A stretch of 64,000 nucleotides of DNA from Chara braunii (Eukaryota > Plantae > Charophyceae). The stretch's first letter is position 1; each line of letters opens with the position of its first letter. A program made the translations under genes and the position numbers. The stretch covers positions 850,453 to 914,452 of the forward strand of contig BFEA01000035.1 of the NCBI GenBank assembly GCA_003427395.1, given 5' to 3'. Under the pieces are notes generated by a model. It worked only from the letters and a program-made list of their open reading frames with translations, was not told where the DNA came from and searched no databases. Positions 1-64,000 of the stretch are shown in pieces.

Positions 1-59
1 TCTCTCTCTCTCTCTCTNNNNNNNNNNNNNNNNNNNNNNNNNNNNNNNNNNNNNNNNNN

Positions 60-113
<54 letters not shown>
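1..113. repeat. (CT)n microsatellite with gap; many further (GA)n, (CA)n, (TA)n and (GGAT)n tracts across the window
   Basis: Directly visible, e.g. near 3192, 10068, 30713, 31345, 37544, 41531, 47172, 51214 and 55905. Confidence 0.95.
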
Positions 114-116
<3 letters not shown>

Positions 117-275
117 GTTGTCTTCTTTGCAGGTACGCGGCACCTTCCTCCACCAGCGCAGCTATGGCGGACCTCTTCTTCGGTGATAGTGAACTTCAAC
201 TTTGGCGCGCTTCAGCTATGGCGCCCCACTTCGGCATACCGCGGACAACAACGGCGTGTGAGATAGCGGGTACCA

Positions 276-1287
276 GCTCCGATACCAATGCAATCAGACT
301 CGCTTACTTTTCCACTTCGCATTCACGCAAACAGATGGCAAGTCACACTGGGGCTTAGCGCCCACTCAAAGCTCAGAGATATGTAAGTCGGAAACACAGT
401 TCAGATACGTGCTCGCTTCAACAGGCTATGGCGCATCAGCGCCTGTACAACTCTCTGTTCGTCACTGTGCTCAACTCCGCTGTTCACACACACTCAACTC
501 AGGATCGCCCTGGATATCCCACACGCGACACACTGTATCACACACACGCACACACTACACTTGCCTACCACCTACGGCGGTTATGGCCGCTTAACCCTGC
601 AGGTCCCTGCTGGCTATGGCTACGCAACCCCTACTGTGCCCACTTCGTCTTCGGGCGCTCTGCAGACCACCTCTCACAAGTCGCTCAAGCAGCGCTTGCG
701 CATGGCTTACGCAGAAATGAATGAATGGCTGGGCGCTGCCTCTTGATTTATACTTCTGTAACTCGTTGGCCTGCCCCTTTCTCATGCCCTTGGTGCACAC
801 AGCCCCTCACGGTACTTGCTTGACTGGACTGTGACTGACTGGGACCGGTACCGCTGACTGCATGGTTTGCACTGTCAACTCGATGCAGTCGCACTGCCGA
901 CGTAACGCAGTTGGGCTCACCACTTGCCCGCTTGCCTCTGTCCAAACGTGAGACAACTTTGAAAGGCCACTTCCGGACCTTCCGGAAGTCTGTGGGCTTG
1001 GCCTTTCGAACACTGTAGCAGCTACGACCTTGACCTTGCAGGACTGTAGCAGCTATGACCTTAACCCTTCAGAAGAGCTACAGCTACGACTTCTAGACTC
1101 ACTAAGACCTCTATCCTCCAGGTCTACAGATCAAACCCCTACAACCTACGGACCTACGACAGCCTACCAACTTTGTTGTGAATACACAGGTCATGGGTTC
1201 AACTCTCGGGGTCGACACAGATACTGTACACAGGTGAGGTAAGAACTAGGGATCGAGCCCTGGGATCTGCATTCGCTACTGCTAACA
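276..1287 (-). mobile_element. 5' LTR (289-1287, TG..CA) with tRNA-iMet PBS, family A; internal part truncated
   Basis: Minus strand reads TGTTAGC...GATTGCA, then 1 nt later TGGTATCGGAGC (276-287). Homologous copies at 43317-44176 and about 63930-64000. Confidence 0.85.
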
Positions 1288-1737
1288 GGTGAATACCGTT
1301 TCACCCGCTAGGGATGTAAAAGCAGCTGGATGCAGAATCTGAGGTACATGCGATAGTACGCTACACAGCGTGCGTTACAGCCCCATTGTAATCATAGAAA
1401 GTACCGAAAAAAAAAAAAAAAAATGAAAAAAAAAGAAACATAAAATCTCTGGACGTGAAAGCAGCCGGATGCAGAATCCTGGGTACATCTGAGAATCTTG
1501 GGCGTTACAGCACTGCTGTAATCATGCCAACAGCAAAACAAAAAAGAAAAGAAAAGAAATGAAAAAAGCAACCATGCTATGGACATGAAAGGAGGTGGAT
1601 GCAGAATCTTGAGCACATGTGAGATTGTGTCCTTTGTTGCAAAGTGTCCGCTGCCCGTTTGATGCGTTCCTAGAACCATTGATGTGAGCACCCCTCTTCA
1701 CGGCCTTTCCCAACACAAAGTCCATATTGGAGTCTCG

Positions 1738-1768
<31 letters not shown>

Positions 1769-1966
1769 ACAGGCTGACCCGTGGGGCGGAAACATTTCGA
1801 TTTGGCCGGGCCTCCTCGGGAGCCCCGAAAAATGCGGTGTGATGTATATTACTATATTACTAATAATATTAGTATATTCCCGTTTTTCCCAACACCCAGA
1901 AAGGTAGTGGTTGTTTAATTGATTAAGAAGTGAAGACTGAAGCTTTGATGGCTGCTTGTGGTATAG

Positions 1967-2140
1967 GTTTTCAATCTGGAATTTAGAAAGAGATGCAGCT
2001 CACAGCAGACGCGTACTAAGGCCTCCAAGCCAAATGGTGATTTTGCAGAACCATATCTGGGATCACCAGAGGCAACGGAAAGTCGAACTGGATCGATTAG
2101 ACTCGTCCACTCAGTAACACCTGATGTTGCACATGATAAG
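1967..2140 (+). CDS. Candidate internal exon of an unidentified plus-strand gene
   Basis: gtatag| 174 bp open, phase 0-0 (VFNLEFRKRCSSQQ...DVAHDK) |GTAGTT, in non-repetitive sequence. No recognisable domain. Confidence 0.35.
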
Positions 2141-2722
2141 GTAGTTAAAAATGAAAATGTACTTGGCACATGCCACAGCACAGTGCATTCCTTTTCTCCT
2201 TTCTATCCCTACACTTGCGGCAATTGCTAATGTGAGAAATCTGGGCATCCGTTCGCGATCCTACCGGGCCGACGCGCGATCTTAAGATTTCGAAATCGTG
2301 CGGCAACCCAGGTCGTTCGCGGTTCCTACCGGGCCACGACCAGGATCGATGCGCGATCTTAAGATTTTAAGATCGCGTGATGATCCGGGCCATTGGCCAA
2401 TCGCCCAGATCAGAAGTTCTCAGCCCAATGGAAGTTAGGGCGGCCAGGCCTGGGAAAAAAACGGTTCTGGGTGGGCTGATCCCCGATTGGGTGCAGCAGT
2501 TCGGCCCTTTTCCCACACATGTCTTTGGCGGCGCATAGTGGGCGGACACACGCACGCGGTGTATAGCGGACAAGACAACATGCACTCACACGGACGCCCG
2601 CCTGCCCACCCACTCAAGTACACTTACAAACACACACACCCACACACCCACACACCCACACACCCACACACCCACACACCCCACACACACACATGCACGC
2701 ATGCACGCAAATGCATTGTGGG

Positions 2723-2779
2723 CAGATTGTCAGGGTTCAACCTCCTGATGAGTTGGTGAAAGTCCAACAAAACAGTATG
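2723..2779 (+). ncRNA. Type III hammerhead ribozyme (GAAA mutated to AAAA)
   Basis: cagatt-GTC, stem I (aGGGT tca ACCtc), CTGATGA, stem II (GTTGG tgaaagt CCAAC), aAAAC, then stem III partner agtatg. Confidence 0.8.
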
Positions 2780-3191
2780 GCACAGTCATGTTTTTTCTTT
2801 TATGGAGTTGCACGCGCGCTAGAGAGCAAGAGTGCGTGCACGCAAATGCATTGTGGGCAGANNNNNNNNNNNNNNNNNNNNNNNNNNNNNNNNNNNNNNN
2901 NNNNNNNNNNNNNNNNNNNNNNNNNNNNNNNNNNNNNNNNNNNNNNNNNNNNNNNNNNNNNNNNNNNNNNNNNNNNNNNNNNNNNNNNNNNNNNNNNNNN
3001 NNNNNNNNNNNNNNNNNNNNNNNNNNNNNNNNNNNNNNNNNNNNNNNNNNNNNNNNNNNNNNNNNNNNNNNNNNNNNNNNNNNNNNNNNNNNNNNNNNNN
3101 NNNNNNNNNNNNNNNNNNNNNNNNNNNNNNNNNNNNNNNNNNNNNNNNNNNNNNNNNNNNNNNNNNNNNNNNNNNNNNNNNNNNNNNNNNN

Positions 3192-3268
<77 letters not shown>

Positions 3269-3478
3269 GAGACGGCTAAGGGGGGAGGGTAGGGAGAAGT
3301 CAGTGGGTGGGTGGGGTAAAGGCATACCACATGGTGCAATTTTTGTGTTTTGTTTTCCGTTTTTTGTGCAATAGAAAAAGGCATTGGTGGCATGCCGCCC
3401 TTTTTTTTTTTTTTTTTGAAGAAAGTCTCCTCGTTAGGAGAGGTGCTAAGAGCACCCCCTCCTAGCGAGAATCCTGGA

Positions 3479-3540
3479 TGCTCCAGTCTATTTATTGGTG
3501 GGGAGCAGCACTTGCTGGAAAATGGGTCCAGCGTCCCATT
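3479..3540 (-). repeat. About 60-nt structured interspersed motif (family C); other copies at 15642, 18400, 28190, 28388 (opposite strand) and 33527
   Basis: Plus-strand consensus gctcca(g)tctattggtggggagcagcacctgctggaaa.cgggtccagcgtccc. Confidence 0.9.
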
Positions 3541-3728
3541 GTACACTCCAACCATTAACGCATCACCTGTCGTATTTGTTTTTGCGAGCGAAGCTGCAGC
3601 AGGTCATCTAGCGATAACACTGATAAGTAATAGTCACTGGGGAGATGGTCAAATTGTCGAATTGTCAATGGTGCATGGCCAAATGGTCTACTGGAAATGG
3701 TAAAAAACTGGTTAGCTGCGCATGGTCC

Positions 3729-5709
3729 TGTTATGAACTTCGTTGTCTGTCAATTTTCATCAACACCCACGCATGGACAATCTCACGCACGCCCACACAT
3801 GCATAAGAAGAAGGGGAATGGAGACAGAGTACACACTGCACACAGACAAAGTCAGCAGCGGGAAAAACATTATGCACAGGTGTGGAGATAAAACGAAGGG
3901 TTTCTCACTCTCTGACAATACTCCCAACAACCAATCACAAGTAGACACCTGCGATAATAACAAAGGAACAATCTGAGATTGAGCCGATCTGAACCAATAT
4001 CGTTACGGAGTTTGTCTCAGTGTCTCGTCACTCACACAATCACACACTCCACTCCCTAGACTACACCCAGTTAGTAGCGCCCCACAACAACAGCCTCCCA
4101 TAAGCCTGCGCTAGCCACCCAGATGAAGAACATGAACTGCGATGTAACCCTCAGTGCCGATGAGCAACTCGGACGAAGAAAGCTGCAGCAACAGTGGTCC
4201 ATCCACGAATATCATGTAGAGCCTCAGAATAGCCCAGCTGATCGCAAGCACCCCCAGGGGTGAATGCTCAGAGGACGCCCCAGCTATGGCGAGCTCCAGA
4301 AGGCTGGCGATGGCTGCCGTCCACGACGATGGTCTCAGGATGCCGCCTGTAGGCAATCGTCTCCACTGTACTTGCTTGGCTCAGAATGCTCTGGCTATGG
4401 CAGACAGTATATGCCCTTCTCGCCACTTTCTTCCAGAGACTGCTTCTCCAATCTCCATGCACAGAAAGTCACCAAACTTGTTGAACTTGCAGAAGACACT
4501 AAGGCGCTTCAATCATTTGTACTAGATTCACTGAATCTAGTCCGGTGGCACTCTGACAGTCAGGAGAAGATACTTCGCCACTTTCTCCCTGATCCACTGA
4601 CACTGGAAATGGCCCCAAATGGGGTCAACACAATGTAGGGTTGACTCTAGCAGTCAATCCTAGTCAGCGCTACTCTGTGATGAAGTCACCACTCAGTTCC
4701 TCAGGGTCCTCAGGGGTATTTCGCCACTCAGAGCCAAATCACGATTTTGGCTCTAGTACCAATACTGGCGAGATAGCCCTGTACTCGCCACACCAAGTCA
4801 GGCGCTCTGGCAGGATACTGTGCCTGATCAATCCAATCACTGATCTCTTGAATTCACCGCCTGTATCTCTTCTCCTCGCCTGCTTCAGTACTGAAGAAGA
4901 AGAACCGCCATGGATCTCTCTCCAGAAGATCATCAGAAGAAGAAGATGCCCCAATCGTACTCAACCCTTAGAACGTCAGATCCTATCTCGCTCCGATACC
5001 AACTGTTATGAACTTGGTTGTCTGTCGATTTTCAAATCACACAGACAATCTCACGCACGCCCATACATGCATAAGAAGAAGGGGAGAGGAGACATACTAC
5101 ACACTGCACACAGACAGAGTCAGCAGCGGGAAAAACATTATGCACAGGTGTGGAGATAACACGAAGGGTTTCTCACTCTCTGACAATACTCCCAACAACC
5201 AATCACAAGTAGACACCTGCGAGGATAACAAAGGAACAATCTGAGATTGAGCCGATCTGAACCAATATCGTTACAGAGTTTGTCTCAGTGTCTCGCCACT
5301 CACATAATCACACACTCCACTCCCTAGACTACACCCAGTTAGTAGCGCCCCACAACAACAGCCTCCCAAAGGCCTGCACTAGCCACCCAGATGAAGAACA
5401 GGAACTGCAATGTAACCCTCAGTGCCGATGAGCAACTCTGACGAAGAAAGCTGCAGCTATGGCTGCAGCGCCACGGCAGATGCCATGCACGATCCCAGAG
5501 GAAGATGCAGCAACAGTGGTCCACCCAGGAATACCATGTAGAGCTTTAGAAGCCCAGCCGATCGCAAGCACCCCTAGGGGTGGATGCTCAGAGGACGCCC
5601 CAGCTATGGCGAGCTCCAGAAGGCTGGCTATGACTGCCGTCCATGACGATGGTCTCAGGATGCCGCCTGTAGGCAATCGTCTCCACTGTACTTGCTTGGC
5701 TCAGAACGC
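3729..5709 (-). mobile_element. Small non-autonomous LTR element: two LTR copies and a short internal region with PBS
   Basis: Direct repeats begin tgttatgaact at 3729 and 5004 and stay collinear for about 700 bp. PBS TGGTATCGGAGC on the minus strand at 4990-5001. The second copy is cut at 5710 by sequence beginning TGTCACG. No gag/pol coding seen. Confidence 0.8.
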
Positions 5710-6403
5710 TGTCACGCGAAAAATGAAAACAGCCAAAAGTCCTAACCTTAGCGACCTAGATCTATTAATAGACTAGCCTAGACCTAGACACGGACTGGAC
5801 CGGCCGGTACCGTTTCAGTTTGGGCCTCTAGGGCCTCTACCTACCTGGCTATAGGTTCTCATGCCACGGGCCTAGGCCCTAGGGCCTCCCGTCCTATTGA
5901 TAGCCCGGGCCTGCTATTCGCAGTGCGGTCTAAGGGAACTGCGGGCCTGTAATTGTCCCGAAATTGCAGATATGTCCCTCACGAATTTCCCTCAGCACTG
6001 AACTCTCGGTTATTCCCTAGCACAAACAAAATTACAAATCTAACCCTACCGCTGTTACTGTACAGCCTCGCAGTTAGATCGCGGCAGTCAAAATCAGCAA
6101 GTCATTGCAGTCCAATGGTCCATGGTCAAAAAGTGGTCAACGATACATGGTCAAATGGTCAACTGGCGATGGTCAACGGTCTACAGTCAACAGAAGGTGG
6201 TCAAAGGTCCAGAGCTCCTTGTCAAATGTTCTTAAGGGTCTGTGGTCAAATTAAGACCTTACCTTGACCAGCCAATGGTAAAATGGCCAAATAGCAGCCC
6301 ATGGTGAACGGTTAAAAAATGGTTACTGAACAGGGAATAGGCCAAACCTGATCAATGCTCTAGAAGCAGTCGTTGGGCTTTGGGGTATCCTAAGCGGATA
6401 TCA

Positions 6404-7045
6404 GTGGAGGTGCTGTGAGGAGGATGTCCTTTGTTTAGGGTTGAGGGCTTAGGAAAGTTTTGAGGAAGGGCTTATGGAGGGTTTGGGAATGTCTGGGGAG
6501 GATTCGTTGTTTACGAAGGGTTCAAGGAGGGTCTAAGGAGGGTTATTAGCGAGGGTTATTTGTGGAGGTGCTGTCAGGAGGATGTCCTTTGTTTAGGGTT
6601 GAGGGCTTGGGAAGGTTTTAGGGAGGATTTAGGGAGGTCTAGGGAGGATTCGGTGTTTACNAAGNNTTCAAGGAGGGTCTAAGGAGGGTTATCAGCGAGG
6701 GTTATTTGTGNAGGTGCTGTCAGGAGGATGTCCTTTGTTTAGGGTTGAGGGCTTGGGAAGGTTTTAGGGAGGATTTAGGGAGGTCTAGGGAGGATTCGGT
6801 GTTTACGAAGNNNTCAAGGAGGGTCTANGGNGGGTTATCAGCGAGGGTTATTTGTGCAGGTGCTGTCAGGAGGATGTCCTTTGTTTAGGGTTGAGGGCTT
6901 AGGAAGGATTTAGGGAGGATTTAGGGAGGTTTAGGGAGGATTCGGTGTCTATGAAGGGATCAAGGAGGGCTTAAGGAGGGGTTAGGGAGGGCTTAAGGAG
7001 GGGTTAGGGAGGGCTTGAGGAGGATTTAGGGAGGGTTCAGGGTTC
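6404..7045 (+). repeat. About 147-bp G-rich tandem repeat (roughly 4 units) with TTTAGGG-like subrepeats
   Basis: aggtgctgt.aggaggatgtcctttgtttagggttgagggctt recurs near 6408, 6566, 6712 and 6858; internal (t)ttagggagg repeats. Confidence 0.9.
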
Positions 7046-9302
7046 TGGGTTCACGGTCAAGAAGTGGTGAATGCACCAGGAAGTGGTTTACAACTGGTTG
7101 TCAATGGTCTGGAAGGGGTCAACGAGCCTCGAGCCATGCTGTGCGGACTGAGGGAGTTGATGCGGTCTTAACTCACCTTCACCTATCGCCTATCACTGTG
7201 GTCAGCGTCTTAAGTTCTCTTAACCTTGATTGGTTTTCTGAACTCTCTCTCTCCATATATGGGCCCTTCCTCTGCAGTTTGTGAATGGGGTATAGGATTG
7301 GAGGGGTAGAATCGTGAGATCAATCGAAATTGGGCTTTGTGATTTTCGTCTGTTGTCTCTGAAACAGGGGGGCAGGGGATAAACCGTGATACCCACGGCA
7401 GTTGACCAGGAGTGTGGAACAAATTGGACGATTATTTTCCGAATCTCGATTCAACTACACCGTCTCCCTTTTCTTGCTGCCCCGACTCCTTCGCCGCCCC
7501 CCCCACTTTCCCACCATGGCCTTCATCCCCTACTGTACATGAGGCAGTGGCGGGAAGAACATCCCCTCTCCCTTCCCTCCCCTCTTTCCTTCGCCTCAGG
7601 ACTGAATGACATCATTTTCTGTATTCTCAGTTTGTCATTATGAAAGGGAACTCTATATGTTTGCCTCTCCCCTAAAGGTGCGCTTGGAAGGCTTAACTAG
7701 GGTTAAGGTGACATAGCCAGGCTTTAGGAGGAGGGTTAACCAAATAACCAAACTGGATACGACATCTGGTCATCAGCTTGGGCGCTTAATATCTTGGAGG
7801 ACCTGGACTTTGGGTCAGTGGGCGGTGGAGTGCAATAACGACCTTGGTCTTGCAGCGTCCAAGGTCCTTTGCGGGACCAAGCTGCTTACAAGATGTGGGA
7901 TGTGACATTTGCGAATATCAGTGAGATTCTCTACAAACTCCCCTACCCACTTTGCGTGGGCATTATATCGCCCATCTTGTGGTGCCAAAAAAAAATGTCG
8001 ACTGTTGATCGACACCATGGGCTATCAGATCTTGCATGAGTTGGAGAGTTATGTATCGCTTGATCCATTTCTCGTCACATATATAGATGGATGGATGGAT
8101 GGATGGATGGATGGATGGGTGGGAATGTGACTTCAAAGATTAATCAGGTAACTCATGCGCAACCGCCTGAATGCCCATGTGGTATATTATTTTCTCCTGC
8201 TTCTAAGGATTTGAAAACAAAACTGCAAAGAGCACTGTGCATCCTCAAGAATGGTACCTGAGCTGAGAGAGAGAAACATTTGTCCTCTATACATAAATGT
8301 CCGATGTACAGGCGGGCTTTATCGGAGGGATGACCTTGGTTAAGGCATATGCGATCGTTGTGTTTGTTGCTGAGGTGCAATCCAATTTCGCTATCCCTCC
8401 TCTAAAGCCCGGCTATGTCTCCTTAATCATGGTTAAGTCTTCCCAGCTGAGGTGTGATCCAACGTCTTTCGGACTCGCTCCCGAGTGTTCTTGGTACCTC
8501 TGCTATTCCAGCTAAAGCGTGGCTATGTCTCCTTGACCCCGGTTAAGCATTCCCCGTTGAGGTGATATCAAAGGTCCCTCCCACAAGTGTTCTCTCTGCC
8601 TCGGCTATGCCTCCTGAAGCCTTGCTATCTCTTCTCATCACTTGTGAAACTTCCCAGCCGAGGTTCAATCCTCTGGTCAAGCATTCCCAAGCGTTTACCC
8701 CGGTTAAGCCTTTCTAGACGAGAAACCATCAGATGTCCCTGCATGCCCTTTCTCTTTGCTCATCCGATGTCTCTACATACCCTTTCTCTTTGACACATCT
8801 GATGTCTCTGCATACCCTTTCTCTTTGCCACCACTCTCTCTCCTGAAGCCTGGTTCTGCGTCCTTTACCTTGGGAAGAATTAGCTTTGGGAATAATTAAG
8901 CTTGGCCAATTCTTTCCAAGGCTTGTGATGGAAGCTCCGCCCGCCCTGTGGAGCGTTATCCATCTCCATCTCCTCTTTATGCCCCAACTTCTCCTCCACA
9001 GCTATTGCTATGTTTCCGCCAAGCCCGCCTATTGGACTGCTATCCGCATGGTTCCATCGCTATGTCCCCGTAACCCTAACCCTGGTTAAGCCTTCCCATT
9101 CGAGTCGTTGACAGCGATCGCTTGTCGTAACATCCCTGTGTTTGGCGCTTGTGCGCAGTATCGCAAGAAACTTTTGTAGTCTAAGAAGAGGAGGACTTTG
9201 TTGCACTACTATCTGGTGGTAATGCTGCCAAGGGAGTTGGAGAAAGTTCACCTTTGGCATTTTTGTGCGGAGCGGAGAAAATGACGTGGCTAGCTGCGAC
9301 AG

Positions 9303-9392
9303 GAGTCGGCGCTAATGGCTGTGAATGCCATAGAAAGTACTAGAAACCAGGGTTCTTCAAGGCGCTGGAATTCAACGCAGAACCTGCAAAAG
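9303..9392 (+). CDS. Candidate internal exon of an unidentified plus-strand gene
   Basis: gacag| 90 bp phase 0-0 (ESALMAVNAIESTRNQGSSRRWNSTQNLQK) AAG|GTGGGT. Weak polypyrimidine tract. Confidence 0.3.
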
Positions 9393-10095
9393 GTGGGTGT
9401 AGTCTGTCAGAGATTCAAAGTCGATGCCAACTCAGATGCACAGTGCCACCGGACCAAAATAGCTGGCACTGTCACCCGAAAGAACGAAAGATCGCGTCCA
9501 CTCCGGTTCGTTCTTTTGTGACGCGCAGCACTCGGGACACACACACAAAAAAAAGGACAGTCTCGGACACAGAGGCGGTTGACAAAGTCCGAGTGTGGGT
9601 ACACCACCAAACGTAGAAGATCTTGCGTTGTGTGTTTACCTTCTGCCATGGCCGACAGTTGCTGCTCGAGGAGTGCTAGAGGTAGGGCCTCGCGTGTGTG
9701 AACGGATGACAGGAGCTTGAGGCTGGTTCTCATCCTTCTCCAAGACATGAATGAAAGATCTCTTTTGTATTTTCAAATATTTATTTTGGAAATTGATAGA
9801 TAGAGCTACATGGGAGTTGAGTCATTAGGCTGGTGGCTTCTCTAGCCTGTTTCTTTGCTACTTTCTCGAAGTTTCTCCTTACTTATCTGTGTGTATAGTA
9901 TATATACCCGTATATTACCTACGGTTGCTAGTTTGGGATTAAAACCAATTGGTGAGATTTGTATATTGTGCAGCAGCCATACGTTGGAAAGAAGAGCTTA
10001 ATCACAAATAGGACAAGATATTAATGAGGCCAGATCATTTGGCTGCAGGTTATTTTGACGTAGAGTCTGTGTGTGTGTGTGTGTGCATGTGTGTG

Positions 10096-10145
<50 letters not shown>

Positions 10146-10146
10146 N

Positions 10147-10194
<48 letters not shown>

Positions 10195-10933
10195 CACTGT
10201 GCAGGTTAGCAGTGTTATAGCTGAATGCTTTGCAGCAGCTGCATGTTAATGGACAAGTCAAGAGTGGGAGTGCAAAATAAAAATGGCAGCTTTTGCATCA
10301 GTCATGATGGTTTTCTTTTCTTTTGGTCATCAAAATCAAGGTGGTAGTGACTCTTATGTACAGTAGTTTCCAAGTAGAGCAAAGTTTTCTACGCGCGGAC
10401 ACTTCAATTTCCTTGTTTTGTTTTTTTTTGTCACTTTTCTTCTTCTTTATTTTGCAATGTTAGTTCTCATGACTGACGCTGCTGCAGATCTGCGGCAGCG
10501 ACTCTGCAACAGCATCAGATCTAACATTCAATTTTTTTTCTGGCAGTATTCTAGGGTTGGGCAAAAGTGATCAACGGGAAAAATAGGCAAAGGAAGGTGC
10601 AGGTGGTTTAAAGTTTAAACCACCAGTCCTCCCCCCCGCCCGCCCGTCGCCTCCGAGGGGGAGGGTCGGCTGGTGGTCAGTGGGGCTTCAGAAAGTTTTG
10701 CGTGCGCCAATTTTGGTTCTTTCCGCGCTTAGGTTCATACGTTTGAAAATTTTTAAAAAAATCCGGGGCGCCGATTTGGTTCTGAAGCTTCTGATGAATC
10801 TGATACCCTTTCCAGGAAGAGTGCCGCACGGTGCCTTTTTTCCCCCTTTTGGGAGTCGATCCAGAGTGAAAATTTCAGCGAGTTTCTGCCATGCCCGCAT
10901 ATGTGTTTCTCTTACATTTTTTTTATAATAATC

Positions 10934-13900
10934 TGTTTGTTTGTTTGTTTGTTTGTTTGTTTGTTTTTTCCCCCGAAACAGAACCTTACGGTTCTGGCTC
11001 CTTTTCCATCCTGGGGAGCATCAGTCCGGTTCCTATTCCCCCGGCAATTCAGAAAAGCTTACAAAATGTACCCACTCACGCTCCTCCCCCTTGTGGCTGG
11101 AAGGCCCGAAAGACGGCATTGAGTGCTTCTGGAGGGAAGGATGTACCATCTTTCACCTCTGCCTAAGTTAGCCTGTTCTACTACTCTGTTATCCTAGCTT
11201 ACTAGTCCGACTGTCTCGCTGTCTTTGAAATAGGTGGCTTATTTGTCTTGGCCCCGTTCAGCCTATTCATGCCAGTACCTTAGCTGTCCCAATATCTCTA
11301 GACGTCAGAACTGTTGATAAGACCCTTTGGTGGAAGCGTATGTTGAGCTCTGATCGCTCTGTGATTTGTCTGATGTGATCTCCACGCCCTAGTAGGTACG
11401 AATATGGAATTGCAGATCTTGTCCTGTTCTGATTCTGGCACTGTGTAGTCTAATCATCTCTCCTCTCTGGATGTAGCTTATTGTAGTTAGTCATTGGTGT
11501 GTGTTTGCAGTATTTAGTAGAGCTTGGATACCTATTTCGTCACTAATCGCTCCTCTCNGGTGTATAGCTGTCGATTTTGCGTGCGTGTCTAGAGCATACT
11601 GCGGCTGTTGATCNCTGTTGGTTTCACTACCTCCCCCAGAACTTNGGGGTTTCTTTTCTCCAGGGTTGTCTGCTGTCTGGGCTTGTGTGTGNTCATACCT
11701 GTCTTCTATCCTAGTTCTGCCTNTTTCCGTCTTTTTACGTATGTTTCTGTGTTTCTCCGGTCTAAAGCCTTAAACCCTCTACGGTNTCTTTCTCTGGGGT
11801 TTTNTAGTCTTCTAGCTTTTATTTTTCGGGTTTGATTGAAGTTAGGCTCCTCCTTCACTTTTATCTGCTATGGGTTTGTCTNGTTTATCTGGCTAGCTAG
11901 GGCAGTGGCGGTGTGTTCTACTGTTTTTTGGTTTTTGCTCTGTTTGCTNTTTTTCTGTCTTCCGTATCCTGTGCTTGGTTAATTAGANTTCGGAAAGGGT
12001 AATCTCTTCTTCCTCTCTACTGTCTAAGGTATTACATGTGTGTTCTTGAGCGATCTGGGAGTCCTCCCATAATGTGAATACTATTTCCTTCCCCTTTTAG
12101 TTTTCCAATCTTTCCGTTGGCCAGTACCAGGTCTTCAAATCTTAGTCTATGCTCTATTGCTTTATCTTCTTCTTTTTCCATTTTTAGTTTAGTTCTTTTC
12201 CATTGTATGCGGTAGTCGGTTTCTATCTGTATTTGGATGAGGGGCCAAGCTTCTCTTGTGTGCATTGGTGTCTTGCCCAGGGTTTCTTGGCACCGTTTTT
12301 TCCATATGTTCCATAAAAGGGCCTTACGTAGGCTCCCACCAAGAATGGATTCGGTGNGGGACCATGAGTCAGGCTNGTCCTGTCCCGTCAGCCAAAACAG
12401 AGGGTCATCTGGGAATGGTTTGTTTNTGACTCTCCGCCAAGTATCTTCGGCCAGCTGCCATAGTTGTTTAACTCTTTGGCAGAGCAGGAAGCNATGGAGA
12501 ATGTCCNCTTTCTTTTCTTCCCTACAGTTGGCACATAGTTCATTCAGGGTGTTTCTATCCTGCATTCTTCGTCTGGGGTTGAGCCATACGTTTGTTGGGA
12601 CCGCGAGATACCAGATTAGCCACTGGAGGCTCCTGAAGCCTGGTGGTCTGAGTGCTGTCAGCTTTCCCCATGGAATGTCCGTGAAGTGTTTGTGATCCAC
12701 TTCTACGTGTTTCCACCATCGTCCGGCTATTACTGTGTCAGCTGGTTCCAACCTTTTCCTCAGTCTGTACCCTAGTCTCGTAGTATAGTCCAGTAGGTTG
12801 GTTCTCCGACTCAGTCGTAGCCTTCCTTGTCTGAGATTCCAGGCCCATTCTGCTGGGTCTACTTCTTATTTTTCTTAGTAAATCTCTTTTTATTGGGGTC
12901 ATTTCTAGGTCCTGTAATGGGGTCAGAGGGTGATAAATGATTAAGGATTCTTGCTCCACTACTCTTATTTTTCTTAGTAAATCTCTTTTTATTACTACTT
13001 GGGATTCTGGCTTGTTTGACAGGTTACAAAAGTCTGTTCCTGGATCTTTTATTTCATGGGACGAGAAGCGAAGCCAATTGGATCTGCCGTCCTCTATGTC
13101 CTCATAGTGAAAGGCTTGGAGTGGTATTTCAGAGTCTTTGAGAACCGCCCATTCACCGGGTTTCCATAGGAAGTCTTTCCGTAGTAACTCGGACCATTCG
13201 TGCGGTATTGAGTCATGTACTGCTTGTAGGTTCCTTGCCAGGTTATGGCAACCCTTTAGTTTCCGTCTTAGTTGTGCTTCTGTCATCCACTCTCTTGATG
13301 TGTCATTCCAGATGTGTTTGATTTGCCATACTCCTTTTTCGAGCCAGTTGCCCCATTTGGTGTCTTTAGAGGTTGGGGTGAAGGGTATCCCTTCTGAATT
13401 GACTATGTCTGGATTGCAGAAGAGGGGTTGCCTTAGTACTTCTTCTTTGTTGGTTGGTCTTCTGACCTTTGCAGGGAAGATTTCCTTCCATGCGTTGTAT
13501 TGTTCCTGCCAGAAAATTAGGCGTGAGTTCAATCTTGAGGTAGACCTCTCTGTTCTTGTTGTTTTCATGGCCCAGGATTTACTCGCTAGCCAGAAGGAAC
13601 CTGACATATTGTCTGGAGAAGTGAAGGCTGGCAGTTGCTTAAATCTTTCTAGGGCTAGCGGTCTCCATGGGAGGCTCGGGGGAGAGATCAGCTTAAGGAT
13701 CCATTTCGCTTGTAAGGCCTTAATTTGTAGTGGAGGATCAATGATTCCTAGACCTCCTTCTTGCTTTTTGGCTGTGACGTGCTGCCAGGCTACTTTGCAG
13801 ATGAAGTTGGTTCTGGTCGGGTTTCCGGTCCACAGGTAGGCCGATGCCTTCCTCTTCAGTAGTTTAAAAGCTTCTTCCTCTGGGGTCCAGAAGGATGCTA

Positions 13901-14243
13901 CGTACCACATCATTGAGAAAACTGAAGTGTTGAGTACTAGCGCTCTTCCGAATAAGGAGGTGTGGACCTTCGTCCAGTCGTCTAGTCTGTCTGTCATTTT
14001 AGCTAGGAGGCTGGCTGCCATGTTGTTCATTGTGCCCTGGTCTGAGACTTGTAAGCCTAGGAAACGCAATGGGTCACTTAGTTCAGCCCACAGTAAGCCC
14101 TCCGGTGTGGAGTGTGGTTTGTCTATTGTTTCTTCTGCTAGCCACCAACCTATCGTCTTTTGCCAGTTGACTTTCATTTCAGATGCTAGCTGGAATGCCT
14201 GCATGGTTCTTGTGAGTGCTTCGAAGGATGAGTTAGAATAATC
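10934..14243 (-). mobile_element. 5'-truncated L1/Tx1-like LINE (ORF2 C-terminal half, 3' UTR, (CAAA)n tail)
   Basis: ORFs 12738-14399 and 12032-12751 contain KVNWQKT, SLFGRALVLN, KKQEGGLGI, QPLFCNP and zf-RVT-like CANC...H.FLLC. The (tttg)n tract at 10934-10963 is the likely tail. Confidence 0.9.
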
Positions 14244-15528
14244 TGTTTCTTTATTGGCTGATTGCTTGAAATTTCCTTGCTTACTTTGGATATGAGGACG
14301 GATGAATGTGTGGCATATGCACCCTTGTGATTCAGGTTGCGGGATGCGACTCGCGGCATTTGCATGGGCACATGCTAGGCTGGCGCGACTTAGGACCATT
14401 CACACACCCCTTTGGACCGAAACATGGTAGGGACTACAGACGCTTACCTCTCCTGAAATTGGAGACACTGCCTGTTTCATTCCAAGGGTTGCGTCCATGG
14501 CAACCCTGAAATTGGAGACCCTGCCTGCTTCAGTCCAAAGGTTGTGCCCATGGTGGTTGTATGCGGGGGGTGGAGTGGCGGGAGGGATACCTGGGTGTTC
14601 AGTACATGGGCTGTTGTGCGGACACTGCTGCTTCTGGCAGGGCGAGGGGGAGGGGGGGGAAGGGGAGGGGGAGTATTTATTCAATAGGGTATGGTGTGTC
14701 GGGGTCTTCTTATACAACTTAGGCTCTAGAACTATCCTTAATTGAGTCTGGGCACTATGGTGTTGCCACCATTAGTAGTAAAGAGGGTGTGGTAGCGTCA
14801 GTTCAGGCCTGTATAGGGCATCCGTGTAGGCTTATAGGGATGTTGGGAGCATGGAGTGGGTGTGGCAGAGAGAGGATTGGAGGCTTATATGAACGTATGA
14901 CACCCCACGGCTGAGTAGGAAGGAAGCATCTTACGATAATGAAGGGCTGAAGCTTCAAGGGTAGTTCCGAGGAGAGGAACCATGTTGGCACTGGATGGAG
15001 TGGAGAGGGGTGTTGGTGTACAGGGAGGAGGGAGGGGCGGTAAATCGCATCAGGTATGTTGCCTGGAGTCTGCTTGATGGAACAGGGGGATGCACCTTGT
15101 AGGGGTAGAGCCAGTCGATCCAGGGGCTGTTTTCTATAACTTTTCTCTTCTTATATCCGCGTGCTCCCGAAACTCTTTCATTACCCTGCTGACTGGTCGT
15201 CCCCGGTGTTCGAGGGCGTCCTAATATGGCTTCGGGGCGGGGGGAGTATTTGTGAGGCTTTGGTAGGCAGGGCTTGCAATAGGAGTTACATAAAATCGAT
15301 GATCGTATCGATTAGAGGTAGAGTGGGTGTATGGTGATGTATCTGGTAACCAAATGGATAAGCTAGCGAAGGGAGCTTCCAAGTCTGAGTCCGACGTCGG
15401 CAACAGCCTCGGTGTCTGAAAGAAGGAATAAAATCGTGGATTGCAGTTGGAGTTACTGGCCTCCATGCTTTGCTCCAATGCGTTGGCCAAATTTTGCGAG
15501 CCTTGATGACAACACATGTTATTTTTAT

Positions 15529-15560
<32 letters not shown>

Positions 15561-17716
15561 CCCCCGAAAGTGCCCTTGCGAAAGCCCTCTATCCCAGCGG
15601 TGGTGAGAGAACTGTCAGAATTGAGGGCTTATTTGTCAGGCTGCTCCATCTATTGGTGGGGAGCGGCACCTGCTGGAAACCGGGCCCAGCGTCCCATTGA
15701 AACATCTTGTGATGCAGTGTTTGCTTGTTTGTTTTCCTAGGGCTGTGGACGTTTCTCTTCTCAACCTGGGGCTCCATTTTCCCCTGGAGCTGCTGATATC
15801 ACCCATCCCATCTTGGAGCACCCTTGTCTAATGAGCCAGCCCTGTTCTGCAGCCCGCCTGTTCGTTGTGGCTATGCGTTGTCCCTTTTACACCCTATTAC
15901 ACCCTAAACCCTCGCTGAACCCATGCATAAAACCCACGCAATCCGTAAAGCCTATCACTGTGATGGCAGCGCATTCTGGACAACCAGGTATGATGGGTGT
16001 TGGATCCAGGCACCACGTACCGTTCTTCTCGGTTTGGACGGGGGCACCTCGGCGGGGTGAGATGAGGGCGCAGAGTACCTGGGCGGGGCGAGATGAGGAT
16101 GCAAAGTACCTGCGCAAATGCAAAGATGAGGGTGCAGAGCACCTGGGCAGGGCGAGCTGGGTCCACATACCATGTTCCATTGCATGGAGGCACAGAGAAC
16201 CTGCACGGGGTGAAATGGGGGCGTAGAGCACCTGGGCGTGGCGAGATGGAGGCAAAGGGGAAGATAAAGAATACTTGGTTGCCATTTTGTTGCTCGCCCC
16301 CATATTTCCAGGGAGGGGGAAGGGGAGGAGTATGGAGAGGGCGACACAGGGATATGGTGACAGATGCCCAATGTTTTTGCTTCGAGCACTAACGACAGTC
16401 GACACAGGGGTATGGTGAGGGTTTTGCATTTGACCTCTCTGGACTCTTTCCCCAAAGAATGTGCTTTGTTTTGCTGCTAGGAATTCTTAATGGACCACTG
16501 GAACATCCCATCCCCGTGCCCCGCGTACATTGAACCCGACGAACACATCATCTCTAAGTGTCCATGACTCCTACCGGAGAGCATTCCCGTCTCTACGTAG
16601 TACATTCACATGCTTTCGCAAGAGCCAGACAAATATGGTCTCGAAGTCCCGCATAGACCTCATCCTGCTATCAGAGGAACTGCAAGAGGCCCTGCAGATA
16701 CCAGAGACAGTCCAACTCAGCCCGCTCCCTGGTTTGGACCATGCAATGTGTGTAGCGATCCTATCGTTTAGGAGAAAACCAGACCAGGGCAAGGGATCCT
16801 AAACACATCCCTGTTGAACCTGGAAAGGTTCAAAGAGTATCATCAGAGACACCTAATCCAGGACGACATACTTTGGGCTATAGCATACCTAAGCCGCAAG
16901 TGTAATGGATATTCTAAACTACTAGCAGCCCAGTGCCATGCAACAGAAACATACATACACCAACGACTGCGACACCTGGAGCAACGGGAAACTGACACTG
17001 CAGATGCAGACTCACTGCAGGAACTCGCCAAAGAAACCCGGGACCTGGAGGACCAACTTTTCACGCACATGGGACGCCGCTGGCGGGGTTGCATGCGTTC
17101 GAGGCAAGCTCAGGCGTCGCCAAATGGAGGGAACAATGAACGCTCAACTATTTGCAATGGCCGAAGTTAGAACTGAGATATCAGTCATAGAGGCCCAACT
17201 GACCCCAAACAACCTCATGGCCCACTCGTTACCTCCAGGACGGAATGCACACAGATAGCCAGAGAATTCTACAAGGAACTCTTCGCCTTTGAATGTGGCC
17301 AAAAACCCGAACACCAAAAAACAAAAGAAACTGAAGACTTCCGTCTTCCACTAAGTCGTTCCCTCACAGAGTAGCAAAATGACCTGCTGGAGCATCCTCT
17401 CACCAAAGACGAGATCTGGACAGCCCTTATGCTGATGGAAGACAAGAAGACCCCGGGCATAGATGGCCTTCCAAAAGAATTCTGGGAAACGTTCTTGGAC
17501 TTCCTCGCGGAGGATGTAATGGACATCTATCACATAGTATGGGCATCCAGGAGGGTTGGAGAATTCACGGGACAGGGTGTGTTGACCCTGCTCTACAAAA
17601 AAAGGGACATGAAAAATACACGGAACTATTGCCCCATCACCCTCCTAACTGTGGTCTACAAGATGGTGGCAAACCGTCGGACAAAAGTCATAGCAGACAT
17701 AATACACCCGGCACAG

Positions 17717-18111
17717 AGGCTCTTGACTGGTCGGCTGCCGACCCGCCGACCGATCAGCTGGTCGGCACCTACCGGTCGGGGGTCGTGGTACCCCGCAAAA
17801 AAAGAAAAAGAAAAAAAAAAACTAAGAACACAACGAACACCCCCATAGCGGCCACCATACACCCCCCAAACCGCCCCCAACACCCTCATTACCCGCCCCA
17901 CACCCCTATACCCCCCTATACCCCCTTGTACTCCAACCCCACCCCCCGGCATACCCCCCCCATCCCCAAAAGTTTCTTTTATTTGGGCTGTACTCAGGAA
18001 GTGCAGTACAGCCCCCAACTCTGATTTGAAAATAAATCAGTGGATGTTTTTTTTTTTTTTCTTCATTTTTTTTCTGACTGGTTGGCAGACTGCCGACCAG
18101 TCGGCCCCCTC
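17717..18111. mobile_element. MITE-like insertion in the LINE RT domain
   Basis: Interrupts IIHPAQ / LHDNILL; imperfect inverted ends gagg...gactggtcggc and gccgaccagtc...cctc. Confidence 0.55.
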
Positions 18112-21100
18112 GGGGTCCGCGATCGGCAGGGATGCAACCCTGCATGATAAAATTTTACTCGTGAACAGGGATGCAACCCTGCATGATAACATTTTACTCG
18201 TGAACAAACTCATAAAGCTGTCTCACCAGTCTAAGGATAATGCAACCTTCTTATTCATAGACTTTGAAAAGACCTATGATCATGTAGACTGGCTTTTTTT
18301 TAGATAAATGCCTGGAGAAATTCACTTTGCCCCTGCGATCGCCGATGGGTAAGGATTCTTTTCTTTTCTTTTATTTATTTATCTATTTATTTATTTAAAG
18401 GGAGCAGCACCTGCTGGAAAACGGTTCCAGCGTCCCTTGACATTCAAAGTGTTTGTTATGGAGATATCTGAGCTCCTATGGGCAAGCCACGAGTCCTTCC
18501 CGCTAATCTTCAAACCCGACACGTTTGCTCACTAAACACCCGATGGGCAGCATTGATTGCCTTCAACTGAGGGGATTAACTGCCCATCCATATCCGAAGT
18601 CATATCCCTACTCTAAATTCCTCATCATCTACCACATGAATCGTAAACCTACCTATGAGGAAGAGAGGTAATCAGCCATAGGGAAGATAGAGAATCAGTT
18701 AACGCTACCCCCCATCGAAACCATCATCCGTTAATCTTTGCCTACTCTGAAGCACGTTATCAGACAGACAAGAGAAAAAGTAAACCAACCGCACCTCGAT
18801 CGATGAACAGGAGGGGTAATCAGTTGAGGCCGCAGTTCATACTAATTCGTCTCCAAAAAAAAGGGCAAATAGAGAAATCATCGCCGAGCAGCCATGTGGC
18901 AATTTACGACATATTCCTGCTTCCTCGCCACCTGCTCGATCGTGTAAACTAAAAAAACGCATAAGGCTTGGGTTACCACCACGCAACCCCACGAGGGCAC
19001 GATAAGACAAAACTTTCACGCGTTGCCTTGTGCGACCCAATCATCCCGAGCAACCCTATCCCACCCTTACTCGCCTGCATCCAACTTCCTGCTTCGCCAC
19101 ACAATCTTTCTGTATCCCAAGCCTTCCCATCACCCACCCCTCACGCCCAAAGCCCTGATCAACCTTCACAAAAGACCAGCGAAGAGAGGAGAAAATGTGA
19201 AAGAAGAGGATACTGCACGCAAACGCCGCAACACGCGTAATGGTCAGTGGCAACCTGACCCCCCCCTATCTCCTTGCAATGTTCGGAATGACAAGGAGAC
19301 CCAATCGCCCCCTGCCTCTTCGTCATCATCATGGAGGCACTGACTGCCAACCTGAGAACACACAAGGACATCAAAAGAATCCAGGTGGCTTCAATCCCAG
19401 AAGAGGCCATCCCGGTCTGCTCGCTGTTCGCAGACCACTGGCCCCTCATGGTGGAGGCAACAAAAGATAACCTTAGATTCTGTGCAGTATCAAATACGAA
19501 GATTAACTGAGGCAACAAAACCCTTGGATTGTGGATCCACCACCACGGGGTTAGACCCCCTGAACTCCCTAGAGTTAAATGGTTACCCGCATAGGCCCCC
19601 ATCCGTATTTTGGGGGTCGCTCTGAGAGCATACGACAAACCAACTACCAACAATGAATGAATATCTCAGCTGGCACTTGCAAAGCTGGCATCATGGAAGA
19701 ACACGCACACATCCCTCCTGGGTCGGGTGCTCGTGATAAATAATGTGGTCCCCGCATCTCTCTGGTATAGATCTGAGATCTGGGCTTTGGATAAAGCCGC
19801 TCTCCGGCCACTCCAGAGGCAAGCAACAACATACTTATGGAGAGGCAATCAAAAAAGCACTAGTGGTACAATGGATCAAGAGACTAATCTTCAATCCACA
19901 TACCCCATGGGCACCCTTGGCAGTAGAGCAAATAATAACGCAATTAGCCCTCGCCACCCCGGCTGACACATACCCAATGACGTGGTTGGAAAATAGGTCA
20001 TGGCCAATCCCACGAGGAAGCACCCACCACCCGGCCCAACCATGTGCATCTGACGCCAGGCAGCGAGGGAGGACATCTAGAGGGACCTGTTCTGGCCCTC
20101 CATTGTATGAATGCCCCTGGCGAGGATGGGTGAAAAGAGGAGTGACCAGGATAGGAAACATATGGGACCAGACGGCCAACGACTGGCACAACCCAGAAGC
20201 CATTCGAACAAGGCTGCGCTATTGCCACCATTCGACCGCAGCGCTAGAAGAAATGCTGGAAATAACCCCCCTAGATTGGATTCGGATCCTGCAAAAAGGC
20301 CCCAACTTGTTGGACAGCGATTGGGTGGCCATCTGAGGGAGGCGTTAATGGGTTGCCAGCGTAGTTCACATACACCTGTGTGGGGAATCCCTACTCAGTC
20401 TATACAGATTGGGGCAGGACAACAAACTACAAAAACCCAAGCCGGTGTCGAGCGCACCGGCCCCCGCACGAGCGAGGGCCCTCCCGACCGCGTCACGCAG
20501 GAGAAACTTAGGCTTTCAACCTTTCAGAGACAACTCGGGGACGACACGGTAACCCGCGTCGACCCTTCGCCGCTCTGGCCGAGTGCGCAAGCTGTACATC
20601 TCGCGGTCCCCTACGACAGGATAGGATCTCGCGGGGCACAACTTACCTTCCCTAAGGGGTTGTCACCACCCTTAGGGGCGTATCCCCGCCGAGCTACCGA
20701 CCCACATGTGAAGGCTTTTATAATGCAATTGCAGAGGTAGGCCGGCCGAGGGCGTTTGCTTGCTCGTTGTAGCATAGGTACGCATGGTTGAACGCCAAAG
20801 TGAGCCCGAACGTCGTCCATCCCTGGGACGCTGATCTCCCAGTAATCAGAACGTACGCCGGTCGACTAGGACGTGATTATTCCAAGCGTACCTAGTCCCT
20901 TCTTTCAAAGACAATGAAGAGTTGAACAAACAAAATGTTTTCAAAAGAAAATTAAGGTCAATGTAAGTTGACTTATCTTCTGAATCAACATATATACAAT
21001 ACACTCATGCATCCGACAAAGGTCGACTTGACTTCAAAACAACGCTTACCAACAAAAGATCAAAGCATGACCTATACACAATGCGACACTCAAATGACGT

Positions 21101-22883
21101 CTGACCAAAATATCTTCACTCTGCCTGCCAAATGGTTGGGCTGTCACGACTTTTTCGACTTGATGAGATGCGTTGCCAAGTTTTTTCATTCCGCCCCATA
21201 CTGACTGCTAACAAGGAATATGGGCGTCCCAAATCTCAAGTAAAGTTAGGATGTCACTGCTTTAATGACGACGTCACTATCTTTCTAACTTTGGTGTGAA
21301 TGTCGTCTGCAAGTAATCCGGCTACTACTATACAAGTCAGCGATCGACTTGAACAATCGAACACTAGATGCCCTATTAAGGTCGAGGATCCGCTTTCAAA
21401 TTTTGTTGGTTGCTTTGTCCTCCTGACCCTCGTTGACCCTACTGAAAAGGGTTGTTCTCGGGCTCTAGCTATCCAAGTCTGGCTCAGTACATCGACCACA
21501 TTGGTCCTGACTTCTTATGGAGAGGCCAACCACGACAAGAGTGCCTAGGCGCGCTCTTCGTTCCAACTAGTAACCATGAACCGAGCTACTATAAAAGGTA
21601 TGCTATGACAGTTCCCCCTAACGCGAGGCGTTAAGAATCTTAAGGCCCTTTTGTGAGTAGGCGCATACCCTTCCCCTAGGAGGTGGTCTGGGATACCCTT
21701 CGTCCTCGCCCGAGCGAACCTCGGATCTCAGAAGTCGGGCTGGTTCCACCACGACAGCATGGTATCCCCCCCGCCTAAGCGGTCCACTCCGAGTCGTTAA
21801 CAGGGTTGACCCCTAAGGCAACGAACCCCCGCCTCAAATGCCTCCTAGGCAAAGGGACGCACTTACCACAACAGACGGTCAACCCTTTATTGTCCGGCGT
21901 CAAGGGCGAATCGAGACGAAGAAGGAGATCAGAAGAGGAAATCATTCAGACAGACGGGCATAGACAGAGAGGGTCATTCGGGAAAGAACGGATATCCTCA
22001 GGAAAAATTTATGTCCAATTGATTTCTTCTCCTTCTTTGTGATCGCTTTATTTATTTATTTATTGTTGTCTTCTCTTTCTTTTGCTTTGACATATACATA
22101 CGAGTACGGAAATGTGAAAACAACCATTCATTCACCATCTCTCAACCATATCCAATCTCATTTCAACAAAACAAACCACACAAAAACCACAACACAATCC
22201 TTTACTGTTGTCTGACTCCCATTCGCACACGCAGACACACATTTTCTCTACCTTTTCTGTGAACATTCAAGGAAACAGGGTCAAGCAAGTGTGGGTCCAC
22301 ACAGGTGTGAAGGGTCTGAGTCAAACTGACCTTGAGTGAAGTTGAAGAGACGGCCCACTCAAGAAGACCGTGTAAAATCACACTCCAGAGAAGACAATTG
22401 TCACAACAAGTCGCCCGCAAAGCGATCCACACCACTCCTTAGAACGCTCGCTTGCCGCGACACCCTCTCGACACACAATCACCTCCCAGTAATCCAATAA
22501 CAGCTTCGCGCCGCCGTCACTCAACCTCAATTTCACTGTGCCACTACGACGTCGCACTCACACCACTTCCAAGCGCACCACCACTTTGCGGTACCTTCCC
22601 TGTGCGAATGCCCAGTCACCGCTTAATATAATCAGTGCAAGAATACTGCTGCCTCCGCCGCAAAAACCGGCAGCACTTCCGCGCTACTACCAGTAAACCC
22701 AGTGTCGTTGCCGCAAAAATTCGACAACGCTTCCACACCACCGCCGTCAGACCGGTGCTATCGCCATAAATTCTCGGCAGCGCTTTCGCGTCACCGCCTG
22801 GAATGCACTACCGCCGCTGTAAAAAAACGGCAGCGCTTCCACATCACCGTCAAAAAGCGTCGCCGCTGCCGTGCTAAACAGAC

Positions 22884-23030
22884 AGAGTCTCCCTTGCACC
22901 GCCTGCTGAAAAATCTGCCGCCGCCGTGCAAAACGGCAGAGTTTCCCTTGCACCGCTTGCTGAAAAATCTGCCACCGTCGTCCAAAACGGGCAGAGTTTC
23001 CCTTGCACCGCTTACCGAAAAACCTGCCAC
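22884..23030 (+). repeat. About 55-bp tandem repeat, 3 units
   Basis: agagt(c/t)tcccttgcaccgc..gctgaaaaatctgcc recurs three times. Confidence 0.85.
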
Positions 23031-23233
23031 GAGCCGCAACACCTCCCACTGGCACCCCGCAGCATGGTGGCTATGGCAGCCTCTCCCTTCCTCTCTCACT
23101 GCAGACCTTCACTCCACTCCCTTTCTCTCTCTTCATCTCAGCACGCCAGCATCATAATGTTGCCCTCCAATCCACATTCAGTCAGAATGTGGGCAGCACC
23201 TCAATTGAGTGAGGATGCTGCTTGCCAGCCCTG

Positions 23234-23241
23234 CTTTTATA
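23234..23241 (-). promoter_or_regulatory. TATA box of the giant LTR-like element
   Basis: TATAAAAG on the minus strand, downstream of an AACGG-rich block and upstream of an AATAAA cluster at 22047-22064. Confidence 0.5.
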
Positions 23242-23689
23242 GCTGGGCTGGAGTGGTGGGCAGCCACTTGAGACTCAGCCAAAAAACAGGGCTGAGCCTG
23301 GCCCTCGATCTAAATTCTGATCGGAAAAAAAAAATAAAAAAAAAAAAATGATTGAGGGCTGGGAACCTTGATGTCCCCTAAGGGAACCAGGTCCCAAGTG
23401 CTACGCATGCACCTGGCTGCCTCTCCAAGCCAAACGCGGTAGCAAATGGCTGAATTCAGCCATTTGCAGCAGCCTGTTAAAAAATGAACAGGTGCAGTCC
23501 CATCAGCCCCTAGAAACTTCTAGGGGCTGCACCGGCCGCGACCAAATTCGCGGCCGTTTCCCCTTTTCCTTCTCCCCCCTTCCTTCCTTTTCCCTTCTTT
23601 CTTTTCTTTTCTTTTTTCTTTACCCCCTCAATTCTCTGTGCAGGGGGCAACTCGCCGTTCGAAAACGAACGGCCGCCCCCTCAGTCTTA

Positions 23690-23740
23690 TCACAGAGTCG
23701 AACTAGAGTCAAGCCCAACAAGGGCTCCTCCCCTCGCTGC
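23690..23740 (-). pseudogene. Short 28S rRNA-derived fragment
   Basis: First 25 nt are identical to 29371-29395 in the 28S pseudogene; corresponds to the conserved ...CCCTGTTGAGCTTGACTCTAGT... segment. Confidence 0.7.
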
Positions 23741-24002
23741 AACAAGCGCCCGTACCCGGCCGTAAGGAGAGCCAGGTTCGGGCGTGCCGTTAACAGCTGC
23801 AGCCCGTTCCAAAACGAACGGGCGCAGTTGAACAGCGCCACAAAACAAATGAGAAGGGGGGGGGGAACTCAACAAAAAAGAAGGAAAAAAAAAGGAAATA
23901 AAAAAACAAAATAAACAGACTGCCGTCACCTTACCAACGCGAACCCACCCGAATGTAGCTGCAAAGCGCAGCAAATACATTCGGGATATGTCCATCCGTG
24001 GA

Positions 24003-24051
24003 CGGACTGTCGGGGCTCAGCCCCCTGATGAGTCGGTGGAAGTCCAGTCTG
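24003..24051 (+). ncRNA. Second hammerhead copy with an 8-nt deletion removing GAAAC
   Basis: cggact-GTC, GGGGC tca GCCCC, CTGATGA, GTCGG tggaagt CC[deleted], agtctg. Aligns with 2723-2783 including the downstream tggcac. Confidence 0.7.
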
Positions 24052-24562
24052 GCACTTCAAGTCTCCCCGTTCGTTTGAAACGAACGGGTATTCCAACCGA
24101 GAAAAGAAGAAAAAAAAATTAGGAAAAAAAGAAAAATCTAAAACACAATATAAGAAAAAGAAAGAAAAATAAACAACAACAAAACCCCCTATCTAACGTG
24201 GCTGCCCGTTTTCAACGGGTGCCTGACACAATACTGGGAACGTTTAAGTGTCTAGTCACTCCGAATCGGGCCAGATGGCGCCCCGTTTTCCTCTACCCTT
24301 TTTTTTTTACCTTTTTTTTTTTCTCTCCCTTTTTTTCCCCAACGACTGCTTCTCGCCGCGCCGTTTCGTCTTAGTGGCCCAAAACAGACAAAACAAAAGA
24401 AAAAGAAAAAAAAAGAAAAGGAAACAACTTACCTCGCGATGTTGCAATCTTTACAAAGCCCGTATCTGGGCGCTTACACGTCCAGATGAGAGGTAGGTGA
24501 TTTTTTTTTTTTTCCTCCCCTTCTCTTTTTTTTTCCTTTTTTTTCAAAAAAAAAAAAGTTCG

Positions 24563-24608
24563 AAACTCGGACCATTCCTCGATTCACGCGTGTCATCCTT
24601 GCGCAGGG
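24563..24608 (-). pseudogene. U6 snRNA 3'-half fragment
   Basis: Minus strand CCCTGCGCAAGGATGACACGCGTGAATCGAGGAATGGTCCGAGTTT matches the plant U6 3' end. The ACAGAGA box and 5' half are absent. Confidence 0.85.
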
Positions 24609-26837
24609 TCAAGTCACCCGCGCGGCCGATTTCAGCCGTACGATCTGGTAGATCGCACGGTCGAAATTGACCGCCTCGCATCAAGGAGCTGGGCCGCTCC
24701 TATCAAAAGGAGCTTGCCCAGTCATATCCACAAGGTGACAGTCTAGCAGCGATACCTAATAGGTTAGCTCCTTCTCACATAAGGAGAGGAGCGACCCTTC
24801 TATATGAAGGGCTTCGGCGCCCAGCAGGCCCCCCCCTCCAGCGCTTAGCAGTTTATGCCTGCTAAGCCCGCTTGTTACAGCGGCTGGCTGGCTGGGTTGG
24901 CGGCCGACGGCCTTATCAGCCGCACTACTCAGCCGGCCCTCACGCCGTCACCCCCGGTCCTCGGCGCAAAAAGCCCCGCGGACCCTAAAACTAACTATCC
25001 CTTCACGCAGCGGTCCAAACCTCGTCGCTGCGACTCCTTTTTATCCCGCTTAGGCCCTGAATCGCGCGGCTGTTACCTTATTATAGGTAGATTAGGTTTA
25101 ATTTTAACATTCCCATCTCCGCGCGTCCCTACAGCGTACGACAAGGACGAAGCCTAGCCATTCACATCCGCTTCTTCTGGACGTCACACGCGTCCAAACC
25201 AGAATCCGAAAACCTTTAATCTTCCAGTCATAGGTCAAGTCATAATAACTTTGGCAATGTCAGTCTCATCAAGTCGCTCAACGAAAAAAGTCCGACAGTG
25301 TCTGACCTTGAAAAACTCGGGCAGAAACACTCACAGTGGTTTTTGTCCCGACACCGGAAGTGACAGAATGAATCCTAGACAAACTATTCTTTCGAAATAA
25401 AGTCCTACAACCCAAAGTTGAATGACTGGCTTTCAAACCAGACACACCAATCTCCAACCTCCCCTTCGATCCTATTAACTGGACCTGGTCTACCCCAACA
25501 GGAAACGGGAGGTCATACCCTATTTGTTAAATTCACCTATAGAATGCTAAGCCAAAGGACCAACCTCAGGGATCAGGTGGAGGACAGATGGATGAGACAT
25601 TTAAATGTTAGCGAGGCGACACTGCAACCAATCAGATGGTTCCAAACGATACGAGCTAAACCAACCAAAGTGGCCTCCCTGCAATGACAGATAGACCATC
25701 GTTGCCTCCCAACTAACGAATGGATCATAGACAGATCCTCACTCGAAGAGAAAGGACTAGCCCTTCCCAGGTGCAGATTCTGTTCCACGGCTTCCCAGCC
25801 AGAGACACCCTGGAGACAAGTGACGACATCTTTCTACAATGCCCCAGAGCGGTCTGGCTATGGAGGTGCTGGGACAGAATATGGAGTCAACTTGGCACTT
25901 GCTGTCCATGGCCTAGGGACCGGAGAGCCCTCCTCTACGAAGCATGGCACAGGCCCAGTTAGACACCTTCTCACAAAATCTGTTCAAAACAGGACACCGA
26001 GCACTTCTATGGGCCCTGTGCTGGAGACAGTGTACTCACGACATGGAAAATGTCAGGCTGGATGGACCAGAATTCACAGACACTATCAAGCAACAGGTAC
26101 AAGCCCACATCACCTTGCAGTGGCAACTAGTGAAAACCCCGATCTCCACACTCCACTCCACAAAAGAAGTGATACAGAATATCCAACGATTCAATGGTAA
26201 CTGGCTTGGGGGCGCAAATGGGGGGAAGCTGGGGACAGTGAAATGGAGTCCACCACAAGGCGGAGAACAGGGGAAGGATGGCAGGAAACACCAGCTCTGC
26301 TTTCACGAATGGACCACACTGGACCCAGCGATCCCACTTCGGCCGCCATCGGACTTCCCAGACCCATTCCTGCCATCATCGATGAGCCTGGTAGAGCAGA
26401 ACTTTTTTGGATTATTAGAAATATGTGGGGAAAGTTTGAAGATGCAGGGCTACGGTCGGCAAGTGGGCAGTTTCTTAAAAAAGCAGAGACAGGGTGCAGC
26501 CGGGGATTCTAGAAAATCAGACAAGGAAAGGTACATCATAGGGTTTAGGGGTTTGGGTACAACTAAGAACGCTGGGGACGAGAGGGTAGGGCTTAAGGCT
26601 TCGGAGACCGAACAACGCAGAGGTCACATGGTAAAGGGTCACAGCTTGGAGACAGACAAAGAGGCAAATGACACAGCACCAGAGCAGATGGATGTCATTT
26701 GGCGTCCTGATTAAGGGTGAAGAGTCTTAGCGAACATCTGCAAGGTACTCCAGAAGCTGAAGTAGCTTAAGCACCCACTCACTTCTCACCTGCTCAGTCG
26801 ATCCCCTGGGTGCAGGGTAATCAATGCTGACAGGAAT

Positions 26838-28140
26838 CTTTTTTTTTTTTTTTTTTTTTTTTTGGGGGGGGGGGAGAGGAGCGTGGGGGAGAGGGAAAGC
26901 TACTCGTGTGGGTGCTAGGGGCACTGGTATGAGCGGACGCCTCTAATCCTTCCTTTCGGACAGAGCCCTCACAGTCACTCTGCACCGTACCGCTGAAGAT
27001 CCACACCATTGAAAACCATGAGGTGGGAAGAGGTGCGGGGACTCTGAGGGGGGTCGTAACGGAATCGTTGTGTCCACTTTGGTCCAATCCTTCAAGCAGA
27101 TAGTATAGTCTCGTTTCAAGCCCTCTTCCCCACCTTCCCGGATTCTGCCGCCCGCCCAGCCGCGAACGTGAGCCATCTGACCTCCCTGTTCATTCCCCAA
27201 CCAGTCCCTGGAGAGTTGCTTGATGGCCAGTGTTATATCCTTTTCAGTGTGAAAAAAAATAGGTCCGAATTAGATCTCACTGCCTGCCATTGTATGGTAA
27301 GTTCTTCCTGAATACATTGCTTGATTAGATCAGACATTTCCACTCCCTCCAGTCTTACTTTTTCAATGGTTAACATCCATCTTTTCCTCCAGAGGGCCCA
27401 GATAATTGCTCTCCTCCCCACCTTAAACGTGTTCTCTTCAAAAGTGCTATTCGTGGGGGAGAGCCACGATTCACACAAGAGCACTCTCTCCAGTCCCATG
27501 ACCACTCAGACTCCGTGCCAAGCAACCCCCATATTCTATCCCACCAACGCCAAGTAAGAATCGCCCCCGGGCATTGCGGGCAGGGAAGGCAGTCAGACAG
27601 GACGTGCACTGCGGCGTTGCCAATCCCTTTTGTTCCATGTATGTTCAATCCATCATCCAGTTGTTCGTAGGGAGGCAATGGTGCTCTATCTGCCATTGCA
27701 AGGAGGCCATCTTTGCCGGTCTGGCTCTTGTGGCGGTGAACCATCCGATGGGGCGAACCCTGTCCCTCCCTACATTCAGGTGGGACATTCTCTCTCCCTC
27801 ACAACACTCTTAAGATAAACTCGGGGCCTGAGAAGCTGGTATGTGGCTTTCACAGACAGGGCAAACAATTTCTTACCTGCTCCCGGCCTCGTCCTGCCTG
27901 ATGGGTGCCATCATTGCCATTCTGCCAGGTCAAAGGGGAGCTTGGCGAGTGCGGTTTCGGGGAGGAAGGCTACCCCTTCTTCTTGTTCTCCGACTACCCT
28001 GATTCTGTACGTGCCCACCTTCTACCACTGTCTCCTCTCGTTTTGTGGATACCTTGTAAGCCGATTATCCATTTCCCGATGGAAGAGGGTCACCCACACA
28101 TTCCCCACATCCCCCACGCCCACTTCTACCACCCTACAGG
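26838..28140 (-). mobile_element. 3' fragment of a related LINE with poly(A) tail
   Basis: Reverse-complement homologue of 25420-26350 (IEHHCLPTNNW and FKVGRRAIIWALW versus FKTGHRALLWALCW). T-run at 26838-26863. Confidence 0.8.
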
Positions 28141-28141
28141 A

Positions 28142-28172
<31 letters not shown>

Positions 28173-28690
28173 TCCTCTCTCCGAACAAATGCTCCAGTCT
28201 ATTCGTGGGGAGCAGCACGTGCTGGGAACCGGGACCAGCGTCCCATATCGAATTATACAGATCATTGAGAACATTTGAGGTCTTTTGAGGTCATTTGAGA
28301 TACCGGGGCCATTACCCGGCTTCGGCTGAGAACAAACTGTGAAACAGAGGTCCTACGAAATCTATGTTCCCAGACTCTCATATGTGCATGGGACGCTGGA
28401 CCAGTTTTCCAGCAGGTGTTGCTCCCCACCAATAGACTGCCAGTGGTGCAACCGGTCAGTCCGCTAGGAGGGGATGCACCTCTCCTAGTGGGAGTGACCA
28501 GTTTGAAAAAGAAAAAGAAAAAAGAAGGAATTCTTAAATGCAACCTGCTTTCCTGGAGTGACTAGACATTTGCTCTGTTTAAATCACTCGAAGTTCCTAG
28601 AACGGTTCCCACCTCCGATCATGCATCCGAGTCGGGCTGGCAGCTCCTGGCAGTTGTGCACCCATGCTGATTTACCTTCTTGTGGCAACT

Positions 28691-29483
28691 ACATCGAAGG
28701 ATCAAAAAGCAACTTTGCTGCGAACGCTTGGCGTCGACGAGCCAGTTATCCCTGTGGTAACTTTTCAGACACCACTAGCTTCGAGTCCCGACATGCTTAA
28801 ATCGCGAGTACACCACCCAGGCAAACTTGAGAATGAAAAATGAGTCATTCCGAAAAGGTTCGATGAACGGTGCACCAGAACAGAATGGCTGGCGGCGCCA
28901 GCCAAATGAAAAAATAAGCGTCGAGCTGGTGCTTCGGCCAAGCTTGGCACGCAGGGGGAATCCGCCTCGGCAAAAAGAAGCTTGTATGTACTGGTGTAAG
29001 GACTGATAGGGCATGCTCTCACAGTTTGTATCCTTCCTTACTGGAAATGAAAATCAAATGAGCTTTTGCCTTTTTGCTCCACAGGAGATTTCTGTTTGCG
29101 TTGAGCTCAGCTTACTAGGACACACAAGAAAAAAGGCAGCTTAGGGCACCTTTCTTATCGTCTAACGGATGTTCACCCTAGCCCAACTCCCCACCTGATA
29201 ATGTCTTTAACTTGGATTGGACAGGCCATGCGGGCCTGCACCTTGGATTGAGAAGCAGGGGCAAAGCCCCAGCTCCGCCTCACGAAATGAAGTCATGTCA
29301 GAAGTAGTGGTATACTATTTCACTTGCGCTGTAAAAAAGCTCCGACTTATTCTACACCTCTCAAATCATTTCACAGAGTCGAACTAGAGTCAAGCTCAAC
29401 GAAGGGGTCTTTCCTGGCCAGTTTTTTTTCCCAAGCCTGTATGTCCTCTTGGCTGTGATTTCGCCGGATGGTAGATAGGGACC
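28691..29483 (-). pseudogene. Degenerate nuclear 25S/28S rDNA fragment, interrupted
   Basis: Reverse complements of conserved LSU segments in the correct order (acatcgaaggatcaaaaagc, gccagttatccctgtggtaactttt, aactccccacctga, ctagagtcaagctcaac, gtagatagggac), with many indels. Confidence 0.92.
28809..28998. mobile_element. About 190-bp MITE-like insertion in the rDNA fragment
   Basis: TA-CACCA...TGGTG-TA ends; internal sequence recurs at about 31970-32055 (cagaat.gct.gcggcgccagcca...aagcttggc). Confidence 0.6.
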
Positions 29484-30473
29484 ATGAAATGCAGACCCGG
29501 GTCCGATTCCGGGATGGAAATAGATGAATGAACTTCATTTCATGAATAATCTGGGGCCAGTCAAAAATTTTGGCGGTGATATCCCAAGGCGGCCACTATT
29601 TTCTTTTTCCTAAAGGACAAAAACAAAAGAGACGAAAACGAAAAAGAAATCCGCCGCTTGGATGGAGTGGCGGTATTAATCCACGCCCCCTTTGCCTCGA
29701 GGGATGCGGTCCTTAGCTTGAGGGGTTCTCTCTGCCTGAGTTTCGATCCGAGGGATGCGTTCCTTGGCTTGAGGGATTCTCTGTGCCTGTGTTTCCATCC
29801 ATAGGAATGTTTTTAATTTGGCAGTACATGTGTTAGGGGTGTGTTTGCTCACCCCTTCTTCCAAGTGCGTGGGCATTGGGAACTCTGCTTTGCGTACGCC
29901 GTACGGACCATGCGACTGTGATTGCCCGCTGCAAGTAATCATCCTTTGCGCGACTTGATCTATGGGCCTCACTTCCCTACACAATGTTTGAAACGTATCG
30001 GGAACTGGTAGTAGTTCTAATACATTCAAATTTCAAACCTTTGCACTACTTGGTCTATGGGCCTCGCTTTCCTACACAACGTTCGAAATGTATCGGGAAC
30101 TGATACTAGTCCTAATACATTCAAATGTTCAATCAATCTGAAATGTATCGAATCGATATCTCCATCCAGGTACCTGTTGAATGTTGAGTAGTGGAGCAAG
30201 CCCCCCCCTGTATCATGAGTCTTGAGTCTTTTGAAAATAACCACCTCCAGTGCAGCAAGGGCATAAGTTAGCACTCCAGTGTACTCATCATTCCTACTGC
30301 TTCAGCCAAATATAGCTGTTTTTGGGCGCAACTTTGAGTCTAGATGAAGCATAATGACCGGGTACTCTATTCAGGTGAAGACGGTACACACCCATTGAGG
30401 AGCTTTCCAAAGTACTTTGCATTTCCCTGGCTGGTCTTTTCTTTGAGGTCCGGGTACCTTCGGGCTACTACCT

Positions 30474-30708
30474 TAGGGCTGACTGTCTGGCAGGGGTAGA
30501 ACGGGCCCTTCCCCATTTCAGTGGTAGAACGGTAGTTTAATGGCAGGCAGTTCTATCTGGTTGCAGGTCACGGCAAAAATCAAATGGGCCCCTCAACGCT
30601 GCTATATATATATATATATATCGTCACAAACAGAACTGCCCGGTAAACCGTAGGCAGAGAGAGAGAAGAGGACAACAAACGAGGGGCTGTGACAAACTGT
30701 TTCGTCGG

Positions 30709-30766
<58 letters not shown>

Positions 30767-31343
30767 GGGATGTGGAGAATGTTGCGTAGCACAACCCCAT
30801 TTTGTTGTTTTACTGTTTTTGCATTTTAGAAAAGCAAAAGGCAAAAAAAGATTGATCGTAGGGGAAGAATCCCTTCCAATGCAAATGCTAAACGAGGCCG
30901 TAAAGCCCTCCCCCCCCAAGAGAACAAAAAAAAAAAAAAAAGAAAAAGAAAAAGGGGGGTGTGCAGAACGTTGCATAGCACATCCCTATATTTTTTGTTT
31001 TATTTATTGAGCCTGTCTTTGTATTTTCGAAAATAAAAAACGAAAAAGCGATAAGTAGTAAGGGCGGCATCACTTCCTATGCAACAACAAAAATATGGGG
31101 GTCTGCCGGACATTCTTTTTTTTTTTCGTGGATCTCAGACATTGTAAAGCAAACCCTCAGTGTGCCATCAGAGAGGTGAGTAAGGCATGTTTTCATAAAC
31201 ACAAACGGTCCCCAAATCACTTCACTACAGGGACCCACTCTACCTATACGGGATTAACCCATCTGTCCGTCCGTAGCTCAAGATCTGCATTCAAAGCGTG
31301 CCACCAACAACTGAGGCCTAGGTTCAAGCCCTAGGTCCAACAA

Positions 31344-31408
<65 letters not shown>

Positions 31409-31788
31409 TGTGTGCGTGTGTGTGTGCATGCATGACGAGTTGGGGACCTACAGACAACGCTCAACCTCTGTAAGTGCATGCATAACGAGGTTGAGCGTTG
31501 TCTGTAGGTGCATGGGGGCGGTTTTCGTGGATGTAACATATTTTGTAGGGGGGGGTAAGGGGGTGATAAGGGTCTTTTTTTTTCGTTTCACATTTTGAGG
31601 GGCCCGTTGTGGAGCAACTGCGCCTGGTATCCTTGCCCCCACAGGCCTAGCCAGTTCTACCAGAACCCGTCGGCAGACACCGTTCAATGGTAGAACCGGG
31701 GGGGGGGGGGGGAGGGAGCGGGGGTAAAAACCACCATTCAGCGACAGTTCGACACCATTCTACCTGTTCTGCCAGACACTCAGCCTTT
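30474..31788. mobile_element. Probable non-autonomous TIR element
   Basis: ggctgactgtctggcag versus ctgccagacactcagcc (16/17 inverted match), subterminal ggtagaac repeats. No TSD found. Confidence 0.5.
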
Positions 31789-32682
31789 GGGCAAAGTCAT
31801 AAGCTTAGTAATCCGGAGCCGGCCAAAGTGCAGTTGCTGGCATAAACAGGTGGTCCCCAGAGGATTGGGTGCCTGCCATGTAAGAGGTCGCAGTCCGGAC
31901 ATGCACCTTTAGAACAGGCATCACTCGTGCTGGGATGTACCCACTTCCAAAAGATTCAGAGTCTCGGGGGCTACTGGAGCAGAATAGCTAGCGGCGCCAG
32001 CCAGAAAAGAGAAAAAGTGGCCCCCTGGCAGTTCGGCAAAGCTTGGCGCACAGTGCGTGAGTCCGGGGGGGGGGGCTTGGGTGGACCGTTGTTGGTTGAA
32101 AACCTCACGCCTGGAATTACAGGCCAAGGGTCTTGCTGCACCACTTGCGAAATGTGATAAAAATGGCGAGAGCATCTTTTTCCATTCAAATTAGAAAAAG
32201 AGACTCCGCTCGCCTCTTTCGGCAATTTGTCAGAACTGTTCAGCAAGGCCCTAAGACAAGTCCCATCTTCCCCATTCGCTCGGTACAAACGATTACATTC
32301 ATCTGACTGAATTAGCCCCAAATGATTTCTTCCTTGGGAATAAAATTTTCTATTTCCTCCACACAAGAAAGAAACATCTTCTCAAATTTCCAAGGAAGAT
32401 TCCGTGTAACATTCGAGTTTGCCGAGTGGAAAAAATGGAGAGCCAAAACAAAAGGCGGGGGGGGGGGGGGGGAGACAACTTCAGAACACTGAATATGCTA
32501 ATTTTGGGAGTATTGAATGGCAAATGGCAGATTTTTTGAAATTTCAAGAAAAGTGAGATGGTGTGGGATGAAATTTTGGGAACGACTAGTGCGTTTCTCC
32601 TCAATGTGAGGGAAAGAGGCATGATGTTAATGCAATTGGATGTTATTGATGTGCATGTTAAATTGTTAATGCAATTTCACAG

Positions 32683-32889
32683 TCACCCCGTGACGATGAT
32701 CAGGATGACGAAGATGAAGAGGGGGATAGCAAGACCCAATTCAGAAGTCGAAATGTTGCTGCACTTGTGAAAGAGAATGTACCATCTGAAAGAAAAAGAA
32801 AAAGAAAAAGAAAAAGAAAAAGAAAAAGAAAGAAAAATGAAGAGCAGCATAAAAAAAAATGTACTATCTATTTGCTTAGCAAATTCTAG
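32683..32889 (+). CDS. Candidate terminal exon (acidic patch plus RK-repeat NLS-like tract)
   Basis: tttcacag| phase 0, SPRDDDQDDEDEEGDSKTQFRS...ERKRKRKRKRKRKRKKNEEQHKKKCTIYLLSKF*. Confidence 0.4.
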   Translation, partial: SPRDDDQDDEDEEGDSKTQFRSRNVAALVKENVPSERKRKRKRKRKRKRKKNEEQHKKKCTIYLLSKF

Positions 32890-33376
32890 TTAGCTCACTG
32901 CCAAGTCAGTGGAGATTTCATACTTGGAAATCCTCTCGTATCTTTGAAAAGAGTCCATCACAACTAACTACTTACTACATTGGAAATGATGCTTCACTCT
33001 TCATAGTCTCATAGATTTGATGATTGATGAAAAAAGAAAGGTGTGAGTCAATCCAGAAGATTTTACCAGAACTTCTGCTGCTTAAAAATTGGAAATGATG
33101 CTAAAATAATAATAATAATAATAATAAAATAATAATTAAAAAATTGGAAACTATGCTTCACTTCTCAAGGCCTGCTTCCAAATTGGGAAAACAATGCTTC
33201 GTTTCCCAAAGACCACTCCAAAATTGGAAATGACGCTTCACTTCTCGCAGACAATGCACTACGTTCTAGCCACTCGGAGGAGATTTCCTATTTGAGAAAA
33301 CAAAGATGATGTTTAGTAATTCTTAAAGACCACAGACTATGATGTTTTTTTTTTTTTACAACACCCCCTGCAGTGC

Positions 33377-33485
33377 TACAGTCTTCCCCCGAATACAACG
33401 TACGGTCATTATAGCTGTATCTAGACTGAAAGATGCCTCAAATACAGCTATAATGACCGTGTGTTGTATTTGGGGGAAGACTGTA
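33377..33485. mobile_element. 109-bp fold-back MITE with TA ends (Tc1/mariner-type), family B
   Basis: TAcagtcttccccc.aatacaac...gttgtatttgggggaagactgTA. Other copies at 53481-53589, about 30305-30387, 50850-50929 and 55014-55125. Confidence 0.85.
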
Positions 33486-34058
33486 CTGCTGCTGGTAGAA
33501 GCAGGCAGCACTAACACCCAGGAGAGGCTCCATCTATTGGTGGGGAGCATCACCTGCTGGAAATCGGGTCCAGCGTCCCTTTTTTTTTTTTTTTTTTTCC
33601 TTTCTAGAACGAATCAGGAAAATGTCGGGAAATATAACCGAGTAAAACACCTGCCAGCATTGATTACTCTGTCGTCCAGAGGATTGACTGTGCAGGTTGT
33701 TGGGAAAAGGGAAAAAAACTCTTCGCCCGGTACCAGGCGCCAGATACCTGCTGCTGAGAAACTAATTCCTCCCTCTCCCAAAAAACTCTTCCACCTAATC
33801 CCCCACTATCAATCCCTCTGTTCCACTCGATATCGGCTGGCAGCTTTGTGCGGACACATTAGATCCTCTGCCACCCTGCCCCCGTAAAATTATGCTTGCT
33901 TTTCTGTCCACTCATAGTCCTGCCACCTTCATCCGCTGCCTGTTTGTCGTTTGGTTATCATCTGCTTATGCTGCACACTAAGATGATGCATTACGTTCTA
34001 CTAACTGCTCAGTGGAGATTTCATCTTCCCTCATCACAACGTGTAGAAACATTTGCAG

Positions 34059-34105
34059 CTGGGTAGCACCCCGTACGCGACTGGACAGGGGTTGTCCGAC
34101 CTAGC

Positions 34106-34166
<61 letters not shown>

Positions 34167-34209
34167 NNANNAAAAAAAAAAAAAAAAAAAATTTTTTTTT
34201 TAAAAAAAA

Positions 34210-34243
<34 letters not shown>

Positions 34244-34478
34244 TCTCAGAAAAATCTGAAAAAAAATATATGTTATGTAACATAACAATACAAGAAACTT
34301 TTGCGTTGGAGTCATGTTCAAATTCGCAGTCAATCATGAGTTAAAAATCGAAAACCGAAAAAAAAAATATTTTTTTTTTACGAAAAAAAAAACTTTTTTT
34401 CCCGGACGACGGGGTTACCGAACGTATGGGGGAGACGTCCGGGGGAGACGACCGGCCCCCGGACCATTGGTAACCTAG
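34059..34478. mobile_element. A/T-rich interspersed repeat (MITE- or Helitron-like); relatives at about 44175-44350 and 61907-62070
   Basis: Shared aaaatc.gaaaaaaaa.tatgttatg...cttttgc core with the 44175 copy. GC hairpin followed by tggta..cctag terminus. Confidence 0.45.
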
Positions 34479-35039
34479 CTTTAAAATAGTCTTTTATAAA
34501 ATTTTAATTATTATGGTAGTATTATTTTTTTTCTTCAGTTTTTTATTTTTACTCAAGTTTGGTTGGGAATTTGAGGATTAGGCGTATGATGTTCACGTAC
34601 CTTACACTCGACTTGGCTTGCAGCTGCAGCAAGTCTCGTTTGTCCTACCTTTATTTGCAAGGCATTTTGACGCTCACCTATTTCATGTTTCGAAGTTTTC
34701 GATTCATTTGGTTTGCGATGGTTTTAGGGTGAACTCATGGGGTTGGGATGATATGAGAGACCTGGTGAAGAGCAAACTAGAGTTGTATCCATTGGGTGCG
34801 TGGTGGGAAACCCGTCTAGGCAACAAAGGCTCTTTACAGCATTTTGAGATGTGAGGTTGAGAGGGTGAGTTGTTCGTATCATGATTCTGCATAACATATT
34901 ATTTATTTGTTACAAAATTAAAAATTTTGTTTTCATTTTTTCCACTTCTTCCTTGGTTTTTTTTTTTTTTCAATTTTATTTGTTTCTTAACTTTTTTTGT
35001 GTTTCCGATTTTTTACTTGGAGTTTGGTACAAAATTTTG

Positions 35040-35960
35040 TGCCGAGTCTCGGACACTATTTCCTTACTGTACTAAATGGAGATAAAAGGAATATAAGAAA
35101 TTGGAGGCCTATCTCCCTATTGAACACATCCTATAAATTTACTGGCAAAAACATTGGCCAACAGACTGAAAAGATATCTTCCATCTTTTTTGATAGGCGA
35201 GGAACAAGCTGTTTTTTTTTGTTCAAGGAAGAAATATCCTGAATAACATCATGTTGACGATAGAAGCACTAGAGATACTGAAGGATGACCAACCGGAAGC
35301 GGTTGCCCTGTTGCTAGATCTGGAGAAAGCGTATGATCGGGTAAATTGGGATTTTGTTTTAGACACGCTACGCTTAGAGGGCTTTGGGGATAAGTTTCAA
35401 TAAAATGAGGGTTTTATTTCTTTTATTTATTAGTATTAAAATAAAAACTTTTTTCTGCAGATGGGTACAAGCGTTATACATCAAGGGCCTAGGGAGGGTA
35501 ATGATAAATGGGGAGATCTCTGAGATCTTCCCTCTCCCTAGGTCCCTGAGGCAGGGTGTCCCCTGACTCCTACCTATGTTGTTTATCCTTCACATGGAGG
35601 TGCTTTTATCCATGATCAGTCAGATGCAACCTAGACATCCAACTTGGGCAAGGTAGGCAATGCAAAGCCTCAGCCATGGTCGATGACTTGTTTGCTCTCT
35701 CCTTCAATTCTCAATCCGCACTAACTGCTCTCAAAAAATGCCTCGATATATATTCCAAACTTCCAAAGTTTCAGAGGCTATTGTGAGCTGGCCGAAATCA
35801 GTGGTCATTGTAAGACAAGGTACTAACTTGGCACTAGACTAGACTCTTAAATGTCTTCCCGCAGAAGATTGTGAGCGTTTTTTGAGTGTGCAGGTGGGTC
35901 TACTGGATGCCAACAAGAAACATACAGAGCTTTGGTTGAAAGGAGGATGGCCGCCTGACC
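35040..35960 (+). mobile_element. Decayed LINE RT fragment
   Basis: NWRPISLLNTSYK, LDLEKAYDRVNWDFV, RSLRQGVP and VDD motifs across frameshifts. Confidence 0.88.
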
Positions 35961-35996
35961 TGGGCCTTTGATATGATAGATATCATATCATATATG

Positions 35997-36072
35997 TGTC
36001 CATTACGGGATTTGAACCCGTGTCTTTTTCGCCATGAAAAAGCAATGTCCTATACCCCTAGATGAAAGGGAC
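35997..36072 (-). tRNA. trnE: Mitochondrial-type tRNA-Glu(UUC), probably a NUMT pseudogene
   Basis: GTCCCTTTCATCTAGGGGTATAGGACATTGCTTT-TTC-ATGGCGAAAAAGACACGGGTTCAAATCCCGTAATGGACA folds as a cloverleaf with mismatches and resembles plant mitochondrial trnE. Confidence 0.8.
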
Positions 36073-37543
36073 GAATGAATGTGCTTGTAGCTCAATTGGA
36101 TCTCCAAACTTCAACAGCTATCATCCGTCAAGGGCATTTCCGTCATGCGGAGAACTTTTTTGGTACGTATTCCCACGTATGGGAGTCGTGTTGCGTACAG
36201 GAATCCGTGTACGGCGCTGTGCGCGTGTAAGCGCAACCTGCATACACGTACGCCGTGCTACCCAGATTTACGGAAACGAGTTCTTAACAACAAAAATGTC
36301 AAGTTCCTTTTAATGTATTGCCAGCTGCCTTACCAAAAAAAAAACAAAAAAAAAAAACACATTGTTGAGTTCAAAATGATGATGTTTCACTTCTCAAAGA
36401 CTATGGACTACGCATTTTTCACTTCTCAAAGACTATGGACTACGCTGTTTTACTTCTCGAAGACGATGCAGTACGTTCTACCATCCCAGAGGACTGAGCG
36501 GAGACCATCTTTCCAAGCTCAACTTGCAGATATATTTACGGAAACAACTATACTTCAGAGTTCATAACGACAGAGCTGTCGACTTCAATCATAAGAAAAG
36601 AAACAACCAATCATTGTCACAACAACTTCACGTGTCAAGAACAACCTATGCAGTGTATGCACTTCCCAAAAACGATGGAAATGAGGGTAGTCTACATAAG
36701 ATGGTAGTCTACACGAGTACAAGAGTTATAAATAACTGCCAGGAAATGATGCAGTGGGTCAACCTGTCTACAAACTCACATCCAATCCGTCACTAACGAC
36801 AGCATGATTAGATTGGATTCACGCAAATAGGGAACAAAACAAAAAGAAGGGGCCATGCTACAAAATGACACCTTGCTTGAGGAGGACCCTGTGGGGCACA
36901 TGACAGCAAACTCAGCGCCCCACATGAAGACAGGGTTAACGAGGAAGATTGCAGCCCATAAAGATGACAAAAAAAGACGAAGATGTCAGAGGGCATAGGG
37001 CAGGAATGATGCAAGAGGGGCAAACCGGGGAGTGGTCTTCCTACAGATGGGAAATTGAGTTGGCTAGCCACTTGGATAGACACATTGTTGAGAATGACAA
37101 ACACATATAAATGTATATACCACATACGTGTGTAGACACACGCACACACAGATGCACCCCCCCCCACCACACACATATATGTGCGTAGACACACACGCAC
37201 GCGCTCCCCCACCACACACACACGCAGCCCCCCCGCCCCCCACACACACNNNNNNNNNNNNNNNNNNNNNNNNNNNNNNNNNNNNNNNNNNNNNNNNNNN
37301 NNNNNNNNNNNNNNNNNNNNNNNNNNNNNNNNNNNNNNNNNNNNNNNNNNNNNNNNNNNNNNNNNNNNNNNNNNNNNNNNNNNNNNNNNNNNNNNNNNNN
37401 NNNNNNNNNNNNNNNNNNNNNNNNNNNNNNNNNNNNNNNNNNNNNNNNNNNNNNNNNNNNNNNNNNNNNNNNNNNNNNNNNNNNNNNNNNNNNNNNNNNN
37501 NNNNNNNNNNNNNNNNNNNNNNNNNNNNNNNNNNNNNNNNNNN

Positions 37544-37598
<55 letters not shown>

Positions 37599-38936
37599 AC
37601 CATGCGGTCGATGTCACGTAGACGGGGCAAACACAACGCCTCTTCACATGGACAATGGCAAGAGAATGACAGAATGTAGAACAGATCCAAGCTACTAGCA
37701 ATTACAAATCCTCTAATTGCTGGGAACTAAAGAGCACCGCAACACCACATATAGAACTGCATGCACAATCTTGTTTTTTTGACTGCTACTATCACCATTC
37801 AACAAAGTGCATCTTGCACTCACCCAAATAGAGCACACTCGTTTCTGAACAAACTAATGATTCGCCCAGGGGCCAACCTGCAGAGCTGCTGCCATGACAA
37901 CCTGAACATGCCCAGCTTGCTCATTATATATATATATATATATATATATATCGTCAAATATATATATATATATATATAATTAACTGGTTTCTCACCTCAT
38001 TCAATCGATCTCTTCATTGTAGATCATCAAGCCGATCATCTCACCCATGGTAGCCTAGTACCTTGGTACTACCTCCAATGCCGCCATGTCAGCACTTCGC
38101 TCATCATCTAGATAGCCCACACTAAAGGAGATGGGAAGCCTTTAGAGAGGCAAAGCACATACAGGTCCTGGTAAGAACAGTGTAACCACTGGAGTCTGGA
38201 GGTAGAGAGAGCGCATGAGTGACGCCCAGTTCTCGGCTCGACCCCAGCTTAACCAAAAGAAAAGGAAGGTTGGTTGACTTGCAATCACATCATTCAGTTT
38301 GAGTGAAGGAAAACATAACGACTCCTCAAGGGGGGAAGCCTTTCGAGAGGCAGAGCACATAATGACCCACATGAGTGGCCCAGTTTGAGTGAATGAAAAC
38401 ATAGCGACCCGCTTTCAACCAAATCAGGTCTTTGACTTGTGGATGCTGACTCATTGCTGGGGCACGAGTCCATAAACCAAATCAGGTTGAGCGCAAGCCA
38501 CCTTGAGTTCGGCCGTGCGATTGAGAAAAGGTGTGGTGACGGGCTAAATCCCCTAAACTGGAAGCACCGCCTTTCACTTGCATCCTCTCTGGAGCTCAGT
38601 GCGCACATGCGCAGGGAATCTGCACACGTGTGAGCTATAGCTCCATCCATCTATTCATCTGGCTGGGCATTCACATTCACAATTTGTCGGCTAAGAGTCA
38701 AGAAATGGATGCTCAAAAGGAGTACAATACACTTGAGACTTGTCGGGTAAAAACACGGGTATGCTTTTTTATCTTACTGAACCTGAAACACGAAAGGCTT
38801 TACCTTCATGTAGCCTTTCATTTACGATAAATTAAAAAAAAAAAGGTAACACGCTTGAGAGTCTCCATGTGTCAGATGGAGCTAAAGTATGTTGCTGCTA
38901 GGCAGTGCTGGCATATAGAGACATTCAATCACTTTA

Positions 38937-39435
38937 CCTCTCAATGCCGATTGGTGAGGACTTGGCAGCTGAGCAAAGCATAGTGTGCCGATAACTAACC
39001 AAGTGAGCAAACAGTCGGCAGTAAACAGGGGCGACTGAGCAAACAATCGCGGTAAACAGGGGTAACTGAGCAAACAGTCGCAGTAAACAGGAGCGACTGA
39101 GCAAACAGGGGTAACTGGGCCTCTCAACGCCGATTGGTGAGGACTTGGCAGCTGAGCAAAGCATAGTGTGCCGATAACTAACCAACTGAGAAAAAACAGT
39201 CGGCAGTAAACAGTAGCACCTGAGCAAACAATCGCGGTAAACAGGGGTAACCGAGCAAACAGTCGCAGTAGACAGGAGCGACTGAGCAAACAATTGCAGT
39301 AAACAGGGGTAACTGAGCAAACAATCGCTGTAAACAGGGGTGACTGAGCAAACAGTCGGAGTAAACAGGAGGGACTGAGCAAACAATCGCAGTAAACAGG
39401 GGTGACTGAGCAAACAGTCGCAGTAAACAGGAGGA
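38937..39435 (+). repeat. 31-bp minisatellite with a higher-order duplication of about 184 bp
   Basis: actgagcaaaca.tcgc.gtaaacagg recurs about 11 times; header ctctcaa.gccgattggtgaggac at 38938 and 39121. Confidence 0.9.
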
Positions 39436-40049
39436 ACCGGGCAGAAACAATCTTCTTACGACCCAGACATCATCATAATAGTCTGAAGGAACAGATAATA
39501 GGGTGAGATTTGCACACAACTGCAGTAAATTAGGATTGCAGCGATATTGTGAAAGTGAAACCTCTTTTACATGACATGGGGTAGCAGACACTACATATAT
39601 ATATGTATACATATATAACCAATGACCTCGAAAGTTGCCGTCGCTTGGGCAACCTTATGGTAAAATCTTTCATGGCTTCCGATGGGATTCCTAAACTGCT
39701 TGCAAAACATGCAGCTGTCAAAATCAGCCGGACATTTCCGGAAAGCCGGGACCAATTCTACCTCTGAAGTTCTGACGATTCAGAAATGCTACCTGCGGTT
39801 CATAAACGGCGGCCCCTGTCCCAGCCACCGCACTGGTTCACCTGCCTGCCTCTCCTGACTACCTCGTTGGCCTCCCCATCTTGCAACAACAAGAATAGTG
39901 GAACAGCATCTGTAATCGGTGGGTTTAGGTGCCTACGCCTTCGAATAACGGACGGACTCTCCACCGCTCCCAGTTCCCAAGACGTGGGTCCTGGAACAAT
40001 CCGCTTGCAAACGGAACAAATTGCTGACCATCTTTTAAAAAAAATAATC

Positions 40050-40420
40050 CCTTTCGCCTACTTCCCGTCCGCATCAGCGGTTACATCGAAATGTGACAAA
40101 ACCTGTAATCAGTAGTAGTACTCGTCACCGCATTCACACACTCCTACTGATGTGTATTTGATCAACCAGCATCAGTCTCAACACGAGTCGTGAGCAGGAA
40201 TCGCTTCCACAGTGAGAGTGAGGAATGGAATATTCCTTTCACCTACTTCCCGTCCACATCAGCGGTTAGGTCAAAATGAGACAAAACCTGTAATAATCAG
40301 TAGTAGTACTCATCACCGCAGTCGCACACTCCTACTGATGTGTACTTGATCAACCAGCATCGGTCTCAATACGAGTCATGAGCAGGAACCGCTTTCGCAG
40401 TGAGAGTCAGGAATGGAATA
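40050..40420 (+). repeat. Tandem duplication of about 187 bp
   Basis: cctttc.cctacttcccgtcc.catcagcggtta recurs at about 40051 and 40234. Confidence 0.85.
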
Positions 40421-41603
40421 ATACCTTTTCCCCAGGGGACTCTGTGACACCAGGTCAGGACGCAGCGAAAGGAAGGTTTAGCACCGCAACAGACAAATTG
40501 CTGTCTGTCTGTCTGTCTGTTCTACAGCAAAAAACAAGCGAGGCAGATTCCTCGCCATATGCCAGGCAAACGTGTCAAGTCTGGTTTCGCGGGGGGATAG
40601 CCCGTCATGAGGGCGGGGGCCCTGACCTTATTGTATCCACTAGGATTTGAACTCATGAACTGTTTAGTAACAGTTGCATGTGCGTAACATTAACCCACAA
40701 GGACGGTACACTCTTTCTTTTCCACGCAAATGTGTCAAGTCTTGGTAACCTTGACAGATATGAAACTTGCACAGGCGAAACTCCAAATGTAAGGGCATAA
40801 GCTCCAGAATAAATACCACACATACATCACAAAGCTCCTTGCAACCGAACCCCGTCTCCAACATAGTTAAGCCCTCCCATTATTTGCTACACGAAGAGGA
40901 CTGTATTTAGTACACTTTCCTCACCTGACACGCGAACAGGACACAGGTCACACAGTCGGAACCTGCACGAAGCAAACCCAACCATACATCAGTCATTGTA
41001 CTCTTAATAGCACGGCAAAAAAACGCATTTCGCCCCTCTTGCTGCCCGCCCCGACATTCCACCCACTACTGCTCTCCCCCAAAGCCAGACTCGCTCAGCC
41101 CCGCCGCCCCCATCCTGCTCTCCATCAGTCGTCGAATGCTAGCCAATTGCAGTCGCTTCAGCTGTCCTGCAAACCACTTGCCACAGCTTCCACAGTCCCA
41201 CAGACCTCAGTTCCAAGCGGTCCAGCGGTCGGTCGACATCGAACTCCCTGCTCACAACTCCAAGATGGCTGTGTCCAAACGCTCATCCACTTTCACGACG
41301 TAGCCAGTCTCTTCTCCGTTCAAAGCGATAGAGCTAGCCTCATCCGGCCCTCCCACTGTGCTCAACAAGCGACTGGCACTCTCCATTGTCACATCCCTGC
41401 CAGTCTGCGCAAAGTAGGGGGCAACGGTGGGCAAGAAAGACCTGCACTCCTGGCAGCAAACCCTTTGCGAACCCTCTTTGAGAATTGCCATCTTTTCTAT
41501 AACATATTTGACCAAGCAATAATTACATTTGATGGATGGATGGATGGATGGATGGATGGATGGATGGATGGATGGATGGATGGACAGCTCAGCTTGCACA
41601 TCA

Positions 41604-42190
41604 TGTCACGCCATCTGCGATCACACCGGTTGACATTGGCAGCCAGGAGTCATGTTCGCGGTCGAAAGTGAGAGAGAAAAATTATCACCTTACAAGCAAG
41701 CAAGCAAGCAAGTTAAGTTCATCAAGGAAATGAATGAGGGAAGCTACACCCGCGGACAACTTAGGCTAGAAAGCAGGAATGAATGCAGCCAGAGGAATTG
41801 CACCAATTACCTGCCCACCCCCACTGGTGATCATTGCCGTGCATATCGATTGAATCGTCAACACATCATCACCCCATCAGGCGCATATGGATCGACTCGT
41901 CAGCAAAGGACCACCAGCGCATCACATCAGCTGTGTGCACAGACAGCGAAGCACACCACCGTTCCCTACTCACCTCCTTCGGCAACAATTGCCATGTGTA
42001 TCGATCAAATCGTCAGCAAAGCACCACCAGCACATCACTTCAGAAGTTCAGATGCCATTGGGACCGCGAAATGCCGTACCGAGTTGACTTCGCCTTGTCA
42101 AAACTCTCACCTCGTCGAACCTTGGAAGAAGAAAGCGTTTCTACACAGCTCTTGGTTTTCTGCTAAACACGTTTGATGTACGAATAAACA
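41604..42190. mobile_element. 587-bp solo LTR with 5-bp TSD
   Basis: CATCA|TGTCACG...AATAAACA|CATCA. Confidence 0.7.
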
Positions 42191-43046
42191 CATCATGAAA
42201 CTACTACAAAACAAAGAATCACATCACTCATGTTGTCCCCCAGTCTTCTACAGTCCAGGGGAAGCATGCCAGGGGAGAGAGCGAATGTGCTCTCAAACCG
42301 CCTGTCGTCTCAATGCCTGGCTGCATGCATTCGCAATTCGTTTCCTTTGCAACTAGGTGACTTTATCAACAACCCGCCCGCCAGCAAACGCACCCACACA
42401 TCTTATGCGTGGACGATGTAAAACTACAGAAGATAACTGAAATAGGTATATTTCAAGACTGGAAGCCAACAAACTCCTGCCCAGCGGCAATTATGCCGCA
42501 GATGCGGCAGCGCTCCAAATCTGCACTGCCGCACCTTGTCGCTCAAGGCTTCGATCAAAGATGACTATAACCACCTTCACGCTTCAGGTAATAAAACACA
42601 CGTGCACAACAACAAGGTCTCCCCCCTCCCTGTTTCTTGACCCTCACACTATACTATATTTCACACCTCCTTCCACACCACACCTCCATTGCCCCTCTTC
42701 GCTGTCAGTGCTGGCAAGGTTTCTGTGCATCCAACCAAGTACACTTGCAGCTAACCAACAGTACGCCGATATCAATAGTGTACCTTCTTTAGCCGCATTG
42801 CCAATGCCTTGGCACATACACTTCGTACGCACCATTCGCAGGTAGGTGGCAATTACGAAGATAGCCACTGCCTGCAAGCAGTGCACCACAAGTCGGAATT
42901 ACCCGCCCACTTTACACCGCCAGCTCCATAGCCATAGCCGGAACTGCCTGCAATCTGCACGCAAGCAGTCAATGGCAGTGAGGCATAACCCATGCTAGCT
43001 CTCAAGCGGAACTACCGACTTCCACCGCCAGCTCCATAGTGGGGTC

Positions 43047-43204
43047 TCACATCCATCGGCGAGTCGACGCCGGCGAAGATGATGCAGAACTTGACCGTGA
43101 GTTGGCCCCAGATGGCATTCTGCCCAAGGATTTTTCTGAAGATGTTGAATTCTCACCCTCACTCATTGCAGAGTCTGCGGCTTCAGATCTCGAATCCTTA
43201 GAAC
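43047..43204 (-). CDS. Kinesin-14 terminal exon
   Basis: Strong acceptor cttctctctctgctgctgcag|; 2+156 bp encoding SKDSRSEAADSAMSEGENS...SPASTRRWM*. Absent from the ORF track. Confidence 0.68.
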
Positions 43205-43316
43205 CTGCAGCAGCAGAGAGAGAAGGCAGATGAGTTCCTCAGCGAGCAGGATATGCAGAGAGAGACTCGTTATCAGCTCAGTATACTAACTCGATACCAA
43301 CTCAATCAATGGTAAC

Positions 43317-44176
43317 TGCAATCAGACTCGTTTTCAAACACACTTTTCATGCTTGTAAACAGCAACGCAGCATACTGGCGACATGCGCCCACTCAAAACT
43401 CAGAGATATGGCTTTCAGATACGAGTTCACTCTCAATTGGCTATGGCGACTTCAGCGCCCAAACATCTCACTGTTCACATACACTGGATCACCCTGGATA
43501 TCCCATACGCTTCACTCTAACACTCAAACACACACACACTTACTACTAACTACAGCTATGGCAGCTGTCGCTGCATCTACCCTATCGCTATGCTAACTCC
43601 NTCTCTCTAGCCCACTGCGTCCTCCGGGCTCATCTGCAGACCTCCTTGCACAAGTCGCTGTGGCAGCGCTTCCGCATGGCTCACGCAGGAATGAATGAAT
43701 GGCTGGGCGCTGCCTCTTGATTTATACTTCAGAAANTCGTTGGTCTGCCCTTTGCCATCGGCCCTTGGTGCTCACAGTCCCCCTGTGGTACTTGCTGGAC
43801 TGGACTGGGGCTCTCTAGACCCTTCTGCTGACTGTAGGCAGTCGTACCGTCGACTCAGTGCAGTTGCACTGAGGTCCTACCTGTTGACCTTGCCACTTGT
43901 CTTCGTCTGAAAACGTGGGCCTACCTTAGACTCACCACTCGACCACTTGCCGACCTTCTAGAAGGACTACAGCTAGGCCTCTGGACTCTACTTGGACTCC
44001 TACCTTACAGGTCTACAGTTCGAATCTCCATACAGCCTACAACCTACGGCGACCTACTTACCACTGGCTATNGTGCAGGTCACGGGTTCAACTCCAGGGA
44101 ACTGTGCAGATACTGTACACAGGTAAGCTGAGGTCAAGGGATCGACCCCTGGGATCTGCATCGGCTACTGCCAAAA
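43317..44176 (-). mobile_element. Family A LTR copy in the last kinesin intron
   Basis: Collinear with 289-1287 (e.g. atgaatgaatggctgggcgctgcctcttgatttata and gggatcga..cctgggatctgcat). Residual PBS-like gatacca at 43293. Confidence 0.85.
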
Positions 44177-45842
44177 AATCCGAAAAAAAACTATGTTATG
44201 CAGAAAAATAAACTGAACAACTTTTGCCTCAGGGTCACATCGAAATATTCTTCACCAAATTTAGAATAAAAATTAAAATTTAAAAATATTTTTTTATTTT
44301 TATATTTTTATTTATTTTTGGCCCGGCCGGGCCACTCTGGTATAGCCTAGAAGTTATGTGATATGTGACTCGTCATCTGAGGGTACACTCACACTCGCAC
44401 TTCCAAGAATGCATCCGACTGAAACTATGGCCAGACCGGGATGACTCCGACTGCAATCACGTCCAGCGCTTTGTCAAAAAAGTCCCGATTGCGACGACGT
44501 CCTGATTCCCAGGATATCCAAGCAGGCACACGCCATGCAAGGGAACTCTGACAACGACTTATCCCGCAACTATCATAGCAAAGCCCTGATAGGAACGGAG
44601 GAGACGCAGTTGCTTCTGATAAGAGTGACATTCACACTTTCCAGAATGCATCTGACTGAAATTACGGCCAGACCTGGATGAATCTGACTGCAATCACGTC
44701 CAGAGCTATGTCCTGATTCCTATGATATCCAAGGAAACAAACACATACTAAGCACAACAGACCTTCCGATAGGAAAGTCCAAACACAGTGGCTTAAAGTA
44801 CACAGGCTTTTCTTTTTCTTTCCCTGTTCCTGAGCACCACGGGATCAGAAATTAAACTGATCAGAACAGAAACTACAAACATGTGAGTTAACAACAAAAG
44901 GAACAGATGGTTCACTCTATCTTAGCCCAAAGGCTGACAGATGTGAAAAAAAATGCTAGTTCACATGTGCAGACAGACGGCCGACCATACCATTCACCCG
45001 CCCGCCAGAGAGCATTAAGCGCAAGGAGATCTCTTTTGTCATGGCTGATGTATGTCGGTCCATCCCTCAGTCTGTCAGCCTGCCTGCCTGCCTGCCTGCT
45101 TACCCGCCCGCAACCCCACCTGGTCACCCGGAACGCAATGGCACCAATCTTTTCCCATTTTCCTCTGTGTGGAGTTTGCAAGTGCAGGTGTTAGTTAGTG
45201 CCACAGAGTGCCCGAGAAATGGTACCGTCTTCCCCCATCCACCAGCCCATCCACTCGCTCACCTGGAATGCAATGGCTCCGATCTTCCCATTTTCCTCTC
45301 TCCGGAGAGGCTGCAATCGTACTGTCTTCCCCCCAGCACAACACACCTGTGTAATGAATGCATACAAGCTAAATTTTTTCCAGCAGTTGTCACGAGTTGT
45401 TCCAACTCTGAAACAGGGTGTAGATTTCCTTCTCTTTTTCAATGCCATCCTCTTCCCTGTTTAGCATTCCTTCCCTCACCCATCCACAGCTACCATACAC
45501 GCCATCCCTTCCAATTAACATCCACCACCCTTTGTAACATTTCTCCACCAGTCCACTCGTTCCACCCCTGTCTCCATTAGGCTGCTCCTTATCCCACCCA
45601 TCTTTCCACCAATCTCCCACCTTATATGTCCTCCCACTTACATCCTCCCTGCTTGACTGACAGTGGTGTTCCATTTGTTTGCCCAGGCTAAAGAAACCAC
45701 ATAGCTTCAAACATGACAGGCTGCTAACAGAACTCTTCATGGAGGGCAGGAGAAGAAGATATCCCTTGAGTGAATGAAGCAGTTAAAAGGGAGGGAAAAT
45801 GCAAGCGATGATGGGCTCGAGAGAATCCTACCTAATGCTAAC

Positions 45843-46216
45843 ACCCAGCCATCGTTTCCGTGCATTGTGGTGGAAGGATAGGAGACACAGGAGGAGAACC
45901 AGCAGCGGAGGTTCCAAGTATCGACGAGTCCTCATCGCACGACTTACTCGATGACATGGAAACAGACATTCTTCTTCCGCCTTTGGAGACACTAGCCCCG
46001 CCGGGTCCAGCCCCTGCCAGCCCCTGGACTGATCGCCTGACCCCCGGTCCTCTTGACGGAACCGGAATGAAAGAGGTTCCCGATGCCAAACCAGAGGTCG
46101 AAGACGAAGTCGTCCCACTTGATGCCCCACATATTAACCGCGATGTCGTTCGAGCCAGCTGGGGAGGTTTAGGGAGCTGCGAGCTGCTGGAGGAAAGCGG
46201 TGCTGAGACTGTTCTG
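45843..46216 (-). CDS. Kinesin-14 exon (tail)
   Basis: Phase-2 NAGNAG acceptor (ctcag|CAG|) restores the frame RTVSAPLSSSSSQLPKPP...TMAG. The donor T|GTTAGC was chosen because it gives the phase 1 needed by the last exon, so its position is less certain. Confidence 0.65.
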
Positions 46217-47171
46217 CTGAGATACACACACACAAAGCAACAGCAAACCGTGAATAAAGTGTGAAGTCAGTGGACGGCCGATATGGCAAGGCAGAAGCAA
46301 GATATTCATGGCCTCATTCTCCCCCACTTACAAGCGAAAACAAACCGGCATGATTGCTTCTCATACAGCGGTTTACAAAACAAGATGACCGAGAATGGTT
46401 TAGTCTAAGACGGATTATATTCGTTTCGGTTTAGCAGTCGAAGTCAAAAGCTAACTCAAGTGAACCAAACCCTAACTCAGTTCGAGCGAACAGCTACTTC
46501 AATCGCAGTGCACAGCTATCTCAATTGGCGTGAAAATCTAAGCTCAAGTTAAAAGCTAACTCAACTGAAGTACAAAACTTCCATCACCAACACAGTTCTA
46601 CCATAATGTAGAGCACTGACGCCCACAGAACACCTCGATCATATTTTCTTGTCAGTTGTTTTCCCTTTCATTTTTGCTTAACATTCCACGAGGTAACTAT
46701 GACAGTATCCGGGCAGCTAGACTAACAACATTTTTGCTTCCAAGCCTAACCTGCCAACAGCTGAACTGTACAACCTGCCAACAGCTGAACTTTGCAAACC
46801 GATTTGTAGTTGCAGTCTACTGTCAGTCTAGCACCAAATAATTGTGCCCACAAATTACACTGTACAGAATNNNNNNNNNNNNNNNNNNNNNNNNNNNNNN
46901 NNNNNNNNNNNNNNNNNNNNNNNNNNNNNNNNNNNNNNNNNNNNNNNNNNNNNNNNNNNNNNNNNNNNNNNNNNNNNNNNNNNNNNNNNNNNNNNNNNNN
47001 NNNNNNNNNNNNNNNNNNNNNNNNNNNNNNNNNNNNNNNNNNNNNNNNNNNNNNNNNNNNNNNNNNNNNNNNNNNNNNNNNNNNNNNNNNNNNNNNNNNN
47101 NNNNNNNNNNNNNNNNNNNNNNNNNNNNNNNNNNNNNNNNNNNNNNNNNNNNNNNNNNNNNNNNNNNNNNN

Positions 47172-47241
<70 letters not shown>

Positions 47242-47246
47242 CTTAC

Positions 47247-48106
47247 GCAGAGTCAGGAGTTGCAGACTGGGGCCGTGGAAGCCTGCTGCCAGCATTTCTT
47301 GCCCTTGCAATATCATGTGCCTGCAAAGAAGATCTAACTGACAGCGCTGGTGCTGCAGCTGCCGATGCAGACCTTTCGAAGCCTCCTGAACCAACCTCGA
47401 TGCTGGCCCTCGCGCTCACAGGTCTCCTAGCAGATCTCGGTGGGGTGACAAAACCTTTTGAATAAAGCTTTCCAACCTCTGCCGGCACTGCATCCCTCGT
47501 CAAGGGCGCCGGCCTCATTTCACGTGGAGGTGGCGATTTCCTTCCTTCCAATCCCCGAGGCGATTCATCAAGAACTGGACCCCGAAAGTCATCATTTGAT
47601 TCCCTAAGTGGGTCTTTTAGAAAAGCACCAGGGCTCCTGCTTCGCTTGGCAGTGGATGCAGGTGTTGCCGAGGGGGCAACAAGCCCCATCGACAGACCTG
47701 CGCCAACGTCATGACCAACGACCCCTCCTACTCCCATCGCAGTCCCCTCCACCGCTGCATTCTCATCATTCCAATCCTCAAAGCTCACCTCCTGCACACG
47801 CGGAAGCTGCAGGGACATAGCCCCCACCACATCCCGAGTTCGCCGGCGATTGGGAAGCGAGGGCAGGTTCTGAAGAGGAGGCGAAGACGATGCCACCGGC
47901 TCCCCGGGGCTGCAATCTGCCATCCTTTTAGCAACACCTACAATTTCCTCCGCCGAAAACCCTGAGTCCGAGACCGAGGACTCCCGGTCCTCTCCACTTG
48001 ACTCTTGACTATTGCTGCTTCCATTACTGTCCTCCATCACAGTAGAAGGTCTGCTGCTTGCCTTCACATGTGTTGATGGCATTGAATTCCCTCGTAACAG
48101 CATTCG
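47247..48106 (-). CDS. Kinesin-14 exon (Ser/Pro/Arg-rich disordered tail)
   Basis: 860-bp open frame RMLLRGNSMP...PDSA. Phase-0 acceptor tatcag|, consensus donor GC|GTAAGT (phase 2). Not repeat-like. Confidence 0.78.
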
Positions 48107-50244
48107 CTGATACCCCCCGGACCCCCCCCCGCACCCCCCAAAAGAACAACAAAAGACAGAAATAGGTCAGCCAACCCAAGTTCACCTGACAAAGTTTGTC
48201 GGAGCCACTCATAGAAACCACAACAGATACCACCGGAAATGATCCATAAACCAGTGCTGCAAGCCCGGTAGGACTGGGGGCCCGTCCCCCTGCTGGAACC
48301 GGACTGGTCTTACCGGCCGGTCGACCGAGCCGGTCCCCCCCCCGTTGGCCGTAGCACATCATTTATTATTATTATTATTATTATTATTATCATTTTAAGT
48401 CTAGGGTGTTGTAGAGGCCAAGGACTAGACCCATGGTGATCGCTCGCAGCAGCAGCCGGTGGTTTTCCTGACAGGATAGGCCACCTTCCCTACCCTTCCC
48501 CACGTTAATACTCCCAGCGGACCCCCTATCCCTACTATCCTACCTCAGTGCGACCAGCCTTCAGGACCATCACCCTACCAGTATCGAGGGCAACTTGGAC
48601 CAACTTGTGGGGGTGGTGTAACGAGTACGAGGTCGAGGGAGACAGGGAGAGCCGAGGGAGAGGAGAGAGAGAGAGGGAGAGAGTGAGAGCACACACACAC
48701 ACTCACTCACTCGACACGACACGACCGAGGGTCGGACGCAGACACAGTGGCAAGGACACAAAGTCGAAGTCTTCNATTCCCGAATGNCGAAACATGAGCA
48801 AGTCACACTGAGTACGANTACAGCAGCTGAAAACTGGTACCAAGGACTCGTCCCCTTACCGTACGGGGAGCCGGTATAAGTACCGGTGACACGTACGGTA
48901 CTAGGGGCATTTCTGCAAANNNNNNNNNNNNNNNNNNNNNNNNNNNNNNNNNNNNNNNNNNNNNNNNNNNNNNNNNNNNNNNNNNNNNNNNNNNNNNNNN
49001 NNNNNNNNNNNNNNNNNNNNNNNNNNNNNNNNNNNNNNNNNNNNNNNNNNNNNNNNNNNNNNNNNNNNNNNNNNNNNNNNNNNNNNNNNNNNNNNNNNNN
49101 NNNNNNNNNNNNNNNNNNNNNNNNNNNNNNNNNNNNNNNNNNNNNNNNNNNNNNNNNNNNNNNNNNNNNNNNNNNNNNNNNNNNNNNNNNNNNNNNNNNN
49201 NNNNNNNNNNNNNNNNNNNNNNNNNNNNNNNNNNNNNNNNNNNNNNNNNNNNNNNNNNNNNNNNNNNNNNNNNNNNNNNNNNNNNNNNNNNNNNNNNNNN
49301 NNNNNNNNNNNNNNNNNNNNNNNNNNNNNNNNNNNNNNNNNNNNNNNNNNNNNNNNNNNNNNNNNNNNNNNNNNNNNNNNNNNNNNNNNNNNNNNNNNNN
49401 NNNNNNNNNNNNNNNNNNNNNNNNNNNNNNNNNNNNNNNNNNNNNNNNNNNNNNNNNNNNNNNNNNNNNNNNNNNNNNNNNNNNNNNNNNNNNNNNNNNN
49501 NNNNNNNNNNNNNNNNNNNNNNNNNNNNNNNNNNNNNNNNNNNNNNNNNNNNNNNNNNNNNNNNNNNNNNNNNNNNNNNNNNNNNNNNNCACCCCCCCAA
49601 ACAAACTTCTCTGCTCAAAGTTTTCTTTGCGGATTCATGGAGATCTCAGCAAGCGCAGGCCAACCATGTTTTCAAAAAAAAATAATAAAAAAAAATTGAC
49701 CCACTTTTGGGCCCAACCGGAATTCCAGTTGGATCACCCGGGGTCCAACCAGCCCGGTTGGATCCGGCCCGGTCCAACCGACCGATGGCCGGCAGAGCCC
49801 TGCCATAAACACCAAAGGGGTGAGTACCACCGTAGGATAATGATCCTTGCTCACTCTTGCAGTAGCCCTACACTGAGCTTCTGTAAGATAAAAATTCCAG
49901 CAGTCACAACACCATGAGAATGTGAGTAATGTTGTCAGTGTTGAAGCTGCCACTGCAAATCCTGCTAACAAGTTGGAAAGCCGTGTGATGTGCAACATCT
50001 TAGCACTCGAGACGTCACTCACTTGTCTGTGCGAGGAATGAGCCGTCGTGGGGGCCTTATCAGACATGCCCCGTAATTCCTACCCAGGTGCACCAGTCTG
50101 ACTCTACCCCTATCCCCCACAATTCCTACCCAGTCCCCTTCCTTCAACATTGGACCCTTTCTAAGTATGGAGTTCTATTCCAGCGGGAAGCTCTCAATCA
50201 TTTCCCCCAGAGCCTCTTCCGTGTGGGGGCAGTAGTGCAACCAT

Positions 50245-51212
50245 CATACTTGCGGCGCATCACGTGCGCGCCAATTGCGCACGTGCGGCGCAATGCGCAT
50301 TGCGCACGCGGCGCGCGCACATGATGCGCCGCACGGGAGAAAATCGGGGTAACGCAAAATAAAAAAGGTGCGGGGGGGTCTGAAACGAAGTTCTCCTGCC
50401 TTGCCAAAAAGGAGGAACAGGCCGCACAATTTTTTTTTCAGGTTGCGCTGAGGCCTGAAGTTATTTTTGGGCGGATGCAGTCCAGGACCCACGGCTCCAT
50501 GGTTTGGTAGTATTCATAGGATCGGTCAGGTCCGATGCAGTCATTACGAAAAGGAGGCTCTGGCAGGCCGCGTTTCGTTTTTGGTTGACATAGGAACGAG
50601 AAGAATGAGCCTCGTGAAAAGGCGGTTGGAAACAAAAAAAAAGAAAAAAAGAAAACCTGTCAGCACTCTTTCCACACCCTGAATGCACGCAACCTACCTC
50701 TCAGGTCCGATACAGTCATAATAGCGTTATGCTATCGCCAGAGCACACTTCACCTCATCATGACTGTATCAGACCTGCGAGATCCGTTATGTGTGTTCAG
50801 AGTGTCCTTTAGGATTTCCATTGAACTTAAAACAATACGTGTCGCACTAGGACTTTATGGCTGTATTTAGGGCAACTTGAAGTCTAGATACAGCCATAAT
50901 GTCGGTCGTCTATTTGGGTGAAGGCAGTAGGGCGCCCTCTGAAATGTATCTGACTGCAATTATGGCCATACCTGGATGAATCTGACCGCCATAACGTCCA
51001 GAGCTTAGTAGGGAAAGTCATGGTGTGAGAGCATATTAACACTCGGACATTTCCTGCTAAGCTCTGGACGTGATTATGGTCAGATTCATGGACGTTCGAC
51101 CATAGTTGCAGTCAGATGCACTGAGGAAAGGGCCGGTGCGAGTAGGCCACTGAATTCTGAAAATGAGTGGGAAGCATACATTCCATGTCCCCCGCGCGTA
51201 CATACCACAAAC

Positions 51213-51282
<70 letters not shown>

Positions 51283-51738
51283 NNNNNNNNNNNNNNNNNN
51301 NNNNNNNNNNNNNNNNNNNNNNNNNNNNNNNNNNNNNNNNNNNNNNNNNNNNNNNNNNNNNNNNNNNNNNNNNNNNNNNNNNNNNNNNNNNNNNNNNNNN
51401 NNNNNNNNNNNNNNNNNNNNNNNNNNNNNNNNNNNNNNNNNNNNNNNNNNNNNNNNNNNNNNNNNNNNNNNNNNNNNNNNNNNNNNNNNNNNNNNNNNNN
51501 NNNNNNNNNNNNNNNNNNNNNNNNNNNNNNNNNNNNNNNNNNNNNNNNNNNNNNNNNNNNNNNNNNNNNNNNNNNNNNNNNNNNNNNNNGAGGCACGGCG
51601 CACAAGGCGCACTGGCAAAAAGCAGCGTCTCAATTCGCTGCGTGCACAGCGCAACCGGTGCGCGTGAGGTGTAGCTGAGCGCATCCCGCATGGCGCAGCG
51701 CACCGCACGGCGCAGTGCACTGGTGCGCCGCAAGTATG
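50245..51738. mobile_element. Non-autonomous hAT element
   Basis: Perfect 15-bp TIR CATACTTGCGGCGCA, 8-bp TSD GCAACCAT (50237-50244 and 51739-51746), and subterminal gcgca repeats. Confidence 0.92.
50945..51121. mobile_element. Fold-back MITE nested in the hAT element; half copies at about 44410-44470 and 44648-44710
   Basis: tgtatctgactgcaattatgg...acgtccagagcttag and ctaagctctggacgt...ccatagttgcagtcagatgca are inverted arms of about 70 bp. Confidence 0.75.
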
Positions 51739-52924
51739 GCAACCATCATTTCATTCTTCCCGTACTCTTTCAATCCCGGGTTTCCTCATCCAAAGGTCCC
51801 CTACCCTTAACGCCCCATGCTTGACCCACCACCACCAAAGGGAGTCCGAGCTACACCTGATTCGGGCGTGGGAGTCTGTGATCCATCTGTTGCCGAATAG
51901 GGGTTGCCCGAACACCTTCCCTCGACCTCGTGCCCACCCGAAGTGAAGGCGGGCATGAATATCCACATGAGGCCTACTTTCAACATTTTTCATAAGTGGG
52001 GTATCAGACAGTTGCAGCATAACAGTTGGTTACAGAGCAACGTGAGCCTTCAGGCTCCTTCCAAAAGAAAGGGCTGCGCTGTACAGTTGAGCCCAGGGCT
52101 CAGGTGGTTGCGCCCTGGGTACGTGCTATGTGAGGCCGACACATCACGGACTGACCGCGGGCTAATGAGAAAGCAGCATTGTCGTCACACATGCACCGCG
52201 AGCTAATGAGAATGCTGCGAAAACTTGGAGGCTGGGTGGCTGCCTGAACGTGCCTAACTGCACGGGGCCCAGGCCAGTAACTGAAGCTGGGCCTGGGCGC
52301 AGACACTTGGGGCCAGACTGAAGCTACTGGGCCCCCACACGTATGGCCAGGATAGCCAGCAGCGGTCACACTTTCCATAAAGGAAAGTGTGTCCCCTGAG
52401 CTCTGGATTCTAGCCTGCCAAGGCAATGCGGCCACACTGCTGCGTTGTCGGATGAGAGCTGCTTAGTGCTGACAGGCTGGGGTGCATACGGGTGCTGAGA
52501 GGTGGGAGGGCACTGCGGTGGCAGTGGGCGCACGGCGGCCAAAGCCGGGCAGCACATGCGGATCCAGGTGACGACGATGGTGGTCTTCGGGTAGGAGGCG
52601 CATGCAGAGGGGGGAACAAGGGGTGACGAGGGGACGAAATAGAACGTACCTGGTGTATGCTGGCAGTCGGCATTGGTGATGACGTCACGTACATTGGTCT
52701 TCAACTTCGATGTGATCTGGTTGCAAGAGCGTAGATAGGTGTAGATAGCTGGGTAGAGTAGGCTGGGCGCTGAGCATCAGACAGTAGGAGCGACATTGGA
52801 TACTGTGTTGGTGCGACCAGAGGGTGGCGAAGTTGACATACGAGTTCATTGTATTGCTCTTATTTGGACAGTATCTTGGTGCATTGTGCTCTCTGCTTGG
52901 TACATGACTATCTGGGCTACTTCG

Positions 52925-53147
52925 TGATTTTGCAACTTGGATTTCTGTCTCTCGCTCTCGCTCACATTCCTTGCATCTGTATCCAGCTCAGCATCTCAGC
53001 ATCTGTCCTGTGCGATTTCGCAACTTGGATTTCTGTCTCTCGCTCTCGCTCATATTCCTTGCATCTGTATCCACCTCACCATCTCAGCATCTGTATCCAC
53101 CTCACCATCTCAGCATCTGTATCCACCTCACCATCTCAGCATCTGTC
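52925..53147 (+). repeat. 26-bp tandem repeat within an 88-bp duplication
   Basis: gcatctgtatccacctcaccatctca repeated. Confidence 0.85.
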
Positions 53148-53480
53148 CTAAGCAAGAACAACAAACTCCCACTGACCGGAATTGCTCTTAAGCTGCAAGC
53201 ACATTGCCCCGGCGAGCTTGAGAACTGAAATCAAGCCGATCCAAAAATTTTGGGGGCGAGGGGCTAGGGGACAACAGTGGCTCACACCGCCCGCCAAAAT
53301 GGAAAAAAAAGGTGCGCCAATGGCGATTTGGCAAAAAGTTTGGACTGCATTGCAAATCCGCCACGGCAAAAAGAGGCTTGGATGTACTGGTTCCGTAACT
53401 GCAGCGACTTCTGTTTGCTGAACTTTGCTCTCAATTTAACAAGCAATAATGCAGAACAGGATGAATGGCTTAAAATCCCA

Positions 53481-53589
53481 TACCGTCTTCACCCGAACAG
53501 AGTGCCCAGTCATTATGGCTGTATTTCAAGCAACTTTCAGGCTCGATACGGGGATAATGAGCAGGCATTCTATTCGGGTGAAGACGGTA
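53481..53589. mobile_element. Family B MITE, full length
   Basis: TAccgtcttcacccgaa...ttcgggtgaagacggTA; same 109-bp length as the 33377 copy. Confidence 0.85.
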
Positions 53590-55231
53590 GGAACATTGTG
53601 CAACGTATGCACAGAATGCACACACCACATATTGCTCAGGAAGCAAAAGATCCAAAAAAGAAAAGGAAAAAAGAACACTCAAACCAACAATATGTGCTAG
53701 GCGGTTTCACATATGGAGGCTGGTATATGATATTCAACAGACCCTCACCCCCACCCCCCGACACCTTGATTGTCCCTGAGTCCAACATACTTTTCTTTTT
53801 CTGTTATATAAATATCATGCGGCCGCACTAGTGGATCCGATATTAAACTGACCAGAACCGATATTACAAATTGATCTTAGTAAAAAGGCCCCGAAAGGTC
53901 ATACGCTGTCTCTAATGCATATGGCTTTCTGTGGCCGATGATTTTCGAGTGTGACTTGGAAGTTGTGAGATGAAATCGGTCCAAAATCCACACAGACATT
54001 GTCCAGTGTCATACGTTTTGGTCCAAGTCTAGATTCGAGTCCCATATCTTGTCTTAGAGGGGTCTGAGAAAGTCCTGGGGTCACAGGTATAGGGTCCAGG
54101 GTCGAACGGAGCAACCCGTGTGCCGCCACGTCGAGCTCTTACGTTACGACCCTTTTTCCCCGTTGTTCTCCTTCTTTGGCCACTCTAATCCTCGTCTCTG
54201 TATCGCTCCAATTCGTTCATGGATGTCCCCAAGGAACTTATTGTACTTTTCCCTTAGTTTGGAACACCTTACCCACACGTGATCTCGGAAGCTACTGCTG
54301 ATTTCCTCTAACAATCCTTGGCACCCCTTACTCGTGTTACTTAAACCGGTGCGCAGTGCCCAAGTACTGGTGGTTTAATGGACTCTCACTGAGACTCACA
54401 TACTGTCTCTGGTGCATACGGCTTTCCGTGTGCAACGACTTCTGAGCGACTTGAAACACATAAACCTGTGTATCACACCTCTCCTAGCACCTGCATCCTG
54501 CCTCCATGTTCTTCTCTTTCACATGTACGTGCACCTGCTGGACAGCGAAGGAAGCCGAGGCCGGTTCGGCTTGTTTTCCTATTTTGTGAATTATTTTTCA
54601 AGTTTCAACTTTCATGATTTTTATTCACCCACTGTTCTCGCTCAGTTGGTACACCCATGAACTGTTGAAAATTGAAATACAGACCACAAGTAACATACCT
54701 GTCAATTTACCTGCAGGCCGGGGCCTATGAGCTACTCCCCTACAGCACGTCCTTGTACAATACTCAAGGCCCTAGGCTGAATAGCAGGAGCAACTTTTAA
54801 GTGTCAAAGATGATATCATCTCAAGGCCGTCGTGTTTCTTAAAAATAAAAGAAGAAAAAAAAAACGTTTTCTCTAAGACTTCTTGACTGTTCTTCCTCAG
54901 CATCTTTTAGCACACTGCACAGCACTCGATACGAGCTGGACACAAAGAACTCTTCCCAGTCCGGTCAAAAACAATTGCACGGCACACAGTGCACACTGGG
55001 CATGAAGAACTCTTAAGCGTCTTCACACGAATAGAATGCAAGGTCATTATGGCAGTATTTGGGGCAATTTCAGAGTAGACACAGTGATAATGACTGTACA
55101 GTGTACAGCCTATTCTGGTGAAGAAGAGAGTCTGTGCAAAACAACTTATTGAGGGCCGTGGATGCGATAATGTGCCCTCAGGTACAGCATTCCACTACCG
55201 ATACGACATGGTGTAGATGCGCAATACCAAC

Positions 55232-55594
55232 CTCATTTTCCCGATCCCTGTTCATGGAGACCGCTGTCTGCTGTGGTGGTGTCGCCCCTTCAGAACGCAT
55301 GGAATTATTTGAATCAACAGTTGAGACGTTGCGCCTGCTCCTGGCAGATGGGATACGCTCCAATGAAGGCTGCTGTGCCTGATTCTGTCCCCTGTCCTCT
55401 TGCCTGGATACGGCTGAAGTAGGTTCTGCAGAATTCTGATTCTGTGACCTACGGCCACGGTCCTGCGGCTGCTGCGCCGACCCTTTTGCCCGTGGCTGGG
55501 CAGATGGTCCTGCCATTCCAGAGTCCCTCTGCAAGCTGGACAGCCTCTCAATCTCTGCATCCTTGCGCTGCAATGCCTCTTTCAGATTTGCAAC
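55232..55594 (-). CDS. Kinesin-14 exon (post-motor coiled coil and start of tail)
   Basis: Phase 0-0, 363 bp, VANLKEALQRKDAEIERL...RDRENE. Acceptor ttgcag|, donor GAG|GTTGGT. Confidence 0.88.
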
Positions 55595-55903
55595 CTGCAA
55601 ATGCAACATTCAAAAACAACAGATAGCAACAAAAACAGGCCAATTGATTCTTGTGAGCGTGACTTCACCCATTCCATAGGCGAACCCTGCCCCGAGCACG
55701 ATTTCATCCCTTCCATCAGCAACCACCACCCCCTCGCCACTTTCTCTCTTTCACACACACACACACACAGAAAAACACACACACACAGACACAGTCATGT
55801 ATATACACCTGAACATACACATGAAAACACACATCAACACATATCATCACACACACACACATTCACAGAGTGATATTGACTGCCTTCACCCAGATCCTCT
55901 TGA

Positions 55904-55948
<45 letters not shown>

Positions 55949-56004
55949 CACACATACACACACACATGGACATACACACATGAATATACGCAAAAACACG
56001 CGTG

Positions 56005-56066
<62 letters not shown>

Positions 56067-56449
56067 AACATACACATGAATACACACATCATCACACATG
56101 CACACACATATTCAGAGTGGCCCAACATTCTCTTGAGACTTTTGCCACAAAGACATGAAAAGAATTGAAATTTGAACAGGTGTTTCATGCACAGAAAAGA
56201 AAATTTGAAATTTGAAATTTCATTTCAGAGCATATGCATCATGAATTAGACAACCAACAAGGAGAACAAAAGTGCCTTGCACCGGCTCTGTTACCTTAGG
56301 GCATCAACTGAAGGATCCAAGGAAGAGAAAGCTGTTATATGTGCTGGACACGGCACAAGGGCGCTTGACAAAGGCCATTAAGTGCGCGTGATTGACTGCT
56401 GTGGAAAGGAGGCAATGAGCAATGCCCAGCCGAATGCTCTGCCACGTAC

Positions 56450-56613
56450 CGTTTCTCGCAGGTCTCGTAGTTCTGCTGACTCCTGATTCTTCTTGGCCAT
56501 TCCCAGTTCCACAGATGACACCCTCTCCGCAAACTTCAGAGTGCTAATGGTTTCCCCATACGACTCGTCATCTGGGCTGATATGAACAAACATGAGGGTT
56601 TTCGCTTGTCCTC
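56450..56613 (-). CDS. Kinesin-14 exon (end of motor domain)
   Basis: G|GA joins in phase 1 to give GGQAKTLMFVHISPDDESYGETISTLKFAERVSSVELG...LRET, typical of plant KCH-class kinesin-14. Acceptor tgtgcag|, donor |GTACGT. Confidence 0.95.
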
Positions 56614-57139
56614 CTGCACATGCAAGTGGAAGAAAAGAGAGAAAATTTGAGAAAAGTTCAGAAAACGCAATGATCCGCACCGTTGCAGTCTGAGATTTCT
56701 GTTGTTGTTTTTTTTTTCTGCTTCTTCTTGTTCTCCCTCGGATTCTGCATTTTTTGGAGAAACTGTTCTTGGTTGACCAGATTCGGTTAGGTTTCCGAAT
56801 CTGACTATGAATGTTTTGCTGTGTCGTCTGCGTCCACGAGTCTATTAAATGTTTGATCAGTCTGAGTCTGTGACCCTGTCCTCACCCTGTTCTCGTGCTG
56901 TATGCCGTGAGCAGCAGAGCTGTGAATAGGTGTGGTTACAGGGGTAGGACCCAAATTTCGACGACACCGACGGCAGTAAGGACATGGACAAAAGTAGAAT
57001 CTGCTACAAACCCGGTAGGGACTTCCAGCAACTCAGAGACTCGCCAGAGTCCGGCAGGATGGCAGGTACCCAATGATGGTACGAGGTTCGTGAAAGGACT
57101 AGGTCCAGGGCCTCTAGGTAGGATTACAGCCCACAATTG

Positions 57140-57405
57140 TAGACCCAGGCACCACTAGCACACGAGTAACACCTGGGTAACACTCGGGTGGAGAGAAAGT
57201 TACCTTTGGCAATGGTGACCCTCCATGTCCACCGGTAGACCCGGGCACCAGTAGCACACGGGTAGCACCTGGGTAACACTCAGGTGGAGAGACCGTTACC
57301 TCCACGTCCACCAGTAGAACCAGGCACTGGTAGCACAGGGGTAACACCTGGGTAACACTCAGGTGGAGAGAAAGTTACGTTTGGCAATGGTGGACCTCCA
57401 TGTTC
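57140..57405 (+). repeat. Imperfect tandem repeat, 3 units of about 80-100 bp
   Basis: tagcaca...acacctgggtaacactc.ggtggagaga recurs three times. Confidence 0.85.
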
Positions 57406-57779
57406 ACTTCCTTGGTTGGCACTTTTCCAGAAATGCCCCTGTTGGGGTACCATTTAGACATAGACTTCATCGGGGAGCGAGGGAACTGTGGTAGGACATG
57501 GAAGAGGCATGGTAGTTGCCTGTTGTCCTTTGAACATCCGTGCTAGGGATGGATAAAACCCCCGTAGCCAGTTGCAGTTCCATGAGGAGAGGAGGTAGAG
57601 CAGTTGCATATAATTGCTCAAATTATGAGAGGCAGGCATAGAAGCTCATGAACCCCAATGTAGCCGGCAGGAGCTCAGGGCTGGGGTTGGAGGACTGGAA
57701 TGTGCTGAGAAAGTATGAGAGGCAGTGGCGATTATGTGAAGGGAGATGATGATGGCGAGAGGGCAAGAGAGATGACATT

Positions 57780-58180
57780 GCAATTGATTGAACCAATCCT
57801 CTTTTTTCTTCTCCCTTTTCTTCTTCTTCTTCTTCTTCTTCTTCTTCTTCTTCTTCTCTTTCTGCATTCTTCTTCCCTCCTCGACTTCTTGCAGTTGATT
57901 GAACCAATCNTCTCTTTCTGCATTCTTCTTCCCTCCTCGACTTCTTGCAGTTGATTGAACCAATCCTCTTTTTCTTCTCCCTCTTCTTCTTCCCTCCTCG
58001 ACTTCTTCCAAGCTGATTGAACCATTCTTCTTCTTTTCCCTCCTCGACTTCTTCCAGGCTGATTGAATTCTACTTTTTCTTATTCTCCTTCTCCTTCTTC
58101 TTCTCCTTCTTCTACATCTTTTTCTTCTCCTTCTCCTTCTCCTTCTTCTGATTTCTTTTTGCATTCTTCTTCCTTCCTTG
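57780..58180 (+). repeat. CT-rich degenerate minisatellite with (CTT)n
   Basis: tgattgaacca...ccctcctcgacttctt recurs about 5 times. Confidence 0.8.
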
Positions 58181-58831
58181 GTCTAGCTCTACTTCTTCCA
58201 AGCTGCGCTGTACGACACTGCCTCCAAGCTAAGGGGGCTCAGAGCAAGCAGGCATGCAATCTTACACACACAAATTCCGGGAATCACCGCAGAGTCCGCG
58301 CAAGGAAAAGAAACATAGCCAATAATTTTTCACTGCATCTCATTCATTCTAGCAATCCGCCAACAGCACACAATCCCACGCTCTCATTCTATAGCGAGAA
58401 TCTCCTGAAAGAAGATATGTGACAACCCAAGGCAATATTGGGAACACTGGAAATCGTGAATAGTTCATGATGTTCACAAGGCTGTTGAAAAGTATCCATG
58501 GAATCAACGGATAGGATTTATGAAACCGATGGATAGGATTTAAAATATCCGTGGATATGATTTATGAAATCAATGGATCATCTAGTCAAGCAAACACTCA
58601 TACAGTGATTGTTTACGTTTTCCTTTTGCGACGTTTTTAACAGCTGTACAGGGCACGGCGGCGGTCAACTAGATGAGAAGATATGTATGTAATCCGTCGA
58701 CAACATCCAAGCAAGTTAGGCGCAGCCGAAGGTAAAGTCAAGTAATCCTCCAAAACCTCTTCTTCCAAAGGCCAGCATAGCAATAGCCAGTTCAGCGATG
58801 AATAACAGACCCACAGAGAGACCTGTATTAC

Positions 58832-59085
58832 CTAATGAATCCTGTAGCAGCTGAGTTAGCTTGCTGTTCCTGAAGGGGACATGGTTGTTCTTCAGAGCAA
58901 GAGCGGCAATCACGTCCCCCAGTGCAGAGAGTGACTTGTTGATATGTTGTGCCTCCTTCAGCCGTTCCCCGGTCGCTTCACTCCTATCCAGCCTTTCACT
59001 TCCCGCAAGGTCAACCAGATGAAGACAACCTCTGATCATCCCGCCTCGAGTGAGTTCCTTTCCCTGAACATGGACAGTCAGAACA
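58832..59085 (-). CDS. Kinesin-14 (KCH/ATK4-like) motor-domain exon
   Basis: Encodes VLTVHVQG...[39 protein letters not shown]...[18 protein letters not shown] (switch II and microtubule-binding motifs). Bounded by cctccag| and |GTAATA; 254 bp. Confidence 0.95.
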
Positions 59086-59514
59086 CTGGAGGCCAGCACA
59101 TACAGAGCATAATATCAAAGCCTTGCATGGAAAAGAAAGCGTACAAATGTTTTGAATATTGCTTTCGGATCTTTGCAACAAATCAAGCATTCCTGTGAAA
59201 AGGAGGAAAATTTTCAAGAAGGGGGAAGAGTTCCGAAAAACGGAGCGAAATGGAAAACCTGAAACGCGACACAAGCAATCAGTTGAAGGTTGAAAAATGC
59301 ATCATCAGTCAATGGATGATGGACCTGCAAAGGTTAACGGCGCACCTTTTGCATAATGGGTCAGTGAGTAAATTGATACAGCAAGCTTAAACCCCTAGGC
59401 GTAGGCGTAATGACATTGTAGTATTATTGTACGTAGTTGGTGGACCGAGCCCATGTATTGATCCAAGACCAGGTGTAGGCGTATAGATAGTTGGGAGGAC
59501 CTAGTCCACATATT

Positions 59515-59614
59515 GACCCGGGACCGGGCGATCTAGCCATGAGCAGGTTGAAGAGAGTCCTAACGGGTCTTGGAGGACCGGACCCACGCATGTGGCAAAA
59601 CAGGGGATGCCTTG
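59515..59614 (+). pseudogene. rrn26: Mitochondrial LSU rRNA (rrn26) fragment, NUMT
   Basis: gacccg...gatctagccatgagcaggttgaagagag...ttggaggaccg.acccacg.atgtggcaaaa..ggggatg is a bacterial-type LSU helix region of plant-mitochondrial form. Confidence 0.75.
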
Positions 59615-59668
59615 CCCTCCAAGTATTGATTCTTCAGTGTATTTTGTGCTTCATGACCTTTCCCCATA

Positions 59669-61720
59669 TGCAGTAACCCGTGTTCCGCAGCAGTCTGGGG
59701 CCCAAAACTGCGCCCAGACGACACAGGCCAAATACGGCCTGCGCCAGGCAGTGCAACCACGCACTGCCCCCTGGAAACTCCAAGGGTCCAAGTCAACTGT
59801 CAGGTCAAAGGTACCGGGCCCAGGCCTTTGGTTGGATACACTCACTTGTTGTGCGCAGGTACCCAGACAGCATCAAGGCCACAGGGAATTCTGTTGCAGG
59901 ACAATCCGGGCCGTCATTTGCGTTGAGATCTCGACGGCTGAGGGATGCAGCACCTGGGGTCCAGACCCCGCATCAACGCTATATAAGCGTTGACCTCCTG
60001 GCTTTGAAGGACATTCTGTCTTGCGTCAATGTTGACTGCACGCGTTGACGACAACGCTAGCGCGACGCTGCAACGCTGGCTGGACGCTGGCTCTACGCTG
60101 GCAAATGGGCGAACTACGGTGACGCTCTGCTGGCTCGGCATGGTGGCTGGCTTGCAATTGTCTTCTGGGCATGCTGACGTGGCAGCTGCCACGCACCGCC
60201 GCTGACGTGGCCGCTGCCACGTATATTATTGTTGGCGTGGCGAGGCTACGCGACTGGCGTAGCTGTTCTGTTTCGATGACATTCGGGAGGAGATCATGAC
60301 TGTGGAGCAATAGTGGATACGTATGCAATGAATTGCAGTGCTACAAGCGGGCTGTACACTAATTTCCCCCCTGTCATTATTGGCAGGACTTGATCCCGCA
60401 ACGTTGGCCTGCTGTGTTGCCTGTTTTGAGCCTTGCGGGACTTGATCCCGTGACCTGTGATCTGCGTGCCTTGTTTGTGAGTGTTGAGATGTATGGGACT
60501 TGATCCCTGAGTCAGCTACTAGTAGTCTCTGTTTGGTAGTCTTAGGCCATTCGGCCTATGCCTTTTCTTTGTGACAGGTCTAGGTCCCCTTTTTTCCTCT
60601 GTTTCCATCTAGATACAGGTGAGTCTTCGGTTGTTGCTTGGTTAGTCCGTCGTAGGTATAGGCAGAGGGTAGAAGTAGCGGGCAGGAAATTTGGGTCGGG
60701 TCTTTTCTCGACACTTTTGCTGGGGAACGCTGCCCGTTCGTGGCGGAAGCGTAGCTGCGTTATTTTGGGCGAGGACATCTTCCTCGAAGCCCAGCCATAG
60801 CTGGGGGTGGGACACGAAGTTGGAGATAGCACTGCTGCTATTAGCAGCTCTGCGCAAGAGCTTCACCAGGACTGTGTTGTTTGGGGTTTGGTCGCTGCCT
60901 TTCTACACTTGGCAGCCATATTTGCTGTTCCTCCTCAAGAGGAACTTCGTTTTTGTCTTCTTCAAAGTACTGGATTGGTTGTCTCCTTCTTCATCAGGAC
61001 TTCCAGCGCTGCACTGCCGTGCAGGCGCTGAGCTGGCACTGCTATTATTGGGGTTGCTGGTTCAGACTGGCAGGTTGTGACAGCTGTGGGGTTACTGCTG
61101 CTACGGCAGCCATCGCCAGGGGTATGAGGTGGCGAGGAGGAAGAAGAAGACTCCTGCAGACTTCGTTGAACACTTGTTTTTGATTGTTTTGGATTGATTC
61201 GAGGAGGACGGGGGATTACAGAATTGAAATTCGTTTTTCAATTCCCTGTGTATTTCGAGCTTCCGCTGTGCATATCTTCTCTCCGGTTTTGTGTGGATTT
61301 GCCTCCTTCGAGTCTACTCTGCAATTGCATGCGTGTATGGGAACGTGTGAATTCTTTGTGGATTGAAATTCAATCTGGTACATAATACGTACCTGGTTAT
61401 CTTGACGCCGACATTGCTCCAGCTCGCTGATGAGGACTGATTGACGTGCCACGTGGCACATTGTGTTATAACTTCAGATTCGCGTTCAGATTACTGATTA
61501 CTGAGGTGGTGATTGAGGAAGGGAACCTGAAGCAGAAGTGGGCATTGTCTTCTATTTTCTTTCTAAGTCTATTCTCCCTTCTCTCTCTCCTTCGTCTGTG
61601 TATGTTTTTCCCATCTCATTCTATCTGGACACAATTATGATTATTGATAATCATCAGCAAGTTGATATTCATCTGGGCTTGCATTGTTGACAAGTGTCTT
61701 CACGATCTGGGTCCATTGCA
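59669..61720 (+). mobile_element. Solo LTR (about 990 bp net) with 4-bp TSD and a nested insertion
   Basis: CATA|TGCAGTAACCC...CCATTGCA|CATA; inverted homologue of 62268-63244. Strand is relative to that copy. Confidence 0.88.
60324..61387. mobile_element. 1064-bp nested solo-LTR-like insertion with 4-bp TSD
   Basis: CGTA|TGCAATG...CATAATA|CGTA; absent from the sister LTR, where the site reads ggacacgtacctgg. Confidence 0.75.
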
Positions 61721-62267
61721 CATAGCTGTGTGAACGCTTATAGATAAGCTGGCTCATAACAGTGGAACCGTTATGCTTTTGCAATCGACGGCTTACTCAT
61801 GGTTTCAGCTGTGAAGCAAGAATGCCTGGGAAAAGTGAAGATGTTGAAACAGTATTTAAATTGCAAGGAAGTGATCCATTTGCAGAAGACTTCAAAAACA
61901 TTTTAACTGGGCTACCAGCCGGGCCACCCCGGTCACCCTATTTTCCTGGGCAAAAAAAAATAAAAATAAATTAAAATTGAAAAAACGTAAAAAAGATTTT
62001 AATTTTTATGTTTTTTTTTTTTTTTTCCCGGCTGGGCAAGTGTCCATTCCGGTTCGAGTCTGGTCACATAGAAAACTACCTTCATCACCTGAACATCACG
62101 CCCCACCATCATGAATGAACACAAAGTAACAAACCCTATTAGGGTTCAAATATATTCATGACGACAGGAGGGAAGGTGGTGGTCACTAAATGAGTCCAAA
62201 GTCATATTGTGCATCCAACATGAGAAACACACCAGGTTCATCTAGCACAAAATGGCATCTAGACAGG

Positions 62268-63244
62268 TGCAATGAACCCAGATCGTGAAGACACTTGTCA
62301 ACAATGCAAGCCCAGATGAAACTGCTGATGATTATCAATAATCATAATAGTGTCCAGATAGAAAGAGATGGGATAATCATACACAGACGAAGGAGAGAGG
62401 AGGGAGATTAGACAAAGGAGAGGAATAAAGAACAAGGCCCACTCCTGCTTCGGGCTCCCTCCTCGATCACCACCTTAGATAATCAATAGTCTGAACACAC
62501 ATCTGAAGTTCTATTCCAGTGTGCCAATTGGCACGTCGATCAGTCCCTCATCAGCGTACTGGAGCAATGTCGACCTCAAGATAACCAGGTACGTGTCCAC
62601 AATCATCCCACAGTCATGATCTCCTCCCGAGTGACGATGAATCAGAACAGCAATGCCGGTCACGTAGCCCAGCCACGTCAGAAGATAAACACGTGGCAGC
62701 GGCCACGTCAGCAACAACGCATGACAGCTGCCACGTCAGTATGCCATGAAGACAATAGCCAGCCAGCCACCATGCCGAGCCAGCAGTGCGTCGCTGTGAT
62801 CTCCCAAGTTCCAGCGCAAAGCCAGCGTCCACCAGCGTCGCAGCATCAAGCCAGCGTCGCGTCGTCAATGCGTGAAGTCAGCATTGACGCAAGACTGAAT
62901 GAATGTCAAAGTCAGGAAGTCAGCGCTCAAGTAGCGTTGACGCGGGGTCTGGACCCCGAATGCCGCATCCCTCAGCCGTCCAAATCTCGACGCAAATATC
63001 GCCCAGATTGACCTGAAACCGAATTCCTTCTGGCCTCGATGCAGTCTGGGTACCTGCGCACAACAAGTGAGTGTATCCGACCAAGGGCCTGGGCGGGATA
63101 CCTTTGCCTTGACAGTTGACTTAGGCTGTTAATTTTTTTCATGGGCAGTGTGCAGTCACACTGCCTGGCGCAGGCCGAATTTGGCATGCGTCGTCTGGGC
63201 TCCGTTTCAAGGGCCCAGACTGCTGCAGAACACGGGTTACCGCA
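62268..63244 (-). mobile_element. 977-bp solo LTR with 4-bp TSD, same family as 59669
   Basis: CAGG|TGCAATG...GGGTTACCGCA|CAGG. Confidence 0.9.
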
Positions 63245-63929
63245 CAGGCCTGACATTGGATTACAATTTACAACTCATTTGAACACTTGAAACCACCCTG
63301 AGGGCATACCATCTTTTTTTTTTTTTAATGGTCGCATGTGGCACGATCAGACTTACCATGGCACATCCAGCTTGGGGGTGACACTGGTCATCATAACTCC
63401 TTAACACCCTCCCTTACAAACCCACACAACTCCTTGAGGACTCACTGTCCTTGCTTGAGGGTGTTGGACCCCCTTTCAGTGTCCTCGGTCAAGGATCACT
63501 CACCAAGGCAGGAGATGATCCTTCTGTACCCAGTTCCTCTGGTTCACCCCCCTACCCCCCCTCTTGGAAGGTCTGCATGGTCGAGGGTCCTCAGCTCAAT
63601 GTCAACAGTGAACTCTAGACCCACTAGACTACAATTGCCGTAAGTGAACCTGTGTGACCCTGTTAGTCCTGATCAGTCCTTTTTATGACTTGTAAACCCC
63701 CGAAGCACCCCCCCCTCCTGACATTCCAATGTTCTGCTCAACCATATTACAATCTCGGGTCACCCCTTCCGTGCAGCACATGGTCAAGTGCCCCGGTTAT
63801 ACCTTTGCCCTTGCCCCCTACTACTACATGAGCTCTATAGACCAGATCTTCCTAGCCAGTAGGACGGTCATACCAATAGACCAGATCTTCCTAGGCAGTA
63901 GGATGGTCTGAAACGGTATTCACCAATTC

Positions 63930-64000
63930 GTGGTAGCTGAGGTAGATCCCAGGGCTCGATCCCTAGTTCCCCAACTTACCTGTGTACAATACCTGCGTCA
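63930..64000 (+). mobile_element. Start of a third family A LTR (runs off the window)
   Basis: agatcccagggctcgatccctagtt...acctgtgtaca is the reverse complement of 1224-1268. Confidence 0.75.

What the first reader, a model, noticed from the sequence alone, without database searches (positions are those of the whole stretch)
2702..2861. Type III hammerhead ribozyme inside an apparent 135-bp tandem unit (retrozyme-like)
Seen: GTC (2729-2731), stem I, CTGATGA (2745-2751), perfect stem II GTTGG/CCAAC, AAAAC where GAAAC is expected, and a stem III partner. The two clearest lesions (G to A in GAAA and at the base of stem I) both follow a C and fit CpG-to-CpA decay. The 25 nt leading into the ribozyme recur exactly 135 bp later (2837-2861) and run into an N gap. 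Established: tandem genomic hammerheads self-cleave into monomers or circular RNAs in non-LTR retrozymes, and type III hammerheads occur in plant LTR retrozymes. Inference: this is a decayed member of a very small ribozyme-processed retroelement family in this lineage.
Basis: partly seen in the sequence, partly recalled or inferred. Interest (0 to 1): 0.85.

Follow-up and report, generated by a model that had tools for sequence, protein, structure and literature searches.

The report
Dead hammerhead retroelement copy in Chara
This is a real but broken, shortened copy of a very abundant mobile element of the stonewort alga Chara braunii. The element carries a self-cutting hammerhead RNA motif, and the copy sits in a (CA)-type repeat as a partial head-to-tail pair, so it is an ordinary dead copy of an element type partly described already.

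Summary
Rfam's Hammerhead_3 model matches 2724-2778 (+) end to end at 34.5 bits. That is below the gathering score of 48.5, with E = 0.0012 for the whole window. The motif is not a chance match. A second, differently broken copy lies at 23971-24055. Reads and contigs of the same organism laid at 80% likeness or more put 2011 DNA contigs on 2708-2800. In those contigs the majority letters restore a canonical type III hammerhead: G12, the G1.1-C2.1 pair, a C-G pair in stem II and an 8-bp helix III. All four CpGs of the majority sequence are mutated in this copy, so the CpG-decay reading holds. The 2836|2702 junction of the 135-bp repeat is also present in an independent environmental run, so it is real DNA. 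Only about 1.2-1.3 units are shown. About 35 nt of each unit is low-copy, microsatellite-like spacer and not element sequence. The best reading is a 5'-truncated, dead copy of the ribozyme-bearing 3' part of a Penelope-like (Chlamys-type) retroelement, or a non-autonomous derivative of one. It is inserted at a (CACACACC)n repeat in a Penelope-style partial tandem. Craig et al. 2021 already report 3' hammerheads, (CA)n targeting and partial tandems for Chara braunii Chlamys elements. This scan has met the same family many times on other DNA of this genome. No circular RNA and no expression of this locus was seen.

The parts
2626..2693 (.). (CACACACC)n / (AC)n microsatellite directly upstream; the likely insertion target
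   Evidence: TRF period 8, 7.8 copies, 94% matches; sequence
2694..2707 (+). Junction ATGCACGC-ATGCACG. Its last 9 nt recur, with one change, in front of the second unit (2834-2842).
   Evidence: 28-nt match 2699-2726 = 2834-2861, 96.4%
2708..2800 (+). Part homologous to the abundant repeat family: a 5'-truncated element copy that differs from the family majority at 9 of 93 positions, with all 4 majority CpGs lost
   Evidence: Depth profile and 'other letters'; script. Family sequences continue upstream of 2708 with a conserved 30-nt stretch that this copy lacks (loose ends).
2723..2731 (+). Helix III 5' strand plus the GUC triplet (2729-2731). The predicted cleavage site lies between 2731 and 2732.
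   Evidence: Rfam alignment; pairing list for the majority version
2732..2744 (+). Stem-loop I (5 bp, UCA loop). In this copy the closing pair is an A/C mismatch; the family has G-C.
   Evidence: 2732 A>G in 89% of X4 depth
2745..2751 (+). CUGAUGA catalytic box, intact
   Evidence: no variant of 10% or more at these places in family reads
2752..2768 (+). Stem-loop II (GUUGG UGAAAGU CCAAC). Its U-A pair (2754/2766) replaces the family's C-G pair through two CpG decays.
   Evidence: 2754 T>C 64%, 2766 A>G 56% in X4
2769..2779 (+). AAAA in place of the GAAA box (G12 to A at 2769), then the helix III 3' strand (2772-2779). A2777 gives a G/A mismatch; the family has C there.
   Evidence: 2769 A>G 90%, 2777 A>C 89% in X4
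2801..2836 (+). Low-copy spacer made of microsatellite-like pieces (GCACGCGCGC, GAGAGCAAGAG, GTGCG). It is not part of the abundant family.
   Evidence: X4 summed depth falls from about 240,000 to 46 at 2802 and to 0 from 2814 on
2837..2861 (+). Start of a second unit, identical to 2702-2726 and cut off by the gap
   Evidence: A contig of run X1 covers 2736-2836 with 1 mismatch and shows the joint 2836>2702, with 46 letters on the shorter side.
2862..3191 (.). 330-N scaffold gap; content unknown
3192..3265 (.). (GA)37 microsatellite on the far side of the gap
23971..24055 (+). Second family copy, from a different sub-type. It keeps the CpGs and a perfect stem I (GGGGC/GCCCC), has a 16-nt insert upstream, and lacks 8 nt (the 3' half of stem II plus the GAAA box).
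   Evidence: (RF00008 21.9 bits)

Best explanation
The site is a dead, 5'-truncated copy of a very abundant non-coding repeat of Chara braunii, and the 3' part of that repeat encodes a canonical type III hammerhead ribozyme. Most likely the repeat is the ribozyme-bearing 3' tail (pseudo-LTR region) of a Chlamys-type Penelope-like retroelement, or a non-autonomous derivative that uses that element's enzymes. The inferred life cycle of live members has three steps. The element RNA is transcribed, often as read-through or tandem RNA. The hammerhead cuts after GUC and so trims the RNA. The Penelope-like reverse transcriptase and endonuclease then copy the RNA into (CA)n-type microsatellites, often incompletely (5' truncation) and in partial head-to-tail tandems. 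At this locus such an insertion sits behind (CACACACC)n, starting 24 nt upstream of the cut site, and is followed by a spacer and the start of a second identical unit. After insertion the copy decayed neutrally. All four CpGs mutated, including the catalytic G12 (2769) and the G1.1 pair next to the cut site (2732), so this copy cannot self-cleave at a useful rate. What is shown: the motif, membership of the family, the family's intact majority sequence, the CpG decay, the reality of the junction, and transcription of the family. What is inferred: mobilisation by a Penelope-like element, the ribozyme's role in RNA trimming, and the tandem arising at insertion.
For: The RF00008 match covers the full model length. 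A second copy in the window is broken in another way. Run X4 (the same organism's DNA) lays 2011 contigs on 2708-2800, with summed depth peaking at about 240,000 over CUGAUGA. Its majority letters are G at 2769 (90%), G at 2732 (89%), C at 2727 (96%), C at 2777 (89%), C at 2754 (64%) and G at 2766 (56%). The majority version forms 18 of 18 standard pairs in the hammerhead fold at -21.8 kcal/mol, close to the minimum free energy of -22.2. All 4 CpGs of the majority sequence are lost in this copy. Family sequences run on upstream of 2708, so this copy is 5'-truncated. Downstream agreement among family sequences is lost about 15-20 nt after helix III, so the ribozyme lies near the element's 3' end (loose ends). 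The copy abuts (CACACACC)n, and other expressed copies abut (CA)n close to the cut site (loose end before 2733). The junction 2836|2702 is found in the independent run X1. Organism: the only homologue at E<=1e-10 of the window's LINE-like ORF is a Chara braunii protein. Craig et al. 2021 (PMC8557442) report several matching features for C. braunii Chlamys elements: very high copy number, a canonical 3' hammerhead in Chlamys-2_cBra and in the PLE-X type, (CA)n/(C)n targeting, frequent 5' truncation, partial tandems, and 30-40-bp tails at insertion ends.
Against: I could not align this family to the published Chlamys-2_cBra or PLE-X consensus, because no supplement is held. No reverse-transcriptase or GIY-YIG ORF lies next to either copy. 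The Penelope-like link therefore rests on anatomy and literature, not on sequence identity. No pile-up of RNA ends at the predicted cut site and no RNA joints were seen. These were oligo-dT libraries laid on only 168 nt, so this is a weak test. The 135-bp repeat could instead be a later local duplication. The majority letters come from reads chosen for at least 80% likeness to this copy, which biases them towards close relatives.
Confidence: 0.72

Rival explanations
1. A genuine miniature tandem retrozyme. The gap hides a longer array of 135-nt units that once produced about 135-nt self-cleaved, circularised RNAs and spread by rolling-circle-like retrotransposition.
For: The head-to-tail junction is real in two independent data sets. 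A hammerhead in each unit would cut unit-length RNA. The gap (330 N) could hold about 2 more units.
Against: About 42 nt of each 135-nt unit is low-copy spacer that the abundant family does not share, so 135 nt is not the family's unit. Family sequences extend upstream of this copy's start. In X1 only 46 of the contig's 80 letters beyond the junction were laid on the unit, so the second unit may not be a full copy. No RNA read is 99% or more alike to this locus and there are no RNA joints. Earlier notes of this scan report head-to-tail pairs of the family with many different spacings (unchecked leads).
Confidence: 0.07
2. The copy has the same identity (a dead family copy), but the 135-bp repeat arose later by local duplication, replication slippage or unequal exchange in a microsatellite-rich spot, and not during retroelement insertion.
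For: Both units share the same 5' truncation point and the same minority letter at 2717. The spacer and both flanks are microsatellite-like, which favours slippage.
Against: Partial head-to-tail tandems with short extra tails are the documented signature of Penelope-like insertion (PMC8557442). Sharing the same truncation point is equally expected if both units were copied from one RNA.
Confidence: 0.2
3. A SINE-like or other non-autonomous element mobilised by a LINE or an LTR retrotransposon rather than by a Penelope-like element. A plant-type LTR retrozyme would be one such case.
For: The hammerhead is type III, as in plant LTR retrozymes. LINE-like ORFs are present in the window. A T-rich run follows the ribozyme.
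Against: There is no poly(A) tail on the element strand and no target-site duplication. No LTR of about 350 bp, PBS or PPT is evident around either copy. Insertion at (CA)n with partial tandems is the Chlamys pattern (PMC8557442).
Confidence: 0.1
4. A chance hammerhead-like string plus a contig-end assembly artefact.
For: The Rfam score is below the gathering threshold, and the repeat ends at an N gap.
Against: There is a second copy in the window. 2011 homologous contigs have an intact core. The junction was recovered from an independent run.
Confidence: 0.01

Closest known systems
Chlamys-type Penelope-like elements of Chara braunii with a canonical 3' hammerhead (Chlamys-2_cBra and the PLE-X type; Craig, Yushenova, Rodriguez, Arkhipova 2021, PMC8557442)
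   Same: Same organism. Shared features are very high copy number, a hammerhead close to the 3' end, insertion at (CA)n-type microsatellites, 5' truncation, and partial head-to-tail tandems with short extra tails.
   Different: No ORF accompanies either copy here. I could not check sequence identity with the published consensus. The paper does not state the hammerhead type or describe short non-coding derivatives in the text I could read.
Animal non-LTR retrozymes (tandem type I hammerhead repeats; Cervera and de la Pena 2020, PMC7229834), recently argued to be non-autonomous derivatives of Penelope-like pseudo-LTRs (Li, Clavereau, Pollet 2026, bioRxiv 10.64898/2026.07.22.740005)
   Same: A short non-coding hammerhead-bearing repeat in head-to-tail arrangement, with a probable dependence on a Penelope-like element.
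   Different: The hammerhead here is type III with a stable 8-bp helix III, not type I. The host is an alga, not an animal. There is no regular array and no circular RNA was shown.
Plant LTR retrozymes (Cervera, Urbina, de la Pena 2016, PMC4918200)
   Same: Type III hammerhead, green lineage, non-coding, non-autonomous.
   Different: There are no LTRs of about 350 bp and no PBS, PPT or 4-bp target duplication. The ribozymes are 135 bp apart rather than 600-1000 bp. Insertion is into a microsatellite.
Rfam RF00008 Hammerhead_3
   Same: Full-length alignment with the same topology; the GUC and CUGAUGA boxes are intact.
   Different: 34.5 bits is under the 48.5 gathering score. G12 is mutated to A. 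There are mismatches at the base of stem I and in helix III.

Membership tests
Hammerhead ribozyme, type III (RF00008) | Cleavage triplet GUH followed by helix I, with helices I and II capped and helix III open | tested here: met
   GUC at 2729-2731. Stem-loop I is 2732-2744 and stem-loop II is 2752-2768. Helix III pairs 2723-2730 with 2772-2779.
Hammerhead ribozyme, type III (RF00008) | CUGAUGA box | tested here: met
   2745-2751
Hammerhead ribozyme, type III (RF00008) | GAAA box with G12, the general base in catalysis (established knowledge) | tested here: not met
   This copy has AAAA at 2769-2772. About 90% of family sequences have G at 2769. The family meets this feature; this copy does not.
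Hammerhead ribozyme, type III (RF00008) | Score at or above Rfam's gathering threshold (48.5 bits) | tested here: not met
   34.5 bits for copy 1 and 21.9 bits for copy 2.
Hammerhead ribozyme, type III (RF00008) | Self-cleavage activity | not testable with these tools
   No pile-up of RNA ends at 2731/2732 in two oligo-dT RNA runs; this is a weak test.
Penelope-like element (Chlamys) tail or non-autonomous derivative | Insertion bias for (CA)n/(C)n microsatellites | tested here: met
   The copy abuts (CACACACC)n at 2626-2693. Other family copies abut (CA)n (loose ends).
Penelope-like element (Chlamys) tail or non-autonomous derivative | Frequent 5' truncation and partial head-to-tail tandems (pseudo-LTRs), often with a 30-40-bp tail | tested here: met
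   The copy starts at 2708, whereas the family continues at least 30 nt further upstream. The second unit starts at 2837 after a spacer of about 35-42 nt. The junction is confirmed in X1.
Penelope-like element (Chlamys) tail or non-autonomous derivative | Sequence homology to the 3' end or pseudo-LTR of an element encoding GIY-YIG endonuclease and reverse transcriptase | not tested
No such ORF lies next to either copy.
Plant LTR retrozyme | Two LTRs of about 350 bp, each with a type III hammerhead, flanking a 600-1000-nt non-coding core with PBS and PPT, plus a 4-bp target duplication | tested here: not met
   The repeat period is 135 bp. There is no LTR-sized repeat in the flanks and no target duplication around 2694-2861.
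Non-LTR (tandem) retrozyme | Regular tandem array of unit-length monomers (about 170-400 nt), each with a type I hammerhead | tested here: not met
   The hammerhead is type III. Only about 1.2-1.3 units are shown. The unit is part element and part low-copy spacer.
Non-LTR (tandem) retrozyme | Unit-length circular RNA | tested here: inconclusive
   No RNA joints, and no RNA read 99% or more alike to this locus, in X8 and X9. Oligo-dT libraries would miss small circles.

The most novel reading that the evidence does not exclude
The gap at 2862-3191 hides further 135-nt units, and the locus is a relic of a miniature type III hammerhead tandem retrozyme. If so, it would be the smallest ribozyme-processed circular-RNA retroelement known and the first tandem (non-LTR) retrozyme of the green lineage. 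It would link plant type III retrozymes with the Penelope-derived tandem retrozymes of animals.
Probability: 0.07. Interest if true: 0.7.

Novelty: new member of a known kind. Interest (0 to 1): 0.27.

Why it matters
This locus is one more dead copy and matters little by itself. The family behind it is of some interest. It pairs a plant/viroid-style type III hammerhead with stable helices with Penelope-like insertion behaviour, at very high copy number, in a streptophyte alga close to land plants. That bears on where plant retrozymes and animal Penelope-derived retrozymes came from. The literature mentions the 3' hammerhead of Chara Chlamys elements only briefly (PMC8557442). A proper description of the short non-coding copies, their 5' ends relative to the cut site, and their RNA would add to it. 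This copy gives two small data points. A real Penelope-style partial tandem with a spacer of about 40 nt is confirmed in an independent sample. And the loss of every CpG of the ribozyme is a clean example of methylation-driven decay.

Tried and rejected
1. Rfam at gathering thresholds finds no hammerhead in the window. Only the permissive scans show the two sub-threshold matches.
2. A regular-expression search for intact cores (CUGANGA, a stem II of at least 3 bp, then GAAA) found none in the window. The other ten CTGATGA strings have no hammerhead context.
3. The single-sequence fold of copy 1 is no better than shuffled sequence (z = 0.11). Thermodynamics alone says nothing here.
4. A scan of JGI metagenome contigs with the family's core-plus-stem-II pattern returned two contigs with an unrelated, full-score type III hammerhead in a prokaryote- or phage-like setting. 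It returned no Chara family copy.
5. No supplementary files of Craig et al. 2021 are held, so the published Chara hammerhead sequences could not be compared.
6. Pfam scans of 16 ORFs, including those upstream of copy 2, found no reverse transcriptase or GIY-YIG domain. The only match was a weak zf-RVT hit in a LINE-like ORF.
7. Weak Rfam matches over stem I (mascRNA/tRNA-like, 15.9 bits, E 1.4) and the B-box-like GGTTCAACC string were considered as a Pol III promoter. I rejected this as not significant.
8. The apparently compensatory U-A pair in stem II is not evidence of selection. Two paired CpGs that both decay give a perfect pair in 2 of 4 outcomes and two wobble pairs in 1 of 4.

Full report
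**Observation**

The window is a draft eukaryotic assembly with many N gaps, 48.7% G+C and a CpG observed/expected ratio of 0.64.
- GTC is at 2729-2731.
- A 5-bp stem I with a UCA loop is at 2732-2744.
- CTGATGA is at 2745-2751.
- Stem II is GTTGG/CCAAC around a 7-nt loop, at 2752-2768.
- AAAAC is at 2769-2773, followed by a helix III partner.
- The 25 nt at 2702-2726 recur exactly at 2837-2861, directly before a 330-N gap.

Rfam's Hammerhead_3 model aligns to 2724-2778 over its whole length at 34.5 bits. That is under the gathering score of 48.5. E is 6.7e-6 for the local search and 0.0012 for the whole window.

**The motif is not a chance match**

A second copy lies at 23971-24055 on the same strand. 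It is 81.6% identical over 49 nt, nearly all of its differences are transitions, and it scores 21.9 bits against RF00008.

Copy 2 keeps the CpGs and has a perfect stem I (GGGGC/GCCCC). It lacks 8 nt, which removes the 3' half of stem II and the GAAA box. The two copies are therefore broken in different ways and together point to an intact ancestor.

**Family evidence from public reads**

I laid four runs on 2694-2861 at 80% likeness or more. I left out the neighbouring (CA)-type microsatellite on purpose.

Run X4 is the DNA of the same species label, held as contigs.
- It lays 2011 contigs on the stretch.
- Summed depth is about 400 at 2694, about 6,000 at 2712, about 240,000 over CUGAUGA, 46 at 2802, and 0 from 2814 on.
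- So 2708-2800 belongs to a very abundant repeat, and 2801-2836 does not.
- The tool warns that summed depth is not a copy number.

The majority letters of the family differ from this copy at nine places:

| Place | This copy | Family majority | Share in X4 |
|---|---|---|---|
| 2769 | A | G | 90% |
| 2732 | A | G | 89% |
| 2727 | T | C | 96% |
| 2777 | A | C | 89% |
| 2754 | T | C | 64% |
| 2766 | A | G | 56% |
| 2717 | T | C | majority (X1, X4, RNA runs) |
| 2718 | G | C | 47% in X4; majority in X1 and the RNA runs |
| 2791 | T | C | majority (X1, X4, RNA runs) |

With these letters the sequence is a canonical type III hammerhead. It has GUC, then stem I, CUGAUGA, stem II GUCGG/CCGAC, GAAAC, and an 8-bp helix III. 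All 18 pairs are standard. The ribozyme fold scores -21.8 kcal/mol against a minimum free energy of -22.2 kcal/mol for a competing long hairpin.

The majority sequence has four CpGs, and all four are mutated here to TpG or CpA. They include the catalytic G12 at 2769 and the G1.1 pair next to the cut site at 2732. By established knowledge of G12 as the general base, this copy is catalytically dead.

The U-A pair in stem II that looks compensatory is what two paired CpGs give by chance in half of the outcomes. It is not evidence of selection.

**Extent of the element**

Family sequences continue upstream of 2708 with a conserved stretch of 30 nt. This copy instead has ATGCACGC repeats and (CACACACC)n there, so it is 5'-truncated 24 nt before the cut site.

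Downstream, family sequences agree through a T-rich run at about 2790-2800 and then scatter. The ribozyme therefore sits about 20 nt from the element's 3' end.

Some expressed copies start next to (CA)n within a base or two of the predicted cut site (loose end before 2733). This is only a hint. Earlier notes of this scan make the same claim more strongly, and I did not check them.

**The 135-bp repeat**

Run X1 is labelled a soil metagenome from 2023 and comes from a different study. It has a 181-nt contig that covers 2736-2836 with one mismatch.
- The contig shows the joint 2836>2702 with 46 letters on the shorter side.
- The head-to-tail junction is therefore real DNA in an independent sample, and the second unit runs at least to about the CUG of its own ribozyme.

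Each 135-bp unit is about 93 nt of element plus about 42 nt of low-copy, microsatellite-like sequence. So 135 bp is a local period and not the family's unit length. What lies in the gap is unknown.

**Expression**

Two oligo-dT RNA runs give 463 and 1339 reads over the ribozyme, on both mate orientations.
- None is 99% or more alike to this locus.
- About 95% of the reads run on into unlike sequence.
- There are no joints and no pile-ups of RNA ends.

The family is transcribed from other copies. This locus is not seen in RNA. Circular RNA is neither shown nor excluded.

**Organism and literature**

The window's LINE-like 553-aa ORF has a single homologue at E<=1e-10 in the protein collection, a Chara braunii protein (CBR_g37722). 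Earlier notes of the scan name the same species.

Craig et al. 2021 (PMC8557442) describe Chlamys-type Penelope-like elements at very high copy number in C. braunii. They report:
- a canonical 3' hammerhead in Chlamys-2_cBra and in the PLE-X type;
- targeting of (CA)n and (C)n repeats;
- frequent 5' truncation;
- partial tandems (pseudo-LTRs);
- 30-40-bp tails at insertion ends.

Every one of these features fits this locus. [quoted passage not shown]

I could not align this family to the published consensus, because no supplement is held. I also found no reverse-transcriptase or GIY-YIG ORF beside either copy. The Penelope-like link therefore rests on anatomy and is an inference.

**Verdict**

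This is a real, decayed type III hammerhead, but it is an ordinary dead copy of a very abundant family, not of a small one.

The arrangement fits a Penelope-style partial tandem in a microsatellite better than a retrozyme with a 135-nt unit. It fails the tests for a plant LTR retrozyme (no LTRs, PBS or PPT) and for an animal-type tandem retrozyme (wrong ribozyme type, no regular array).

The scan has met this family many times before on other DNA of this genome. The literature partly describes it. Interest is low to moderate.

Noticed in passing
L001:8190-8244 (-) and L002:3440-3494 (+): Two JGI metagenome contigs (Ga0114902_1000484, Ga0114903_1000585) carry an identical full-score type III hammerhead (RF00008, 53.6 bits) about 35 nt upstream of an ATG-started ORF, in a prokaryote- or phage-like setting. 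It shares stem II and its loop with a Chara sub-variant but is otherwise unrelated.
   Followed up: partly
window 28687-29411 (-), 59540-59614 (+), 53787-53901 (-), 44829-44877 (-), 24561-24612 (-): Fragments of non-coding RNA genes are scattered in the window: eukaryotic LSU rRNA (215 bits), a bacterial/organelle-type LSU piece, two U2-like pieces and a U6-like piece (all but the first are below gathering scores). They look like retro-copied pieces.
   Followed up: no
window 3400-3540; also 28388-28524 (-), 15645-15699, 28189-28246, 33529-33582, 18388-18436: A separate dispersed short repeat with a hairpin-like core lies just beyond the gap and recurs at least five times in the window at 74-87% identity.
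   Followed up: no
window 12032-14399 (-): LINE-like ORFs: 553 aa, plus 239 aa with a weak zf-RVT match. The only homologue at E<=1e-10 is Chara braunii CBR_g37722 (40% identity over 31% of the query).
   Followed up: partly
window 2736-2836 (run X1): A run labelled soil metagenome (2023) holds this single-copy part of the locus with 1 mismatch in 101 nt. Chara braunii or a very close relative was therefore present in that environmental sample.
   Followed up: no
window 2694-2861 (run X4, joints): A few contigs of the organism's DNA join a family copy cut inside loop II (about 2758-2761) directly to the upstream part of another copy. This gives very short head-to-tail periods of about 55-80 nt, possibly by template switching at a shared GGTGA string.
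   Followed up: no
window 2350-2420: Short inverted repeats (gatcgcgcgatcttaagat / atcttaagatcgcg-like) lie upstream of the microsatellite, with a related stretch at 2250-2300. Their nature is unknown.
   Followed up: no
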